Assembly (NCBI GenBank): GCA_027315405.1
Contig: DAHUYB010000077.1
Span: 24,286 to 88,285, forward strand
Direction: 5' to 3'
Length of the DNA stretch: 64,000 bases
Source: Gammaproteobacteria bacterium
GTDB taxonomy: Bacteria > Pseudomonadota > Gammaproteobacteria > Natronospirales > REEB76
Part shown: positions 1-64,000 of the stretch, piece by piece
Layout of the letters: each line of letters starts with the position of its first letter
Position numbering within the stretch: the stretch's first letter is position 1
The notes under the pieces: model-generated
Database searches by the model: none
What the model saw: only the letters and a program-made list of their open reading frames with translations
Told to the model about the DNA's origin: nothing
Position numbers and translations under genes: made by a program

Positions 1-118
1 CCGTGGCAACGGTCTGGGGCGCCTGAGTTTGGGGCCCGTAATCATGCATCCACGCCTGATAAATCAGGAATGCGACAAACACCAGTGCCGCGAACAAAAA
101 TAACCGGCGGTTATCCAT
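1..118 (-). CDS. yidC: membrane protein insertase YidC, 5' end only (the gene continues beyond the window edge)
   Basis: The reverse strand from ATG at 118..116 reads [35 protein letters not shown]. This parallels the E. coli YidC N-terminal anchor ([26 protein letters not shown]). It sits in the canonical position after rpmH-rnpA-yidD. Confidence 0.75.
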
Positions 119-368
119 GGGGGTGTTTCACACTCGGCACGGGATCATAGCCACCGGGATGCAGCGGATGACAACGCAGGATACGCAGGATCGCAAGCCA
201 GCTGCCGCGCAATGCGCCGAAGCGATGGATGGCTTGTTGGGCATACGCGGAGCAGGAGGGTTCAAAGCGGCAGTGCGGACCCAGGAATGGGCTTACAAAA
301 CGCCGGTAGCCGCGAATTAAGAGAATCAGGATGCTGCGCATTGTTTTATCAATTCCTGCCAATGCCAC
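111..368 (-). CDS. yidD: membrane protein insertion efficiency factor YidD
   Basis: 85-aa ORF with the YidD signature [13 protein letters not shown]...[13 protein letters not shown]. Same length as E. coli YidD. Overlaps the yidC start by 8 nt. Confidence 0.88.
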
Positions 369-850
369 TCGAGGCTGCTGCGTAAGCCGGCGTTATCCTG
401 AGAAGCTGCCAGCGATTTGACCTGAATTACGATGTCCACGGCCGGAAGTATGGTCCGGTGCCTGCGGAAGCTTTCCCGCACCTGGCGCTTGATGCGATTG
501 CGTGCAGTGGCGTTGGGTACCGCCTTGCGCGCTACGCTGATACCCAGCCGGGCAGCAAAATGACCGGGGCTGGCATAGACGCGGAAGTAAGAATCTGAAG
601 TCCGCGCCCCTATGCGAAAGGTACGGTTGAAATCCGCCGGCGTGCGCAGTCGCGCTTCAGGAGAGAAGCCGTTTGTGGGCGAACTTAAGGGCAGAGTCTC
701 GCCCGGCCCTTGGCGCGGCGGGCGCTGAGTACCTGGCGACCGCGTTTCGTTGCCATGCGCGCGCGAAACCCGTGGGTACGCTTCCGGTGAATAATGCTGG
801 GTTGATAGGTTCTTTTCATGCTGATGGCCGGTCTGATGCGCTGCGTTCAC
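326..850 (-). CDS. rnpA: ribonuclease P protein component RnpA (start codon unresolved; the conserved core begins near 670)
   Basis: The C-terminal ~115 aa ([18 protein letters not shown]...[14 protein letters not shown]...) match the RnpA family. The only ATG/GTG/TTG in this frame upstream of the core is GTG at 850. CTG at 694 is the only near-cognate start after the rpmH stop region. See finding. Confidence 0.8.
685..819 (-). CDS. rpmH: 50S ribosomal protein L34
   Basis: Not in the ORF track because it is only 44 aa. The reverse strand from ATG 819 reads [44 protein letters not shown] then a stop. This is an almost invariant L34 sequence. Confidence 0.96.
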
Positions 851-933
851 AGACGCGTGGGCAAAGGCGCGATATTAGACGTGTGCAACGGCCCACTGTC
901 AATATGTGGGCCTTGTTTTCCTGTATTTGGTCC

Positions 934-942
934 TGTGGATAA
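934..942 (-). promoter_or_regulatory. perfect DnaA box (TTATCCACA on the minus strand) in the rpmH-dnaA spacer
   Basis: The plus strand reads TGTGGATAA at 934..942, about 100 nt upstream of the dnaA ATG. This fits the usual dnaA autoregulatory arrangement. Confidence 0.6.
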
Positions 943-1039
943 CTCCATTGAACCGGTATAGACTCTTTCGCTCTTTCGCGCAGCATCGTCAATACGCTGC
1001 CGGGTTGAATTGAATCAATCGAACTGCCGGGGGTCTAGC

Positions 1040-2359
1040 ATGCCATCGCTGTGGACGCGGTGTGTGGATCATTTAGAGCATGAGCTTACGGAGCAAGAGC
1101 TCAACACCTGGATCCGGCCACTACACGCTCAGGAAGACAGCCATACGCTGCGGCTACTAGCGCCCAACCGCTTCGTCATGGATTGGGTACGAGACCGCTT
1201 CCTGCCAAGGATTTCCAAGCTCGCCAAGGAATTGGCTGAAGACCGGGAACGCCGGGTGCTGTTGGAGGTCGGAGCGGTCCAAGAAATACCCCCGCAGGGC
1301 CACGCCACCGTACCTATCGGTAATCTGGTCCCCACATCGGGTACCGGGCTTAACCTTCTGTATACCTTTGAAACATTTGTTGAAGGCAAATCGAATCAAT
1401 TTGCTCTGGCTGCCGCCCGCCAAGTGGCTGAGAACCCCGGCAGGGCATACAACCCCCTGTTTATCTATGGCGGGGTGGGGCTCGGCAAGACCCATCTTAT
1501 GCAGAGTGTCGGCCACCTGATCCAGTCACGTAACCCCCAAGCACGGGTCGCGTATGTGCACTCTGAGCGCTTTGTTAACGACATGGTGCGTGCCCTACAA
1601 CACAACACGATTAACGAATTCAAACGCCATTACCGCACCCTGGACGCATTACTCATCGATGACATACAGTTTTTCGTCGGCAAGGAACGTTCCCAAGAAG
1701 AATTTTTCCATACCTTTAATGCCCTGCTGGAGGGCCAGCAGCAGGTAATCCTTACCTGTGACCGCTATCCCAAAGAAGTCGAGGGCCTGGAGGAGCGGCT
1801 CAAATCACGCTTTGGGTGGGGGCTTACGGTCCCCATTGAGCCACCTGAGCTGGAAACCAGGGTGGCTATTCTTATGAAAAAAGCCAGCCTTGAAAATGTC
1901 GCGTTGCCGAATGATGTGGCATTTTTCATCGCTCAGCGAGTCAGTTCCAATATCCGGGAATTGGAAGGCGCGCTGCGCCGGGTGGCAGCTAATGCCCAGT
2001 TTACCGGCCAAGCCGTAAGCTTGGAAAATACCCGCGAATGGCTTAAAGATATCCTTGCGCGGCAGGACCGCTTAGTTACCTTGGACAATATTCAGAAAAC
2101 AGTAGCGGATTACTTTCATGTGCGGGTCAGTGACATGCTCTCCAAAAAACGCAGTCGCTCAATTGCTAGACCCCGGCAGGTCGCCATGAGTCTTGCCAAG
2201 GGCCTTACCACCCATAGCCTGCCGGAAATCGGTGATGCTTTTGGCGGTCGCGACCATACGACCGTACTGCATGCCTGCCGCAAGGTACAGGAATTACGTG
2301 GTATGGAACCGCGGTTTGAGGAAGACTATCAAACCCTCATAAGAACCCTTTCATGTTGA
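1040..2359 (+). CDS. dnaA: chromosomal replication initiator protein DnaA
   Basis: From ATG 1040 the product ([16 protein letters not shown]...NTWIRPL...[14 protein letters not shown]) aligns with the E. coli DnaA N-terminus. It has the AAA+ Walker [11 protein letters not shown] and a C-terminal DnaA-box-binding domain. The TTG at 1010 in the ORF track is probably an over-extension. Confidence 0.97.
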
Positions 2360-2581
2360 ACAATTGTGGGTAAGCTGTGGAAGACTCTTGGGGCTTAAAC
2401 CACACACAGTGTATGAACGGGTTAACACCACTCTTTCGGCCGAGAAACCAACAAGATAAAAACAATCTAACTATATGATTTATAAATAAAATTTAGTTTT
2501 ATAAACATAAATGCATGATTTAATTATGATAATTAATTATCTAAAATTATCTATCTCCAATATCTATAGACAGGTGGATAA
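2360..2581. other. candidate oriC / DNA-unwinding element in the dnaA-dnaN spacer
   Basis: About 115 bp of extreme AT-richness (approx 2455..2570) in an otherwise GC-rich window, with a repeated ATGATTTA. It is flanked by DnaA-box-like 9-mers: TGTGGGTAA at 2366..2374 (8/9), TGTGGAAGA at 2376..2384 (7/9) and GGTGGATAA at 2573..2581 (8/9). Confidence 0.5.
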
Positions 2582-3682
2582 ATGAAATTTGAGACCCTTC
2601 GGGACACCCTTCTTTCCCCTGTTCAGGCGGTCGTTGGCGTTGTGGAAAGAAGGCAAACCATGCCCATACTTGCCAACCTATTACTAGCTGTTTCGGATGA
2701 TGGGCTATCGGTAACCGGTACGGACATGGAAGTTGAGCTGGTCGCAAATACCCCAGTTGAGGTACAGGAAAAGGGCGAAGTGACGGTTCCAGCCCGCAAA
2801 CTGCTGGAAATCTGCCGGGCTCTACCAGAAGGGGCAAAACTTGCGATCAGTTTGGATAATGGCAAGCTTTCCCTACGTTCGGGGCATAGCCGCTTTAGTC
2901 TAGCCACTTTGCCTGCTACCGATTTTCCCTCCGTTGAGGATATCCAGGTGCAACGGGGTTTCGCGGTCAGCCAAAAACAGCTGCGTGATTTGATTGCCAG
3001 AACGGCATTTTCCATGGCTCAGCAGGATGTGCGTTATTACTTGAACGGTTTGTTGTTGGAAACCAGTGAAAATCGCTTACGCGCAGTGGCCACGGATGGA
3101 CACCGGCTAGCACTGTGTGATTTACAAACCACGGGCGCAAACAGCCCTGTGCAACAAGTAATCCTGCCGCGTAAAGGCGTGCTCGAGCTGCAGCGTCTTT
3201 TAGCGGATGTTGATACGGAAGCCCAAATCGAGTTGGGTATGAACCACCTGCGTGTAAGCTTGCCTAGCCTGAGGTTCACGTCCAAGTTGATTGATGGACG
3301 ATTCCCGGAGTATGAGCGGGTGGTACCTAAAGGTGGCGACAAGGTGTTCATCGCCGATCGCCAGCTTTTGCGCGAAACTCTGGGCCGGGCCGCTATTCTC
3401 TCCAACGAAAAATACAGGGGGGTAAGGTTGCAGCTGGCAACAAAACACCTGAAAGTCATGGCCCACAATCCAGAACAGGAAGAGGCAGAAGATGAGTTGG
3501 AAGTTCAATATCAAGGAAATGAACTGGAGATAGGGTTCAATGTGACTTATCTGTTGGATGCTTTGGCAGCACTTGAGAGTGAGCAGGTACATATCACTTT
3601 GACCGACGCCAATAGCAGTTGCTTAATCCGTGGGCCAGAAAATGAACACTGCCGCTATGTGGTTATGCCGATGCGGCTCTGA
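2582..3682 (+). CDS. dnaN: DNA polymerase III beta sliding clamp
   Basis: 366-aa ORF with the typical DnaN start (MKFETLRDTLLSPVQAVVGVVERRQTMPILANLLL) and three-domain length. Synteny dnaA-dnaN-recF. Confidence 0.97.
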   Translation: MKFETLRDTLLSPVQAVVGVVERRQTMPILANLLLAVSDDGLSVTGTDMEVELVANTPVEVQEKGEVTVPARKLLEICRALPEGAKLAISLDNGKLSLRSGHSRFSLATLPATDFPSVEDIQVQRGFAVSQKQLRDLIARTAFSMAQQDVRYYLNGLLLETSENRLRAVATDGHRLALCDLQTTGANSPVQQVILPRKGVLELQRLLADVDTEAQIELGMNHLRVSLPSLRFTSKLIDGRFPEYERVVPKGGDKVFIADRQLLRETLGRAAILSNEKYRGVRLQLATKHLKVMAHNPEQEEAEDELEVQYQGNELEIGFNVTYLLDALAALESEQVHITLTDANSSCLIRGPENEHCRYVVMPMRL

Positions 3683-3694
3683 CCAGTAATCCTT

Positions 3695-4765
3695 ATGGGG
3701 TTATTGAATCTCTCCTTGCGTAATTTCCGTTGTTTTACTGCCGCCGACCTCGAATTTGCCCCAACGTTTAATTTGATCACCGGGGAAAATGCTTCAGGAA
3801 AAACCAGCCTGATTGAAAGCATTTTCCTTATGGGTCGAGGGCGTTCTTTCAGGACGGCAAACTTGGAATCGGCGGTTCGTGCGGGCACCAACGGATTTCA
3901 GATTGTCGGGCGGGTATCCAGCCAATCCACCCCAATACCTATAGGACTTGCCCGTGAAAATGGTCATCTAGAGGCGAGAATTGCAGGGCAGACGCCGGCG
4001 ACATTGGCGCAGTTATCGGAAACCTTTCCAGTTCAGTTAGTAGATAATCAGGCACATGAAATTATACGAGGCAACCCACATCGGCGCCGGCAGTTTTTGG
4101 ATTGGGGTGTGTTTCACGTGGAACCGACCTTTTTCCCTGTCTGGCGCCGTTATCAGCGGGTTTTGCGCCAGCGCAATACGCTGCTGCGCAACGGCAATCC
4201 CCAACCAGAGATATCGAGTTGGGATAGGGAATTGGTTTCTCAGGGGGAAGCGTTGGGTGCCTTCAGGCAGGAATATCTAGCGAGCTTGCTCCCGACTGCC
4301 ACCGCCTGGGCGAGTCAAGCCTTAGGCGGACTCGAAATTAGTTTGGAGTATCGCCCGGGGTGGCCAAGAGAGCAGGGTTTTCCGGATGCCTTGAAGAATG
4401 CAATCGAACGGGATCGATATGCGGGTATGACGCAGGTCGGACCCCATAGGGCCGAGATGCTGATAAAAGTGGAGGGTAAGCCTGCTCAAGAAAGGGTCTC
4501 CCGGGGACAGGAAAAAGCGTTGGTTGGAGCCTTATTGCTGGCTCAAGCTGCTGTTTACCGGGCGCGTAGTGGGCGGCCCTGCACCTTGTTGCTGGATGAT
4601 TTAGCCGCTGAATTCGATAGCGGACACCTAACCCGATTTCTAGACCGCGTAGAAGAATGCGGCGCCCAGACCCATATTACTGCCATAGATCCCCCTTCTT
4701 CGATCACAAGCCGGGTAGCAAAGGCGTTCCACGTGAAACAAGACAAAATCACCGAAATGGTATAA
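3695..4765 (+). CDS. recF: DNA replication/repair protein RecF
   Basis: 356 aa. Walker A GENASGKTS, SMC-like signature region and C-terminal LLLDDLAAEFD (Walker B). Confidence 0.95.
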   Translation: MGLLNLSLRNFRCFTAADLEFAPTFNLITGENASGKTSLIESIFLMGRGRSFRTANLESAVRAGTNGFQIVGRVSSQSTPIPIGLARENGHLEARIAGQTPATLAQLSETFPVQLVDNQAHEIIRGNPHRRRQFLDWGVFHVEPTFFPVWRRYQRVLRQRNTLLRNGNPQPEISSWDRELVSQGEALGAFRQEYLASLLPTATAWASQALGGLEISLEYRPGWPREQGFPDALKNAIERDRYAGMTQVGPHRAEMLIKVEGKPAQERVSRGQEKALVGALLLAQAAVYRARSGRPCTLLLDDLAAEFDSGHLTRFLDRVEECGAQTHITAIDPPSSITSRVAKAFHVKQDKITEMV

Positions 4766-7958
<3,193 letters not shown>

Positions 7959-7962
<4 letters not shown>

Positions 7963-8504
7963 CGCTGTACCTCAAGGAGTAAATGCTCGACGGCCGTCGC
8001 CAGGTCAGCGAACACTTCCACGCGCCGGGGGGCAGATAATTGCCGCAAGGTTTCTTCTCCATAGCCCGTGCGTACCAGGATCGGACGAGCCTTGACTGCT
8101 TCCGCTGCTTGGATATCGCGCAAACTGTCACCGATAGCGGAGACGCCTTTGAGGCTCAGATTGAACCGTTTCTCGATCTGGTGCAGCAATCCGGGTTTTG
8201 GTTTTCGACAGTCGCAATCATCCCCCGGGCCATGAGGACAGTAAAAAATACCGGCCAGCCTACCCCCGGATGCTTCAACAGCTGCTTGCATCTTACGGTG
8301 AATAGCTTTCAGGGCCTCAAGGTCAAACAGTCCACGTCCAACACCCGCTTGGTTGGTTGCCACCACCACGCTGAAACCGCCCTGATTGAGACGGGCGACG
8401 GCTTCGAGGCTGCCGGGGATGGGAATCCATTCGTCAGGCGACTTGATGTAGGCTTCGGATTCATGATTGATGACGCCGTCGCGGTCGAGGATCACCAGCC
8501 GCAT
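7959..8504 (-). CDS. gmhB: D-glycero-beta-D-manno-heptose-1,7-bisphosphate 7-phosphatase (HAD family)
   Basis: LILDRDGVIN (HAD motif I), VATNQAGVGRG and the zinc-loop CxH...CxCRKPKPG typical of GmhB. Confidence 0.85.
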
Positions 8505-8505
8505 G

Positions 8506-10608
8506 TTATTCGGTCTGAATCAGCGCCAGGTCGGCGGTGTGCAGGAACAACTCGGACAGGTGGGCGAGAAGCGCCAGGCGGTTGGCGCGGATTCCCGCGT
8601 CCGTGTCCATGACCAGCACCCGGTTGAAGAACTCATCCACAGGCGCGCGTAGCGCCGCGAGCTTTTTGAGGGCCGCGGTGTAATCGCCAGCGGCGAGCAG
8701 CGGGTGGATATCCTGCTGTAACCGTTCCACCTGGGCATACAGCGATTTTTCAGCGGGTTCGCGCAACTTGGATATTTCCACTTCATGGGCCTCAAACCGG
8801 CCTGCCTGTTTGAGGATGTTGCCGATGCGTTTGTTGGCGGCCGCAAGGCTCGATGCTTCCGGCAGAGACAGAAAGGCATTTACCGCCTGTATGCGGCGCT
8901 GGAAGTCGAGCGGTCTTTCCGGGCGGCGCGCACGCACCGCCTCGAACACGTCGGCGCGGATGCCGGCTTCCAGGTAATAGGCCCATAGCCTTTCCAGCAG
9001 AAACTCATACAGCTCGTCGGCCAGTACCTCTTGGTTTTGGCCAAACGGCTGGTCGGCCAACGCGGCGCGAAGGAGTTTCATCAAGTCCAGATCAAGTTGC
9101 TGTTCCACCAGAATGCGCATGACTCCCAGGCCCGCGCGCCGCAGGCCGAAAGGATCCTTGTCGCCCGTGGGTTTCTGGCCAATTACAAAGATTCCGCAGA
9201 TGGTGTCCAGCTTGTCGGCGATGGCGAGCGCTTGGCCGGTTTTGGTCGCGGGCAGCGTATCGCCGGCATAACGCGGCCGATAGTGCTCAGCGATGGCGCG
9301 CGCCACCTCCTCCGGCTCGCCGTCGTGGTGCGCGTAATAGCCGCCCATGACACCCTGAAGCTCCGGGAATTCGCCTACCATGCCGGTCACCAGATCACAC
9401 TTGCAAAACAGTGCGGCGCGACTTGCGAGTCCCGGGTCGCCGTTGATCTGTCCGGCGATATACTCAGCCAGTTTTGCCACTCGCCGGGATTTGTCCCTAA
9501 GACTGCCGAGGCCTTTCTGGAAAGTAATGCGCTCCAGTTCCGGCAGGCGCGCTTCGAGCCGTGTTTTGCGGTCGTGTTCCCAGAAGAATGCGGCGTCGCT
9601 GAGCCGCGGCACGATCACGCGCTCGTTGCCGCGCCGCACCTCCGCGGGTTGTTTGCTCTGGATGTTGCTGATGGCGACAAACCGCGGCAACAGCCGGCCT
9701 TTAACATCGCGCAGCGGGAAGTAACGCTGCTGGCTTTCAAGAACTGCGACGATCACCTCGTCGGGCAGTACTAGGAATTTCTTGTCGAACCCGCCGGTCA
9801 CCGGCACCGGCCATTCCACCATTGCTGCCACCTCTTCAAGCAATGCCCCGTCCAGTTGTGCCTGCCCACCCGCCTTCTTTGCCGCCGCAGTCACTTGCAC
9901 AGCGATTCTCTTGGTCAACGTGCCGTGGCGGTCCTCCACCAGCACCTTGCCTGTGGAGGCGAGCACTTTGGGATAGTCCTTTGGGTGTTTGAGAGTAATC
10001 GTGGCTGGGTGATGGTAGCGGTGACCGTAAGTCTTGCTGCCGGCCTGGATGCCGAGGATTTCCGCCTTGAGCGGTTGTTCGCCGAGCAGCATCACGACCC
10101 AATGCACCGGCCGCACAAACTGCACCTCGCCTGATCCCCAGCGCATGCGTTTCGGAATCGGCAGCTTTGCCAATGCTTCGTTCACGATCCCGGGCAGAAG
10201 CTCGGCAGCGGTTTTGCCTTTGAGTTCCCTGATGTAAGCCAGCCGCTCACCTCCGTCGGTTTGACAGCGCTTCAACTGACCAACGGTCACTCCACAGGAT
10301 TTAGCGAAACCTTCGGCGGCTTTGGTTGGCTGACCTTGGCTATCAAATGCGGTACTGACTGCCGGCCCTAAACGTTCTTCGGTACGGTCTTTTTGTTTGA
10401 GAAGAATTCTGGGCAGATAGATCGCCAGCCGCCGTGGTGAAAAAAACGTGTCTCCCTCAGGGGGGTGTTCCGGAAGAAAATTGCGGGTTGCGAGTTGCAT
10501 AAACAGGTTCTGATGGAAGGCTATCGCCAAGCCTTTTAAACTTTTTGGCGGTAATTCCTCAGTGCCGATTTCCACCAGGAACGGTTGCGTGTCTTTCGCC
10601 TTAGCCAT
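8506..10608 (-). CDS. glyS: glycine--tRNA ligase beta subunit
   Basis: [22 protein letters not shown] is the GlyS-type N-terminus. About 700 aa. Immediately downstream of glyQ with an 8-nt overlap. The start was trimmed from the ORF-track start at 10692. Confidence 0.95.
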
Positions 10609-11530
10609 GGGCGTGTTTCTTTCGAGGATTTTCCCTGCGCAGTAATGGGAAATCCAGGGCTTCGCGGCTTTGCAGATAGGCTTCGGCGACACCGCGGGCC
10701 AGGGTGCGCACCCGCAGGATAAAGCGCTGGCGCTCGGTCACGGAGATCGCCCTGCGGGCATCCAGCAGATTGAAGGTATGCGAAGCTTGCAAGGCCTGTT
10801 CATAGGCCGGCAGCGGCAGGTGCTTGTCAAGCAACCGCTGGCATTCGCGCTCACAGGTGTCGAACCAGCCGAACAGGCTCTGGGTATCAGCTTCCTCGAA
10901 GTTGTATTTCGATTGCTCCACTTCGTTCTGGCGGAACACGTCGCCATAGGTGATGCAACCAAGCGGGCCGTCGGTCCACAGCAGATCAAACACGCTCTCC
11001 ACACTTTGCAGGTGCATGGCGATGCGTTCGAGGCCGTAGGTGATTTCCCCAGACACCGGCCGGCATTCAAGGCCGCCAACCTGCTGGAAATAGGTAAACT
11101 GGCTTACTTCCATGCCGTTCAGCCATACTTCCCAGCCAAGCCCCCAAGCGCCCAAAGTCGGCGATTCCCAGTTGTCTTCCACAAAACGGATGTCGTTGAT
11201 CAGCGGGTCCAAGCCCAGAGCCTTTAGAGAACCCAGATACAGTTCCTGAATATTATCCGGGGAGGGTTTGAGTATTACTTGGAACTGATAGTAGTGCTGC
11301 AGCCGGTTGGGGTTTTCGCCATAACGGCCGTCGGTGGGCCGGCGGCAGGGCTGCACGTAGGCGGCCCTCCAGGGCTCCGGGCCGATGGCTCGCAGAAAAG
11401 TAGCGGGGTGGAAGGTGCCCGCGCCCACAGGCATATCCAGGGGCTGCAGCAGTACACAACCCTGACGGAGCCAGTATTGCTGCAAGGCGAGGATAAGATT
11501 CTGGAAGGTCGCGGGGGTTCTGGCGCTCAT
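10601..11530 (-). CDS. glyQ: glycine--tRNA ligase alpha subunit
   Basis: 309 aa. [47 protein letters not shown] is a highly conserved GlyQ sequence. Confidence 0.97.
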
Positions 11531-11631
11531 TATCTTGTACGGTCGGCGTCCCGCCCGGCTTGAAGGCCGCCAAGTATAGCTTCTTCATTAAGTCACTGAC
11601 ACAAATCCGGAAGCAGGCCGTTTCAGAATTG

Positions 11632-11648
11632 TGCACCATTGTGGTGCG
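11632..11648 (+). promoter_or_regulatory. NtrC (enhancer) binding site upstream of glnA
   Basis: TGCACCATTGTGGTGCG matches the consensus TGCACCA-N3-TGGTGCA at 16/17 positions. It is centred about 70 nt upstream of the -24 element. Confidence 0.6.
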
Positions 11649-11708
11649 GTTGAGGCTAATTAAGACGATTTGGTTTTGAAGGAATGCCGGATTGATAGGG
11701 GTTTTGTT

Positions 11709-11724
11709 TGGCACGCGGATTGCT
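11709..11724 (+). promoter_or_regulatory. sigma54 (-24/-12) promoter of glnA (glnAp2 type)
   Basis: TGGCAC-GCGGA-TTGCT matches TGGCAC-N5-TTGCW, with GG and GC at the exact 12-nt register. It lies about 50 nt upstream of the glnA ATG at 11774. Confidence 0.65.
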
Positions 11725-11773
11725 CCTCAGTAGGATAAGGCAATTTCCGCAATTCTCACCTCCGGAGTTTCCC

Positions 11774-13183
11774 ATGCCCTCCAAAGATGTCTTGGATCTG
11801 ATTGCCAAAGAAAACGCGAAGTTTGTGGACTTCCGCTTCACCGACAGCCGCGGCAAGGAGCAGCACGTGAGTGTGCCGGCGCATACCGTGGACGAAGAAC
11901 TGTTCGAGGATGGCAAAATGTTTGACGGCTCTTCCATTGCCGGCTGGAAGGGAATCAATGAATCCGACATGATTCTGATGCCCGATCCCGGCAGCGCAAT
12001 TATGGATCCGTTCTTCGAGGAGCCTACCGTCAATCTGCGTTGTGACGTTATCGAACCCGCCACCATGCAAGGCTACGGGCGTGATCCACGCTCCCTCGCC
12101 AAGCGTGCCGAGGCCTATCTAAAATCCACCGGCATCGCCGATACCGCCTACTTCGGACCGGAGAACGAATTTTTCATTTTTGATGATATCCGCTGGGGTG
12201 CCGATATCAGCGGCTCCTTCTACAAGATTGACTCCAAGGAAGCTGGCTGGAATTCCGAGCGCGTTTACGAGGGCGGCAATATTGGCCATCGTCCTGGCAT
12301 CAAGGGCGGGTATTTCCCGGTGCCACCGGTGGATGCCTTGCAGGACATCCGTTCCGCCATGTGCATGGCGCTGGAAGACATGGGCTTGAAAACCGAAGTG
12401 CACCATCATGAGGTAGCAACCGCGGGTCAGTGCGAAATCGGTGTAGCTTTCGGCACGCTTGTCAAGAAAGCCGACGAAGTGCAGATCCTCAAGTATGTAG
12501 TCATGAACGTGGCGCATGCGTATGGCAAAACCGCCACCTTCATGCCCAAACCCCTGGTAGGCGACAACGGCAGTGGCATGCACGTACACCAGTCGCTGGC
12601 CAAGGAGGGTAAAAACCTGTTCAGCGGCAACCTCTATGGCGGGTTGTCGGAACTGGCGCTCTACTATATCGGCGGCATCATCAAGCATGCACGCGCACTG
12701 AATGCCCTAACCAACGCCAGTACCAACAGCTACAAACGCTTGGTGCCGCATTTCGAAGCACCGGTAATGCTGGCTTACTCCGCCCGCAACCGTTCTGCCT
12801 CCATCCGCATTCCCTACGTATCCAGCCCCCAAAAGCGCCGTATTGAGGTACGTTTCCCAGATTCCAGCGGCAACCCTTATTTTGCTTTTAGCGCCATGAT
12901 GATGGCAGGCTTGGACGGCATCCAAAACAAGATCCACCCGGGCGAAGCCATGGACAAGGATCTTTATGATCTGCCGCCGGAGGAGGAAAAAAATATTCCC
13001 CAGGTTTGCTATTCATTGGATATGGCGTTGGAATATCTGGACAAGGACCGCGGCTTTCTGAAAGTTGGCGGGGTGTTCACTGACGATGTGATTGATGCCT
13101 ACATCGGGCTCAAGATGCAAGAAGTCACGCGTCTGCGTATGACCACACATCCGGTGGAATTTGACATGTACTTCAGCTTGTAA
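11774..13183 (+). CDS. glnA: glutamine synthetase type I
   Basis: [35 protein letters not shown] is the classic GSI N-terminus. About 469 aa. The adenylylation-loop region (NLYDLPPEE-like [15 protein letters not shown]) is present. Confidence 0.97.
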
Positions 13184-13208
13184 CTCGGAACACAAGCATT
13201 CGTGATGT

Positions 13209-13766
13209 ATGTCGATTCGTTTTGCGATATCCGGGGACGCGCCCGGCATAAACGCTATCTATGGGCCGTTTGTCACTGATAACGCCGTGTCGTTTGAGTT
13301 GGAACCGCCTTCCGACGCGTGCCTGGGAGAGCGCATCACAAGCACGTTGCGACAATTTCCCTGGCTGGTGAATTATTCCGGCGATCGGGTGCTCGGTTAT
13401 GCTTACGCGAGCCAGTACCGGCAAAGAGCTGCGTATCAATGGGCCGTTGAGACGACGGTGTATGTGGACGCGCAAAGCCGGCGAACCGGGATTGCACGCG
13501 GACTATATCAACGGCTGTTTGCGATACTGCGGCATCAGGGTTATTACACAGCCTATGCCGGTATTGCCTTGCCAAATCAGGGCAGCATTGCCTTGCACCA
13601 GGCCTTGGGATTTGAGCCCATCGGAATTTTTCGGGCCGCAGGTTATAAGCTCGGCGCTTGGCATGATGTGGGTTGGTGGCAAAGACCTTTGGGCAATTAC
13701 GATAACCCGTCAAGCCCGCCAAAACCGCTCCCGCAGTTACGCGCCGCACTGGATGAGTTGACGTGA
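13209..13766 (+). CDS. GNAT N-acetyltransferase, phosphinothricin/methionine-sulfoximine acetyltransferase (PAT/MddA-like) family
   Basis: 185 aa. The pattern IYGPFVTDNAVSFELEPPS...ETTVYVD...RRTGIARGLYQRLF...ALHQALGFEPIG is typical of PAT-family GNATs. Confidence 0.78.
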   Translation: MSIRFAISGDAPGINAIYGPFVTDNAVSFELEPPSDACLGERITSTLRQFPWLVNYSGDRVLGYAYASQYRQRAAYQWAVETTVYVDAQSRRTGIARGLYQRLFAILRHQGYYTAYAGIALPNQGSIALHQALGFEPIGIFRAAGYKLGAWHDVGWWQRPLGNYDNPSSPPKPLPQLRAALDELT

Positions 13767-13780
13767 GCGGTCGGCAGGCA

Positions 13781-13824
13781 TAAAAAAGCCGGCGTATCGG
13801 GGGATGGGGTAACGGTACGCCGGC
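13781..13824 (-). terminator. intrinsic terminator-like hairpin (minus-strand orientation)
   Basis: Perfect 9-bp GC-rich stem (GCCGGCGTA 13788..13796 pairs with TACGCCGGC 13816..13824) followed on the minus strand by a U6 run (A run 13782..13787 on plus). The 19-nt loop is unusually long. No minus-strand CDS precedes it. Confidence 0.5.
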
Positions 13825-14000
13825 AAGCTTCCGGGTGTTGGGGAAGACACCCGGCTGGCCCCGAAAGGGAGAGATAGGGCCAGTTCAGCGCACCGGGGAG
13901 GTGTGCCGCGGGGACCCGTTGGCCGAGTATCCGGGTAGAAGAAAATCGGCATTACCGAGAACTTAAGCCTGGCGGGTCAGGACTGTTCAGAGCACGTATT
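13781..14000 (-). ncRNA. candidate structured small RNA (family unassigned; strand not certain)
   Basis: Four consecutive hairpins at 13788..13824, 13831..13854, 13855..13883 and 13888..13906. A terminator sits at the minus-strand 3' end. A minus-strand sigma70-like promoter has TTGCAA at 14030..14035, a 17-nt spacer and TAGTCT at 14007..14012. The only ORF here (71 aa, Pro/Arg-rich) is not credible. Confidence 0.35.
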
Positions 14001-14170
14001 GGGGTTAGACTAGACCGTCCAGTCTATTTTTGCAAGTGCTATTAAGGAAGCCAACGGCGCTTGTATTGTAATGACTTGAGGTCATCTAGATGCAGTGATG
14101 AGTTGGCAACCGCCTACTTTTTGAAAGACTGGTACTTGTCCGCCCCCCGCAAACTAGTTAGTCTGCCCCC

Positions 14171-14704
14171 ATGTACAAAGCCGTATTTCTGATCTTATTG
14201 GCCCTAGGTCTTGGTTCTGGTTTGGCCCAGGCCGACGCCGTTTACAAATGGGTGGATGCTCAGGGCAATGTGCATTACACGGATCACCCGCGCCCGGGTG
14301 CCGAAAAGGTGCAATTGCCAAAGACCCAGACTTACAGGCCACCCTCCATCACGGAGGCGCCAACACCCGTACCGGACACTTCCACCGCAACCCCCACAAC
14401 GGGCTACAAACAATTCACGATTGCCTCTCCGGCGAGCCAGGCGAATCTCTGGTACGTCCATGAGGTCCAGGTTGCAGTAAGCCTGTCTCCCGCATTGCGC
14501 TCCGGCGATACCCTTACCTATCAGCTGGATGGCCAGAGTATCGGCCCAACCACGCAGAGCAGCGTTACTTTCAAGGACATTGCGCGGGGTGCACACACGG
14601 CTTCAGTCACCCTGAACAGTGCTAATGGCGCTACCTTGTCAGCCGGCCCCGTCACCTTCTTCGTCCATCAAAAGACCATCTTAGGTCCGAAACCGCCCCG
14701 ATAA
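14171..14704 (+). CDS. DUF4124 domain-containing secreted protein
   Basis: Signal peptide (MYKAVFLILLALGLGSGLAQA) followed by VYKWVDAQGNVHYTDHP, the DUF4124 signature. Directly upstream of ntrB. Confidence 0.7.
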   Translation: MYKAVFLILLALGLGSGLAQADAVYKWVDAQGNVHYTDHPRPGAEKVQLPKTQTYRPPSITEAPTPVPDTSTATPTTGYKQFTIASPASQANLWYVHEVQVAVSLSPALRSGDTLTYQLDGQSIGPTTQSSVTFKDIARGAHTASVTLNSANGATLSAGPVTFFVHQKTILGPKPPR

Positions 14705-14721
14705 AGAGCAGTTGCACTATA

Positions 14722-15825
14722 ATGGTGCAAATGCCAGATTTAGAGCTTTCAAGTTTTTTTGCTTTTTTACTGGAAAGTCAGACCACGGGCCTACTCTGGC
14801 TAGATGCAGCGTTCCGTCTGCGCTATCTGAACCCAGCCGCAGAGACCCTCCTGGATCTGGAGGGTAAGCGCTGCATCGGCTCGGTCCTGACCAGCAATCT
14901 GCCTGAAGCCGCCGATCTCAAATCTATTCTGCAGCGGGTGCTGGATACCCGGGAAACCGTCACCCAGCGAGAGTTGGGCTTGGTCGTCGGCGTTGCCGAC
15001 GCACGCCATACCGTTACCGCAGACTGCACTGTCAGTCCCATGGTAGACAAGCAAGGTGATGTCAAACTGTTGGTAGAACTGATTCCCCAAGACCGGCATC
15101 TGCGTATCAGCCGCGAGGCGGCCCTCAGCGCCCAGAGCGCAGCCAATCGCTCCTTGGCTCTAAAGTTGGCTCATGAAATCAAAAATCCTCTGGGCGGCCT
15201 GCGGGGAGCAGCTCAGTTGTTGGCACGCCGGTTGGACGGCCCGGGGCTTCTGGAGTACACCCGGGTCATCGTCAGTGAAGCGGATCGTTTGACGGCGCTG
15301 GTGGATTCCCTGCTCGGACCGCCTCCAGCACTCAGGCGCGTGGAGACCAACATCCACGAATTACTTGAACATGTGGCGCAGCTTTTGCAAGCCGCTGCAC
15401 CCGGCAGGTTCAAAATCAATCGCGACTACGATCCCAGTCTGCCGACATTGCGGCTGGATCGAAACCAAATCATTCAGGCCCTGCTCAATCTCGCCAAAAA
15501 CGCCTGTGAAGCACTGGGCGAGCGCGGTGTCATTGTTTTCAGGAGTCGTGCTTTGCGGCAGTTTACCCTCCATGGCATCCGTCATCGGCTGGTAATTTGT
15601 GTGGAGATTGAAGATAACGGTCCCGGCATCCCGCCGGAATTAGCGTTGCAGCTGTTCAGTCCGCTGGTGAGTAGTAAACCCAATGGTGCTGGTCTTGGCC
15701 TCAGTATCGCTCAGGAACTGGTTAGTCGTCATGGCGGACTCATCGAATGTGCGAGCGTACCGGGGCGCACGGTCTTTTCCATCCTACTTGCCATTGAGGA
15801 CAACCATGAACATGAAAACGCATAA
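14722..15825 (+). CDS. ntrB: nitrogen regulation sensor histidine kinase NtrB
   Basis: N-terminal PAS domain, H-box LAHEIKNPLGG, and a C-terminal HATPase with DNGPGIP...GAGLGLSIA. Overlaps the ntrC start. Confidence 0.9.
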   Translation: MVQMPDLELSSFFAFLLESQTTGLLWLDAAFRLRYLNPAAETLLDLEGKRCIGSVLTSNLPEAADLKSILQRVLDTRETVTQRELGLVVGVADARHTVTADCTVSPMVDKQGDVKLLVELIPQDRHLRISREAALSAQSAANRSLALKLAHEIKNPLGGLRGAAQLLARRLDGPGLLEYTRVIVSEADRLTALVDSLLGPPPALRRVETNIHELLEHVAQLLQAAAPGRFKINRDYDPSLPTLRLDRNQIIQALLNLAKNACEALGERGVIVFRSRALRQFTLHGIRHRLVICVEIEDNGPGIPPELALQLFSPLVSSKPNGAGLGLSIAQELVSRHGGLIECASVPGRTVFSILLAIEDNHEHENA

Positions 15826-17218
15826 GGTCTGGTTGGTGGACGATGATCCCTCGCTGCGCTGGGTCATGGGCGAAGCATTACGGGAAGCCGGTCATGCACC
15901 ACGGGATTTCAGTAACACGGAAGAGGTACTGGATGCCTTGAAAGAAACCACGCCGGATGTTTTGATTACCGATATTCACCTGCCGGGCGAAGATGGCCTT
16001 CAATTATTGCGCGAATTGCGCGCTTCCTATCCGCGGTTGCCGGTAGTGGTGGTCACGGCCCATAGCGATTTGCAAACGGCGGTGGCTGCATACCAGGGTG
16101 GGGCTTTCGAGTACCTTCCAAAACCCTTCGATGTGGATGAACTTACCGCACTTGTTTATCGGGCTTTGCAAACTGCTTCATCGCCGGATATTGCCCGTTC
16201 ACTTGGGACGCAGCCGGTGGATACCCTCATTGGAGAAGCGCCGGCGATGCAGGCGGTATTTCGTACTATTGGCCGGTTGTCCAGTACGAATTTGACGGTG
16301 CTGATCACAGGCGAATCCGGTACCGGCAAGGAACTGGTTGCCCGTGCTTTGCATCGTCACAGTCCCCGGAGCCAGCGCCCTTTCATCGCTCTCAACACCG
16401 CCGCCATTCCCGCCGAATTGTTGGAGTCGGAACTCTTCGGTCATGAACGTGGGGCCTTCACCGGCGCAAACGCGCGCCGGATTGGCCGCTTCGAACAGGC
16501 TCACGGCGGCACCTTGTTCCTGGACGAAATCGGCGATATGCCATCGGCCTTGCAAACGCGGCTGTTACGGGTGCTGGCGGAAGGTGAGTTTTACCGGGTC
16601 GGTGGCCATGAGCCGGTGAAGGTCAGCGTGCGCATCATCGCCGCTACTCATCAGAGCCTGGAAACGCAGGTACAAGCAGGCCAGTTCCGTGAGGATCTGT
16701 TTTATCGCCTGAACGTCGTGCAAGTGCATATGCCGGCGCTGCGGGAACGCCGCGACGACATTCCGCAGCTGCTGGAGCATTTCATGCAGGCGGCGGCGCG
16801 GGAACTTAATCTCGAAGCCAAGCGGCTCACGGCAGATGCCATGACGGCACTGCGGGACCGCAGCTGGCCGGGGAATGTGCGTGAACTCCGAAATGTCTGT
16901 CGCCGGCTCACATTAATGGCGACCGGCCGCATCGTACACCGCAACGATTTGGCGGAATTGTTGAATGAGAATGAAGGAGAATCATTTGCCGACGCCAACC
17001 CTGGCGATTGGCGGAGTGCGCTGCGCGCCTGGACACGGCAACAGTTGGCGGACGGCAAAACCGGTATTTTCTCCGTGGCAGCTGGAGATATGGAAAAGGT
17101 TTTAATTGAGGCCGGTCTGGAAACCAGCGACGGTCACCGTCAGCAAGCGGCCAAACTGCTCGGTATTGGCCGCAACACCCTCACACGCAAGCTGAAAAGC
17201 GCGCATTCTGATCAGTAG
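15806..17218 (+). CDS. ntrC: nitrogen regulation response regulator NtrC (sigma54 activator)
   Basis: Receiver domain (VWLVDDDPSLRWV...DIHLPGEDG), AAA+ domain (GESGTGKE, GAFTGA, ESELFGHE) and a C-terminal Fis-type HTH (AAKLLGIGRNTLTRKLK). The start was trimmed from 15683. Confidence 0.93.
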   Translation: MNMKTHKVWLVDDDPSLRWVMGEALREAGHAPRDFSNTEEVLDALKETTPDVLITDIHLPGEDGLQLLRELRASYPRLPVVVVTAHSDLQTAVAAYQGGAFEYLPKPFDVDELTALVYRALQTASSPDIARSLGTQPVDTLIGEAPAMQAVFRTIGRLSSTNLTVLITGESGTGKELVARALHRHSPRSQRPFIALNTAAIPAELLESELFGHERGAFTGANARRIGRFEQAHGGTLFLDEIGDMPSALQTRLLRVLAEGEFYRVGGHEPVKVSVRIIAATHQSLETQVQAGQFREDLFYRLNVVQVHMPALRERRDDIPQLLEHFMQAAARELNLEAKRLTADAMTALRDRSWPGNVRELRNVCRRLTLMATGRIVHRNDLAELLNENEGESFADANPGDWRSALRAWTRQQLADGKTGIFSVAAGDMEKVLIEAGLETSDGHRQQAAKLLGIGRNTLTRKLKSAHSDQ

Positions 17219-17229
17219 TTGACGTATCG

Positions 17230-17694
17230 CTAAAAAGTCACGGTGGCCACGATACTATCGTCGTAGCTTCCTGGAGCAATATTCTCCAGTGCCGGAATCT
17301 GGCCATAGACGCTGATACGCACGCGATTGTTGTTGAAATTTTTGCTGACCGTCTGGGTACCGCCGGTGCCGTCACCAAAGATGATCACCCGCGCGGCAGT
17401 GGTATACAGGTTGTAATCCAATTGGTCGCTGGTGGTACCACTGATCATGTAACGGGGGTTGTAGGTGCCGCTTTGGCCGGAACTGAGTGCCGCCGTGAGC
17501 GTGCCCATACCATTGCAGACGATAGTAATGCGCCCCGCGCGGTTCAATGGATTAGTGGAAAACGGGTTATAGTTGCCGAATGCGATTGGCCGAGCCGTGA
17601 TGGTGCAGGTTGCGGCTCTTAGCGTATTTGACAGGAGAAAGGCCATGCCCGCACATAGCAACAACATGATTGTAGGACGATTAAGCCGCTGCAT
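17230..17694 (-). CDS. spore coat protein U (SCPU) domain pilin-like subunit
   Basis: Signal peptide. C-terminal VYGQIPALENIAPGSYDDSIVATVTF is shared with the two paralogues in the operon. Last gene of the chaperone-usher operon. Confidence 0.8.
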   Translation of the reverse strand: MQRLNRPTIMLLLCAGMAFLLSNTLRAATCTITARPIAFGNYNPFSTNPLNRAGRITIVCNGMGTLTAALSSGQSGTYNPRYMISGTTSDQLDYNLYTTAARVIIFGDGTGGTQTVSKNFNNNRVRISVYGQIPALENIAPGSYDDSIVATVTF

Positions 17695-17696
17695 GT

Positions 17697-18152
17697 TTAA
17701 AAACTCACTGTTACTGTGATCGAGTCGCTATAACTACCTGGCATTACATTTTGCTGAGCGGGAATTTGTCCGTAAACATTAAACATCGTGGTGCTCTTAT
17801 TTTTGAACGTCTGGACGATATCACCCGTACTACCGATTCCATTGCCCCATACGGTGGTCAGGCTGGCTGTGGTATAAAGATTATAAGTCAGGGTATTTAT
17901 GCCAGTATTCATGGCGCGCGGAAAATAACTACCGCTGTCACCGGTGCTGAGGTCCACAGTCATAGTACCTTTACCGCGAGCGCACACGACGCTGATGAGA
18001 TTAGTCACAGTCATAATCGTGGGCGCCGCATCCATCGGATCGTAATTGCCGAAATTAAAAGTATTGGTAGCTACGGCGCAGGTCGCCGCATGTGCAATGC
18101 AGGGCGTGAGCGATGCAATACTTACTATGCCCAGAATGCAAAGACCACACAT
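17697..18152 (-). CDS. spore coat protein U (SCPU) domain pilin-like subunit
   Basis: From ATG 18152 the product starts MCGLCILGIVSIASL, a signal peptide. The C-terminus is VYGQIPAQQNVMPGSYSDSITVTVSF. The start abuts the usher stop codon. Confidence 0.75.
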   Translation of the reverse strand: MCGLCILGIVSIASLTPCIAHAATCAVATNTFNFGNYDPMDAAPTIMTVTNLISVVCARGKGTMTVDLSTGDSGSYFPRAMNTGINTLTYNLYTTASLTTVWGNGIGSTGDIVQTFKNKSTTMFNVYGQIPAQQNVMPGSYSDSITVTVSF

Positions 18153-20752
18153 CACAAATTTACTCCTTTGCAGATATATGTACCCAAATCCGGTAGTGGA
18201 TCTTTGGATTCGGGCATGTTCACGCTCAATTCGCAACCCTGATGATCCCAGCTTGCGCGCAGTGAGTTATGCGCCGCAAGCCCGGTGATATATACCTCGC
18301 CATCGAACCCAACGGGGAAGGTCTGCTGCTGTCCTTCAATCCGGACTATGGCGCCGGCCGGCAGCGGCTTGCCGTCTTGCAGGTTGATGGTCAGCGTCGC
18401 GCCGCGGGTGGAGGTGATCGGGAATTTCACAATCACACCGCTGTTAAAACGCGGCACAGCGTTCAGTTGGAGAGTGTTCACTTGGGCGCTGAGCGGCAGA
18501 CTGCCTGCGCCAAGACTGACGGGATTATTCTGGTAAGGCCGCATGATAGGCACCAACGCGTTGCCGTTCCTGTCGGTGGTGCCGATTGGCTGATTGTCCG
18601 CATACACCGTGACATCAGGGATCCCCGGTACCTCGACTAGGCCGAAGGCACCCTGAATCTGGCGGATCGGAAATACACCGCCACCGATGAACGCCAAGCT
18701 GCCCGCAGCTTCACCCTGGTAGGTGGTTTGGCCGTCGGCGCTGAGCGCGCCCACGCGATAGGTGCCGGCATTATTCTGGTAATCATATTCCGCCTGATTC
18801 ATGGCATCCGGACCCGCTTGGATGCCGACGTGGTAGCCACTGCCAGTACCGGCGGGCAGATTCTCCTGTACTGTGGCGAAGGCCTGATCAGTATTGTTTT
18901 GCCGCTGCACACCAACGCTTATATTGCTACGTTCCCCGAAGGGCAGCGTGAACATCAGGATCACGCCGTTATTGCTACCGCCAGTTAGGTTATGGAAGGC
19001 ATTGGCTATGAAAAAACCATTTCTCCCCACGTTCACACTGTAGCTTGCAGTTATCAAACGTGCTTGGCCGAACAGCGGGCTATCCTGATCCAGATAGGCA
19101 AGGGAAACCGAACCGCCCCCGCCCAGGAAGGCGCCGACACTCGCGGTGATCTGTTTATGGGGGGCCGGCTGGCCGTTGTATCCCAGCTCGGTGAAGTCCG
19201 GGCTTGCCAACTCGATATTGGCGCCGGCGTTGAAGACCTGCCATTGCCGCTGGTACCCGATGAGACCCAGCGCGCCGTGCCCTAGATTGCTGTGGCTCAA
19301 GGCTAGGGCGGCATTGAAGACGCCGGTATCAGGCGTGGCGTAGGTGCTGCCGACGCTCACATCCTTAAGATTGGCGGAAGTCTCAGCGCGCAGCTCACCT
19401 GTGAAATCATCTGTAAAGCCATGACGGAAAGTGCCAGTTGCGGCGGATGGGCCGTAGTCGTTGCTGTCTAGGCCATAGTTATCCCGCAACTTGCCGACGG
19501 AAAAAGAATAATCATTCAGTCCCGATTTCAATAAATCTGCGGTGGCGTAGAAGGATGACGAGATGACCTGCTCGCGGCCCAGCATATCTTGCACGACCAC
19601 TGTCGCCGTGCCCGGACCGGTGACCACGGGAACCGCGGGAATCGAGAACGGACCTGGGGGTATTTGCTGTGATTGCTTGAGTACTCCATTCACATACAAC
19701 TGCACCGTCGAGGGCAGTGCCGCCTGGCCGCTGATCACCGGCAGAGGAAAAGTGATGAAGTACGGGCGGGTGGCGAAATTGGTGCCGTACTGGAGGCCGC
19801 CCATGCGCACCGCCAGTCCGGTCATGCCGCCGTCGGTGATGCTGTCGCCGAGCTGCAGCGTGGTCATGCTGTCGGGATCGTCATGCGTCCAGGTAGTATC
19901 CAGGCGCGTCCACTGACTGTGGGCATGGTTGATGTTCTGGCCGATGAAACTGCTGGTGCCCACACCCCAGTCGTTGAATAGACCGGCTTCGAGTAAGCCA
20001 TTAATCGCCGTGAGTCCGGGGCTATGGCTGCCCAGGAAATCGTAGTTCAGAAAACCACCCCAGGGGGTATGTTGCGCCCGCGGATTTTGCCGGAAAAGTC
20101 CATCCACGATGGTGCCACTGAATTCCGCGGCCAGTGCCGTAATCCACAAGGTTTCGGTGGACGAGTCCACACGATAACTGAGGCCCGGAATTGCATCCAA
20201 GGAATAATATTTCTCACCCTGATACAGGTAGGGTTTGACTGCAGGAGGGTGCAAGCGCCAGCGCTCCAGATCGGAACCTTTGGCGTACAAGTGCTCGTCA
20301 GGGGTTGTGCCAAAACCCAGAAACATATTGGTTTCATGCCAAGGCTGCTGGTTGATGTGCACTTCCAGCAGCAGCTCGACGGGTGCGAGCGCAGTTGTCG
20401 GTAATTGTTTGGTGGACGGTGGTGTTGCGGTCCTGTGCCCAGCACTGGACACAGTTGTGGTAGTGGCTGAGGCTGTCTGCAGTGGCGCTATGCTGACAGT
20501 CGCTTGATCGCCACCCGCCTCGAATCTTTGATGCGGTGCGGAAATTGCCTTGTGCTCAAGCCGGGATCTTGAAGACGCCTTAGAACTGACGACCGCTGCC
20601 AGGGTTTTAGCCGCAGTAGTAAATGTCGGTTTCACCGTGGTTGTTATCAGAGCACGCGAGTGGCACCGGCTGAGTAGCAACAGAATAAGCAGTGCGAGTG
20701 CTGCCGATCCGGTCGCCAGCCAGCGCCCCCGGATTTTGAACGGGCTGTTCAC
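18152..20752 (-). CDS. fimbrial outer-membrane usher (PapC/CsuD-like)
   Basis: 866 aa, beta-barrel-type composition, positioned after a PapD-like chaperone. About 120 aa of Thr/Ser/Ala-rich N-terminal sequence precedes the LLLEVHINQQ usher N-domain. Confidence 0.85.
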   Translation of the reverse strand: MNSPFKIRGRWLATGSAALALLILLLLSRCHSRALITTTVKPTFTTAAKTLAAVVSSKASSRSRLEHKAISAPHQRFEAGGDQATVSIAPLQTASATTTTVSSAGHRTATPPSTKQLPTTALAPVELLLEVHINQQPWHETNMFLGFGTTPDEHLYAKGSDLERWRLHPPAVKPYLYQGEKYYSLDAIPGLSYRVDSSTETLWITALAAEFSGTIVDGLFRQNPRAQHTPWGGFLNYDFLGSHSPGLTAINGLLEAGLFNDWGVGTSSFIGQNINHAHSQWTRLDTTWTHDDPDSMTTLQLGDSITDGGMTGLAVRMGGLQYGTNFATRPYFITFPLPVISGQAALPSTVQLYVNGVLKQSQQIPPGPFSIPAVPVVTGPGTATVVVQDMLGREQVISSSFYATADLLKSGLNDYSFSVGKLRDNYGLDSNDYGPSAATGTFRHGFTDDFTGELRAETSANLKDVSVGSTYATPDTGVFNAALALSHSNLGHGALGLIGYQRQWQVFNAGANIELASPDFTELGYNGQPAPHKQITASVGAFLGGGGSVSLAYLDQDSPLFGQARLITASYSVNVGRNGFFIANAFHNLTGGSNNGVILMFTLPFGERSNISVGVQRQNNTDQAFATVQENLPAGTGSGYHVGIQAGPDAMNQAEYDYQNNAGTYRVGALSADGQTTYQGEAAGSLAFIGGGVFPIRQIQGAFGLVEVPGIPDVTVYADNQPIGTTDRNGNALVPIMRPYQNNPVSLGAGSLPLSAQVNTLQLNAVPRFNSGVIVKFPITSTRGATLTINLQDGKPLPAGAIVRIEGQQQTFPVGFDGEVYITGLAAHNSLRASWDHQGCELSVNMPESKDPLPDLGTYICKGVNL

Positions 20753-20843
20753 GGCTTAGCCCGTAGCGGCCAGAAAGCGGCCTTTGGATTGTGTGTGTTG
20801 ACAGCTTGCCGTGAATATCAAGCCCGCTATCGGCACCGCAGTG

Positions 20844-21569
20844 TTATTTTCCCGTGACCAGTTGCGCATGGAGCCTGCCCCGGTCGGTATCGGCGGTGAT
20901 TTCAAGCGGTGCGTTGACTGTCAGTGGTGATGCTAATTTCACGACCCAGGTGTGGCCTGAACCGGGCAATACATAGTTACTGGATTTCTGCGCTAATGGC
21001 CGTTTCTCATCAGAGGCTGTGAGTGTCCACTTCAGGATTTGTGCGTGTGCTGTGCCTGTATTGACTGCGCTGACTTGCAGTTCAGTGGAGCTGAGCCGTT
21101 TGGCTGACCATTTCAGTACGGGCTTGGTATGCGTCGCCGGCTCTACGAATATCGGAATCCCCACGCGCAATGCAATCTGTACGCCGCGGAACGTCGGTGT
21201 AGGTGCCGGCGGCACCTCGCTAAGAAACAGACGATAGCAGGTTTCCATTTTGGCATCCGGTTGGGTGCGCAATCCGACCCGCACTATCTGCTGACTGCCG
21301 GCAGTCACGGTGAAAATCGGCGGCGTGGCCAGGAGCTTGCGGCTAGGCGTATAGATGTCCTGGCCGTGGTCCTGGGACCACGCCACGATCTGCAGCTGCA
21401 CCACTGTCGGTGTCTCACTGCTGTTAGTCACTCTCAATACATCGGTGGAATGATCGGCGGAGAGCGTCAGACGTACGGGATTTACCTGGAAGGAAGCTGC
21501 TTCCGCCCACAGGGGCGGAAGCAGCATTAAGACCAGTATTAGAATCCGACGCATGACAACACTCTGCAC
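20844..21569 (-). CDS. periplasmic pilus chaperone (PapD/CsuC-like)
   Basis: 241 aa. Signal peptide (LMLLPPLWAEA) followed by FQVNPVRLTLSADHSTDVLRVTNSSETP, a PapD-like fold pattern. Confidence 0.85.
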   Translation of the reverse strand: MQSVVMRRILILVLMLLPPLWAEAASFQVNPVRLTLSADHSTDVLRVTNSSETPTVVQLQIVAWSQDHGQDIYTPSRKLLATPPIFTVTAGSQQIVRVGLRTQPDAKMETCYRLFLSEVPPAPTPTFRGVQIALRVGIPIFVEPATHTKPVLKWSAKRLSSTELQVSAVNTGTAHAQILKWTLTASDEKRPLAQKSSNYVLPGSGHTWVVKLASPLTVNAPLEITADTDRGRLHAQLVTGK

Positions 21570-21587
21570 GTGACACGATGCCTGTTA

Positions 21588-22112
21588 TCAGAAGTTTACT
21601 GTAACCGTGATGGTGTCAGCATAGCTGCCGGTCGGGACATTCTGTCCAGCAGGAAGCTGGCCGTAAACCGTATAGGTTTGCTGGTTGCCTACACCTGGGC
21701 CCGCGCCTGTGCCGCTGTCGCAGTTGTTACCGGCGCCACAACTGCTGTTCCAGACCAGCGTGTAACCGCTGTCGGTGTACAGGTTGTAGTTGAGGGTATC
21801 AGTACCGGCATCCTGCATGATCCGGTTGGCTGCGGTACCGCCATGAATGCCGTAATTAAGGGCGATAGTGTACGGCGTGTTCTTGGTGCAATTGACGTTG
21901 ATAGTGCTGGTACCGGTGATAGCGGCTCCGGCATTGACGTCGTAGTTGCCAAACCCCAGGGTACCTGCGGAATTGATCACGCAAGACGTTACCACTGTGG
22001 CGGTAACCTGGAAGGTGCTGGTCGTGGTGCCCGCCTGGGCCGGCACGCTGGCGATGGCTAGGGGCAGGATGGCGGCGCCGGTGATGGCGAGGGTGCGTAT
22101 AAGCTTCAACAT
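21588..22112 (-). CDS. spore coat protein U (SCPU) domain major pilin candidate (CsuA/B-like)
   Basis: First gene of the operon. Signal peptide with AQA cleavage site. The C-terminus is VYGQLPAGQNVPTGSYADTITVTVNF. Confidence 0.8.
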   Translation of the reverse strand: MLKLIRTLAITGAAILPLAIASVPAQAGTTTSTFQVTATVVTSCVINSAGTLGFGNYDVNAGAAITGTSTINVNCTKNTPYTIALNYGIHGGTAANRIMQDAGTDTLNYNLYTDSGYTLVWNSSCGAGNNCDSGTGAGPGVGNQQTYTVYGQLPAGQNVPTGSYADTITVTVNF

Positions 22113-22496
22113 GACATTTCTCCAAATGTTATTTCACAAAAACAACATGGTTACAGCGGGGCCACCCACATCCGTGTCGGGCGGCCTTGGTCCCTGCACC
22201 CTTTCGGGTATTTCCTAGACCCCTTGGGGGTTTCCCTATGAAGGTGTCTAAGAATTTCTCCTACATTCATACCCAAGCAATCCGTATGCCAATTCGCTTG
22301 ACCCAAGCATTCCAGGTTTGTTAAGCGTTTCGATACGCCCTTTCGATAGCGGAACCAACAAAAATCGTCAGTTCTTCATCAAAAATCTAGCCACAAGTGA
22401 CACATTTCGCGCACTTGATACACTCCTTTTGGAGGAACGTCAAGGAAAGTTTTGTGTGAGAGATTTTCTTAATTTACATAAAGTTAAGAATGAAAA

Positions 22497-23477
22497 CTAA
22501 CCTGCTGCACAAAGTTCAAGCCGCCCGCCACCAGTGTCCAATGTACCGACCAATTCGGCAACCGTCTGGAGGCGATGCCGCGCGAGATAATCGGCGATGC
22601 CGGCATTAAGTTTCTTGCAGACCAGCGGGTCGTAGAACAAGGCTGTTCCCAGCCCGACCGCCGCGGCACCGGCCACCAGGAATTCCAGGGCATCATTGAC
22701 AGTGGTGACCCCCCCCTGGCCGATGATGGGGACCTGATGGGGCCGCGCGACCTGATACACCTGGTGCACCTTGAGGAGGGCTATGGGTTTGATAGCCGGA
22801 CCCGAAAGCCCTCCCTGGACGTTGCCGATGACCGGTTTGCGGGTTTCCGGATCAATGGCCATACCCATGAGCGTGTTGATGACCGCCAAACCGTCGGTGC
22901 CGGCCTCGATGCAGCGCCGGGCGTTATTCGCAATGTCCGTCTGGTTGGGGGAGAGCTTGGTGATCAGCGGCTTTTTGGTAACCCCGCGACAGGCGGCCAC
23001 CACCCGCGCCGACATCTCCGGATCGTTACCGAAGGCCACGCCGCCTTGCTTCACGTTCGGGCAGGAGATGTTGATCTCCATGGCATCAATAGGCGAATCA
23101 TCGAAGCGCCGCGTGACCTCCGCGTATTCTTCGACCGTTGAACCCGAAACATTAGCGATGAAACGGGTCTCGGAAAAATCCAGTGTCGGCAGGATCTTTT
23201 TCACCACGTGATCTACCCCAGGGTTCTGCAGGCCGATGGCGTTTAACATGCCCGCCGGAGTTTCGTAAATGCGGTGGGCTGGATTGCCGAGGCGCGGTTT
23301 CAAGGTAGTGCCTTTAAGGCACACGGCGCCCGCATCGCGGTTGGAAAATCCGGCCACGCGCGTATATTCTTCGCCGAACCCCACGCAGCCCGACAATAGC
23401 ACTAGTGGCGAATTGAATTTGAGACCACAGAAGTCGGTTTTTAGCGAATCAGGAAGAGTCTGTTCTCCATCGTCCAT
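22497..23477 (-). CDS. pyrD: dihydroorotate dehydrogenase, class 1B-type catalytic subunit
   Basis: Collinear with Bacillus PyrD as I recall it: SGCVGFGEEY, AGMLNAIGLQNPG, EINISCPNVKQGG (Cys active-site loop), GGLSGPAIKP and IIGQGGV. Confidence 0.85.
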   Translation of the reverse strand: MDDGEQTLPDSLKTDFCGLKFNSPLVLLSGCVGFGEEYTRVAGFSNRDAGAVCLKGTTLKPRLGNPAHRIYETPAGMLNAIGLQNPGVDHVVKKILPTLDFSETRFIANVSGSTVEEYAEVTRRFDDSPIDAMEINISCPNVKQGGVAFGNDPEMSARVVAACRGVTKKPLITKLSPNQTDIANNARRCIEAGTDGLAVINTLMGMAIDPETRKPVIGNVQGGLSGPAIKPIALLKVHQVYQVARPHQVPIIGQGGVTTVNDALEFLVAGAAAVGLGTALFYDPLVCKKLNAGIADYLARHRLQTVAELVGTLDTGGGRLELCAAG

Positions 23478-23492
23478 ACGCGCCCCTGATTA

Positions 23493-23957
23493 ATGTTGCA
23501 CGTTGTCCTTTACCAGCCGGAAATCCCGCCCAACACCGGCAATATCATACGCTTGTGCGCCAATTCGGGCGCCACTTTGCACCTCATTCATCCACTGGGC
23601 TTCGAGCTCACCGAGGCGCGGCTGAAACGCGCCGGCCTCGATTATCGGGACATGGCCTGTATACACGAGCATGCCGATCTGGATGCCTTTAAAAAAGAGG
23701 TGATGCCTGCGCGGCTGTTTGCGGTCTCCACCCGTGGCCGCTATCGCTACGCAGATGCAAAATTTCAAGCGGGCGATGCTTTCTTGTTCGGACCGGAGAC
23801 CCGAGGTCTACCGCAGGCGATGTTGGACTGCCTGCCGCCGGAACAACGGCTGCGGATTCCCATGCGACCCAATAACCGCAGCCTGAATCTCTCCAACGCC
23901 GTGGCGGTGATGGTGTATGAAGCCTGGCGGCAGTTGAGGTTTGAAGGCGGAAGCTGA
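23493..23957 (+). CDS. trmL: tRNA (cytidine/uridine-2'-O-)-methyltransferase TrmL (SpoU family)
   Basis: [37 protein letters not shown]...RAGLDY is nearly collinear with E. coli TrmL/YibK. Confidence 0.9.
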
Positions 23958-23975
23958 GTCGGGATACCGGCATGC

Positions 23976-25013
23976 TTACGATTCCGATCTGAGCGCACGC
24001 GTCATCAAGGTCTCGACCGCGGCGCGCGGCGCCAAACCTTGATGCAGGATGCCGTAGATCTGATCGGTAATGGGCATGTCCACGCCGAGCCGGCGGGCCA
24101 GATGGTGCACCGCGACGGCGGCGTACACGCCTTCCACCACTTGGCCGATGTCATGCTCGATGCTTTTCACGGCTTTACCGGCGGCCAGCGCCAGGCCCAT
24201 GCGGCGGTTTCGTGATTGATCGTCGGTGCAGGTGAGCACCAAGTCCCCCAAACCGGCCAAGCCCTGAAAGGTCTCGGCGCGCGCGCCGAGTTTCAAACCC
24301 AGGCGCGTAATTTCCACCAAGCCGCGGGTGATGAGCGCGGCGCGCGCGTTGGCGCCGAACTTCAAGCCATCACTGATGCCGCAGCCGATGGCGATTATAT
24401 TTTTGACCGCGCCGCCCACCTCCACGCCGGTCAGGTCGTCGGAGGTGTAGGCGCGAAAACTGCTGCTATGAAGGTTTTCCGCCAAGTCCTTGGCAAACTC
24501 CGCATCATTCGAGGCCACAGTCACCGCCGTGGGCATACCGGCGGCCACTTCGCGCGCGAAAGTGGGGCCCGAGAGCACCGCCAGCGGCAGTTGTTCACCC
24601 AGGATTTCACCAGCCACCTGGTGCAACAGTTTGCCGGTGCCGTGTTCGAAACCTTTGGTGGCCCAAGCGAGACGCAGATCTTTCGGCTTTAGGGCAGCCA
24701 GCTGGTTCAAGGTGGCGCGGAAACCATGACTGGGTACCACCACCAGCACATCGCGAACCACGGCCGAGAGTTTTTCCAGTTGCGGTTCGATCACCAGCGT
24801 GTCGGGGAAACGGATACCCGGCAGATATTGGCGGTTTTCGCGCTCCGCCAGCAGCGGGACCAACTCATGCGTATCCACCGACCATAAACGCACGCTCTGG
24901 CCATTGTGTGCCAGCAGGATCGCAAGCGCCGTGCCCCAGGAACCGGCGCCGAGAATACCGATGGGAGCCGCAGCGCTCACGGCCGGGGTGGGCCTAAGCC
25001 GGGATAGCCGCAT
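23976..25013 (-). CDS. gpsA: NAD(P)H-dependent glycerol-3-phosphate dehydrogenase
   Basis: GILGAGSWGTALA Rossmann motif and GAVKNIIAIGCGISDGL. Canonical position after secB. Confidence 0.93.
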   Translation of the reverse strand: MRLSRLRPTPAVSAAAPIGILGAGSWGTALAILLAHNGQSVRLWSVDTHELVPLLAERENRQYLPGIRFPDTLVIEPQLEKLSAVVRDVLVVVPSHGFRATLNQLAALKPKDLRLAWATKGFEHGTGKLLHQVAGEILGEQLPLAVLSGPTFAREVAAGMPTAVTVASNDAEFAKDLAENLHSSSFRAYTSDDLTGVEVGGAVKNIIAIGCGISDGLKFGANARAALITRGLVEITRLGLKLGARAETFQGLAGLGDLVLTCTDDQSRNRRMGLALAAGKAVKSIEHDIGQVVEGVYAAVAVHHLARRLGVDMPITDQIYGILHQGLAPRAAVETLMTRALRSES

Positions 25014-25485
25014 TAGCCCGTGGGGCGGCGGCCTGTTCGATGCTTTGCATATAGACGGCGTCGAAGTTCACTGGCTGCAGTAATAACGTCGGCATGCCGC
25101 CTTTCTGCACCAGGTCCGAAACCGCCTCACGCGCGTAAGGGAACAGGATGTTGGGGCAATAGCTGCCGAGCACCGCCGCCGTTTCCTGATCGTTGAAACC
25201 GCGAATGTTGAACAAACCGGCCTGGTGCACTTCCACCAGAAAAATGCTGCGGCTTTCAGCCTGGGCTTCAATGGTGATCGTCAACACGACTTCGTAGTTG
25301 TCATCCCCGAGCTTGTTGGTGTCGGAGCGCATATTCACTTTCACTTCCGGGTTGATCGGCGTGGCGAATACCGCGGGTGCGCGCGGCGATTCGAAGGAAC
25401 AGTCTCTTACATAGATGCGTTGCAGCACCACCTGTTTGCCGGCGGCCTCTTCATTATTGTTGGGAGTGACGGGAGTGTCAGCCAT
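24994..25485 (-). CDS. secB: protein-export chaperone SecB
   Basis: 163 aa. VLQRIYVRDCSFESPRAP...FLVEVHQAGLFNIRGF...LGSYCPNILFPYAREAVSDLV are SecB hallmarks. Confidence 0.93.
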   Translation of the reverse strand: MADTPVTPNNNEEAAGKQVVLQRIYVRDCSFESPRAPAVFATPINPEVKVNMRSDTNKLGDDNYEVVLTITIEAQAESRSIFLVEVHQAGLFNIRGFNDQETAAVLGSYCPNILFPYAREAVSDLVQKGGMPTLLLQPVNFDAVYMQSIEQAAAPRANAAIPA

Positions 25486-25518
25486 GAGGATTCCTTGAAT
25501 ATTGAAAGTTGCGATAAC

Positions 25519-25773
25519 TCAATCAGCGAGCAACGTATCCAGCCCACCCTTGCGGTCGAGGGCGTAGAGCTCGTCGTAACCGCCGACATGCTGCTGGCCA
25601 ATAAAAATCTGCGGCACGCTGCGGCGGCGGCTTTTGTTTTCCATTTCCTTGCGCCTGGAAGGATCCATATCCACCAGAAACTCTGTATACGCGACATGTT
25701 TGGATTGCAGCAAGGCCTTGGCACGCATGCAATAAGGACAGACGCGGGTGCTGTAAATAACGACGGGTTTCAT
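25519..25773 (-). CDS. grxC: glutaredoxin 3
   Basis: 84 aa. CPYC active site, SVPQIFIGQQHVGGYDEL. Confidence 0.92.
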   Translation of the reverse strand: MKPVVIYSTRVCPYCMRAKALLQSKHVAYTEFLVDMDPSRRKEMENKSRRRSVPQIFIGQQHVGGYDELYALDRKGGLDTLLAD

Positions 25774-25788
25774 AACTTACTGTTTGCC

Positions 25789-26211
25789 TCAACTGCGTTC
25801 CAACGGGAAATGCTCGTTCTGCCAAGCCCGGATGCCGCCCTTGAGGATATGTACAGCCTTGAAGCCATGCTTTATGAGAATGCCTGCGGCTTTCGGGCTG
25901 GTAGGTCCGGTATCACAGTAGATGATCAGCGGCTGTTCCTTGAATTTATCCAGTTCCGTCACCCGGCCGTCCAGTTCGGCCGCGGGAATGTTACGAGCGC
26001 CGATCACATGACCGTCTCCGAAATCTTTGGCTGGGCGAATGTCCAGTACCGCAGCGCCTTTATTAATGAGGAGTACGCTTTCCGCCGGCGCCAGCTCCCG
26101 GTACTTGCGCAGGCGACGTAGGACTTCATCACCGATGAACAGCAAGATGACAAAGAGGGCGGCGGCAATGAGGTAGGGGTGGTGACCCGCGAATTCAAGC
26201 ACACGTGACAT
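25789..26211 (-). CDS. rhodanese-like domain protein with N-terminal membrane anchor (YibN-like)
   Basis: From ATG 26211: TM helix, then a rhodanese domain with active-site loop YCDTGPTS. E. coli-like order yibN-grxC-secB-gpsA. The upstream part of the track ORF was discarded. Confidence 0.8.
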   Translation of the reverse strand: MSRVLEFAGHHPYLIAAALFVILLFIGDEVLRRLRKYRELAPAESVLLINKGAAVLDIRPAKDFGDGHVIGARNIPAAELDGRVTELDKFKEQPLIIYCDTGPTSPKAAGILIKHGFKAVHILKGGIRAWQNEHFPLERS

Positions 26212-26395
26212 GGATGCAGTGAAGGTCGCACAAAGGGGGCGTAGTATAACAGTTGAAGCACAAGCCTTTGAGGGGCTGGATAAAGCGCCTAGAATCACCG
26301 CGAAATCCGCGCCTGGAACCATCCATGTCAGCCCGCCTGCAGCAGCTCATCTGCATTGCCTGCCGCACAGCCTGCCGCCGGCCTGGCTTTTGACC

Positions 26396-27562
26396 ATGAC
26401 ACGCGCACTGCCGCTGGCCGCGTTCGGCACCTTACTGCTCGTCAGTATTGTGGTACCAGCTGCCGGCGGCAGCGACACCGCCAAGCAGGCGCAACTCAAG
26501 GAGCTGCGCGCGCGCATCATTCAGGTGCAGTCCAACCTGGACCGTGATATCCAGCGGCGCAGCAAGATGCAGTTGGAGTTGCGCACCAGCGAGCGGCAGA
26601 TCGCGCAACTGAGCGGGCGCCTGCATGACTTAAAGCTCTCCGTCAGCCGGGCACAATCGCACCTCGACGCTCTGCAGCGCGAACAGGCACAGAAACAGGT
26701 GGCGCTTGCAGCCCAGAAAGACGCGCTTGCAAGGCAAATCCGGGCCGCGTATATGGAAGGCCGGGATTCGCAGTTGCAGCTGCTGCTGAACGCCCAGGAT
26801 CCCGCCACTATCAGCCGGTTGCTGGCCTATTACGATTATTTCAACAAGGCACGGGCGGCGCGCATCCAAGCGGTGCGCGAGGAGCTGGATGCCCTTGAAA
26901 AAATCAACGCCCAGGTCCAGCAACAGGTGACGCGTCTTTCGAATTTGCGCGCTCAACGGGCACAGGCGCTGGCCAAGCTGGAACAGAACCGCACGGCACG
27001 TAAACAAGCGCTTGCACAGCTTAATGCCAGCATCCACACCCACAGCCAGAAACTTGCACGCATGCAGCGCGACGCCCGCGTCATCGTGGATTTGCTGGCG
27101 AATCTGCAACAGACCCTGGCGGACATACCCGCAGATCTGGAAGGACACCATCGCTTTGCCAGCCTGCGCGGCCGACTGCCCTGGCCGGTCTTCGGCCGGG
27201 TTATCCAGCACTTCGGCGAGCCGCTGGCCGATGGCCGGTTGCGTGCCACCGGTGACTTGATCGCCGCACCGCTGGGCACACCGGTACGCGCCGTATCTTA
27301 TGGGCGTGTGGTGTTTGCCGATTGGCTGCCGCATTTTGGCCTGTTGGTGATCATTGATCACGGCGACGGCTACATGAGCATCTATGCCCATAATCAGAGT
27401 GTCTATGCGCGCGTGGGCGACTGGGTGCAGATGGGTGAGATCATCGCCACTCTCGGCGACAGCGGCGGTCAGAATCAACCGGCACTGTATTTTGAAATCC
27501 GCCATCGCAATGTGGCGCTCAGCCCCCGGGAATGGTGCCGTGGACATCTGCCGCGGGGATAA
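26396..27562 (+). CDS. envC: murein hydrolase activator EnvC-like (coiled coil plus LytM/M23 domain)
   Basis: Signal/anchor MTRALPLAAFGTLLLV, a long Gln/Ala/Leu-rich coiled coil, and C-terminal LVIIDHGDGYMSIYAHNQS...LGDSGGQNQPALYFEIRH, which matches the EnvC LytM domain. Confidence 0.82.
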   Translation: MTRALPLAAFGTLLLVSIVVPAAGGSDTAKQAQLKELRARIIQVQSNLDRDIQRRSKMQLELRTSERQIAQLSGRLHDLKLSVSRAQSHLDALQREQAQKQVALAAQKDALARQIRAAYMEGRDSQLQLLLNAQDPATISRLLAYYDYFNKARAARIQAVREELDALEKINAQVQQQVTRLSNLRAQRAQALAKLEQNRTARKQALAQLNASIHTHSQKLARMQRDARVIVDLLANLQQTLADIPADLEGHHRFASLRGRLPWPVFGRVIQHFGEPLADGRLRATGDLIAAPLGTPVRAVSYGRVVFADWLPHFGLLVIIDHGDGYMSIYAHNQSVYARVGDWVQMGEIIATLGDSGGQNQPALYFEIRHRNVALSPREWCRGHLPRG

Positions 27563-27628
27563 TCGGGGCGCCGCGTGCTATCTTGACCGCATAGTTCAGC
27601 AGGCTGTGCACAGCCGGAGAATATCTGC

Positions 27629-28954
27629 ATGTCCGCCACTTCCCCCAAGTCTGTCGCGTTTATATTTGGTTCCCTCCTGGGTATCGTGCTCGGCGTCATG
27701 GTACCCGCAATCGCTGCGCCGCCGCCGGCACCCGCCGCACCAACACAGACGCAAACCCCGCTGCCCTGGCAACAGGTGCGGCTGCTCGCCGATGTGATGC
27801 AACTGGTGAAGGAAGATTACGTGCAGCCGGTGGACGACAACACGCTTATCAACAACGCCATCAGCGGCATGCTGGCGGGATTGGATCCGCATTCCGCATT
27901 TTTGGATAAGAGCAATTACCAGCAGATGCAGATCATCACCAGCGGACAATTCGGCGGCCTGGGACTGGAAGTCACCCAGCAGGACGGGGCGGTGGTGGTG
28001 ATCTCGCCGATTGACGACACGCCCGCCGCCCAGGCCGGTATCCAGACCGGCGACATCATCCTACGGGTGAACGGCACCAGCCTGGACGGCATGAATCTCG
28101 AAAATGCCGTCGCACTCATGCGCGGCAAGCCCGGCACCGCCATCACCCTCACCATCCTGCGTCATGGTGTGGCCAAGCCCCTGGATTTCAAACTCACACG
28201 CGCCGAAGTGCACATGGCGAGCGTGCGCAGCCGCCTGCTGCAACCGGGCTATGGTTACCTGCGCATCAGTCAGTACAGCGAGGACACCGGTACTGGCGTG
28301 ACGCGGGCAGTGCAAGCTCTCATCAAACAAAACCATGCACCCCTCAAGGGCTTGATTCTGGATCTGCGCAATAATCCCGGCGGCCTGGTGGATGCGGCGG
28401 TGGACGTGTCCAATGCGTTCCTCAACAGCGGTATCATTGTTACCGCCAAAGGTCGCGCGCCGGATTCCAACTTCGTGCGCCGTGCCACGCCCGGCGATAT
28501 ACTTTCAGGCGCGCCGCTGGTGGTGCTGGTGAATGGCGGCACCGCCTCGGCGGCGGAGATCAACGCCGGTGCGCTCCAAGACAATCACCGTGCGCTGATT
28601 CTCGGCACCCAGACCTTCGGCAAGGGTTCGGTGCAGACCGTGATTCCGTTGCCGGAAGGCGCCGCCATCAAACTCACGACCTCCCTGTATTACACGCCAT
28701 CGGGCCATTCCATCCAGGCGGAAGGCATCAAGCCGGATATCGTGGTGCCGGAGTTCAATGTGGCGGTGTCCAATGCCGCCAATGAAAACCTTGCGGAATC
28801 CAATCTGCAGGGGCATCTTGCCAACAATGCGCCGACACCGGAAGCTGCCTCCGGCACGCCCGCCGCCGAGCGGCTGGCGCAACAGGATTTTCAGCTGTAT
28901 GAAGCCCTCAATATCCTCAAGGGACTGAGCCTGGCCGCCGCCGGTCCCGGATGA
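27629..28954 (+). CDS. ctpA: S41 family carboxyl-terminal processing protease
   Basis: PDZ domain region (GGLGLEV...SPIDDTPAAQAGIQTGDIIL) and catalytic GLILDLRNNPGG...GTASAAEI...FGKGSVQ. Confidence 0.9.
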   Translation: MSATSPKSVAFIFGSLLGIVLGVMVPAIAAPPPAPAAPTQTQTPLPWQQVRLLADVMQLVKEDYVQPVDDNTLINNAISGMLAGLDPHSAFLDKSNYQQMQIITSGQFGGLGLEVTQQDGAVVVISPIDDTPAAQAGIQTGDIILRVNGTSLDGMNLENAVALMRGKPGTAITLTILRHGVAKPLDFKLTRAEVHMASVRSRLLQPGYGYLRISQYSEDTGTGVTRAVQALIKQNHAPLKGLILDLRNNPGGLVDAAVDVSNAFLNSGIIVTAKGRAPDSNFVRRATPGDILSGAPLVVLVNGGTASAAEINAGALQDNHRALILGTQTFGKGSVQTVIPLPEGAAIKLTTSLYYTPSGHSIQAEGIKPDIVVPEFNVAVSNAANENLAESNLQGHLANNAPTPEAASGTPAAERLAQQDFQLYEALNILKGLSLAAAGPG

Positions 28955-29796
28955 CAAGCAGCACAACCCGACCGTCCTGCGTAGCCGTATTCGCATTACT
29001 GTTGTTGGCGTTGCTGATGCAAATTACCGGCGCACCACGGTGCGCCGCCGCGTCCCTTGCTCATCCGGTGGTGGCCATCGTCATCGATGATCTTGGCAAT
29101 ACCCTTGAGGAAGGCCGGCGCGCCGTTGACCTACCGGGGCCGGTGGCTTGTGCGGTTCTGCCGCAGACGCTGTATTCCGTGACCCTCGCCGATCTCGCTT
29201 ACGCACACGGCAAAGAGGTGTTGCTGCATTTGCCGATGCAGGCGATTGATGACGCACCGCTGGGTCCCGGCGGCATCACGCTGGAGATGACCCGGCAGGA
29301 AATCCAGAATACGGTGCACGCAGACGTGGCGGCCATTCCTCACCTGGTGGGCGTCAACAACCACGAAGGCAGTCTCATTAGCATGCACCCCGGGGATCTT
29401 GCCTGGATCATGCAGACGCTGCACGCCATCGGGAATCTGTTCTTCGTGGATAGCTATACCACCGTGGACAGCATCGCCTATCAGATTGCACGGGAGAACG
29501 GTGTGCCCGCCGCACGCCGCGACGTGTTTCTGGATGATGTGAACACGCCGCAAGCGGTGCAGGTCCAGTTCAACCGTTTGCTGGAGATTGCGCGCAAGAA
29601 AGGCTTTGCATTGGCCATCGGCCATCCGCGGCCGGCGACACTGGCGGTGCTCGCCGCGCAGCTGCCGAAGCTTGCAAGCCAAGGTATTGAACTGGTACCG
29701 GTGGCCGAGATCGTGAAACTGCAGCAGGCGCACCCGATTCCCTGGCCCGAATCCCTGTATCCTTTACCGGAGTTATCGAAATCCAAGCATTACTAA
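28951..29796 (+). CDS. divergent polysaccharide deacetylase family protein (YibQ-like)
   Basis: Signal peptide, VAIVIDDLGN...GVNNHEGS...ALAIGHPRP pattern. envC-ctpA-yibQ synteny. Confidence 0.8.
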   Translation: MTSSTTRPSCVAVFALLLLALLMQITGAPRCAAASLAHPVVAIVIDDLGNTLEEGRRAVDLPGPVACAVLPQTLYSVTLADLAYAHGKEVLLHLPMQAIDDAPLGPGGITLEMTRQEIQNTVHADVAAIPHLVGVNNHEGSLISMHPGDLAWIMQTLHAIGNLFFVDSYTTVDSIAYQIARENGVPAARRDVFLDDVNTPQAVQVQFNRLLEIARKKGFALAIGHPRPATLAVLAAQLPKLASQGIELVPVAEIVKLQQAHPIPWPESLYPLPELSKSKHY

Positions 29797-30062
29797 ATTG
29801 AGAAAATGAATAGCTACCGGTGCGTTGTTCCGCATTACTCAACGTATTCGAATGGGTATTGTGAGTACCTTGAGCCAGTGGGGACTGTTGCGACTGCAGG
29901 AAGAATCTGAGACCAAATAGAACCTGGGCTGAGATTTTGCACATAGCACTTGTGTGCAGCCCTTGGGTGCAAAGTATGTCGGTGTACGCTTATCTCCGAC
30001 ACACATACCGGTTGGTTGTCCCCCTGGCTAAGCCCCTGAATCGGCTCTGTTAAAATAACTGG

Positions 30063-32210
30063 ATGGATGTCACCGCAATTCTCGATCCCTTGAATCCCGC
30101 CCAGCGCGAGGCGGTGACCGCCGAGGCCAAACCCATGCTGGTGCTGGCGGGCGCCGGCAGCGGTAAAACCCGCGTATTAGTGCATCGTATCGCCTGGCTG
30201 ATCCAGGTGCAGCAGGTCTCGCCGTTCGGCATTCTGGCGGTGACCTTCACCAACAAGGCCGCCGCCGAGATGCGCGTGCGCATCGAACAACTCATCGGCG
30301 GTTCTGCGCGCAGCATGTGGATGGGCACGTTTCACGGACTCGCCCACCGGCTGTTGCGCCAGCATTGGCGCGAGGCGAAACTGCCCCAGAGCTTCCAGAT
30401 ACTGGATTCCGAGGATCAATACCGTCTTATCCGCCGCGTGCTCAAGAATCTTGAACTTGACGAGGCCCGCTATCCGCCGCGTCAGTTGCAATGGTTCATG
30501 AATGCGCGCAAAGACGAGGGACTGCGCGCCAAACATATTCCTGAAAGCGACGACTCTACGCAACGGCAAATGTTGCGCGCTTATGCGGCTTATGAAAGCG
30601 CCTGTGAACGTGGCGGGCTGGTGGATTTCGCGGAACTGCTGCTGCGGGCACTGGAGTTGTGGCGCAACGATACGGCGCTGCTGGCCCATTATCAACGGCG
30701 CTTCCATCACATTTTGGTGGATGAATTCCAGGACACCAACGCTATCCAGTACGCCTGGATCCGTTTGCTTGCGGGCAAACAGGGCATGCCGTTCATGGTG
30801 GGTGACGACGATCAGTCCATTTATGCCTGGCGTGGCGCCAAGATCGAGAATATTCTGAAATTTGAAAAGGATTTCCCCGATACCCGCATGCTGCGCCTGG
30901 AACAGAACTACCGTTCTACCGGCAATATCCTCAAGGCCGCCAATGCCCTGATCGCCAATAACAGCACGCGGCTGGGCAAGAACCTGTGGACCAGCAGCGC
31001 TGACGGCCCGCCCATCCGTGTGTATGCCGCCTACAACGAGCAGGACGAGGCGCAGTTCGTCATGGATCAGATCAGGCACTGGCAGGAGCAGGGCGGTGCA
31101 CGCCACGATGTCGCCGTGCTGTATCGTTCCAATGCTCAGTCGCGGGTGTTCGAGGAACGCTTGCTTGCGGAAGCGATTCCTTATCGGGTGTATGGAGGTC
31201 CGCGCTTTTTCGAGCGCCAGGAAATCAAGGATGCGCTCGCCTATTTGCGCCTGCTGGAAAACCGCGACGACGATGCCTCTTTCGAGCGCATCATCAACCT
31301 GCCGGCACGCGGTATCGGCACACGCACGCTGGATTCGCTGCGCGAAGCCAGTCGTCGGCAAAATCTGCCGCTGTGGCGTCAGCTGCTGGACAGCAAGGAT
31401 GTACCGGCGCGGGTATCGGGCGCGCTCGGTGGCTTCACAAAGCTCGTGGATGATATGGATAAAGCCGTACGCGGACTGGATTTATTTGAGCAGGTGGATC
31501 ATGTGATCCACAGCAGCGGGTTGGTTGCACACTATAAGGCGGAAAAAGGCGAGCGCGGCGAAGCGCGCGTCGAGAATCTGCAGGAACTGGTAAGCGCGGC
31601 GCGCGGTTTTCAACCACAAGATCTGCAAGGCATGACACCGCTGTCGGCCTTTCTTTCTCACGCCGCATTGGAGGCCGGTGAAGGCCAGGCACAGGAATGG
31701 GAAGATTGTGTGCAGCTCATGACGCTGCATTCGGCCAAGGGCTTGGAATTTCCGCTGGTGTTTATCTGTGGACTGGAAGACGGGCTGTTCCCGCACGAGC
31801 GCTCCAGCGAGGATCTGGAAGGACTCGAAGAGGAACGGCGCCTGTGTTATGTGGGCATGACCCGCGCCAAACAGGAACTATATCTCAGCTATGCCGAGAG
31901 CCGGCGGCTGCACGGCATGGACAATTATGGCGTGCCGTCGCGGTTTCTGCGGGAGATTCCGCCGGAGCTGGTGCAGGAAATCCGTCCGCGGGTGCAAGTG
32001 TCGCGGCCGTTCACGGCGGCCGCTGCCGGCCGGCTGCACGCCGCACCGCTGGGCTTGAGTCTCGGCCAGCGGGTGCGCCATCCGAACTTTGGCGAAGGCA
32101 CGGTGCTGGATTACGAAGGCAGCGGCGAGCATGCACGCGTGCAGGTGAATTTCAGCAGCGCAGGCGCCAAATGGCTAGTGGTGGCTTACGCTAACCTTAT
32201 GCCCATCTGA
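30063..32210 (+). CDS. uvrD: DNA helicase II (UvrD)
   Basis: 715 aa. LNPAQREAV, Walker A AGAGSGKTRV, DEFQDTN, and the YRVYGG/LEQNYRS SF1 helicase motifs. Confidence 0.92.
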   Translation: MDVTAILDPLNPAQREAVTAEAKPMLVLAGAGSGKTRVLVHRIAWLIQVQQVSPFGILAVTFTNKAAAEMRVRIEQLIGGSARSMWMGTFHGLAHRLLRQHWREAKLPQSFQILDSEDQYRLIRRVLKNLELDEARYPPRQLQWFMNARKDEGLRAKHIPESDDSTQRQMLRAYAAYESACERGGLVDFAELLLRALELWRNDTALLAHYQRRFHHILVDEFQDTNAIQYAWIRLLAGKQGMPFMVGDDDQSIYAWRGAKIENILKFEKDFPDTRMLRLEQNYRSTGNILKAANALIANNSTRLGKNLWTSSADGPPIRVYAAYNEQDEAQFVMDQIRHWQEQGGARHDVAVLYRSNAQSRVFEERLLAEAIPYRVYGGPRFFERQEIKDALAYLRLLENRDDDASFERIINLPARGIGTRTLDSLREASRRQNLPLWRQLLDSKDVPARVSGALGGFTKLVDDMDKAVRGLDLFEQVDHVIHSSGLVAHYKAEKGERGEARVENLQELVSAARGFQPQDLQGMTPLSAFLSHAALEAGEGQAQEWEDCVQLMTLHSAKGLEFPLVFICGLEDGLFPHERSSEDLEGLEEERRLCYVGMTRAKQELYLSYAESRRLHGMDNYGVPSRFLREIPPELVQEIRPRVQVSRPFTAAAAGRLHAAPLGLSLGQRVRHPNFGEGTVLDYEGSGEHARVQVNFSSAGAKWLVVAYANLMPI

Positions 32211-32442
32211 TGGGTGCCCGCGTTGCCCGGCAACCCCGGCGATATCACCGTCCGCCGTGATAGGCAGTGGTGTTGGTCCTGTTTTCGAATCCCGAGGGCA
32301 GCACCTGCACGGGATCTAGAATCTTGGACGGAGATTGGTACCAGCGTCCATGCTGGTCAGCAGTCGTTGATGGAAAGGCAGATGCTTTTGGCATTTGCGT
32401 CAATCAGGTTTTTGGTCAAGAGTTTATCCACGGAGCAACATC

Positions 32443-33168
32443 ATGCAAGCTGACGATAAACGCCATTTACATCCGCAACGTGAAAACTTGGATGCCATGC
32501 ATGCCCGCGAGTCCTGGAAAATTTTCCGGATGATGGCGGAGTTCGTGGAAGGCTTCGAACAACTGGCGTCCATCCGGCCTTCCGTAAGCATCTTCGGTTC
32601 GGCGCGCACGACGCCGGATCATCCGTACTATGCACTCGCGGAACAAATCAGCCGGGCATTATCCGACGCCGGGTTTTCGGTGGTGACCGGCGGCGGACCG
32701 GGGCTCATGGAGGCCGCCAACAAGGGCGCCTACGCAGGAAAATCGCCGAGCATCGGTCTCAATATCCAGTTGCCCCATGAACAGGCTGCCAACCACTACC
32801 AGGATATTTCCCTTAAGTTCCGGCATTTCTTCACGCGCAAAGTGATGTTCGTGAAGTACGCTTCGGCGTATGTGGTGCTGCCGGGCGGTTTCGGCACGTT
32901 GGATGAACTCGGTGAAATCCTCACGCTCATCCAAACCGGCAAGATTATGCCGATTCCCATCCTGCTGGTGGGTAGCGGATTCTGGCAAGGATTAGTGGAT
33001 TGGTTGAAGGCACACCTGGTTGCGGAACATATGATAGATGCACAGGATCTCGAACTGTTCAAGGTCGTGAACGAAGCCCAGGAGGTGGTGAACGCCATCC
33101 TCGAGTACTACGGAACGCGCGGTTTCGAACCGTCGGCCCAGGAAAGGGAGACTCTACTGGAACTCTAG
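32443..33168 (+). CDS. TIGR00730/LOG family protein (cytokinin riboside 5'-monophosphate phosphoribohydrolase-like)
   Basis: VTGGGPGLMEAANKGA and PGGFGTLDEL motifs. The start was set at ATG 32443. Confidence 0.85.
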   Translation: MQADDKRHLHPQRENLDAMHARESWKIFRMMAEFVEGFEQLASIRPSVSIFGSARTTPDHPYYALAEQISRALSDAGFSVVTGGGPGLMEAANKGAYAGKSPSIGLNIQLPHEQAANHYQDISLKFRHFFTRKVMFVKYASAYVVLPGGFGTLDELGEILTLIQTGKIMPIPILLVGSGFWQGLVDWLKAHLVAEHMIDAQDLELFKVVNEAQEVVNAILEYYGTRGFEPSAQERETLLEL

Positions 33169-33189
33169 CGGCCTTTAGCACGCCGGTAT

Positions 33190-33591
33190 TCAGATTTCCG
33201 GCTTGCCCACATCCACGTCATCCAGATCGTGGGAATAATCGGTGGCCAGGACGGCGCGTGCCAAGGTCTCGTCCGCACGCATGACGCGAAGTTTGATGCC
33301 GCCGAGGGCGATGGCATACAACCAGTCCATTTGCACCATGTTGTCATCGAACAGTAACGCGCGAATTCCCTCCGCCGCCAGCCGCCCCATGGCGATATGT
33401 GCATCGATAGTCTTGTCGAAGGTGGCGATGGTGACGTATTCGTCCATGTCGGCAACCAAGTCGGCATTGCAATCCCCGTCGCCTGCCGCCCTCGGCGGCG
33501 AGCGCCACGCCCGGTCGCTGTCCTCGGTGAGTGCACTATAAAAGCGGGTTAACCAGACCGAAAACTGCCGGAATGCGGGGAATACCAGCAA
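33190..33591 (-). CDS. DUF2007 (putative signal-transducing) domain protein
   Basis: The C-terminal ~85 aa (YVTIATFDKTIDAHIAMGRLAAEGIRALLFDDNMV...IKLRVMRADETLARAVL) fit DUF2007. The true start may be ATG 33447. Confidence 0.6.
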   Translation of the reverse strand: MLVFPAFRQFSVWLTRFYSALTEDSDRAWRSPPRAAGDGDCNADLVADMDEYVTIATFDKTIDAHIAMGRLAAEGIRALLFDDNMVQMDWLYAIALGGIKLRVMRADETLARAVLATDYSHDLDDVDVGKPEI

Positions 33592-33665
33592 GGTTGTGTC
33601 CCGGAACTTGCGTCGCGTAGCGACTAACCTTTGGGATTAAAACACAAAACCGTGACGACGGCGGC

Positions 33666-33695
33666 ATAAAAAACCCGGCGGACGGGACCGCCGGG
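33666..33695 (-). terminator. Rho-independent terminator of the candidate Csr/Rsm sRNA
   Basis: Perfect 8-bp GC stem (CCCGGCGG 33674..33681 pairs with CCGCCGGG 33688..33695), 6-nt loop, followed on the minus strand by U6 (A run 33668..33673 on plus). Confidence 0.7.
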
Positions 33696-33816
33696 TTAAG
33701 GCCTTCATGGCCAGAGGTGATTGAGTGTACCTAAAAGGGCGTAAGCATCCTTGCTGGTCCATACCCCGCCCCGGGTCCTTGATCCTATCCTTGTCCCGCC
33801 ATTCCTTGGCAGTGCA
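33666..33816 (-). ncRNA. candidate Csr/Rsm-family CsrA(RsmA)-sequestering sRNA
   Basis: The intergenic minus-strand transcript carries 7 GGA motifs within about 60 nt (plus-strand TCC at 33748, 33758, 33776, 33783, 33788, 33794, 33803). Five are AAGGA/UAGGA, including GCAAGGAUGC and CUGCC-AAGGAAU-GGCGG hairpin loops. A strong terminator follows. The 5' end is estimated from a TAACAC -10-like element at 33822..33827. Confidence 0.55.
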
Positions 33817-33876
33817 GGCAAGTGTTACTCTGCCACGGGCAGATTGCCGGCACAGTCGGAGGACCCCGGCAGCCAG

Positions 33877-33894
33877 CGTAGGAAAAGGCTTACA
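33877..33894 (-). promoter_or_regulatory. GacA/UvrY-type upstream activating box-like inverted repeat
   Basis: The minus strand reads TGTAAG-CCTTTT-CCTACG, against the consensus TGTAAG-N6-CTTACA. The left half is perfect and the right half matches 4/6. It is centred about 70 nt upstream of the estimated sRNA 5' end. Confidence 0.4.
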
Positions 33895-33959
33895 TCGAAA
33901 GTTGTCCTCCCATTTTGATTTTGCGGTAAAACCCAGCAACAAACCCCAAAACCAGCCCC

Positions 33960-34916
33960 ATGCGCGAACTCTTCCCTCCCCTGGAACCCCTTGCCACCCG
34001 CAGCCTACGCGTACAGGCGCCCCATGAGATTTATGTGGAGGAATGCGGCAATCCCGGCGGGCTGCCGGTGGTGTTCGTTCACGGTGGTCCGGGCGGTGGC
34101 TGTACCACCGACAACCGCAGGTTTTTCGATCCGGCGCGTTATCGCATCGTGCTCTTCGATCAACGCGGTTGCGGCCGTTCACGGCCGCACGCGGAACTCA
34201 CGCACAACACTACCCAGGCGCTGGTGGAGGACATGGAGCGTATCCGGGAAACCCTCGGCATTGAGCGCTGGCTGGTTTTCGGCGGTTCCTGGGGTTCGAC
34301 CTTGGCCTTGGTATACGCCGAAACGCATCCACAGCGGGTCCTGGCGCTGATCCTGCGCGGCATTTTCCTGGTCACAGCGGCGGAACTCAACTGGTTTTAC
34401 CAAGACGGCATCCAGCATCTGTTTCCGGACCATTTCGAGGAGTTCGTGGCGCCGATCCCGGCGGCCGAGCGCAACGACCTGATACACGCCTATTACCGGC
34501 GTCTCACCAGCGATGATCCCGCCACACGCCAACGCGCGGCGGAAGTCTGGTCGTTGTTCGAGGCGCGCTGCTCAACGTTGTTGCCCAGTGAATCCGTCGT
34601 AGATCATTTTTCCGAGCCGGATGTGGCCATGGCCATCGCCCGCATTGAATGTCATTACTTTGTACATGATTGTTTCCTGACCCCTGGCCAGATCATCCGC
34701 GATGCGCCGCGTATCCGGAATATCCCCGGCGTGATCGTGCAAGGGCGCTACGATGTGGTATGTCCGGCGTCCGCCGCTTGGCAGCTGCACAAGGCGTGGC
34801 CGGAAGCGCGGTTCCGGTTAATTCCCGATGCCGGCCACGCCTCCAGCGAACCGGGCATCTGCTCCGCCCTGGTGGAAGCGACCGATGAGTTTGCTGGCCG
34901 TTTCAAAACCCCATGA
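33960..34916 (+). CDS. pip: prolyl aminopeptidase (proline iminopeptidase)
   Basis: 318 aa. [10 protein letters not shown] and the nucleophile elbow [10 protein letters not shown]. Alpha/beta-hydrolase S33 family pattern. Confidence 0.9.
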
Positions 34917-35389
34917 TCGGACTGCTGCAGCGCGTCGGCCGCGCTTCGGTGGAGGTGGAAGGCAAGCCGGTGGCCGCCATCGGTCGAGGGCTACTGGTGT
35001 TCATTGCTGTCGAGCGTGGTGACCGCGAAGCACAGGCCGAACGTCTGTTGCAACGCCTGCTAGCCTACCGCGTGTTTCCGGATGCGGCTGGCCGCATGCA
35101 CCGGGATGTGCGCGAGATTGGCGGTGGCTTGCTGCTGGTACCGCAATTCACGCTAGCGGCGGATACCCGCAGCGGCAACCGCCCGAGTTTCACGCCGGCG
35201 GCGCCGCCTGAACAGGGTAAATATCTGTTCACGTATCTGTACAAACAGAGTGTGCGGGTCCATGCCGCTACCCAGTGCGGCCTATTCGGGGCTGACATGC
35301 AGGTGTCGTCGGTGAATGACGGCCCCGTCACCTTCTGGTTAAAAGTCCCGCCCGATTCGGAGAGCCGAGAGGATGTGGATTGTTCCTGA
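34913..35389 (+). CDS. dtd: D-aminoacyl-tRNA deacylase
   Basis: [18 protein letters not shown]...[18 protein letters not shown]...NDGPVTF are conserved Dtd motifs. Overlaps the pip stop by 4 nt. Confidence 0.93.
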
Positions 35390-35633
35390 CCTGCGTCTGG
35401 ATTAGGATTGAGCAGCCGGTAGTTTATGAACCATGAGTAAAATATGCTGGCTTGCTTGAAAATGGGCGGCGCACTTAAATCCAGCTTTGTCATCAACGAC
35501 CGATCCGGATCCAATCCCATGTTTTCCAAAACCATCAAATATCATAGGCCGGTGCTCCGTAGCCCCCGCTTTATAGTTTGGCGGTGCGCACTGTCGGACG
35601 GGAAATAACGCAGATCAAAATCAGGCGACAACC

Positions 35634-36368
35634 ATGTTGCTGATACCCGCGATCGATATAACGAATGGGAAATGCACGCCTGCGACGGCTGTTCCGGGCG
35701 ATGGCAAGTCCATGCCGACGGATAACCCGGTGACGGTTGCCCAACGCTGGGCGGCAGCAGGGGCACGCCGCCTGCACGTAGCGGACATGGACAGTGCACA
35801 ACCCGGCAAACCGGCGAATGCCGCCGTAATCCGCGACATTGTGGACGCCTGCCCCGGCGTGCCGGTGCAGGTCAGCGGCGGAATGCGCAGCGATGCAAAC
35901 GTGGAAAGTTATTTTGAAGCAGGCGCAGACTACCTGATCTTGGAGACCAAAGCCGCGAGCACGCCGCATTACATCAACAATCTGTGCCTCGAATATCCCG
36001 GACACATCCTGGTGGAGTTGGATACCAAGGATGGCAAGGTGAACACCGAGGGCTGGTCGAAATTGGCCAACCACGACGCACTGGAGGTGGCGGAGCATTT
36101 CCAGCGCGAGGGTGTGGCGGGAATTCTTTACAGCGACAAACACCATGGTGGGATGCGCAATTTTAATCTCGCGGCGGCTTTGTCACTGGCCCAGTCCCTG
36201 ACCATCCCGATATTTCTGGCCAACGGCCTGAGCTCTCTTGAGGATATCCGTCAGTTGTGTAAGGCAGGCGGCGGTAGCCTGGCGGGCGCCGTGCTGACTG
36301 TCCAAACCCTGGATTTTGCCAAGGCACAAAAACTTGCCGACGTGTTTGCCGGCGAGCCTTCGGAATAG
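35634..36368 (+). CDS. HisA/HisF-family (beta/alpha)8-barrel protein, divergent HisA-like paralogue
   Basis: MLLIPAIDITNGKC...RRLHVADMD...VQVSGGMRS...VELDTKDGKVNTEGW is collinear with HisA. The C-terminal phosphate-binding SGG(I/V) is replaced by ANGLSS, and RDGT by HHGG. Confidence 0.7.
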   Translation: MLLIPAIDITNGKCTPATAVPGDGKSMPTDNPVTVAQRWAAAGARRLHVADMDSAQPGKPANAAVIRDIVDACPGVPVQVSGGMRSDANVESYFEAGADYLILETKAASTPHYINNLCLEYPGHILVELDTKDGKVNTEGWSKLANHDALEVAEHFQREGVAGILYSDKHHGGMRNFNLAAALSLAQSLTIPIFLANGLSSLEDIRQLCKAGGGSLAGAVLTVQTLDFAKAQKLADVFAGEPSE

Positions 36369-36484
36369 GAGATCAAAAGCGCGGCAATAGGGGTAAAATA
36401 TGCTTTCATCGGTCTTAACGACTCAGGTTTCTTTTGAGCGAGCTCTGATCCCCACCCATTACCCCGGAGCCGCAGGAGCAATTA

Positions 36485-36694
36485 ATGGAACTCAGTGTTG
36501 GCAAGATCCTGTTGATTCTTATCATTGTAGTACTGGTATTCGGCACCGCTAAACTGCCCAAGCTCGGCGAAGACCTCGGCAAGGCCGTGCGCAGCTTCAA
36601 GAAAGGTATGCACGATAGCGACAACGAACCCGCGGCCGAAGCGAAAGCCGCAGACGAAAAGTCCAAGTCCGGCTCCGATAACACGTCCAACTGA
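36485..36694 (+). CDS. tatA: twin-arginine translocase subunit TatA
   Basis: 69 aa. [33 protein letters not shown] is the TatA/E signature. Confidence 0.9.
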
Positions 36695-36700
36695 CGTTCC

Positions 36701-37006
36701 ATGTTCGAAGGCAGTTTTTGGGAGCTGGCACTGATCTTCGTGCTGGCGTTGGTGGTGTTTGGTCCGGAACGTTTGCCGGGACTGGCGCGCACCGTTGGCC
36801 TGTGGGTGGGCCGGGCGCGGGCCGTGGTAAGAAATCTCACGGAGCAGATCGAACGCGAACTGGCGGCCGAGGAAATGCGCAAGGCGGCGAACAGCGTGCG
36901 CCGGACCATGCAGGAGCCGATCAACCTCACCGGCACCAAGACCGCCGGTACGGATACGGCGGACAGGGTGCAGGAAACAACCAAGCATGACCCTTCCAAC
37001 GGATGA
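36701..37006 (+). CDS. tatB: twin-arginine translocase subunit TatB
   Basis: MFEGSFWELALIFVLALVVFGPERLPGLARTVGLWVGRAR is the TatB signature. Located between tatA and tatC. Confidence 0.88.
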   Translation: MFEGSFWELALIFVLALVVFGPERLPGLARTVGLWVGRARAVVRNLTEQIERELAAEEMRKAANSVRRTMQEPINLTGTKTAGTDTADRVQETTKHDPSNG

Positions 37007-37778
37007 TCCTGGCGGCGCAACACTGATCAGCAAATCCCTCATCGGGCACCTGCTGGAGTTGCGCCGCCGTCTGCTGCTGTGGGTGGGGACACTGTTGGTG
37101 CTGTTCTTGTGCCTGTTCCCGTTCCAGAACCGGGTGTTTGATTTCATCGCCTTGCCCATGATCCGGCGGCTGCCGTCGGGTTCCAGCATGATTGCCACCG
37201 GTGTCACCTCGCCTTTCATGACGCCCATGAAGCTTACGCTCATGCTGGCGCTGTTCCTGAGCGTACCGGTGCTACTCTGGCATCTGTGGCGGTTTGTGTC
37301 GCCGGCACTCTACAAGAGTGAACGCCGCATGTTTTTCCCGTTGCTGGTGTCCAGCGTGGTGCTGTTTTATTGCGGCGTGGCCTTCGCCTACTTTGTGCTG
37401 TTTCCAGTGGCCTTCGCGTTCCTTACCTCGGTGGCGCCGGCCGGGGTCAAGGTGATGACCGACATCAATGCCTATCTGGATTTCGTGCTCACGATATTCT
37501 TTGCCTTTGGCCTGGCCTTCGAGGTGCCGGTGGCCATCGTACTGGCAGTGTGGGTGGGGTTCACGACGCCGGGCAAGCTCAAGAAACTGCGCGCCTATGC
37601 ATTGGTAGCTTCCTTCATTGTCGGCATGATTCTGTCGCCGCCGGATGTGGTTTCCATGACCTTGTTGTCCGTGCCCATTTATCTGCTGTATGAAATCGGC
37701 ATGCTCATGGCGCGTGTCCTGGTGCCGGGCTCGAAGCAGGTGGATGCGCAGCGTGAACAAGGGCAAGCTGAACCATGA
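36987..37778 (+). CDS. tatC: twin-arginine translocase subunit TatC
   Basis: 263 aa, six TM segments, LIGHLLELRRRLL N-terminal motif. Confidence 0.93.
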   Translation: MTLPTDDPGGATLISKSLIGHLLELRRRLLLWVGTLLVLFLCLFPFQNRVFDFIALPMIRRLPSGSSMIATGVTSPFMTPMKLTLMLALFLSVPVLLWHLWRFVSPALYKSERRMFFPLLVSSVVLFYCGVAFAYFVLFPVAFAFLTSVAPAGVKVMTDINAYLDFVLTIFFAFGLAFEVPVAIVLAVWVGFTTPGKLKKLRAYALVASFIVGMILSPPDVVSMTLLSVPIYLLYEIGMLMARVLVPGSKQVDAQREQGQAEP

Positions 37779-37966
37779 GCGCTAGAGAGACACACGCCGC
37801 ACGCGATTATGCCTGCGAAACAGGGTTCGTTTGTATTATTTGTGTCGCGGCATATTAAAGGGCGCGAACTGAAGAATGATGGGCGAGGGCTGAAGTTACG
37901 TCAGCAACAGCAGGCACTTCTCTTGCCTATGTAGAATAGCGGCCTTTTCACTGCACAGGGAACCAC

Positions 37967-38893
37967 ATGACTAGCGACGCCCGTCACCGGCTGCGGCTTA
38001 TGGCAGCCTTTGCGGTAGTGTATATCGTGTGGGGATCAACGTATCTCGGCATCCGCATCGGTGTAGTGGATATCCCTCCGGCGTTGTTGTCCGGCATACG
38101 CAACACCGCCGCAGGTCTGGTATTGATGGCGATCGCAGTCGCCCGCGGCCAGCCGCTGCCGAGACGGCCGCGCGAGTGGCTGCACGCGCTGATCATGGGC
38201 GTGTTACTGGTGACACTCGGTAACGGTTTGGTGACCTGGGGGGAAGTTTATGTGCAGTCCAATCAGGCGGCGCTCATCGCCATCACCTCGGCCTTGTGGG
38301 TGGCGTGGTTTGGCACTTTCGGACCCAAGGGCCATCCGCTATCCGCGCGTGCCAAGAGCGGGCTCGTCATCGGCTTAGTGGGCGCGGTTCTCATGTTGTT
38401 GCCGGGGAAACAATTTACCTTTGAACACTTCGGCGCGCAGCTTGCAATTCTGCTGTCCACTGTATGTTGGGGCACCGGGGTGATCTACGGCCGTAGCTAT
38501 AGCGTGAGTGTGACGCCGCTGATGTTGTCGGGGATGTTGCTGTTCCTGGGAGGCGGGGTGTTGGTGATTATTGGCCTGGCTGCCGGCGAATCCTCCCACT
38601 GGCATTGGAGCCTGCTGAGTATGGGAGCGCTTATCTATCTCACGGTATTTGGATCCTGCATCGCCTACAGCACCTACATATGGCTCATTCACCACACTAC
38701 TCCGGACAAGCTCAGTACCACGGCCTACGTCAATCCCGCCATCGCGCTGGTACTCGGCTGGGTGGTGCTGGGCGAAAAAGTCGAGGCTGTCCGGCTTCTG
38801 GGCATGCTGGTGATTCTGGCTGGCGTGATCCTGGTAACCACGCGTTTCGGCTATCGCCGCAAACAGCCGGCAATCCAGGAAAATCGGTTATAA
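37967..38893 (+). CDS. EamA/DMT family transporter
   Basis: 308 aa, about 10 TM helices, duplicated EamA-type halves (VVYIVWGSTYLGI...). Confidence 0.85.
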   Translation: MTSDARHRLRLMAAFAVVYIVWGSTYLGIRIGVVDIPPALLSGIRNTAAGLVLMAIAVARGQPLPRRPREWLHALIMGVLLVTLGNGLVTWGEVYVQSNQAALIAITSALWVAWFGTFGPKGHPLSARAKSGLVIGLVGAVLMLLPGKQFTFEHFGAQLAILLSTVCWGTGVIYGRSYSVSVTPLMLSGMLLFLGGGVLVIIGLAAGESSHWHWSLLSMGALIYLTVFGSCIAYSTYIWLIHHTTPDKLSTTAYVNPAIALVLGWVVLGEKVEAVRLLGMLVILAGVILVTTRFGYRRKQPAIQENRL

Positions 38894-38936
38894 AGGCTGA
38901 CTGGATATTCCATAGAAGGGGGCGTGGAGATTACCA

Positions 38937-39617
38937 GTGGCCATGGTGGTGTCGCAATCCGAATTGGTTTGGCAACCGAACAGGGCTGCGTGTGTTGCGG
39001 CCAGCATACTTGCCGCGGCCAGTGTTTTGGCCGCTCTGATCTTTATGTTCGACAGACCCCTCGAATCCGCAATCCGGGTCACGTCGATTGAGATACGTTT
39101 GACTTCGGCCACGCCGTCTAAACAAGCGGCTTCGAAGCCGAAACAGCTGCGATCCAAACCTCCGGATGAAAGCGGGGCGATCCTGAAACAATCGCATCTT
39201 GTGAGGCCGGAAAAGATTCCGTTGAAAATTATTGAGTCGTTGCCCAAGCCTGTTGATTGGCAGCAGCAGGTAGAGATGAGCGTTAAAAGCCAGGACCAAA
39301 GTGACTCGAACCCGACCGAATTCACGTTGCACAAGATCCCGGTCACTACCCCTTTGCAGCAAGCCTTGAATGCACCCCGCAAGCCGGCGAGTATTCAGGA
39401 CGGAGAAAGCTACCGTTCCCTCTACGGTGGAGTGATGCTGAAATCCGACGGTCTGTGCAGCGAGCTGCAAACGATCCAGATGGGTCCTTCCCCCTCCAAC
39501 CGGGTGACCTTGGCCTTCCCGGGCCATCATTGTGCCGGCGATTACCAACCGAGCATGGCCGAGGAGTTATCAAAGTGGTCGGATCAAGAGGCGCTGAAAC
39601 ATCCACCTCCACGTTGA
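38937..39617 (+). CDS. hypothetical membrane-anchored protein
   Basis: 226-aa ORF with one N-terminal TM helix (CVAASILAAASVLAALIFMF), then a Pro/Lys/Ser-rich linker. I recognise no family. Confidence 0.45.
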   Translation: MAMVVSQSELVWQPNRAACVAASILAAASVLAALIFMFDRPLESAIRVTSIEIRLTSATPSKQAASKPKQLRSKPPDESGAILKQSHLVRPEKIPLKIIESLPKPVDWQQQVEMSVKSQDQSDSNPTEFTLHKIPVTTPLQQALNAPRKPASIQDGESYRSLYGGVMLKSDGLCSELQTIQMGPSPSNRVTLAFPGHHCAGDYQPSMAEELSKWSDQEALKHPPPR

Positions 39618-39626
39618 GGTCGTTCC

Positions 39627-40409
39627 TCAGGTACGCAAACCCACGCCTTTGTTCAGCAGCAACAGGCTGAAGCTGAAGAGCCCCAGAATGAATAGCAGAA
39701 TGATGGCATAAGCGGTGCCGATGCGGATGTCGGAGACGCCGAGGATGCCGTAGCGGAAGGCGTTTACCATGTAGAGAATGGGATTGGCCCTGGATATGTG
39801 TTGCCACACTTCAGGCAGCAGGTGAATGGAATAGAACACGCCGCCCAGATAGGTGAGTGGCGTAAGGATGAAGGTCGGGATGATGGTAACGTCGTCGAAT
39901 TTCTTGGCGAACACCGCGTTGATGAAACCACCCAGCGAGAACACCACCGCCGCCAGGATCACAACCGAGACGGTGATGAGCGGATGTACCACACGCAGGT
40001 GGGTGAAGAACAGCGAGATGATGGTGACGATGATGCCTACCAGAAGGCCGCGCACCACGCCGCCCGCCACGTAACCCAGCACGATGTAGGCATTCGGCAG
40101 CGGCGACACCAGCAGCTCTTCCACATGACGGCCGAACTTGGCGCCGAAGAACGACGACACCACATTGGCGTAGGAGTTGTTGATCACCGCCAACATAATG
40201 AGACCGGGAGCCAGGAACGCCATATAACTGTATCCGCCCATCTGTCCCACGCGACTGCCGATGAGTCCGCCAAAGATGATGAAATACAGCGTCATGCTGA
40301 TGGCCGGCGGCACCAGTGTTTGAACCCAGATACGCAGCACCCGTACCAGTTCACGCATGACGATGGTCTGGAAGCCGATGAAGTTTTCACGCAATCTGCT
40401 GACTCGCAT
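39627..40409 (-). CDS. ABC-2 type transporter permease (YadH-like)
   Basis: Six-TM ABC-2 permease pattern. ATG 40409 lies 6 nt after the ATPase stop codon. Confidence 0.85.
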   Translation of the reverse strand: MRVSRLRENFIGFQTIVMRELVRVLRIWVQTLVPPAISMTLYFIIFGGLIGSRVGQMGGYSYMAFLAPGLIMLAVINNSYANVVSSFFGAKFGRHVEELLVSPLPNAYIVLGYVAGGVVRGLLVGIIVTIISLFFTHLRVVHPLITVSVVILAAVVFSLGGFINAVFAKKFDDVTIIPTFILTPLTYLGGVFYSIHLLPEVWQHISRANPILYMVNAFRYGILGVSDIRIGTAYAIILLFILGLFSFSLLLLNKGVGLRT

Positions 40410-40414
40410 GGCGA

Positions 40415-41329
40415 TCAACCCTTGCCTTCGACCAGGCGCACGAATAGCTCTTCCAGACGATTCACCTTGTTGCGCATGCTGGTCACCTGGATGTGCTGCT
40501 GCGAGAGCAGGCCGAACAACCTATTGACGTCCTGGGACTTATTCACCTCGACTTCCAGGGTGGTGTCGTCCACCTGGGTCACGGCGTAGCCGTCGAGCGG
40601 CGGCATCTGTTGCAGCGGCTCGCGCAAGTTGAGCACGAAGGTTTCGGTATGCAATTTCGCCAGCAGGTCGCGGGTGCGTCCCTGTTCGATGATACGCCCC
40701 TTGTCGATGATGGCGACGCGTCGGCACAGATCCTCGGCTTCCTCCAGATAATGGGTGGTGAGGATGATGGTGATGCCTTCCTTGTTGATTTTCTTCAGGA
40801 ACGTCCACATAGAGCGGCGGACCTCGATATCCACGCCGGCGGTGGGTTCGTCCAGGATCAATAATTTTGGTTCGTGCACCAGCGCCCGCGCGATCATAAG
40901 CCGGCGCTTCATGCCGCCGGACAAGGTCCGGGAGATGTGGTCGCGCTTATCCCAGAGGCTCAACTGCTTCAGATATTTCTCCGTGCGCTGCTTCGCCAGC
41001 CGTTGCGGGATGCCGTAGAACCCCGCCTGGTTTATTACAATATCGGAAATCTTCTCGAACTGGTTGAAGTTGATCTCCTGCGGCACCAGGCCGATACAGG
41101 ATTTCGCCCTTTCTATTTCGGTGTCGATATCGTGATCGAAGACCTTGACGCTGCCAGAAGTCTTGTTCACCAATGAAGTGATGATGCCGATGGCGGTGGT
41201 TTTGCCGGCGCCGTTGGGACCGAGAAGTGCGCTGAACTCGCCTTCCTGCACCTCGAAATCAATGCCCTTGAGGGCTTGGGTGCCGTTCTTGTAGGTCTTG
41301 ACGAGGTTGTGGATGCTGAGTGCGTTCAT
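40415..41329 (-). CDS. ABC transporter ATP-binding protein (YadG-like)
   Basis: Walker A GPNGAGKTT, signature LSGGMKRR, Walker B LLILDEPT. Confidence 0.9.
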   Translation of the reverse strand: MNALSIHNLVKTYKNGTQALKGIDFEVQEGEFSALLGPNGAGKTTAIGIITSLVNKTSGSVKVFDHDIDTEIERAKSCIGLVPQEINFNQFEKISDIVINQAGFYGIPQRLAKQRTEKYLKQLSLWDKRDHISRTLSGGMKRRLMIARALVHEPKLLILDEPTAGVDIEVRRSMWTFLKKINKEGITIILTTHYLEEAEDLCRRVAIIDKGRIIEQGRTRDLLAKLHTETFVLNLREPLQQMPPLDGYAVTQVDDTTLEVEVNKSQDVNRLFGLLSQQHIQVTSMRNKVNRLEELFVRLVEGKG

Positions 41330-41646
41330 GGACGGATGAAAACATTCCGGCAGGGGTTATTTTGGGCGCTAATGATACCGCAAAAGAAAAGCTCAGCGGT
41401 TTGCACCGCGTCCAATTTAGTAGGCTGGGAGCAGCATTGGGCTGTGCGCCATCGTGCTGGCATGGGTCTATCAGTCGCAGTTGCCGCCATCATGAACGGT
41501 GATCGGGACTTTCCATCCGAACTGAAGAAATCCGGTAAGAATTCCCCTAGACTGCCTCCTTGACAGGTTGGAACAATCCATGCGCCGCATTCAAGACTGA
41601 AATCTGGGATGCGAATCAATCAATATATGGTTGCAACGGTTGATCG

Positions 41647-42129
41647 ATGAAACTACGTGATCACAAGCTGGCACGGCTGATTCTCGAGCTTCTGAGTCAG
41701 GGCATCACGCCCCACAAGATTGCGCTCACCGTCGCCTTGGGTGTGGTACTGGGTGTGGCCCCGGTGCTCGGCAGCACCACGCTACTGTGCACCGCCGCCG
41801 CCCTGGTGTTCGGCATCAACCTGCCGCTGATTCAGGTGGTGAACTACCTGGTTTACCCCCTGCAACTGCTATTGTTGATTCCCTTCATCCAGGGTGGGCA
41901 ATGGCTGTTTCGCCAGCCGCCTTTGCCGTTCTCGTTTGCGCAACTCACCGCGCTGCTGCGATTGAGATTCTGGCAGACACTGGCGATGCTCTGGGAATAC
42001 ACCCTGCACGGGTTGATTGCATGGCTGATCCTGGGCGGGATGTCTGCATTCATCATCTATACGGTGTTGCGCCCAATCCTCGGGTATCTGATCGTGAGAA
42101 AAACCGCCAGCGAGAAGCATCTTGATTAA
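41647..42129 (+). CDS. DUF2062 domain membrane protein
   Basis: 160 aa. GITPHKIALTVALGVVLGVAPVLGSTTLLCTAAALVFGINLPLIQVVNYLVYP fits DUF2062. Confidence 0.72.
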   Translation: MKLRDHKLARLILELLSQGITPHKIALTVALGVVLGVAPVLGSTTLLCTAAALVFGINLPLIQVVNYLVYPLQLLLLIPFIQGGQWLFRQPPLPFSFAQLTALLRLRFWQTLAMLWEYTLHGLIAWLILGGMSAFIIYTVLRPILGYLIVRKTASEKHLD

Positions 42130-42240
42130 TTAGCGGGTAGTAAATGTGTTTCCAGGTTGTATTCCGAAGCTGCCTGCCACACCGGCCTTGAGTTCCAGAA
42201 CGTATTTTGCCGGGGCGGCGCTGGCACAGGTGGCTACTCT
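42130..42240 (-). pseudogene. orphan 3'-terminal remnant of a DUF192 gene
   Basis: The minus-strand translation ...CASAAPAKYVLELKAGVAGSFGIQPGNTFTTR(stop) parallels the C-terminus of the intact DUF192 gene at 46740..47192 (...YSSAAPAKYVLELHPGVAEKLGIRPGVILTIEP). No N-terminal part is present. Confidence 0.65.
42190..42224. repeat. left copy of the 35-nt direct repeat flanking the microcin islet
   Basis: GAGTTCCAGAACGTATTTTGCCGGGGCGGCGCTGG. Identical at 34/35 positions to 46803..46837. Confidence 0.9.
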
Positions 42241-42261
42241 GGGATGAGCGCAGAGATATAC

Positions 42262-42292
42262 TTGACAAAATCGCGCGGGGGGGGGGTAGGGT
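42262..42292 (+). promoter_or_regulatory. sigma70-like promoter candidate with a G10 homopolymer in the spacer
   Basis: Perfect -35 TTGACA (42262..42267), a 19-nt spacer containing G10 (42277..42286), and a weak -10 TAGGGT (42287..42292). Confidence 0.3.
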
Positions 42293-42306
42293 TGTCGCCG
42301 ATGAGC

Positions 42307-42336
42307 AGGACATACATTTTTACTGCTCACCATAAT
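42307..42336 (+). promoter_or_regulatory. sigma70-like promoter candidate proximal to the microcin gene
   Basis: AGGACA (42307..42312), 18-nt spacer, CATAAT (42331..42336). Lies about 28 nt upstream of ATG 42364. Confidence 0.35.
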
Positions 42337-42363
42337 TGCAAAATTACTCGAAAGGAGACAAAC

Positions 42364-42564
42364 ATGCGAAACCTTACCGCGAACGAATTCTCATTTGTAA
42401 GTGGTGGAGCACCAGCAGGTGAGTCCGAATTGGACACTGTCGCACAAGGTCTGGCCATTGGCGCTTTGGCAAACGCACTTGTTGGAGATGAACCAGGAGC
42501 GTTAACCTTAGCCGCGGCGGCGGGCGGAATAAAAATTGGCGAGTATATTTACTCGCTCTTTTAA
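42364..42564 (+). CDS. double-glycine-leader bacteriocin (class II microcin-like) precursor, 66 aa
   Basis: SD AAGGAG lies 8 nt upstream. The product is MRNLTANEFSFVSGG / APAGESELDTVAQGLAIGALANALVGDEPGALTLAAAAGGIKIGEYIYSLF. The leader is nearly superimposable on the colicin V leader MRTLTLNELDSVSGG. It is encoded next to a C39-ABC exporter. It is nested in the 135-aa track ORF 42157..42564. Confidence 0.75.
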   Translation: MRNLTANEFSFVSGGAPAGESELDTVAQGLAIGALANALVGDEPGALTLAAAAGGIKIGEYIYSLF

Positions 42565-42581
42565 AAACGAGATGATCTTTT

Positions 42582-42615
42582 GGTCCTTGTCAATTTGACA
42601 GGGACCTTTCGTTTT
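42582..42615 (+). terminator. intrinsic terminator/attenuator after the microcin gene
   Basis: 10-bp stem (GGTCCTTGTC 42582..42591 pairs with GACAGGGACC 42597..42606, one G-U pair), 5-nt loop, then UUUCGUUUU. Confidence 0.6.
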
Positions 42616-42651
42616 CACGTGAATTTCGATCTAAAAATTTCTGTACCAGCT

Positions 42652-43188
42652 ATGGTAAAAATCCACAAAATACGGCCTCTTGCAATCACCATTTGGCTAA
42701 TTGGGGTTGTAACACTCGGTTTAGGTCTTTATGTTTGGGGTATTAAATCAAATCCACTATTTTTCATGGAGATGTTGATATTTGGCTTAATTTGTATATG
42801 GATGACATTGTACAGCTACCTATGGGGGCATCAGAGAGGTCACCCGACACGATTTATTGCCATCGTGGTGTTTTCAAGTTTTTGTGTCTGCTTTTATCTG
42901 CGCTCGATCGGCATACTTGGCGGTCACTTATATTTTGTTATCCCGCTGTTATTTGTTGTGATTCTTATCTTGGTGCAATCTAAAACGAAACGACAATTTG
43001 CAGAAGACTATAAATCAGGCATTAAGCGAAATCATTTTAATGATACTAAAGAACGATTCGAGGTAACCAAAAAGACTACAGCCAGTTATCCCCACTATTT
43101 GCAAATAATTTTGCCCAAGCGATATTTGGACAACTATGATTCATTAAAAGCTTGGCTTAGATCGATTAAGGAACATATGCAAAAATAG
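42652..43188 (+). CDS. putative immunity protein (4-TM membrane protein, no recognised family)
   Basis: 179 aa from ATG 42652. Four hydrophobic helices then a Lys-rich cytoplasmic tail. AT-rich codon usage unlike the rest of the window. Sits in the immunity-gene position between the precursor and exporter genes. There is no clear SD. Confidence 0.5.
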   Translation: MVKIHKIRPLAITIWLIGVVTLGLGLYVWGIKSNPLFFMEMLIFGLICIWMTLYSYLWGHQRGHPTRFIAIVVFSSFCVCFYLRSIGILGGHLYFVIPLLFVVILILVQSKTKRQFAEDYKSGIKRNHFNDTKERFEVTKKTTASYPHYLQIILPKRYLDNYDSLKAWLRSIKEHMQK

Positions 43189-43354
43189 ATATAAAGCAGG
43201 AATTCCTATCATGGGAGACTGTAAATTGAACTGTGTAGCTGCTTCATGAGAGCTTACCACTGGCAGTCATGAGGAGTGAAGCGGATGATCCTCAAGTCGG
43301 AGACCTTGGACGAAGTGCTGAAAGATAGGCGTGCACCGCCCTGCGGGTATTTCC

Positions 43355-44598
43355 ATGCCTTCACTGTTCAGACCTGAAGTTTTCAAGCACAAAACAACCT
43401 TACGCTTCGGCGCCGTTATGGTGCCAACCCCTCTTCCTCTATGGTTTATGAGCACCTTTACGCTGATCTTGCTCGCCTCAATTGCCGCTTACTTCTGGGG
43501 GGGCATTACACGCGCAAGGTAACGGTGGAAGGCTATCTGCTACCTACGAAGGGACTGGTGCGCTTGTATGCGCCCGAGCTAGGCATTGTGAGCGAACGCA
43601 AGGTCGCGCAGGGTGGGCGCGTCCACAAAGATGACACGCTTCTGGTCATCGCGATTCCGCGCAGCTCAACTAGTGCGGCGAACGTAAATCAGGCGCTGGC
43701 GCAGGCCGTCGAGCAGACTGAGGCGGCGATCCACGCGCAGATGACCGAGGCCGTTGAGCTTGAGCAAAGCCAGGAAGCGTCGTTCCAGGCCAACCTCGTC
43801 AATTTGCGCACGAATTTGAGTGAAGAGCGTGCCCAGCTCAACACGCAGAAGAAATTGCTGGCGATCCTTGCGACGCGACAGAAGAAGTACGCCACATTTG
43901 AAGGCTCGGGATTGATCTCGGAATTGGACATCAGGAATGCGGAACAAGCGTGGCTGGAGCAGGTCGCGAAAGTCCAAGCACTGGAGCAATCCATTACACA
44001 GGCCACGGGTCAAATTCAGAGCACTCAGTTCCAGTTGGCGCAAGCCAATATCAACCTGCAAAACCAACTTGCCCAGTATCAACAATCGTTGAGCACGGCC
44101 GAACAGCAACTCACTCAATATCAGGCTGGGGACAACTTCGTACTCAAGGCGCCGGTGGACGGTACGGTGTCCGCCATGCTAGTGCAGCCGGGGCAGACGG
44201 TGTCTCCGCAAACCCCGCTGGTCATCTTGATGCCCACGGGGTCACAACTCGAAGCGCGTTTGTTGATCCCCGCGGGCGCCATGGGTTTCGTAAAAGTTGG
44301 CCAGAAAGTCAGGCTGCGTTACGACGCGTTTCCCTACCAGAACTTTGGCACTTATCAGGGACGCGTCACGCAGGTTTCCAATGCCGTTTTCACACCATCT
44401 GAACTACCGGGGCCGCTCGCCATCAACGCAGCCGTGTATCCCGTAGAAGTGGCGCTCGATTCACAGGATGTCATGGCCTACGGGCATCCGGTGGCGCTCC
44501 AGCCGGGCCTGTCACTGAGCGCGGATGTGCTCTTGGCTCGCGAACGCATTATTCAATGGCTATTTGAGCCACTTTACAGTTTGAAGGGCAAACTCTAG
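43355..44598 (+). pseudogene. cvaA: CvaA/HlyD-family membrane fusion protein, reading frame split at a G7 tract
   Basis: The N-terminal part (43355..43522, MPSLFRPEVFKHKTTLRFG...TM helix...AAYFWGG) and the main part (track ORF 43441..44598, ...GGHYTRKVTVEGYLLP...) are in different frames. One extra G in the run 43497..43503 joins them into a ~414-aa CvaA-like protein. Confidence 0.85.
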
Positions 44599-44619
44599 AA
44601 GTTCCCGGAGGACGTAGGA

Positions 44620-46731
44620 GTGACGCTGCGGTTCTCGCGCCGGCAGTTAACGGTAATGCTGCAAACCGAAGCCGCGGAATGCGGCCTTGCCTGCTTGGCC
44701 ATGGTTTTCAGTTTTCATGGCCACCGCATGGATGTGGGTGAGCTGCGGCGCCGATACAGTTTTTCTCTCAAGGGCGCGACACTCGCGCATCTCATTACCA
44801 TTGCCAACGGCTTGGGGTTCATCACGCGCCCCTTGCGGCTGGAACTTGAGGATTTACCAAAGCTTACCTGCCCCGCGATTCTGCACTGGGACTTGAATCA
44901 TTTCGTGGTGCTGAAGGCCGCACGCGGGCGCCACGTGGTGATTCACGATCCGGCTCGCGGGAGCCGCAGCCTCAATCTTGACGAGGTTTCCAAGCATTTT
45001 ACAGGCGTGGCGCTGGAGCTTGCTCCCGGCCACGGTTTTCAAACTAAAGCCGCTCCCGAAATACCAGCCATCTGGTCACTCCTTGGCGGTTGGCGGGGTA
45101 TGCTGGGCGCTCTTACCCAGATTCTGGTGTTTTCGCTGGCGCTGGAAGCCTTCGCGATTCTCAGCCCGTTCTTTACGCAGCTTGTCGTGGACCAGGTGCT
45201 GGTGAACCGCGACATGAACCTGTTGACGGTGCTCGGCATCGGTTTTGGTCTGCTGGCCATCATCAACGTGGTGGTCACGGCTTTGCGGGGTTGGATGGTG
45301 GCCTATCTCGGCAGTCACCTGCAATTTCACTCCGCGGCCGCGCTCATGCGGCATTTGGTGGGGTTGCCGTTGGACTTCTTCGCCAAAAGGCATATCGGCG
45401 ACGTGGTCTCGCGCTTTAATTCCATGAGCACCATTCAGCAGACCATGACTTCTGGGCTCATCGAGGCGCTGGTGGACGGCGTCATGGTGATATTCACCGT
45501 TGCCGTCATGTTGTTCTATAGCGTGCCGCTCACGCTGTTGATAGTCGCATTGATCGTGGGCTACGCAATCATCCGGTTTCTCGCCTACCGTCCGCTGCAC
45601 ACTGCCACCGAAGAGCAGATCATCCAGCTCGCCAAGCAGCAGTCCAATTTCCTGGAAACCGTGCGCGGCATGCAGAGTGTGAAAGTAGCCGGTTCCGAAG
45701 GAGAACGCCACACTCAGTATCAGAACCGGCTGGCGGACAACGTGAATGCTTCATTTATCGTCAGCAAGCTCGGTATCTGGTTCAAGGCCACAAACGGACT
45801 GTTGTTCGGTCTTGGGACCATCGCGGTGATCTGGTGGGGCGCAAGCGAAGTCATGGCCGGTATGTTGTCCATCGGCATGTTGATCGCATTCATTTCCTAC
45901 GCCAGCCAGAGCACCGGCAAGGCCGGGGCACTGATAGACAAAGCCATTGCCTTCCGCATGCTGCGGCTGCATGCGGAGCGGGTGGGCGATATTGTGTTTG
46001 CCGAGCCGGAGGCAGTTTCGTCTTTACCGCGGCTGGGACAGGTGCCCATCCGCGGCAGGATCGAAGTGGAGAATTTGTGCTACCGCTACGGTGATCTGGA
46101 AGCGCCGGTTCTGAGAAACGTGAGCTTTTACATCGAGCCAGGCGAGTCGGTAGGCATCGTTGGTCCGTCGGGCTGCGGCAAAACCACGTTGGTCAAGCTC
46201 CTGCTTGGCCTCATGCGGCCTACGGAAGGGACGATTAAGGTGGATGGTCTCGATATCCAGACCCTGGGCCTTTCTGAGTACCGTCGGCACGTGGGCGCGG
46301 TGATGCAAGAGGATCAGCTCTTTGCCGGTACTTTGTCGGACAATATCGCGTTTTTCGATCCGCAGGCGGATCAGTCATGGATTGAAACCTGTGCGAAACT
46401 CGCGGCTATCCACGGCGATATTCTGACCATGCCCATGGCCTACAACACGTTGATTGGCGACATGGGCACGGTTCTCTCCGGCGGCCAGAAGCAGAGAGTA
46501 CTGCTGGCGCGGGCACTTTATCGCCGACCGCGAATATTGCTGCTGGACGAGGCTACCAGCCACCTGGATGTACCCACGGAAAAACTGGTGAGCGACGCCG
46601 TGCGGCGACTGAAAATTACCCGCATTATTGTTGCTCATCGCTCCGAGACCATACGCTTAGTTGATCGGGTGCTTGGAATAATGCCGAATAAACCAGGTGT
46701 TACCGAACTGCGCAGAGTGAAAAATGTTTGA
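44620..46731 (+). CDS. cvaB: bacteriocin/microcin ABC exporter with N-terminal C39 peptidase domain (CvaB-like)
   Basis: 703 aa. QTEAAECGLACLAMV (catalytic Cys), HWDLNHFVVL, six TM segments, Walker A GPSGCGKTT, LSGGQKQR, LLLDEATSHLD. Collinear with CvaB as I recall it. Confidence 0.93.
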   Translation: MTLRFSRRQLTVMLQTEAAECGLACLAMVFSFHGHRMDVGELRRRYSFSLKGATLAHLITIANGLGFITRPLRLELEDLPKLTCPAILHWDLNHFVVLKAARGRHVVIHDPARGSRSLNLDEVSKHFTGVALELAPGHGFQTKAAPEIPAIWSLLGGWRGMLGALTQILVFSLALEAFAILSPFFTQLVVDQVLVNRDMNLLTVLGIGFGLLAIINVVVTALRGWMVAYLGSHLQFHSAAALMRHLVGLPLDFFAKRHIGDVVSRFNSMSTIQQTMTSGLIEALVDGVMVIFTVAVMLFYSVPLTLLIVALIVGYAIIRFLAYRPLHTATEEQIIQLAKQQSNFLETVRGMQSVKVAGSEGERHTQYQNRLADNVNASFIVSKLGIWFKATNGLLFGLGTIAVIWWGASEVMAGMLSIGMLIAFISYASQSTGKAGALIDKAIAFRMLRLHAERVGDIVFAEPEAVSSLPRLGQVPIRGRIEVENLCYRYGDLEAPVLRNVSFYIEPGESVGIVGPSGCGKTTLVKLLLGLMRPTEGTIKVDGLDIQTLGLSEYRRHVGAVMQEDQLFAGTLSDNIAFFDPQADQSWIETCAKLAAIHGDILTMPMAYNTLIGDMGTVLSGGQKQRVLLARALYRRPRILLLDEATSHLDVPTEKLVSDAVRRLKITRIIVAHRSETIRLVDRVLGIMPNKPGVTELRRVKNV

Positions 46732-46739
46732 CTGCTGCG

Positions 46740-47192
46740 TCATGGTTCAATGGTCAAAATAACGCCGGGACGGATTCCAAGCTTTTCCGCTACGCCCGGA
46801 TGGAGTTCCAGCACGTATTTTGCCGGGGCGGCGCTGGAATAAGAAGGGCAGGGATTCATCTTGCAAGGTGGCGTATCCGCCGACACGTTGATGAGCCGGC
46901 GCTGTGCATCGAAGAACAGAATATCCAATGGAATGAGTGTATGCTTCATCCAGAAATAACGCAGCTGCGCGTTGGAGTAGACAAACAGCATGCCGTGGCC
47001 GGCTGCCAAGTGCGTACGGTACATCAGACCGCGTTCACGGGCGGCGTCGGTGGCCGCAATTTCCACGCTGAAACTGTGACCTGCGAGTACCACGTGGGAT
47101 CCCGTAGGGGGCGCCGCAAACACGGCCGAGGTGACAATGAACAAGGCAAACAGAAGATTTCGACTTAAAATAAGAGGACGGCGCATCAGCAT
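46740..47192 (-). CDS. DUF192 domain-containing secreted protein
   Basis: 150 aa. Signal peptide, ...GLMYRTHLAAGHGMLFVY...WMKHTLIPLDILFFD...AAPAKYVLEL pattern of DUF192/COG1430. Confidence 0.8.
   Translation of the reverse strand: MLMRRPLILSRNLLFALFIVTSAVFAAPPTGSHVVLAGHSFSVEIAATDAARERGLMYRTHLAAGHGMLFVYSNAQLRYFWMKHTLIPLDILFFDAQRRLINVSADTPPCKMNPCPSYSSAAPAKYVLELHPGVAEKLGIRPGVILTIEP
46803..46837. repeat. right copy of the 35-nt direct repeat flanking the microcin islet
   Basis: GAGTTCCAGCACGTATTTTGCCGGGGCGGCGCTGG, inside the 3' end of the intact DUF192 gene. Confidence 0.9.
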
Positions 47193-47206
47193 TTTCTCCC
47201 GATGAT

Positions 47207-48712
47207 TTAGTTGATTGGCATTCCCGGCGGCTGCTTGGTGAAGTCTTGCGGTGAAGGATTCTGGGTCAGGCGGTACACGCCCTCTCGTAGGATGCGGCGC
47301 ATGACGATATCCACGATGGTGGTCTGGTTGGGCTTGATGAAATTCCTGAGATTAACCGCCGTCGCCTTAAGGGTCGCCGGCTGATAGAGCACGAAGCCAT
47401 CCTGGGGGTAGGGCACCACGCGCAGGCCGAGGCCGTCGCAGGGCGGCAGCGCTGGCCGCAATTGCCGGCCTTTGTACATCACCGCCGGGCCGCCCAGCAT
47501 GCGGGTGTAATTGAGGTAGTAGGTGATGGTGCCGGGATCCAGGTGATTGCGCTGGCGGTCGATGAAAAATCCCGGCGGCAGGTGGTTGGGGCTATTGTCT
47601 TTGCCGGCGGTGAGAACGATATCGAAATCCTTGATGGCATTGCCTTGGTCGTCGCGCACCCGAAAAATGAGCATGCAGCAGGGATCCACGATTACCTGAT
47701 GATCGAAGGGACCAAGGCTGCCGCGGTCCTCCACTTGTTCTTGTTGTTGGACCTCCGCCGTTTGCGCGCGGAAGCTGTCGAAGAGTTCAGCGTAATCCTT
47801 GAGGGTGGTGACCCGCAGGCATTGTAGAATGCCCGTTACAGTGGCGTTGGGGGTGGCATCGGCGGGAATGCTGCGCATGATGCCCATGCGCAGGTCCGAA
47901 TGACAGACGCCGGGGATTACCGCCAACGGCACCGCCGCTGAAATTTCCGGTGCCCCGGCCTGCAGCAACGGGGCGCTGAAACCCAGCTTCGACTTTTTGT
48001 CCGCCGTTGGTGGTTGCTGTTTCAGGCGCACATAGGTGTAATTCAAGTTGGCAGCCGCCACCCGGACCACGCCATCGGAGCCGTTTTCCGCGGTGTAGCT
48101 GTTCACAAAATCGTAAAGTTGAGGATCGTGGGATTCGCCGCTGAGCACGAAGGGAAACAAGCCCTGCGAGCCGATATAGTCCGCGCCCTGTTGCAGCCAT
48201 TCGAGATTGAGTTTGAGACTCTGGGGACTGCCCAGTTCCAGCCATTCCAGTACGCCGGTACCCACGTCCACGCCCTCGAACCAGGCCTTGAGGCGCGAGA
48301 GCTTGGACAGCCCCAGTTGTACCAAAGCCGAACCGAAGTTCGCGGGCGCCAGCATGATGAGATGGCTCAGGGGCGAATGCTTGCGGCCAGCGTTGATATA
48401 GAAATGCTGCAGCCAGGCACGGATCACCGGGCAGCCGGTGGAATGGGCGATGCAGGCGATACGTTGCCCATTTTTGATGGCCTCGCCCAGCTCCCGTTCC
48501 AAGGCCGTCTGGAAGGCGCGGGCAATATCCGGAATGGTGACTTCGTTGTGGAAACTGATGTATTCCGACAGCCAGAGATTGCGTACCTCGATGTCCAAAT
48601 CGGGCGAACGCTTGGCTTCCAGTTTGAGGCGCTGCGGCAGACCGCCGTAAGTATCGGTATTGCGCACGCTCCAGCCGTGTACCAGCACCACCAGGCGCTT
48701 TTGCTTAGCCAT
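47207..48712 (-). CDS. alpha/beta-hydrolase lipase, PlaB-like phospholipase A candidate
   Basis: 501 aa. VVLVHGWSV, the uncommon nucleophile motif AHSTG (PlaB has THSTG), LIMLAPANFGSAL, GSDGVVRVAAANLNY. A ~250-aa C-terminal domain of unknown fold follows. Confidence 0.6.
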   Translation of the reverse strand: MAKQKRLVVLVHGWSVRNTDTYGGLPQRLKLEAKRSPDLDIEVRNLWLSEYISFHNEVTIPDIARAFQTALERELGEAIKNGQRIACIAHSTGCPVIRAWLQHFYINAGRKHSPLSHLIMLAPANFGSALVQLGLSKLSRLKAWFEGVDVGTGVLEWLELGSPQSLKLNLEWLQQGADYIGSQGLFPFVLSGESHDPQLYDFVNSYTAENGSDGVVRVAAANLNYTYVRLKQQPPTADKKSKLGFSAPLLQAGAPEISAAVPLAVIPGVCHSDLRMGIMRSIPADATPNATVTGILQCLRVTTLKDYAELFDSFRAQTAEVQQQEQVEDRGSLGPFDHQVIVDPCCMLIFRVRDDQGNAIKDFDIVLTAGKDNSPNHLPPGFFIDRQRNHLDPGTITYYLNYTRMLGGPAVMYKGRQLRPALPPCDGLGLRVVPYPQDGFVLYQPATLKATAVNLRNFIKPNQTTIVDIVMRRILREGVYRLTQNPSPQDFTKQPPGMPIN

Positions 48713-48857
48713 TCAAGCTCCTTGTATTATTGCGGTCCTGCCATTGAAAACGGCTGCTGTCATCCATAATCCATATTAGTCCAGACGCCGGCAGCGTGCC
48801 CTGCGGGTGTATCATGAAGCATCGTTAATGTGTAGATATCTTCAGAGGATTAGCGCT

Positions 48858-49463
48858 ATGTCCGAATTGCATACCATGAAGAAAGTCGTGGGGTTCGCCG
48901 CCGTGCTGGGCATGGTGCTGACACTGGCCGGCTGCGGTATCAACAACATTCCCACCTACAAGCAGCGGGTAACCGCCGCCTGGAGCCAGGTGTTGAACGA
49001 ATACCAGCGGCGTACCGACCTGATCCCCAACCTGGTGGCCACGGTTAAAGGCTATGCCACTCACGAGGCGGATGTACTGGAGGCCGTAACCAATGCCCGC
49101 GCCAAGGTCACCCAGACCCAGATACCCAACGATATCCTTACCAACCCTAAGGCGTTCCACCAGTTCGAACAGAACCAGGCGACCCTGGGCGGTGCGCTCT
49201 CGCGCCTTATGATGGTGACGGAGAATTATCCGAACCTGAAAGCCAATCAGAATTTCCTGGCGCTGCAATCGCAGCTGGAAGGCACCGAGAACCGTATCGC
49301 CGTGGCGCGCCGCGACTACATCCTGGCAGTGCAGCAGTACGATACGGAACTCACCACCATCCCGGGACGTTGGTATCACGCCATGTTCTACTCGAGTTAC
49401 CCGATGATCCAGAATTTCACGATCTCGGAACAGGCGCAGCAGGCGCCCAAGGTCAGTTTCTAA
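48858..49463 (+). CDS. lemA: LemA family lipoprotein
   Basis: Lipobox LTLAGCG. The pattern WSQVLNEYQRRTDLIPNLVATVKGYATHE...NYPNLKANQNFLALQSQLEGTENRIAVARRDY is the LemA signature. Confidence 0.88.
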   Translation: MSELHTMKKVVGFAAVLGMVLTLAGCGINNIPTYKQRVTAAWSQVLNEYQRRTDLIPNLVATVKGYATHEADVLEAVTNARAKVTQTQIPNDILTNPKAFHQFEQNQATLGGALSRLMMVTENYPNLKANQNFLALQSQLEGTENRIAVARRDYILAVQQYDTELTTIPGRWYHAMFYSSYPMIQNFTISEQAQQAPKVSF

Positions 49464-49472
49464 TTCCCTGTT

Positions 49473-49512
49473 CCTTCTCCCCCTGCGAGGGGGAGAAGGA
49501 AGGATGAGGGGG
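49473..49512 (+). repeat. intercistronic GC-rich hairpin repeat, copy 1
   Basis: Perfect 11-bp stem CCTTCTCCCCC / GGGGGAGAAGG (49473..49499), followed by AAGGATGAGGGGG. Confidence 0.7.
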
Positions 49513-50340
49513 TTCAATAGCATGTACACGCTTTGTATCCGTCGTTTGTTTACGTTGGCAGTTGTCGCCAGCACGTTGCTGGCCACGCCCGCTTTCGCAG
49601 CCAGCAATGGCTTGGACGCCGGCATGCCGGCGTTTCCGGCACTCACCGGGCCGGTGGTGGACCAGGCGCACTTGCTGCCGGCGGACGTCCTCAACAGTCT
49701 TTCGCAAAAACTCGCGGCCTACGCCAATAACACCGGCACACAACTGGTAGTGGTGACCGTACCCACGCTCAACGGCTACCCCATCGAATACTACGGTTAT
49801 CAGTTGGGCCGCCACTGGGGTATCGGCCAGAAGGGCAAGAACAACGGTGCGCTGCTGATCGTGGACGCGGGCGAGAAACAGGTGCGCATCGAAGTGGGTT
49901 ATGGTCTGGAAGGCACGCTCACGGATGCCCAGAGTTTCAACATTATCAACAATATCATCCTGCCGCGCTTCAAGCAGGGCGATTACGCCGGCGGCATCGC
50001 CGCGGGCACCGATGCGATTCTCACGGTGCTCGGCAACCGGCAGCAGGCCGTCGCGCAGCAGCAAGTGCGCAACCGCTCCGGCGCCGGGTTTCTCATGCTG
50101 ATCATCATTCTGTTTGCACTCTTGCCATTGATGATGGCAATTTTTAGCCGCGGCGGCCGTGGCGCTCCCGGTAAAAGTAGCGGCGGGATGGGATGGTTAG
50201 GTTGGCTGGCCCTGGGGATGTTGAGTGGTGGGCTTGGGGGCGGTGGATTCGGCGGCGGGGGCCTTGGAGGCGGTGGCTTTGGCGGATTTTCGGGTGGCGG
50301 CGGATCGTTTGGTGGCGGTGGCGCCTCCGGAGGCTGGTGA
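49504..50340 (+). CDS. TPM domain-containing protein (YgcG-like) with Gly-rich C-terminal tail
   Basis: Signal peptide, TPM/phosphatase-like domain (VVDQAHLL...VVVTVPTLNGYPIEYY...GALLIVDAGEKQVRIEVGYGLEG), TM helix, then GGLGGGGFGGGGLGGGGFGG... An alternative start at ATG 49522 has a better SD. Confidence 0.8.
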   Translation: MRGFNSMYTLCIRRLFTLAVVASTLLATPAFAASNGLDAGMPAFPALTGPVVDQAHLLPADVLNSLSQKLAAYANNTGTQLVVVTVPTLNGYPIEYYGYQLGRHWGIGQKGKNNGALLIVDAGEKQVRIEVGYGLEGTLTDAQSFNIINNIILPRFKQGDYAGGIAAGTDAILTVLGNRQQAVAQQQVRNRSGAGFLMLIIILFALLPLMMAIFSRGGRGAPGKSSGGMGWLGWLALGMLSGGLGGGGFGGGGLGGGGFGGFSGGGGSFGGGGASGGW

Positions 50341-50359
50341 ACCGAAATGATTCAGAAAC

Positions 50360-50398
50360 TTTCTCCCCTCGCCCTCCGGGAGAGGCAAGGGTGAGGGT
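50360..50398 (+). repeat. intercistronic GC-rich hairpin repeat, copy 2
   Basis: TCTCCC (50362..50367) pairs with GGGAGA (50378..50383), followed by GGCAAGGGTGAGGGTG. Same arm and tail motifs as copy 1. Confidence 0.6.
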
Positions 50399-50416
50399 GC
50401 TTTTTGGGGGAACGAC

Positions 50417-51037
50417 ATGATCAAATTCTCCGACGCCGACAAAGCCCGCATCACCGCCGCTATCCACGCGGCGGAAAAAAACACTAGCGGTGAATTCGTG
50501 GCGGTGGTGGCGCGCAGCAGCGACCACTATATTTTTGTACCGCTGTTATGGGCAGCTATTCTGGCGTTGCTGGTGCCGGGTGTTTTCCTGCTGTCCGGCA
50601 ATTCTCTGGTCGCCATCCATGTTTATCAAATCCAGCTGGCGGTGTTTATCGTGCTCGCGTTTTTATTCTTGTTCGTGCCGGAGCTACATCTGCGGCTGGT
50701 TCCACGGCAGGTGAAACATTCACGCGCCAGCCGCCTAGCCAAGGCGCAGTTCTACCAGCAGGGTGTGCAGCTGACGCCGCATCATTCCGGGGTGCTATTG
50801 TTTGTCTCCCTGGCGGAACATTATGTGGAGATCGTAGCCGACCAAGGCATCCATGAAAAACTCGGCGAGGCTCACTGGCAGGGCATCATTCAGGATTTCG
50901 TGGCGCAGGTCCGCAAAGGCCAGGTGGTGGATGGTTTTGTAACGGCTATCGGCGCTTGCGGTGCCGCTATGGCGAAGCACTATCCCCCCACGCCGGGTAA
51001 TAACAACGAATTATCAGACGGGCTTATCGAAATCTGA
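50417..51037 (+). CDS. TPM domain-containing membrane protein
   Basis: 206 aa. AAIHAAEKNTSGEFVAVVA, two TM helices, then a ...GVLLFVSLAEHYVEIVADQGI... TPM core. Third gene of the lemA-TPM-TPM module. Confidence 0.72.
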   Translation: MIKFSDADKARITAAIHAAEKNTSGEFVAVVARSSDHYIFVPLLWAAILALLVPGVFLLSGNSLVAIHVYQIQLAVFIVLAFLFLFVPELHLRLVPRQVKHSRASRLAKAQFYQQGVQLTPHHSGVLLFVSLAEHYVEIVADQGIHEKLGEAHWQGIIQDFVAQVRKGQVVDGFVTAIGACGAAMAKHYPPTPGNNNELSDGLIEI

Positions 51038-51038
51038 G

Positions 51039-51548
51039 TTAAACCTGGTTCGAGTCCATCTGCTCGCTGCTGGTTTTGGCGTAGCCTCGTGGGCGAATCG
51101 CAACGGTGTTGGTGATGCGCGTGCACAAGCTGCCGTCGGTCAGGTAAAAACCGTATTCAAAGGTAGGCGTGGCGCGGCCGTTGGCATTTAATTCCGCGTT
51201 AATCGCGGCTTCCTGATCCGGTGGCATCTCGAAGCGCAGTTCCAGGTCGGTGCTGCCGGGCATCTCGAACGCGATGTGCATGGCGCGGGTCCATACCGAG
51301 TAGCCCGGGAATACCCGCGCACAGGATAACGCAGCGATCGGATCCGCCAAGGCCGCCTGCCAGCCGCCGAACATGTCGCCGGAGAGATTGCTGGAAAACG
51401 CTGTCAGGGGCAGCTGGATGCGCAGCCGGCGCCAGCCATCCTGTGCTTCCAGCACCCTGGCACGCATCTTGAAGAACGGCGGATACAGTTCCAGCCGCCG
51501 GGTTTCCGGCATGAATTTCATTTTGGCGATTAAGCGCAGCAAGCTCAT
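51039..51548 (-). CDS. hotdog-fold thioesterase-like protein (PaaI/YiiD_C/DUF4442-like)
   Basis: 169 aa. ...NLSGDMFGGWQAALADP... resembles the hotdog-fold active-site region. The assignment is tentative. Confidence 0.45.
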   Translation of the reverse strand: MSLLRLIAKMKFMPETRRLELYPPFFKMRARVLEAQDGWRRLRIQLPLTAFSSNLSGDMFGGWQAALADPIAALSCARVFPGYSVWTRAMHIAFEMPGSTDLELRFEMPPDQEAAINAELNANGRATPTFEYGFYLTDGSLCTRITNTVAIRPRGYAKTSSEQMDSNQV

Positions 51549-51600
51549 GTCCGCTCCCGGTCGGTCCGAGGTATTCTATGTCACACTATGGAGAACCGTC

Positions 51601-52068
51601 ATGCGCCCGGTACAAAACTGGCTGGATGAATACGGCGAGAGTCACCGAAACCCGGTGAACAAATCCCTCCACTGGATTTGTGTGCCCCTCATCCTGCTGT
51701 CCCTCGTCGGCCTGCTGTGGTCAATTCCCGTGCCGCAGGTTTTCGCGCGGCTCTCGCCGCTGCTGAACTGGGGTGTGTTGTTTATGATCGCTGCGCTGCT
51801 GTATTACTACGCGCTCGCCTGGCGGCTGGCACTCGGCATGACTGTGGTGGTGCTGGTGATAATCGCCATTGTCGGCGGCGTGGAGCAGTTGCCGGCACCG
51901 CTGTGGCTGGTGTCGCTGGGTGTATTCGTGATCGCCTGGACAGGCCAGTTCCTCGGCCATAAAATCGAGGGCCGCAAGCCCTCGTTCTTGAAGGACATCC
52001 AGTTCCTGCTCATCGGCCCCCTATGGTTGCTGGCGTTCCTGTACCGGCGCGCGCATATCGCCTACTGA
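51601..52068 (+). CDS. DUF962 / Mpo1-like membrane protein
   Basis: From ATG 51601: MRPVQNWLDEYGESHRNPVNKSLHWICVPL...GQFLGHKIEGRKPSFLKD matches the DUF962 pattern. Confidence 0.75.
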   Translation: MRPVQNWLDEYGESHRNPVNKSLHWICVPLILLSLVGLLWSIPVPQVFARLSPLLNWGVLFMIAALLYYYALAWRLALGMTVVVLVIIAIVGGVEQLPAPLWLVSLGVFVIAWTGQFLGHKIEGRKPSFLKDIQFLLIGPLWLLAFLYRRAHIAY

Positions 52069-53360
52069 TTTTTCAGCGCTACTTGCTTCACGGCTTCGGC
52101 CACCGCCACATGCACGGTTTTATCCAGCACATGGGGTAGCAGTTCATCCGGTGGCGCCAGTTCCGCAAGTTTATCGGCGGCCGCCAGATACATCTCCTGG
52201 GTGAAGCGTTTGGCACGCGCGTCCAGGGCACCGCGGAACAGCGCCGGGAATCCCAGGGCATTGTTGACGCTGCGGCCGTCCGTGGCAAAGGCCGCGCCGT
52301 GTTCCAGGGCGCTACGCGGTTCGATCTCCGCTTCCGGATTCGAGAGCGCGAAAATCAGCTGGCCGGTGCGCACCATGTCCGGTTTTATGAGTCCTTTGAC
52401 GCCGGTAGTGGCGATAACGATTTGCGCCTGCTGCATCAATTCTTCGAGACTCGCGCGCTTGCCGCCCAGGCGTTCCAAGCGCGCCAAGGCTTCCTCACGC
52501 AGATCCGCGCCCAGTACCTGTTTGACCCCGTAACGCAACAGCAAACTGGCAATGCCAATGCCAGCGGCTCCCAAACCCACCTGGCCGACGACGGAATTCT
52601 TGAGATCCTGGTGTACGCGCCGGCTGGCGGTGAGCAAGGCCCCCAAAGTCACCACCGCGGTGCCGTGCTGGTCATCCTGCATCACCGGCTTGTTGAGTTT
52701 CTTTATCAGGGCCTCTTCAATCTCGAAACAAGCGGGCGCGGCAATGTCCTCGAGGTGAATGGCGCCGAAAGACGATTCAATAGCGAGCACCGCATCAATG
52801 ACCTTCTTGGGTTCGGTGTCCGTGAGCAGGATCGGCACGCCGGAAATACCCGCGAACTTGGCATAGATCATGGCCTTGCCTTCCATCACCGGTAGTCCGG
52901 GGAGGGCGCCGATGTGTCCGAGGCCGAGAATGGCGGTGCCGTTGGTAATGATGCCCACGGTGTTGCCGAGGTTGGTGTAGTCCCAAACTTTTTCCGGATG
53001 CTTCTGGATGGCGAGACAGACACGCGCCACACCCGGCGTGTAGAGGTCGCGAAGCTGCTGGATGGAATCCAGCGGTACTTTGGAGATGGTTTCGATTTTG
53101 CCGCCGCGGTGCCGGTCGAACACCCGATCGGAGCGCCCCAATAATCGGCCATAGGGCAACTCGGCGAGGCGTTCATATAGCTGTTTGCCCGCGGCCTCGT
53201 CCATCTCCACGGTGATTTCCCACACACTCTTGTCCTGAGCGCGGCGCACCAGGCTAATGTGATCCACGATGATGCCGCATTCGCCGATGGCGGTGAGAAT
53301 GCGGCCCAGGTTGCCGGGCCGGTGCTGGGATTCAATGACTAGAACTTCAGGGACTTGCAT
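52062..53360 (-). CDS. NAD(P)-dependent malic enzyme with N-terminal ACT-like domain
   Basis: 432 aa. The malic-enzyme core has FDRHRGGKIE...LYTPGVA...GNTVGIITNGTAILGLGHIG...PVMEGKA...GAAGIGIA. It is preceded by about 70 aa of ACT-type sequence (VIESQHRPGNLGRILTAIGE...). Confidence 0.88.
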   Translation of the reverse strand: MQVPEVLVIESQHRPGNLGRILTAIGECGIIVDHISLVRRAQDKSVWEITVEMDEAAGKQLYERLAELPYGRLLGRSDRVFDRHRGGKIETISKVPLDSIQQLRDLYTPGVARVCLAIQKHPEKVWDYTNLGNTVGIITNGTAILGLGHIGALPGLPVMEGKAMIYAKFAGISGVPILLTDTEPKKVIDAVLAIESSFGAIHLEDIAAPACFEIEEALIKKLNKPVMQDDQHGTAVVTLGALLTASRRVHQDLKNSVVGQVGLGAAGIGIASLLLRYGVKQVLGADLREEALARLERLGGKRASLEELMQQAQIVIATTGVKGLIKPDMVRTGQLIFALSNPEAEIEPRSALEHGAAFATDGRSVNNALGFPALFRGALDARAKRFTQEMYLAAADKLAELAPPDELLPHVLDKTVHVAVAEAVKQVALKNQ

Positions 53361-53541
53361 GTTGAATGCTTATGTTATGGAGAATCGTGAGGCGGCTATG
53401 TTAGCGCTTCGCCTCAAACTGGTAAAAACCCGGTTCCGGCGTATATGAAGAAACGTTAATCCAGATTTAGTCCTGGTTATCGAACCACAACCTGCCGATA
53501 TGCTAGCTTGCGGCCTTACTATCACAAAAAGGTATCCGGTC

Positions 53542-53847
53542 ATGAAGCCATTTCGGACAATTATTACTGCTGCCCTGATACTGTTGGCACCACTGGTTGC
53601 CGCTCAGGCCTACAGCGGGCACCAATACGCCAAACAGGCCCGCATCAGCCTGGCGCAAGCCCGTGCCACTGCGCTCAAAGCATTCCCGGGGAAAATACTG
53701 AAACAGGAACTCGAGCAGGAGGCCGGCGGCAGCGGGCTCAGATATTCCTTCGATATCCGCAACCAACAGACTGTACATGAAGTCGGGGTGGACGCCAAAA
53801 CCGGCAAGCTGCTGGAGAATTCCGACGATTCAAACGACAAGGATTAA
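53542..53847 (+). CDS. PepSY domain-containing secreted protein
   Basis: Signal peptide MKPFRTIITAALILLAPLVAAQA. ISLAQARATALKAFPGKILKQELEQE...YSFDIRN...EVGVDAKTGKLL fits PepSY. Confidence 0.7.
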   Translation: MKPFRTIITAALILLAPLVAAQAYSGHQYAKQARISLAQARATALKAFPGKILKQELEQEAGGSGLRYSFDIRNQQTVHEVGVDAKTGKLLENSDDSNDKD

Positions 53848-53864
53848 GGTTGAGACTTGCGCAT

Positions 53865-53894
53865 GAAAAGCCCGGTGTCATCATAGGCGCCGGG
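53865..53894 (-). terminator. possible terminator after hemY
   Basis: 7-bp GC stem with one mismatch (53871..53877 pairs with 53888..53894), followed on the minus strand by CUUUUC. Weak. Confidence 0.3.
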
Positions 53895-53907
53895 GTTCCG
53901 TGTCGTG

Positions 53908-55137
53908 CTAACCACGCACGCGCCGCAGCTTGCCGGGCCTGAACGACTTGATCTTGCCGCCCAGCGACAGCGCCAAACCGTCGCTGAACGCCTGCATGGC
54001 ATGTTCCGGTTCGCCCAGGGACTTGAGCAGTTTGCCCAGCTCTTCATAGGCTTCCGGCCGCCCGCCCAGCACAATACTGGATTCCAGATAACTGCGGGCT
54101 TTGCCCCAGAGCTTCGCCACCACGCACAGGCGGCCGGCAGTTAGCAGCAGCGCCGCGCTCTCACCCTTCTGCGCCAGCCAATCCTCCACCCGCGCCAGTT
54201 GCCGCACCGAATCATCGGCGCGTGTCTGGCCATAAAGCACCACCAACTCTTCGTCCCAATCGGACTTGAGCGCATCACGCGCGATGCTTTCCGCGGGTTT
54301 GTATTCGCCGAACTTTATCAATGCCTGAACGTAAGCACGCACTACATTGATGTCGCTGCGCAAACGCCGCGGCATGTCGTTCCACAGAACCGTTGCCTGG
54401 GCACTTGCGGATTGGGCATCCATGCGCTCCAGTAATGCGCACACCGCATGCGACTCCAGACGATCGATTTCCGCGCGTGGCATGACGCGAAGTTCCCGCA
54501 GTTTCGGAATCAGCGCCCGCAGCGGCATCCAGTCGCCAAGTTTCCTATAAAGACGCGCCAGCAGCTTCAGACCGTAAGCATGCTTGGGATCCAATTCCTG
54601 CAGATGTCGCAGCGTGGCCAGGGCATGTTCGTATTGACGATGGTCGATCTGTAGTTCTGCCTGGGTTAGCAGCACCGCCAGATGCGCCGCTGGCACCTGT
54701 TCGTAGGCGCGCCGCAGGTAGGCGTCGCGGCGTTCGTGGGCGCCTTGCATCTGCGCGGCACGGGCGGCGGCGATGTAGGTGATCAGCGGCACCTTGCTGT
54801 CGGCGGCATGTCGCATGAGGTGGCGTTCGCTGTCGCTCCAGCGGCCTTCGGCCAGGTCGATGAGGCCGCGGATGGAAGAACGTCGCGAGCGTAGTTCGCG
54901 GCGCCGCTCCATGGCCGCACGTATCCGCCGCGGGAAAGTCCAGAGCTTCACCACCAGTGTGGTAAGCAAGTACAGCGCGAAAAACACGAACAAGATCAAT
55001 ACCATCAACGTACCCAGTGACATCTCCACGCTGGTGTGGTGCCAGGAGAGCAACACATAACCATTGTCCACGTGCAGTGCACTGGCGACGATGACGGCAG
55101 CCAGCAACGCCAGCAGCAGGAAGAAGGCGTATTTCAT
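53908..55137 (-). CDS. hemY: heme biosynthesis-associated TPR protein HemY
   Basis: From ATG 55137: two N-terminal TM helices then TPR repeats. Follows hemX with an ATGA overlap. Confidence 0.85.
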   Translation of the reverse strand: MKYAFFLLLALLAAVIVASALHVDNGYVLLSWHHTSVEMSLGTLMVLILFVFFALYLLTTLVVKLWTFPRRIRAAMERRRELRSRRSSIRGLIDLAEGRWSDSERHLMRHAADSKVPLITYIAAARAAQMQGAHERRDAYLRRAYEQVPAAHLAVLLTQAELQIDHRQYEHALATLRHLQELDPKHAYGLKLLARLYRKLGDWMPLRALIPKLRELRVMPRAEIDRLESHAVCALLERMDAQSASAQATVLWNDMPRRLRSDINVVRAYVQALIKFGEYKPAESIARDALKSDWDEELVVLYGQTRADDSVRQLARVEDWLAQKGESAALLLTAGRLCVVAKLWGKARSYLESSIVLGGRPEAYEELGKLLKSLGEPEHAMQAFSDGLALSLGGKIKSFRPGKLRRVRG

Positions 55138-56213
55138 GGCGCCTTGTCCCGCGCGGGTTCCAGGTGCCGCAGCCGGGTGAGTGATGCGGAGATGTCCGGC
55201 AGCGGCGGATTGATTTGTTGCTGTTGCATTTCCGTAAGTGCCTCGATGGCGGCTTTCACGGCGTTGTCCTGGGTGTTGAAGTAGGTCTTGAGCCAACTGC
55301 CGGCCAAATGCGCACTGCTTTGAAAAGCGGCATTGTCGCGTTCCAGCAAGGCCGCGCGCGCCGCCGCCAGCCGCAGTTGCAGGTTCTGGCGCAGAAAGTA
55401 TTCTTGCTGTGGTTCCAGCAGCGGTTCGATGTTTGTCAGGCGGTGGTGCACGCTAAAGATATCCTTGAGGAGCCGTTCCACGCCGGCCTTGAACCGGTTC
55501 CACAAAGTCGGGGAAGCGGGCGCGCCATTATCGGCGTGCCGGATGGGAACATAGCGCTTCGGCGCCACGCGCTTGAGTGGCCAGTGATCCGCCGCTTCGC
55601 TGAGGCTCGTGAGGGTAGCGGCCATACCGGTCACGTCCACTTGCGGCACGCTATGCAAGGCGGTTTCCTCCCGCGCGATCAGCTGGCGCACCGGGATGAG
55701 CCCCGGGTCGGCCAGCAGTTTCAGTCGCTCATCGGCGGCCTCGAGTGCCTTGAGTGCCAGCCTCGGATCGGCGTTGAGTTGCACCTGGTCGTTGGCGGCC
55801 ATCAGTAAGCTAGCCGCTTCCGCCTTGATCCAGGCGTCGCGGCCTTGTTCGGAACGCCGCCGCAGGTCGGTAAGCGCCGCGTCCATGCTGTCGAGCCGGT
55901 CGCCGAAACTCTTGAGCGTCTGCTGGGTGGTGCTGATGTCGTTATTCAATTCGCTGCGTGGCGCCGCCGATTGCGCCAACGCCTCCAGCCGCTGATTTAC
56001 AGTTTGCAGACCGGCGCTGAGTTGCGCTGCTTGGGTGCGTTGCGTGCGGGTGAAGTTCACCCAACCGGCGACCATCAAGATCAAGCTCACGATAGCCAGC
56101 ACCAGTGCCAGCCAGCCGAGCCAATGCCGATGCCGGATCAAAATCGGGGGCGTGATTTTAACCAGATTTTTCCCCGGCGTATCGGATTCGCGAGGTTCAT
56201 GCGCGGCGCTCAT
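55134..56213 (-). CDS. hemX: uroporphyrinogen-III C-methyltransferase-like membrane protein HemX
   Basis: TM anchor then a long coiled coil (HemX family). Position hemD-hemX-hemY. Confidence 0.8.
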   Translation of the reverse strand: MSAAHEPRESDTPGKNLVKITPPILIRHRHWLGWLALVLAIVSLILMVAGWVNFTRTQRTQAAQLSAGLQTVNQRLEALAQSAAPRSELNNDISTTQQTLKSFGDRLDSMDAALTDLRRRSEQGRDAWIKAEAASLLMAANDQVQLNADPRLALKALEAADERLKLLADPGLIPVRQLIAREETALHSVPQVDVTGMAATLTSLSEAADHWPLKRVAPKRYVPIRHADNGAPASPTLWNRFKAGVERLLKDIFSVHHRLTNIEPLLEPQQEYFLRQNLQLRLAAARAALLERDNAAFQSSAHLAGSWLKTYFNTQDNAVKAAIEALTEMQQQQINPPLPDISASLTRLRHLEPARDKAP

Positions 56214-57021
56214 GCTCTCTCCTGTGTTTGCGTTGTTCACGTCCCTGGCGTGTCCACCATTGCACCAGGGCGTGCACCAGTGCGCGATCACCGGCATCGG
56301 CGGCGATCACCGGTCGACGGCGGATGCCCAGGGCGCCCGCCAGTTTGATTATCCGCGCGCTGGATACCAACAGCTGCGCCGAACGCAGATACGGCGTGAG
56401 CGCCGGACTCAGCATGCGGTCCAGATTGAGCAACGCCTCACGGCTGGTGACCGCGATGACATCGATTCTGCCCTGACGGAACCAGCTGCCGAGTTCGCTG
56501 TGGTCCAGACGCGGTACGGCACGGCGATAAACCTCGGCGTAATTCACCTGCGCGCCGCGTTCCTCCAGGGTCTCCGCCAGCAATTCACGCCCGCCCTGGC
56601 CGCGCACAATAAGGATGCGTTTGTTGCTCACCGCATTCAGCGCTTTGAGTTTGAGCAGCGCCTCGCTGTTGGTGCCGTCGCGCGGCAGCATGTCCGGTTT
56701 GCGGCCATGGGCGCCGAGTGCACGCGCCGTGCCCGGACCGATGGCGGCCAGTTTGAGTTTCGGCGGCAAGGTGCTGAAATCCAGATAATCGGCGGCGTAG
56801 TCCACCGCATTGGGGCTGATGAAAATCGCATAGTCATAGCGGTCAAGCCGCTTGAGGCAGGTATCCAATTCTGCGGAACGCCTCGCTGACAGGATTTCGA
56901 TGGTGGGAAAATGCAGCACTTCAGCGCCCTTGGTTTCCAAGCGCGCCCTGAGGGCTTCACCCTGGTGCATGGGACGGGTGATGACGATGCCAGCGTCCTT
57001 GAGCGGTCGGGGAGCTGCCAC
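56197..57021 (-). CDS. hemD: uroporphyrinogen-III synthase
   Basis: 274 aa, HemD family pattern (VITRPMHQGEAL...FISPNAV...). Follows hemC. Confidence 0.88.
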   Translation of the reverse strand: MAAPRPLKDAGIVITRPMHQGEALRARLETKGAEVLHFPTIEILSARRSAELDTCLKRLDRYDYAIFISPNAVDYAADYLDFSTLPPKLKLAAIGPGTARALGAHGRKPDMLPRDGTNSEALLKLKALNAVSNKRILIVRGQGGRELLAETLEERGAQVNYAEVYRRAVPRLDHSELGSWFRQGRIDVIAVTSREALLNLDRMLSPALTPYLRSAQLLVSSARIIKLAGALGIRRRPVIAADAGDRALVHALVQWWTRQGREQRKHRREHERRA

Positions 57022-57023
57022 GG

Positions 57024-57956
57024 CTATGAATCCATTACCTGGCGCAGTACTTCGGCAGCGCCCCGGCCCAGCATGTCGGCAGCCAGCCGCCGGCCCAGGT
57101 CTTCGGCGTGGTCTGCGGGGCCGTGTATTTCACCGTCCACCATCCGGCTGCCGTCCGGCAGTCCCACACGGCCGCGTAAGGTCAGCGAATGACCGTCGAG
57201 TTCCGCATAGCCCGCCACCGGTAAATTGCAGCTACCGGACAAGCCCTGATTCAAGGCCCGTTCCGCCAGTGTGCGCTGCCAGGTGGGCGCATGATTGAGT
57301 GGTGCGAGCAAGTTGCGGGTCTCCTTATCGCCGATGCGGCACTCGATCCCGATGGTGCCCTGGGCGATGGCCGGCAGACTTATCTGCACGTCGAGCACGG
57401 CGGTGATTTTGTGCGCAAGTTGCAGCCGCTTCAATCCCGCCACTGCCAGAATCAGGGCATCGTAATCCCCCTGCTCCAGTTTCTTGAGGCGGGTATCTAC
57501 ATTGCCGCGCGACAGCAGGATTTGCAAATCCGGGCGGCGGCGCAGCAACTGGCATTGGCGTCGCAGACTGGAGCTGCCCACACGCGCTCCCCGAGGCAGC
57601 GCCGCCAACGCCGGCCAGCCGGCCGACACGAAGGCATCCCGGGGGTCTTCCCGCTCCAGTACCGCGGCGATAACAAAACCCGCGGGCAACGCCACCGGCA
57701 CGTCCTTCATGGAATGCACCGCAAGATCGGCGCGCTTATCGGTGAGCGCATTTTCCAGTTCTTTCACAAACAGACCCTTGCCGCCCACCAACGCCAGAGA
57801 GTCCTGCAGACTGCGGTCACCCTGGGTGGTGAGCGGCAACAGTTCGACCGCACGCGGCGCTGCCAGCGGGCGCAAGCGTGCCGCCACATGTTCGGCCTGC
57901 CAGAGAGCCAGCGCGCTCTTGCGCGTGGCGATGCGAAGCGGTTTGAGATTCATCAA
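57024..57956 (-). CDS. hemC: hydroxymethylbilane synthase (porphobilinogen deaminase)
   Basis: LRIATRKSALALWQAEHV...TQGD...GGKGLFVKELE...AVHSMKDVP are HemC hallmarks. Confidence 0.95.
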   Translation of the reverse strand: MMNLKPLRIATRKSALALWQAEHVAARLRPLAAPRAVELLPLTTQGDRSLQDSLALVGGKGLFVKELENALTDKRADLAVHSMKDVPVALPAGFVIAAVLEREDPRDAFVSAGWPALAALPRGARVGSSSLRRQCQLLRRRPDLQILLSRGNVDTRLKKLEQGDYDALILAVAGLKRLQLAHKITAVLDVQISLPAIAQGTIGIECRIGDKETRNLLAPLNHAPTWQRTLAERALNQGLSGSCNLPVAGYAELDGHSLTLRGRVGLPDGSRMVDGEIHGPADHAEDLGRRLAADMLGRGAAEVLRQVMDS

Positions 57957-58004
57957 TGGACGGCGGTCAAAAGGGCGCTAATCGTAGCAGGAATAGGCCA
58001 CGCT

Positions 58005-58739
58005 TTAACGGGCATTGCGCAGCTGGGCACGCACCTCCGCCACCATCCGCCGGCTTACTTCCACCGGCTCGGCGCGGCTATGCAGGCGTATCAGGAAACG
58101 ACCGTCATCGCTCTTGTCCAGGCTCTGGATATGCGCTAGCGCCACCAGTGCGTTACGGTGGACGCGGATGAAAAGCTCGGAAAATTCCTTTTCCAGGTCC
58201 TTGATTGCTTCGTCAATCAACAACTCACCCTGGCTGTGACATACGGTCACGTATTTCTGATCGGCGATGAAACACTGGATGGTGTTTACCGGCACCACAT
58301 GCAGTTTGTCGCGCAAGCGCGCGCAGATATGGTGGCGCGCCGCATGCGCGGTTTGCTGGGCCAGCTGGTTGAGCTGCACGCGATTGAGCCGGCCGGCGTT
58401 GGCAAGCGCCGTACTGAGTTGTGCTTGGCGCACCGGTTTGAGCAGATAAGCGATGGCGCGGGTGTTAAAGGCTTCCACCGCAAATTCATCGTAGGCGGTG
58501 GTAAAGATCACCGCCGGCGGATTGTCGAGACCCGCAAGGTGGCGCGCCGTTTCCAGACCGTCCATCACCGGCATGCGGATATCCAGCAACAGCACATCGG
58601 GCTGTGTTACTTCCCAAAGCCGCAGCGCGTCACGGCCGTTGGCGGCCTCACCGACGATTTCGCAACCGGGAACTTCGGCCAGCAAGCTCTTGAGGCGCGT
58701 GCGCGCCGGCAATTCGTCGTCAACCACCAGGACTTTCAT
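58005..58739 (-). CDS. algR: LytTR-family response regulator (AlgR-like)
   Basis: Receiver domain (MKVLVVDDELPAR...DVLLLDIRMP) plus a C-terminal LytTR DNA-binding domain. Pseudomonas-like algZ-algR-hemC synteny. Confidence 0.85.
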   Translation of the reverse strand: MKVLVVDDELPARTRLKSLLAEVPGCEIVGEAANGRDALRLWEVTQPDVLLLDIRMPVMDGLETARHLAGLDNPPAVIFTTAYDEFAVEAFNTRAIAYLLKPVRQAQLSTALANAGRLNRVQLNQLAQQTAHAARHHICARLRDKLHVVPVNTIQCFIADQKYVTVCHSQGELLIDEAIKDLEKEFSELFIRVHRNALVALAHIQSLDKSDDGRFLIRLHSRAEPVEVSRRMVAEVRAQLRNAR

Positions 58740-59812
58740 GGCGCTTGCCTCTCGTAAGGGAAACACAGGCACACCCGATAAAACCCGTCAGCGGTATTGA
58801 CGCTCAGACTGGCGCGCTCGGGCCACGCGAGCATCAGGCGCTGGCGCACGTTTTCCATTGCCATCTGATTGCCGTGCCGCCGTGGCGCGTTCTCCGGCGG
58901 CAGCGGGTTGCTGATTTCTATATTGAGGATATCGGCGTCGCGTGTGCCAAGGACCTCGACGGTGCCGCCGTGAGGCTGGGTCTCGATGCCGTGGTAAATG
59001 GCGTTTTCGAGCAGCGGTTGCAGCAACAGCTGCGGCACGTGCGCATCCACCGGCAACGCATCGGTCTGCCAGTTCACCTTGAGGCGCTCACCGAGGCGCA
59101 ATTCCTCGATGCGCTGGTACTGTTGTGCCATTGCCATCTCCTCGGCGAGCGTCACCGTAGGACTGGTTTTTTTGAGGCTGGCCCGGAACAGGTCGGCCAA
59201 ATCCTCGATGGTGCGTTCCGCCAGATCCGGATTGCTGCGGATGAGCGCGGCGATGGTATTTATGCTGTTGAACAGGAAATGCGGATGAATACGCGCCTGT
59301 AGTGCTTCGATACGGGCGCGCGCCTCGCGCTGCACGTTGCGTTTCCACTGATGTTGCACGTAGAAATAGCGTAGCACCAGGATACTGACGATGACGCATA
59401 TCAAGAGATTGCGCAGCACGAAACCGGTATGACTCAGGGGTAGAAAGGTTTGGCCGATACCGGTGTAGTTGGATAGCCGGAAGGCGATCTCGCTTAACAC
59501 CCCGGTGGTGATGAGCAGCAGTATGAAACTCACGGCCGCGGCGCGGCGCAAGGGCATGCGCATCAGGAACTTGCGCGTGGCGCACAGCACGCCGGCGCTG
59601 GTCAGCCCGATCCATTGGAGGAACAGCGAAATGCGCGCCAGATCCAGCCACAGCACCGTGCCCTCGCCCGGCAGGTGGCGCGCGATCACCAGCACGAAGG
59701 CGGTGAGCTCTGCAATCAGTATCACCACCAGCACCACTGGCGCCGAACAGAAGTCCGGCAGGAAAAACTCCTCGGGCGCGGTTTTGGCGGAGTCGCTTTT
59801 GGCCATGTGCAT
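58736..59812 (-). CDS. algZ: LytS/YehU-type sensor histidine kinase (AlgZ/FimS-like)
   Basis: Four N-terminal TM helices, His_kinase motif IHPHFLFNSINTI, and a C-terminal HATPase. The start is taken at ATG 59812 (the track uses TTG 59842). Confidence 0.82.
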   Translation of the reverse strand: MHMAKSDSAKTAPEEFFLPDFCSAPVVLVVILIAELTAFVLVIARHLPGEGTVLWLDLARISLFLQWIGLTSAGVLCATRKFLMRMPLRRAAAVSFILLLITTGVLSEIAFRLSNYTGIGQTFLPLSHTGFVLRNLLICVIVSILVLRYFYVQHQWKRNVQREARARIEALQARIHPHFLFNSINTIAALIRSNPDLAERTIEDLADLFRASLKKTSPTVTLAEEMAMAQQYQRIEELRLGERLKVNWQTDALPVDAHVPQLLLQPLLENAIYHGIETQPHGGTVEVLGTRDADILNIEISNPLPPENAPRRHGNQMAMENVRQRLMLAWPERASLSVNTADGFYRVCLCFPYERQAP

Positions 59813-59846
59813 CAGTGTCGGAGGTTCCGGCGCGGCGGGCAAGAGT
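59746..59846. repeat. copy A of the diverged ~100-nt repeat (5' end of algZ plus about 35 nt upstream)
   Basis: Hand alignment to 61184..61283 gives about 77 identical positions of 101 with one 1-nt gap. Confidence 0.75.
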
Positions 59847-60118
59847 GTTGGTCATCAAGCGTTGCGATCACAAGGGGGATACCTGTATTTGGTTATCGGT
59901 GGTGCCCCGTTTCTCCCCCCGCGGATTGCCGGACTCCAGGTTCACCTCGCTTCGCCCGGTTCCTCAGGTGCGGCCTTCTCCGGCCCGATGAGACGGGCCG
60001 GAGTTGGCTTGCATGTATGGATCGGTGTCTTGAAAACCGCTGGCAGACGGCCTCGGCAGCCTACGCCCACGCCACGTTTGTCATGGCACTTGTTTTATGG
60101 GGCAGGCCATGTGCGCAT

Positions 60119-61075
60119 TCATGGCGTGTCTTGCGCAGGCGCTTCGTTGGCAATGTCGGCCACGCACAGCCACAGTCCGCCCGGAGCCCGGCGCCAGACA
60201 CTGATCCCGCGGGTGTGCAGCTTCACCAGCTTACCGTTCGAGTCCGGAAACGTCATCACATCGACGCCGCGCATGAATGCCATGCTGCCGTCACTGGAGA
60301 ACATCGGTTTTTCGGAGACCCAGTGGATGCTGAAGCCGGGTGTATGCAGGCTGTCCGCGACGTAGGCGCGGATGGCCGTCTTGCCTTCATAAATCTGTTG
60401 CCCCGGTTCGACGACGATGGCGTCGTCGCTCCAATAGGAAACGATTTTCTCAATATCCTTCCCGGCGGTTGCGGCAGCGGCCCACTCCGCATCGCGTTGC
60501 AACAACACCTTGCTTTCGGCTTCAGCGTCGAAAGCAGTGCGCACGTGGTCACAGACTTCCTCGTCGGTTTTGACCCATCGGCCGTTTTCGTCTTGTACCT
60601 TGCCGGTGTGCGCGGGTGCGTTGCTGCCTGCCCTGCCGTAGATATCACGCCCGTGGACCAGTTTGCCGTGCTCCATGTTGCTGTATTCGAAGGTCAAGGT
60701 GTCGCCGACCGGGCCATTGCTGGTCGAGGTGTTGTGGCCGAACAGATCGACGATGCTCTGGACGTACTGTTTGGTGGCTGCGTCATAGCCGATGTAGCCA
60801 CCGATGTGATACGGATGCGGACTCGCGGCGGTGTGCGTTGCGTCGTAAGTGAAATGAATCCAGGCCCCGCCGACCGCCAGCTCGCCTTGCGCGATGCCGG
60901 TCGTAATGGTCTGCGGGCGGTACCTGGTTGCGAACAGCGTGCTGGTGCAATCCCGCGTGCCGGGAAAGATATAAGGTGCAATACGAGCCAGTTCCGGCGG
61001 CGGCACGTTCTGCGCCAGCAGCGACGCGCTCACACAGGTCAGGGTGAAAGCGATACCAAGCTGGAATGTTTTCAT
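60119..61075 (-). CDS. secreted two-domain protein with C-terminal DUF4440/SnoaL-like (NTF2 fold) domain
   Basis: Signal peptide MKTFQLGIAFTLTCVSASLLA. The C-terminal ~130 aa (LLQRDAEWAAAATAGKDIEKIVSYWSDDAIVVEPGQ...GISVWRRAPGGLWLCVADI) fit DUF4440. Confidence 0.7.
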   Translation of the reverse strand: MKTFQLGIAFTLTCVSASLLAQNVPPPELARIAPYIFPGTRDCTSTLFATRYRPQTITTGIAQGELAVGGAWIHFTYDATHTAASPHPYHIGGYIGYDAATKQYVQSIVDLFGHNTSTSNGPVGDTLTFEYSNMEHGKLVHGRDIYGRAGSNAPAHTGKVQDENGRWVKTDEEVCDHVRTAFDAEAESKVLLQRDAEWAAAATAGKDIEKIVSYWSDDAIVVEPGQQIYEGKTAIRAYVADSLHTPGFSIHWVSEKPMFSSDGSMAFMRGVDVMTFPDSNGKLVKLHTRGISVWRRAPGGLWLCVADIANEAPAQDTP

Positions 61076-61159
61076 GATGTCCTTCTCTCCCGTGGCTGCG
61101 GCAGTTCACCCGCCGCGTTGCGCAATGCGTCCATATCGGCGTCAGCGCCATCCTATGGG

Positions 61160-61283
61160 CCGCGTACATCACCGCCGGCGCGCAACAGAAATCCGGCAGG
61201 AACAATTCCCCAAAGGCGGTCTGCCGGATTCGTTTTCGGCCGTGCCCATGAGTGTCGGAGGTTTTGCTGCGGTCGGCAAGAGT
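61160..61283 (-). pseudogene. frameshifted 5' fragment of an algZ-like kinase gene (copy B of the repeat)
   Basis: The minus strand keeps the ATG (61249..61247) and, after a 1-nt deletion, the ELFLPDFCCAPAV segment, which is homologous to EEFFLPDFCSAPVV of AlgZ. Homology stops after about 25 codons. Confidence 0.55.
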
Positions 61284-61321
61284 ACCCGGCAGCCTGCGCT
61301 GCCAGGCCTGTTGCATCTGGT

Positions 61322-62200
61322 TCAGCGCCCAAACAGGCGGCGCTTGAGACGGTGCAGGGAGGAGATGTCCTCCTCGCCGTGGCTGGTTTCCAGCAGATGC
61401 CGGTAATGCAGCAGCGTCATCTCCACCAGCGGCAATTGCACGCCGCGGGCGGCGGCCATCCGCTGGACGATCTTCAGATCCTTTTCATGCAGCGCCACTT
61501 TGAAACCCAAAGGGTAGCGGCCTGCGACCATGCTGGGACCGCGGTGGCTCATGAACCAGGAGCCGGCAGCGCCGCTGCCCACCACCTCGATGACCTTGTC
61601 CAGTGGCAGACCCTCGGCTTCGGCGAACGCCAACGCCTCGCTAACCGCCTGGGCGATGCCGGCCACGGCGATTTGATTCACGGCTTTGGTAGCTTGCCCC
61701 GCGCCCACCGGCCCCATCAGTACGATGCGCTGGCCGAGGGCGCTGAGTATCGGCTGCGCACGCGCGAAAACTTTTTCATCGCCGCCGCACATGATGGCGA
61801 GCGTACCCTGCTTTGCACCTTCTGTACCGCCGGATACCGGGCAGTCGAGAAAATCAATTTTGTTTTTGGCCAAGCGTTGCGCTGCAGTACGTGCGGTCGC
61901 GGTGCTCACCGTGGAGCAGTCGACTACCAGCGCATCCGGTTTGAGATTCGTCGCCAGCTGATCCACCACATCCAAGACGTCCTGATCAGCGGATACACAC
62001 GTCGCTACCGCGTCGCAGTGTTTTGCCAGTTCGGCAATATCCTTGACAGCCAGACAACCGATTTCCTTCGCCAGCGCTTCGGCCTTGGAATGCGTGCGGT
62101 TGTATGCCGCGGCGAGCAGCCCGGCCTTGTGCAGATTGAGCGCCATGGGATAACCCATGGCGCCGAGCCCGATGAAACCCAGCTTGGAATATGTGGTCAT
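61322..62200 (-). CDS. NAD(P)-dependent beta-hydroxyacid dehydrogenase (3-hydroxyisobutyrate dehydrogenase family)
   Basis: From ATG 62200: KLGFIGLGAMGYPMALNL Rossmann motif, DCPVSGG, and the GAGQATKAVNQ family signature. Confidence 0.88.
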   Translation of the reverse strand: MTTYSKLGFIGLGAMGYPMALNLHKAGLLAAAYNRTHSKAEALAKEIGCLAVKDIAELAKHCDAVATCVSADQDVLDVVDQLATNLKPDALVVDCSTVSTATARTAAQRLAKNKIDFLDCPVSGGTEGAKQGTLAIMCGGDEKVFARAQPILSALGQRIVLMGPVGAGQATKAVNQIAVAGIAQAVSEALAFAEAEGLPLDKVIEVVGSGAAGSWFMSHRGPSMVAGRYPLGFKVALHEKDLKIVQRMAAARGVQLPLVEMTLLHYRHLLETSHGEEDISSLHRLKRRLFGR

Positions 62201-62273
62201 TTGTATTTCCGGATAAAGTCCAGGGGAAAACCGTTTTCTTAATGAATGCATACGCTACGCTGTGCCGTGTGTT

Positions 62274-63560
62274 TCAAATCCCTGCCGCTTGTGGCTTGCT
62301 AACGCCGACATTGCGCAACTGCCGGCTGTTGAGACAGACGAGCGCAATCGCCGTCAAGGTCAAACCGGCGCCGGCGAATAACGCGGTCAATGAAATCACC
62401 TTGAGCAAACCACCGGCCACCGCCGCGGATACGGGACCCAAGCCCATGAAGGTGAACAGCAGCACACTCATGGTGCGCCCCATCATTTCTTGGGATACCC
62501 GCTGTTGTATCCAGGTAAAGATGGCGATCTGTGCGATACCGGCGAGTACGCCGACACAGGCGAGCAGCGCGGCACCGGTGAATGTCGAATGGATGAGCGT
62601 CAGCCCTGCCAGCGCCAGGCCGGCAAGGCTGTCAATGCACAGCACCATGAGACCGAGCCGCCCGCGCATCAAGCGTGCCCCGATCCCGGAGAGAAAGCTG
62701 CCCACGAGGATGCCGCCGCCATTGGCGGTCATTAGAATACCCAGGGACGCGGCCCCCAGATCAAGGCGTGTGTCCGCGAGCACCGGTAGGCCCACCTGGA
62801 TGGGTCCGCCCACAAACACCGAGACCACCGCAGCGTAGAGGATGAAGGCACGCAGCGGCAGGTCCGCCCAGATGGTGCGTATCCCAGTCGCTACATTCGC
62901 CAGCACGCTGCCGACCGGTTGCGGCGGATGCCGGTCGCTGTGGATGCGGATCATGGCCAGCGAAGCGAGTGAGAACAGGAAACTTATCGCGTCGATGCTG
63001 AAGGCCAGTCCCATGCCGCGGGCATCGGCGAGCGCATGCTGATGGCTGTTGGCGCCCATGCTGATGATAACGCCGGCCAATACCGGGCCCACGAACATCG
63101 AGAGTTGACGCATTCCCATGAACAAGGCATTCGCGCCGCGCAGCTGCTGTGGTTCCACCAACTGCGGCAGGATCGCCGAGCCCGCCGGATAGGCAAAGGC
63201 GGTAGCCAGGCCGATCCCCAGGGCCAGCAGGTACACCATCCACATCTGGATGGCGCTGGTGAGCACCAAGACCGCGAGGATGGCGACGCAGGCGGTATTG
63301 ATGGCGCGCGCGCCCAGCAGCACGCGCCGCGGTGACATCCGGTCCACCACCGCCCCGCCAATGAGCATGAAAGCCGCGCGTGGCAGCGCCATGACCGCCA
63401 ATACGATGCCGAGGGCCGCGGGATCACCGGTCAACTTCAGTACCAGCCACGGCAATGCCACCAGCGTGAACTGATCGCCCAGGGCCGAAACCGAGCTGCC
63501 ACCGAAGAGCAGATTGAAATTGCGATTGGAAAATACCGATTTAGACCGCTGCTCTTGCAT
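62274..63560 (-). CDS. MFS transporter
   Basis: About 12 TM helices. RNFNLLFGGSSVSALGDQF...VDRMSPRRVLL is typical of the MFS_3/EntS-like subgroup. The start is set at ATG 63560. Confidence 0.85.
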   Translation of the reverse strand: MQEQRSKSVFSNRNFNLLFGGSSVSALGDQFTLVALPWLVLKLTGDPAALGIVLAVMALPRAAFMLIGGAVVDRMSPRRVLLGARAINTACVAILAVLVLTSAIQMWMVYLLALGIGLATAFAYPAGSAILPQLVEPQQLRGANALFMGMRQLSMFVGPVLAGVIISMGANSHQHALADARGMGLAFSIDAISFLFSLASLAMIRIHSDRHPPQPVGSVLANVATGIRTIWADLPLRAFILYAAVVSVFVGGPIQVGLPVLADTRLDLGAASLGILMTANGGGILVGSFLSGIGARLMRGRLGLMVLCIDSLAGLALAGLTLIHSTFTGAALLACVGVLAGIAQIAIFTWIQQRVSQEMMGRTMSVLLFTFMGLGPVSAAVAGGLLKVISLTALFAGAGLTLTAIALVCLNSRQLRNVGVSKPQAAGI

Positions 63561-63607
63561 CTTAACTATTGTTCCATGACTGTCTGGCGCCAATTCCCCG
63601 CACGTTC

Positions 63608-64000
63608 CTACTTCTCAAGATAGGTGTAACCCTTCAAGCCTTCTTCCAGTTCTTTTAAATATTGTGCGCGTTGGTAGGGGTCGAGGGTGGTGGCCGCGTC
63701 AATTTTGTTGTGATAACGGGCCACGAGCTCGATGGGTTCGAAGTGCACGTAGCGCAGCACCACTTCGGCGGTGTCACCCTGTTCCGGTTTCAGCAGCTTG
63801 TAACCATTATCCTTGTCCAGTTCCACATTCACCGAGTCGGTGTCGCCGAACAGATTGTGCATGTCGCCGAGGATTTCCTGGTAGGCGCCTACCATGAAGA
63901 ATCCCAGATAATAGGGCTCACCGTTGCGCATGGCATGCACCGGCATAGTGGCTTCCAGTTCTTCCTCGTCTACGTACTGTTCGATGCGGCCGTCGGAATC
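63608..64000 (-). CDS. speA: biosynthetic arginine decarboxylase, 3' end (the gene continues beyond the window edge)
   Basis: YYLGFFMVGAYQEILGDMHNLFGDTDSV...LRYVHFEPIEL...LKELEEGLKGYTYLE is the conserved SpeA C-terminus. The frame stays open to position 64000. Confidence 0.9.
   Translation of the reverse strand, partial: DSDGRIEQYVDEEELEATMPVHAMRNGEPYYLGFFMVGAYQEILGDMHNLFGDTDSVNVELDKDNGYKLLKPEQGDTAEVVLRYVHFEPIELVARYHNKIDAATTLDPYQRAQYLKELEEGLKGYTYLEK

Follow-up and report, generated by a model that had tools for sequence, protein, structure and literature searches.

The CvaA-type fusion protein (MFP) gene of a microcin-type cluster in an uncultured gammaproteobacterium is out of frame at a run of seven G, and on balance we consider it probable that a recent deletion inactivated the gene, giving a strain that would be defective in export and possibly still immune. 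The MFP gene is the third of a four-gene cluster that also encodes a precursor, a 202-aa membrane protein and a C39-ABC exporter. In the window, by which we mean the whole 64-kb stretch of DNA that was analysed, these genes and the break are arranged as follows.

42364..42564, plus strand: precursor of 66 aa that begins with the double-glycine leader MRNLTANEFSFVSGG and is rich in Gly and Ala in its core
42580..43188, plus strand: 202-aa multi-pass membrane protein without a family match, in the position of an immunity gene and of low G+C (40-44%)
43355..43522, plus strand: 5' segment of the MFP gene in frame A, 55 codons plus TAA, encoding the cytoplasmic N-terminus and a single TM helix
43497..43503, plus strand: G7 run, the counterpart of GG-T-GGGGG (TGG TGG GGG) in intact relatives
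43504..44598, plus strand: 3' segment of the MFP gene in frame B (-1 relative to frame A), encoding the periplasmic coiled-coil, lipoyl and beta-barrel domains (Pfam HlyD_3 and HlyD_D23)
44620..46731, plus strand: 703-aa peptidase-C39 ABC exporter (CvaB / PCAT type), intact, with three Pfam domains matched over essentially their full profile lengths

An earlier note on this DNA had placed a frameshift in a CvaA-like gene at this homopolymer, and both reading frames are indeed found in the window. The run comprises exactly seven G and is the third-longest G/C run in the window, one of only three of at least seven (C8 at 22709, G10 at 42277 and G7 at 43497). From the ATG at 43355, frame A reads MPSLF...AAYFWGGITRAR and ends at the TAA of 43520-43522, with the product MPSLFRPEVFKHKTTLRFGAVMVPTPLPLWFMSTFTLILLASIAAYFWGGITRAR; frame B, shifted by -1, carries ...GGHYTRKVTVEGYLLP... 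and runs to 44598. Inserting one base in the G7 run yields an uninterrupted ORF of 414 codons, which agrees with the protein length that the note had given for eight G and with the length of intact relatives. Since this repaired ORF aligns with the relatives from end to end and gapless at the junction, the two frames are one gene with a single lesion and not a chance juxtaposition.

The break separates two parts that belong in one polypeptide. The sole TM helix (residues 27-45, Kyte-Doolittle 1.86) lies in frame A upstream of the lesion, and the ORF called in frame B (385 aa, 43441-44598) has a hydropathy maximum of 1.11 and contains neither a TM segment nor a signal peptide. As the sequence stands, the stop at 43520-43522 lies between the anchor and the periplasmic domains, which are joined only after the 1-nt repair. 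We considered a split MFP that functions in two pieces and rejected it, as the product of re-initiation would have no TM or signal sequence. A frame-B GTG (43525-43527), 2 nt past the frame-A stop and with AAGG upstream, makes such re-initiation conceivable; in relatives, its nucleotides are ordinary coding sequence.

The repaired protein is a periplasmic adaptor of the HlyD kind, matching Pfam HlyD_3 above cut-off (1.9e-19) and HlyD_D23 (9.6e-13). Its best relative of solved structure is HlyD of the haemolysin type I secretion system (PDB 8DCK, E 4e-13, residues 131-408), with which it has the coiled-coil, lipoyl and beta-barrel architecture in common, although its match to NCBIfam type_I_hlyD is below the cut-off (128.9 against 208.65 bits). 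In tblastn, residues 4-410 are 20.5% identical (E 2e-19) to the product of a plasmid gene that bears the annotation 'Colicin V secretion protein CvaA', and another E. coli plasmid MFP is 27% identical. Together with the domain matches this bears out the CvaA-type assignment of the earlier note, and the comparison with CvaA appears fair as one of architecture and remote homology. A search of 5.8 billion protein clusters retrieved closer, full-length relatives: seven of 413-414 aa and one 392-aa gene call, 65-81% identical and all gapless at the junction. A scan of GTDB representative genomes gave solely distant MFP relatives (at most 33% identity), and a profile-guided scan of JGI contigs added four loci, all of the types represented by L019 and L022.

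The rest of the cluster resembles the CvaA-CvaB exporter of colicin V and the class II microcins on E. coli plasmids. The gene order is the same: a GG-leader precursor, a small membrane protein, an MFP that has about 414 aa and a single TM helix at its N-terminus, and a C39-peptidase ABC exporter, whose gene starts 21 nt downstream of the MFP gene. It differs from that system in its host, in its location on a chromosomal island near oriC, in the frameshifted MFP and in the precursor, which reaches 20.1 bits against the 27-bit cut-off of Pfam MccV, has no NCBIfam hit and thus falls outside the known microcin families by these models. The C39 domain of the exporter matches at 1e-33 and is apparently intact over the full Pfam profile, for which reason the system fits a GG-leader peptide as substrate rather than an RTX protein, as in the HlyD system; cleavage after the leader is predicted. 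From its position we infer that the 202-aa protein confers immunity. By sequence, no damage is apparent in the genes for the precursor, the putative immunity protein and the C39-ABC exporter.

The stop codon of the precursor is immediately followed by a strong terminator-like hairpin (42582-42606) of 11 pairs with a T-rich tail behind it, overlapping the TTG called as the start of the 202-aa gene. The hairpin may act as an attenuator that sets a high ratio of precursor to export-gene transcripts, and the true start of the 202-aa gene may lie further downstream than the called TTG. An Rfam scan of 41500-44800 returned nothing meaningful, its one PyrG-leader hit, on this hairpin, being far below threshold.

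Comparison with relatives at the DNA level suggests which base was lost. Around the junction, the relatives read as follows, in frame in every case.

L016, L017/L018 and L020: TGG TGG GGC CAT
L019/L023, L022, L024 and L025: TGG TGG GGG CAT
L011-L015: TGG CTT GGT CAT
L021: TAT TGG GGC CAT

The window reads TGG GGG GGC AT, that is, TGGTGGGGGCAT minus a T, and in the MAFFT alignment its only gap, of 1 nt, falls on that T, in the second Trp codon. A long G run or a frameshift at the junction is absent from all distinct relatives whose DNA is in hand; where the window has G7, they have an interrupted or different sequence (TGGTGGGGN, TGGCTTGGT or TATTGGGGC), always in frame. Given that relatives differ synonymously in the last position of the Gly codon, loss of the T is the shortest history; most likely, an ancestral ...TTC TGG TGG GGG CAT... 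lost the T of its second Trp codon. The G7 homopolymer would then probably be the product of the mutation rather than its cause. The earlier note had assumed G8, coding for W-G-G-H, as the intact state. This is probably wrong: relatives encode W-W-G-H (TGG TGG GGG/C CAT), and none of the 15 aligned homologues has Gly at this Trp/Leu/Phe position. A route through G8 takes two steps, a Trp-to-Gly substitution by T-to-G change that makes the G8 and then a contraction to G7. We regard it as less likely than loss of the T, a judgement limited by a nearest relative that is just 81% identical; by either route the present allele is out of frame. A recombination breakpoint at the tract was also considered. 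The first 49 codons are no closer to the nearest relatives than to a more distant clade, but the N-terminal region of the MFP evolves fast in all pairs compared, which makes this signal unreadable, and the idea was set aside.

The break appears to be young relative to the divergences that can be measured, as the repaired gene has evolved like its intact relatives. Its dN/dS is 0.09 against L011 and 0.08 against L016, compared with 0.07 between these two intact genes. Private substitutions number 34 in the window lineage, compared with 30 and 38 in its sister lineages. At sites invariant in the other eight sequences, the window lineage has nine changes, a count that ranges from 3 to 15 in the others. 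There is no second lesion in the MFP gene.

For the origin of the break, the earlier note had listed four causes: an inactivating mutation, a slipped-strand switch, ribosomal or transcriptional slippage and an assembly error. Inactivation is favoured by the relatives, all of which are intact and free of a long G run at this place, and by a gene otherwise under normal purifying selection. The same lack of decay would be equally expected of a functional, switchable gene. Under an ON/OFF switch, G7 would be OFF and G8 ON, so that a subpopulation exports the microcin and most cells are silent but immune. The +1 variant of the coding tract is in frame, and two of the window's three G/C runs of at least seven lie within the 4.6-kb island that carries the cluster. 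The operon also holds a conserved tract of G9-G11 between a TTGACA box and a TAnnGT box, which means that homopolymer control is not foreign to the system and counts to that degree against a plain deletion. Known G/C-tract switches typically have eight or more repeats, and G7 is at the short end of tracts that switch at useful rates. Moreover, the tract is absent from every relative, interrupted there by T or other bases, and the ON form would place Gly where relatives have Trp, Leu or Phe. The only allele in public data is the OFF form: G7 is the sole length seen (in the window and in a Logan contig listed for two samples), and no intact allele turned up among about 15 billion proteins or in the JGI contigs. 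A precedent exists in a bacteriocin-like island of Neisseria, for genes of which phase variation by way of homopolymeric tracts within the ORFs has been inferred (PMC11798529). The likeness is that here, too, a G run falls within an ORF on a bacteriocin-type island; the differences are that the coding tract here is short and absent from all relatives, that identical contigs from different samples show no length polymorphism and that the present case is known from sequence alone. We find a switch at G7 doubtful, and the relatives lend it no support.

Could the frameshift be an artefact, the real genome having TGGTGGGGG or G8 and an intact gene? The DNA comes from a metagenome-assembled genome whose lineage is uncultured, the island varies between strains, and the contigs that other samples yield for strains with the island tend to break within it, a setting in which consensus errors occur; a gene with exactly one lesion and no decay would also fit. 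Against this, an independently built Logan contig of SRR13766252, listed for two samples, matches window positions 40831-49004 with 100% identity over 8174 bp, including G7 and G10, a comparison in which the assemblies may share reads. The other 15 long homopolymers in the window are accompanied by no comparable frame break. The clearest of them is the C8 run at 22709-22716, which reads as G8 on the coding strand of pyrD (dihydroorotate dehydrogenase), a gene of full length that appears intact; the run serves as a control for the handling of homopolymers. The loss of a T between two G runs is also not a typical short-read error, and we hold an assembly error to be unlikely. Programmed recoding, in which a -1 ribosomal frameshift on G_GGG_GGC or slippage of RNA polymerase would make some full-length MFP from the G7 template, is highly improbable, and we rejected it in view of the missing stimulator, the poor shift class and the absence of conservation. 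G_GGG_GGC (43498-43504, frame A) formally fits the slippery heptamer X_XXZ_ZZN, the shift required is -1 and a zero-frame stop follows six codons downstream. Nevertheless, the folding energy downstream is no different from that of shuffled sequences (z = -0.89, no structure detected), the 30 nt upstream contain no SD-like motif, and the two-frame arrangement occurs in no orthologue, all of which are single ORFs. Known cases of bacterial transcriptional slippage occur on long A/T runs. In E. coli, GGN codons in the A-site, especially the heterogeneous GGC and GGU, are poor shifters and belong to the least efficient classes: unaided by a stimulator, G_GG.G_GG.U shifts at 0.018%, and the patterns that exceed 0.1% do not include G_GG.G_GG.C (PMC4066793).

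Searches for further alleles of the broken gene were negative within their scope. Other samples contain strains that bear the island, but their contigs (L026, L028 and L029) end before reaching the G7 tract, and a DNA pattern with exact flanks and a variable gap matched nothing in the JGI metagenome contigs. Neither of the two repaired proteins, WGGH or WWGH, has an exact match among about 15 billion proteins, and an exact look-up of the 385-aa ORF gave no record. Literature searches on cvaA frameshifts and on SRR13766252 found nothing relevant. In the sister-strain contig L026 (ENA ERZ27233573 k141_864997, 1031 bp), positions 1-94 repeat window 43963-44056 in inverted orientation and are followed by 43874-44814; this junction is probably an assembly chimera inside the MFP gene.

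The second, longer G run of the operon belongs to an element found upstream of the precursor.

42262..42292, plus strand: promoter-like element TTGACA - 9 nt - G10 (42277-42286) - TAGGGT, 78 nt upstream of the precursor ATG

In the window the element reads TTGACA-AAATCGCGC-G10-TAGGGT, and four other locus types, whose cargo differs, share this arrangement.

L017, 1137-1167: G11
L019 (L019/L024 type), 949-978: G11
L022 (L022/L025 type), 1017-1046: G10
L011 (L011-L014 type), 1314-1346: interrupted run GGGGGGAGG (G6AG2)

Over the five diverged versions of the cluster the general layout is TTGACAA - 6-8 nt - poly-G - TAnnGT, with implied spacers of 18-19 nt; TTGACAA, the G run and an AAGGAGA ribosome-binding site are invariant in the alignment and the rest diverges. 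The length of the G tract does not vary within a type among identical contigs from different samples. Poly-G elements in promoter spacers give length-dependent expression in other bacteria, with porA, opc and Bordetella fim as examples of poly-G/C spacers, and the present run similarly lies between -35-like and -10-like hexamers. By this analogy the element looks like a poly-G promoter spacer and is a candidate for a length-dependent promoter of the phase-variable type. Control at two levels, with the G9-G11 spacer tuning transcription of the operon and the new G7/G8 tract additionally gating export in this strain, seems very unlikely; if true, this uncultured gammaproteobacterium from the environment would form subpopulations of producers and of immune non-producers. 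The leader between the element and the ribosome-binding site (42293-42363) contains a short hairpin whose stems, judged by eye, differ between loci and stay complementary (GAGCAG/CTGCTC in the window, AAGCAG/CTGCTT in L017, GGTGG/CCACT in L019).

The cluster as a whole is a 4613-bp island between 35-nt direct repeats with one mismatch (GAGTTCCAG[A/C]ACGTATTTTGCCGGGGCGGCGCTGG).

42190..42224, no strand assigned: left 35-nt direct repeat, inside the remnant of the original DUF192 3' end (42130-42224)
46803..46837, no strand assigned: right 35-nt direct repeat with 1 mismatch, inside the functional DUF192 gene (46740-47186, minus strand)

The island is inserted at the 3' end of DUF192 and supplies a DUF192 3' end of its own, which shares about 75% identity with the remnant at 42130-42224; genes for a recombinase, integrase or transposase are absent from the island. 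Exact-protein look-ups of the flanking DUF2062 and DUF192 genes identified sister strains with flanks 99.6-99.9% identical (L030-L033) in which DUF2062 is directly followed by DUF192, with the empty site at 8484-8578 in L030 and likewise in L031, L032 and L033. These empty sites and the bounding repeats define the cluster as an island, which is accessory and varies between strains.

In the distant genomes L017, L019 and L021, a related MFP-ABC pair occupies the same chromosomal position with a different precursor and immunity cargo. The G+C content, about 57% elsewhere, falls to 40-44% over 42500-43500, where the putative immunity gene lies along with the intergenic stretch that leads up to the MFP gene. 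This drop and the different precursor and immunity genes beside related MFP-ABC pairs suggest, at the level of sequence, that the cargo module has been swapped. The cargo seen beside such pairs in distant genomes includes Rce1-like/CPBP and rhomboid proteins. The window itself is chromosomal, near the gyrB region, and GyrB assigns the organism to a gammaproteobacterial lineage known only from MAGs (best cultured match 71% identical).

If the recent deletion is the correct reading, its consequences can be sketched. Loss of a single base would have fused GG and GGGGG into G7, and translation from the ATG at 43355 would end after 55 codons and leave the membrane anchor alone. Any product of the downstream frame, being free of a TM helix and a signal peptide, would stay out of the periplasm. 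Adaptors of the HlyD/CvaA type are established to link the ABC exporter with the outer-membrane channel, which a periplasmic domain left in the cytoplasm cannot do, so that export of the peptide would be expected to fail. With the precursor, putative immunity and ABC-peptidase genes intact, the strain would be an immune non-producer. A later +1 slip to G8, replacing Trp by Gly, could restore the frame, which would make an ordinary revertant and not a designed switch. The lesion and its position, the intact relatives, the lack of decay and the presence or absence of the island between strains are observed directly, and from these and the gene arrangement we infer that export is lost, that the 202-aa protein serves in immunity and which base is missing.

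Cases of this kind are familiar from recent loss-of-function frameshifts in accessory genes, as in the immune or resistant non-producers of bacteriocin populations. The present locus is alike in having a single lesion in one export gene and an otherwise intact cluster, and in the presence/absence polymorphism of the island among strains 99.8% identical in the flanks; it differs in that the immune non-producer phenotype is deduced here from the genes.

The frameshift itself would thus be ordinary, a recent knockout of one accessory gene, and its context is of more interest: a compact microcin-type island of 4.6 kb with defined 35-nt repeat ends, no recombinase gene and empty sites in close strains. 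For the mining of bacteriocins in MAGs the lesion has a practical side, as the cluster will be listed with a 385-aa 'HlyD' that has no membrane anchor. More generally, a frameshift that falls on a homopolymer need not stem from slippage of that homopolymer, and a run that, as here, was probably made by deletion of an interrupting T weakens claims of phase variation drawn from sequence alone. The conserved poly-G promoter-like element, in turn, may be a real expression switch.
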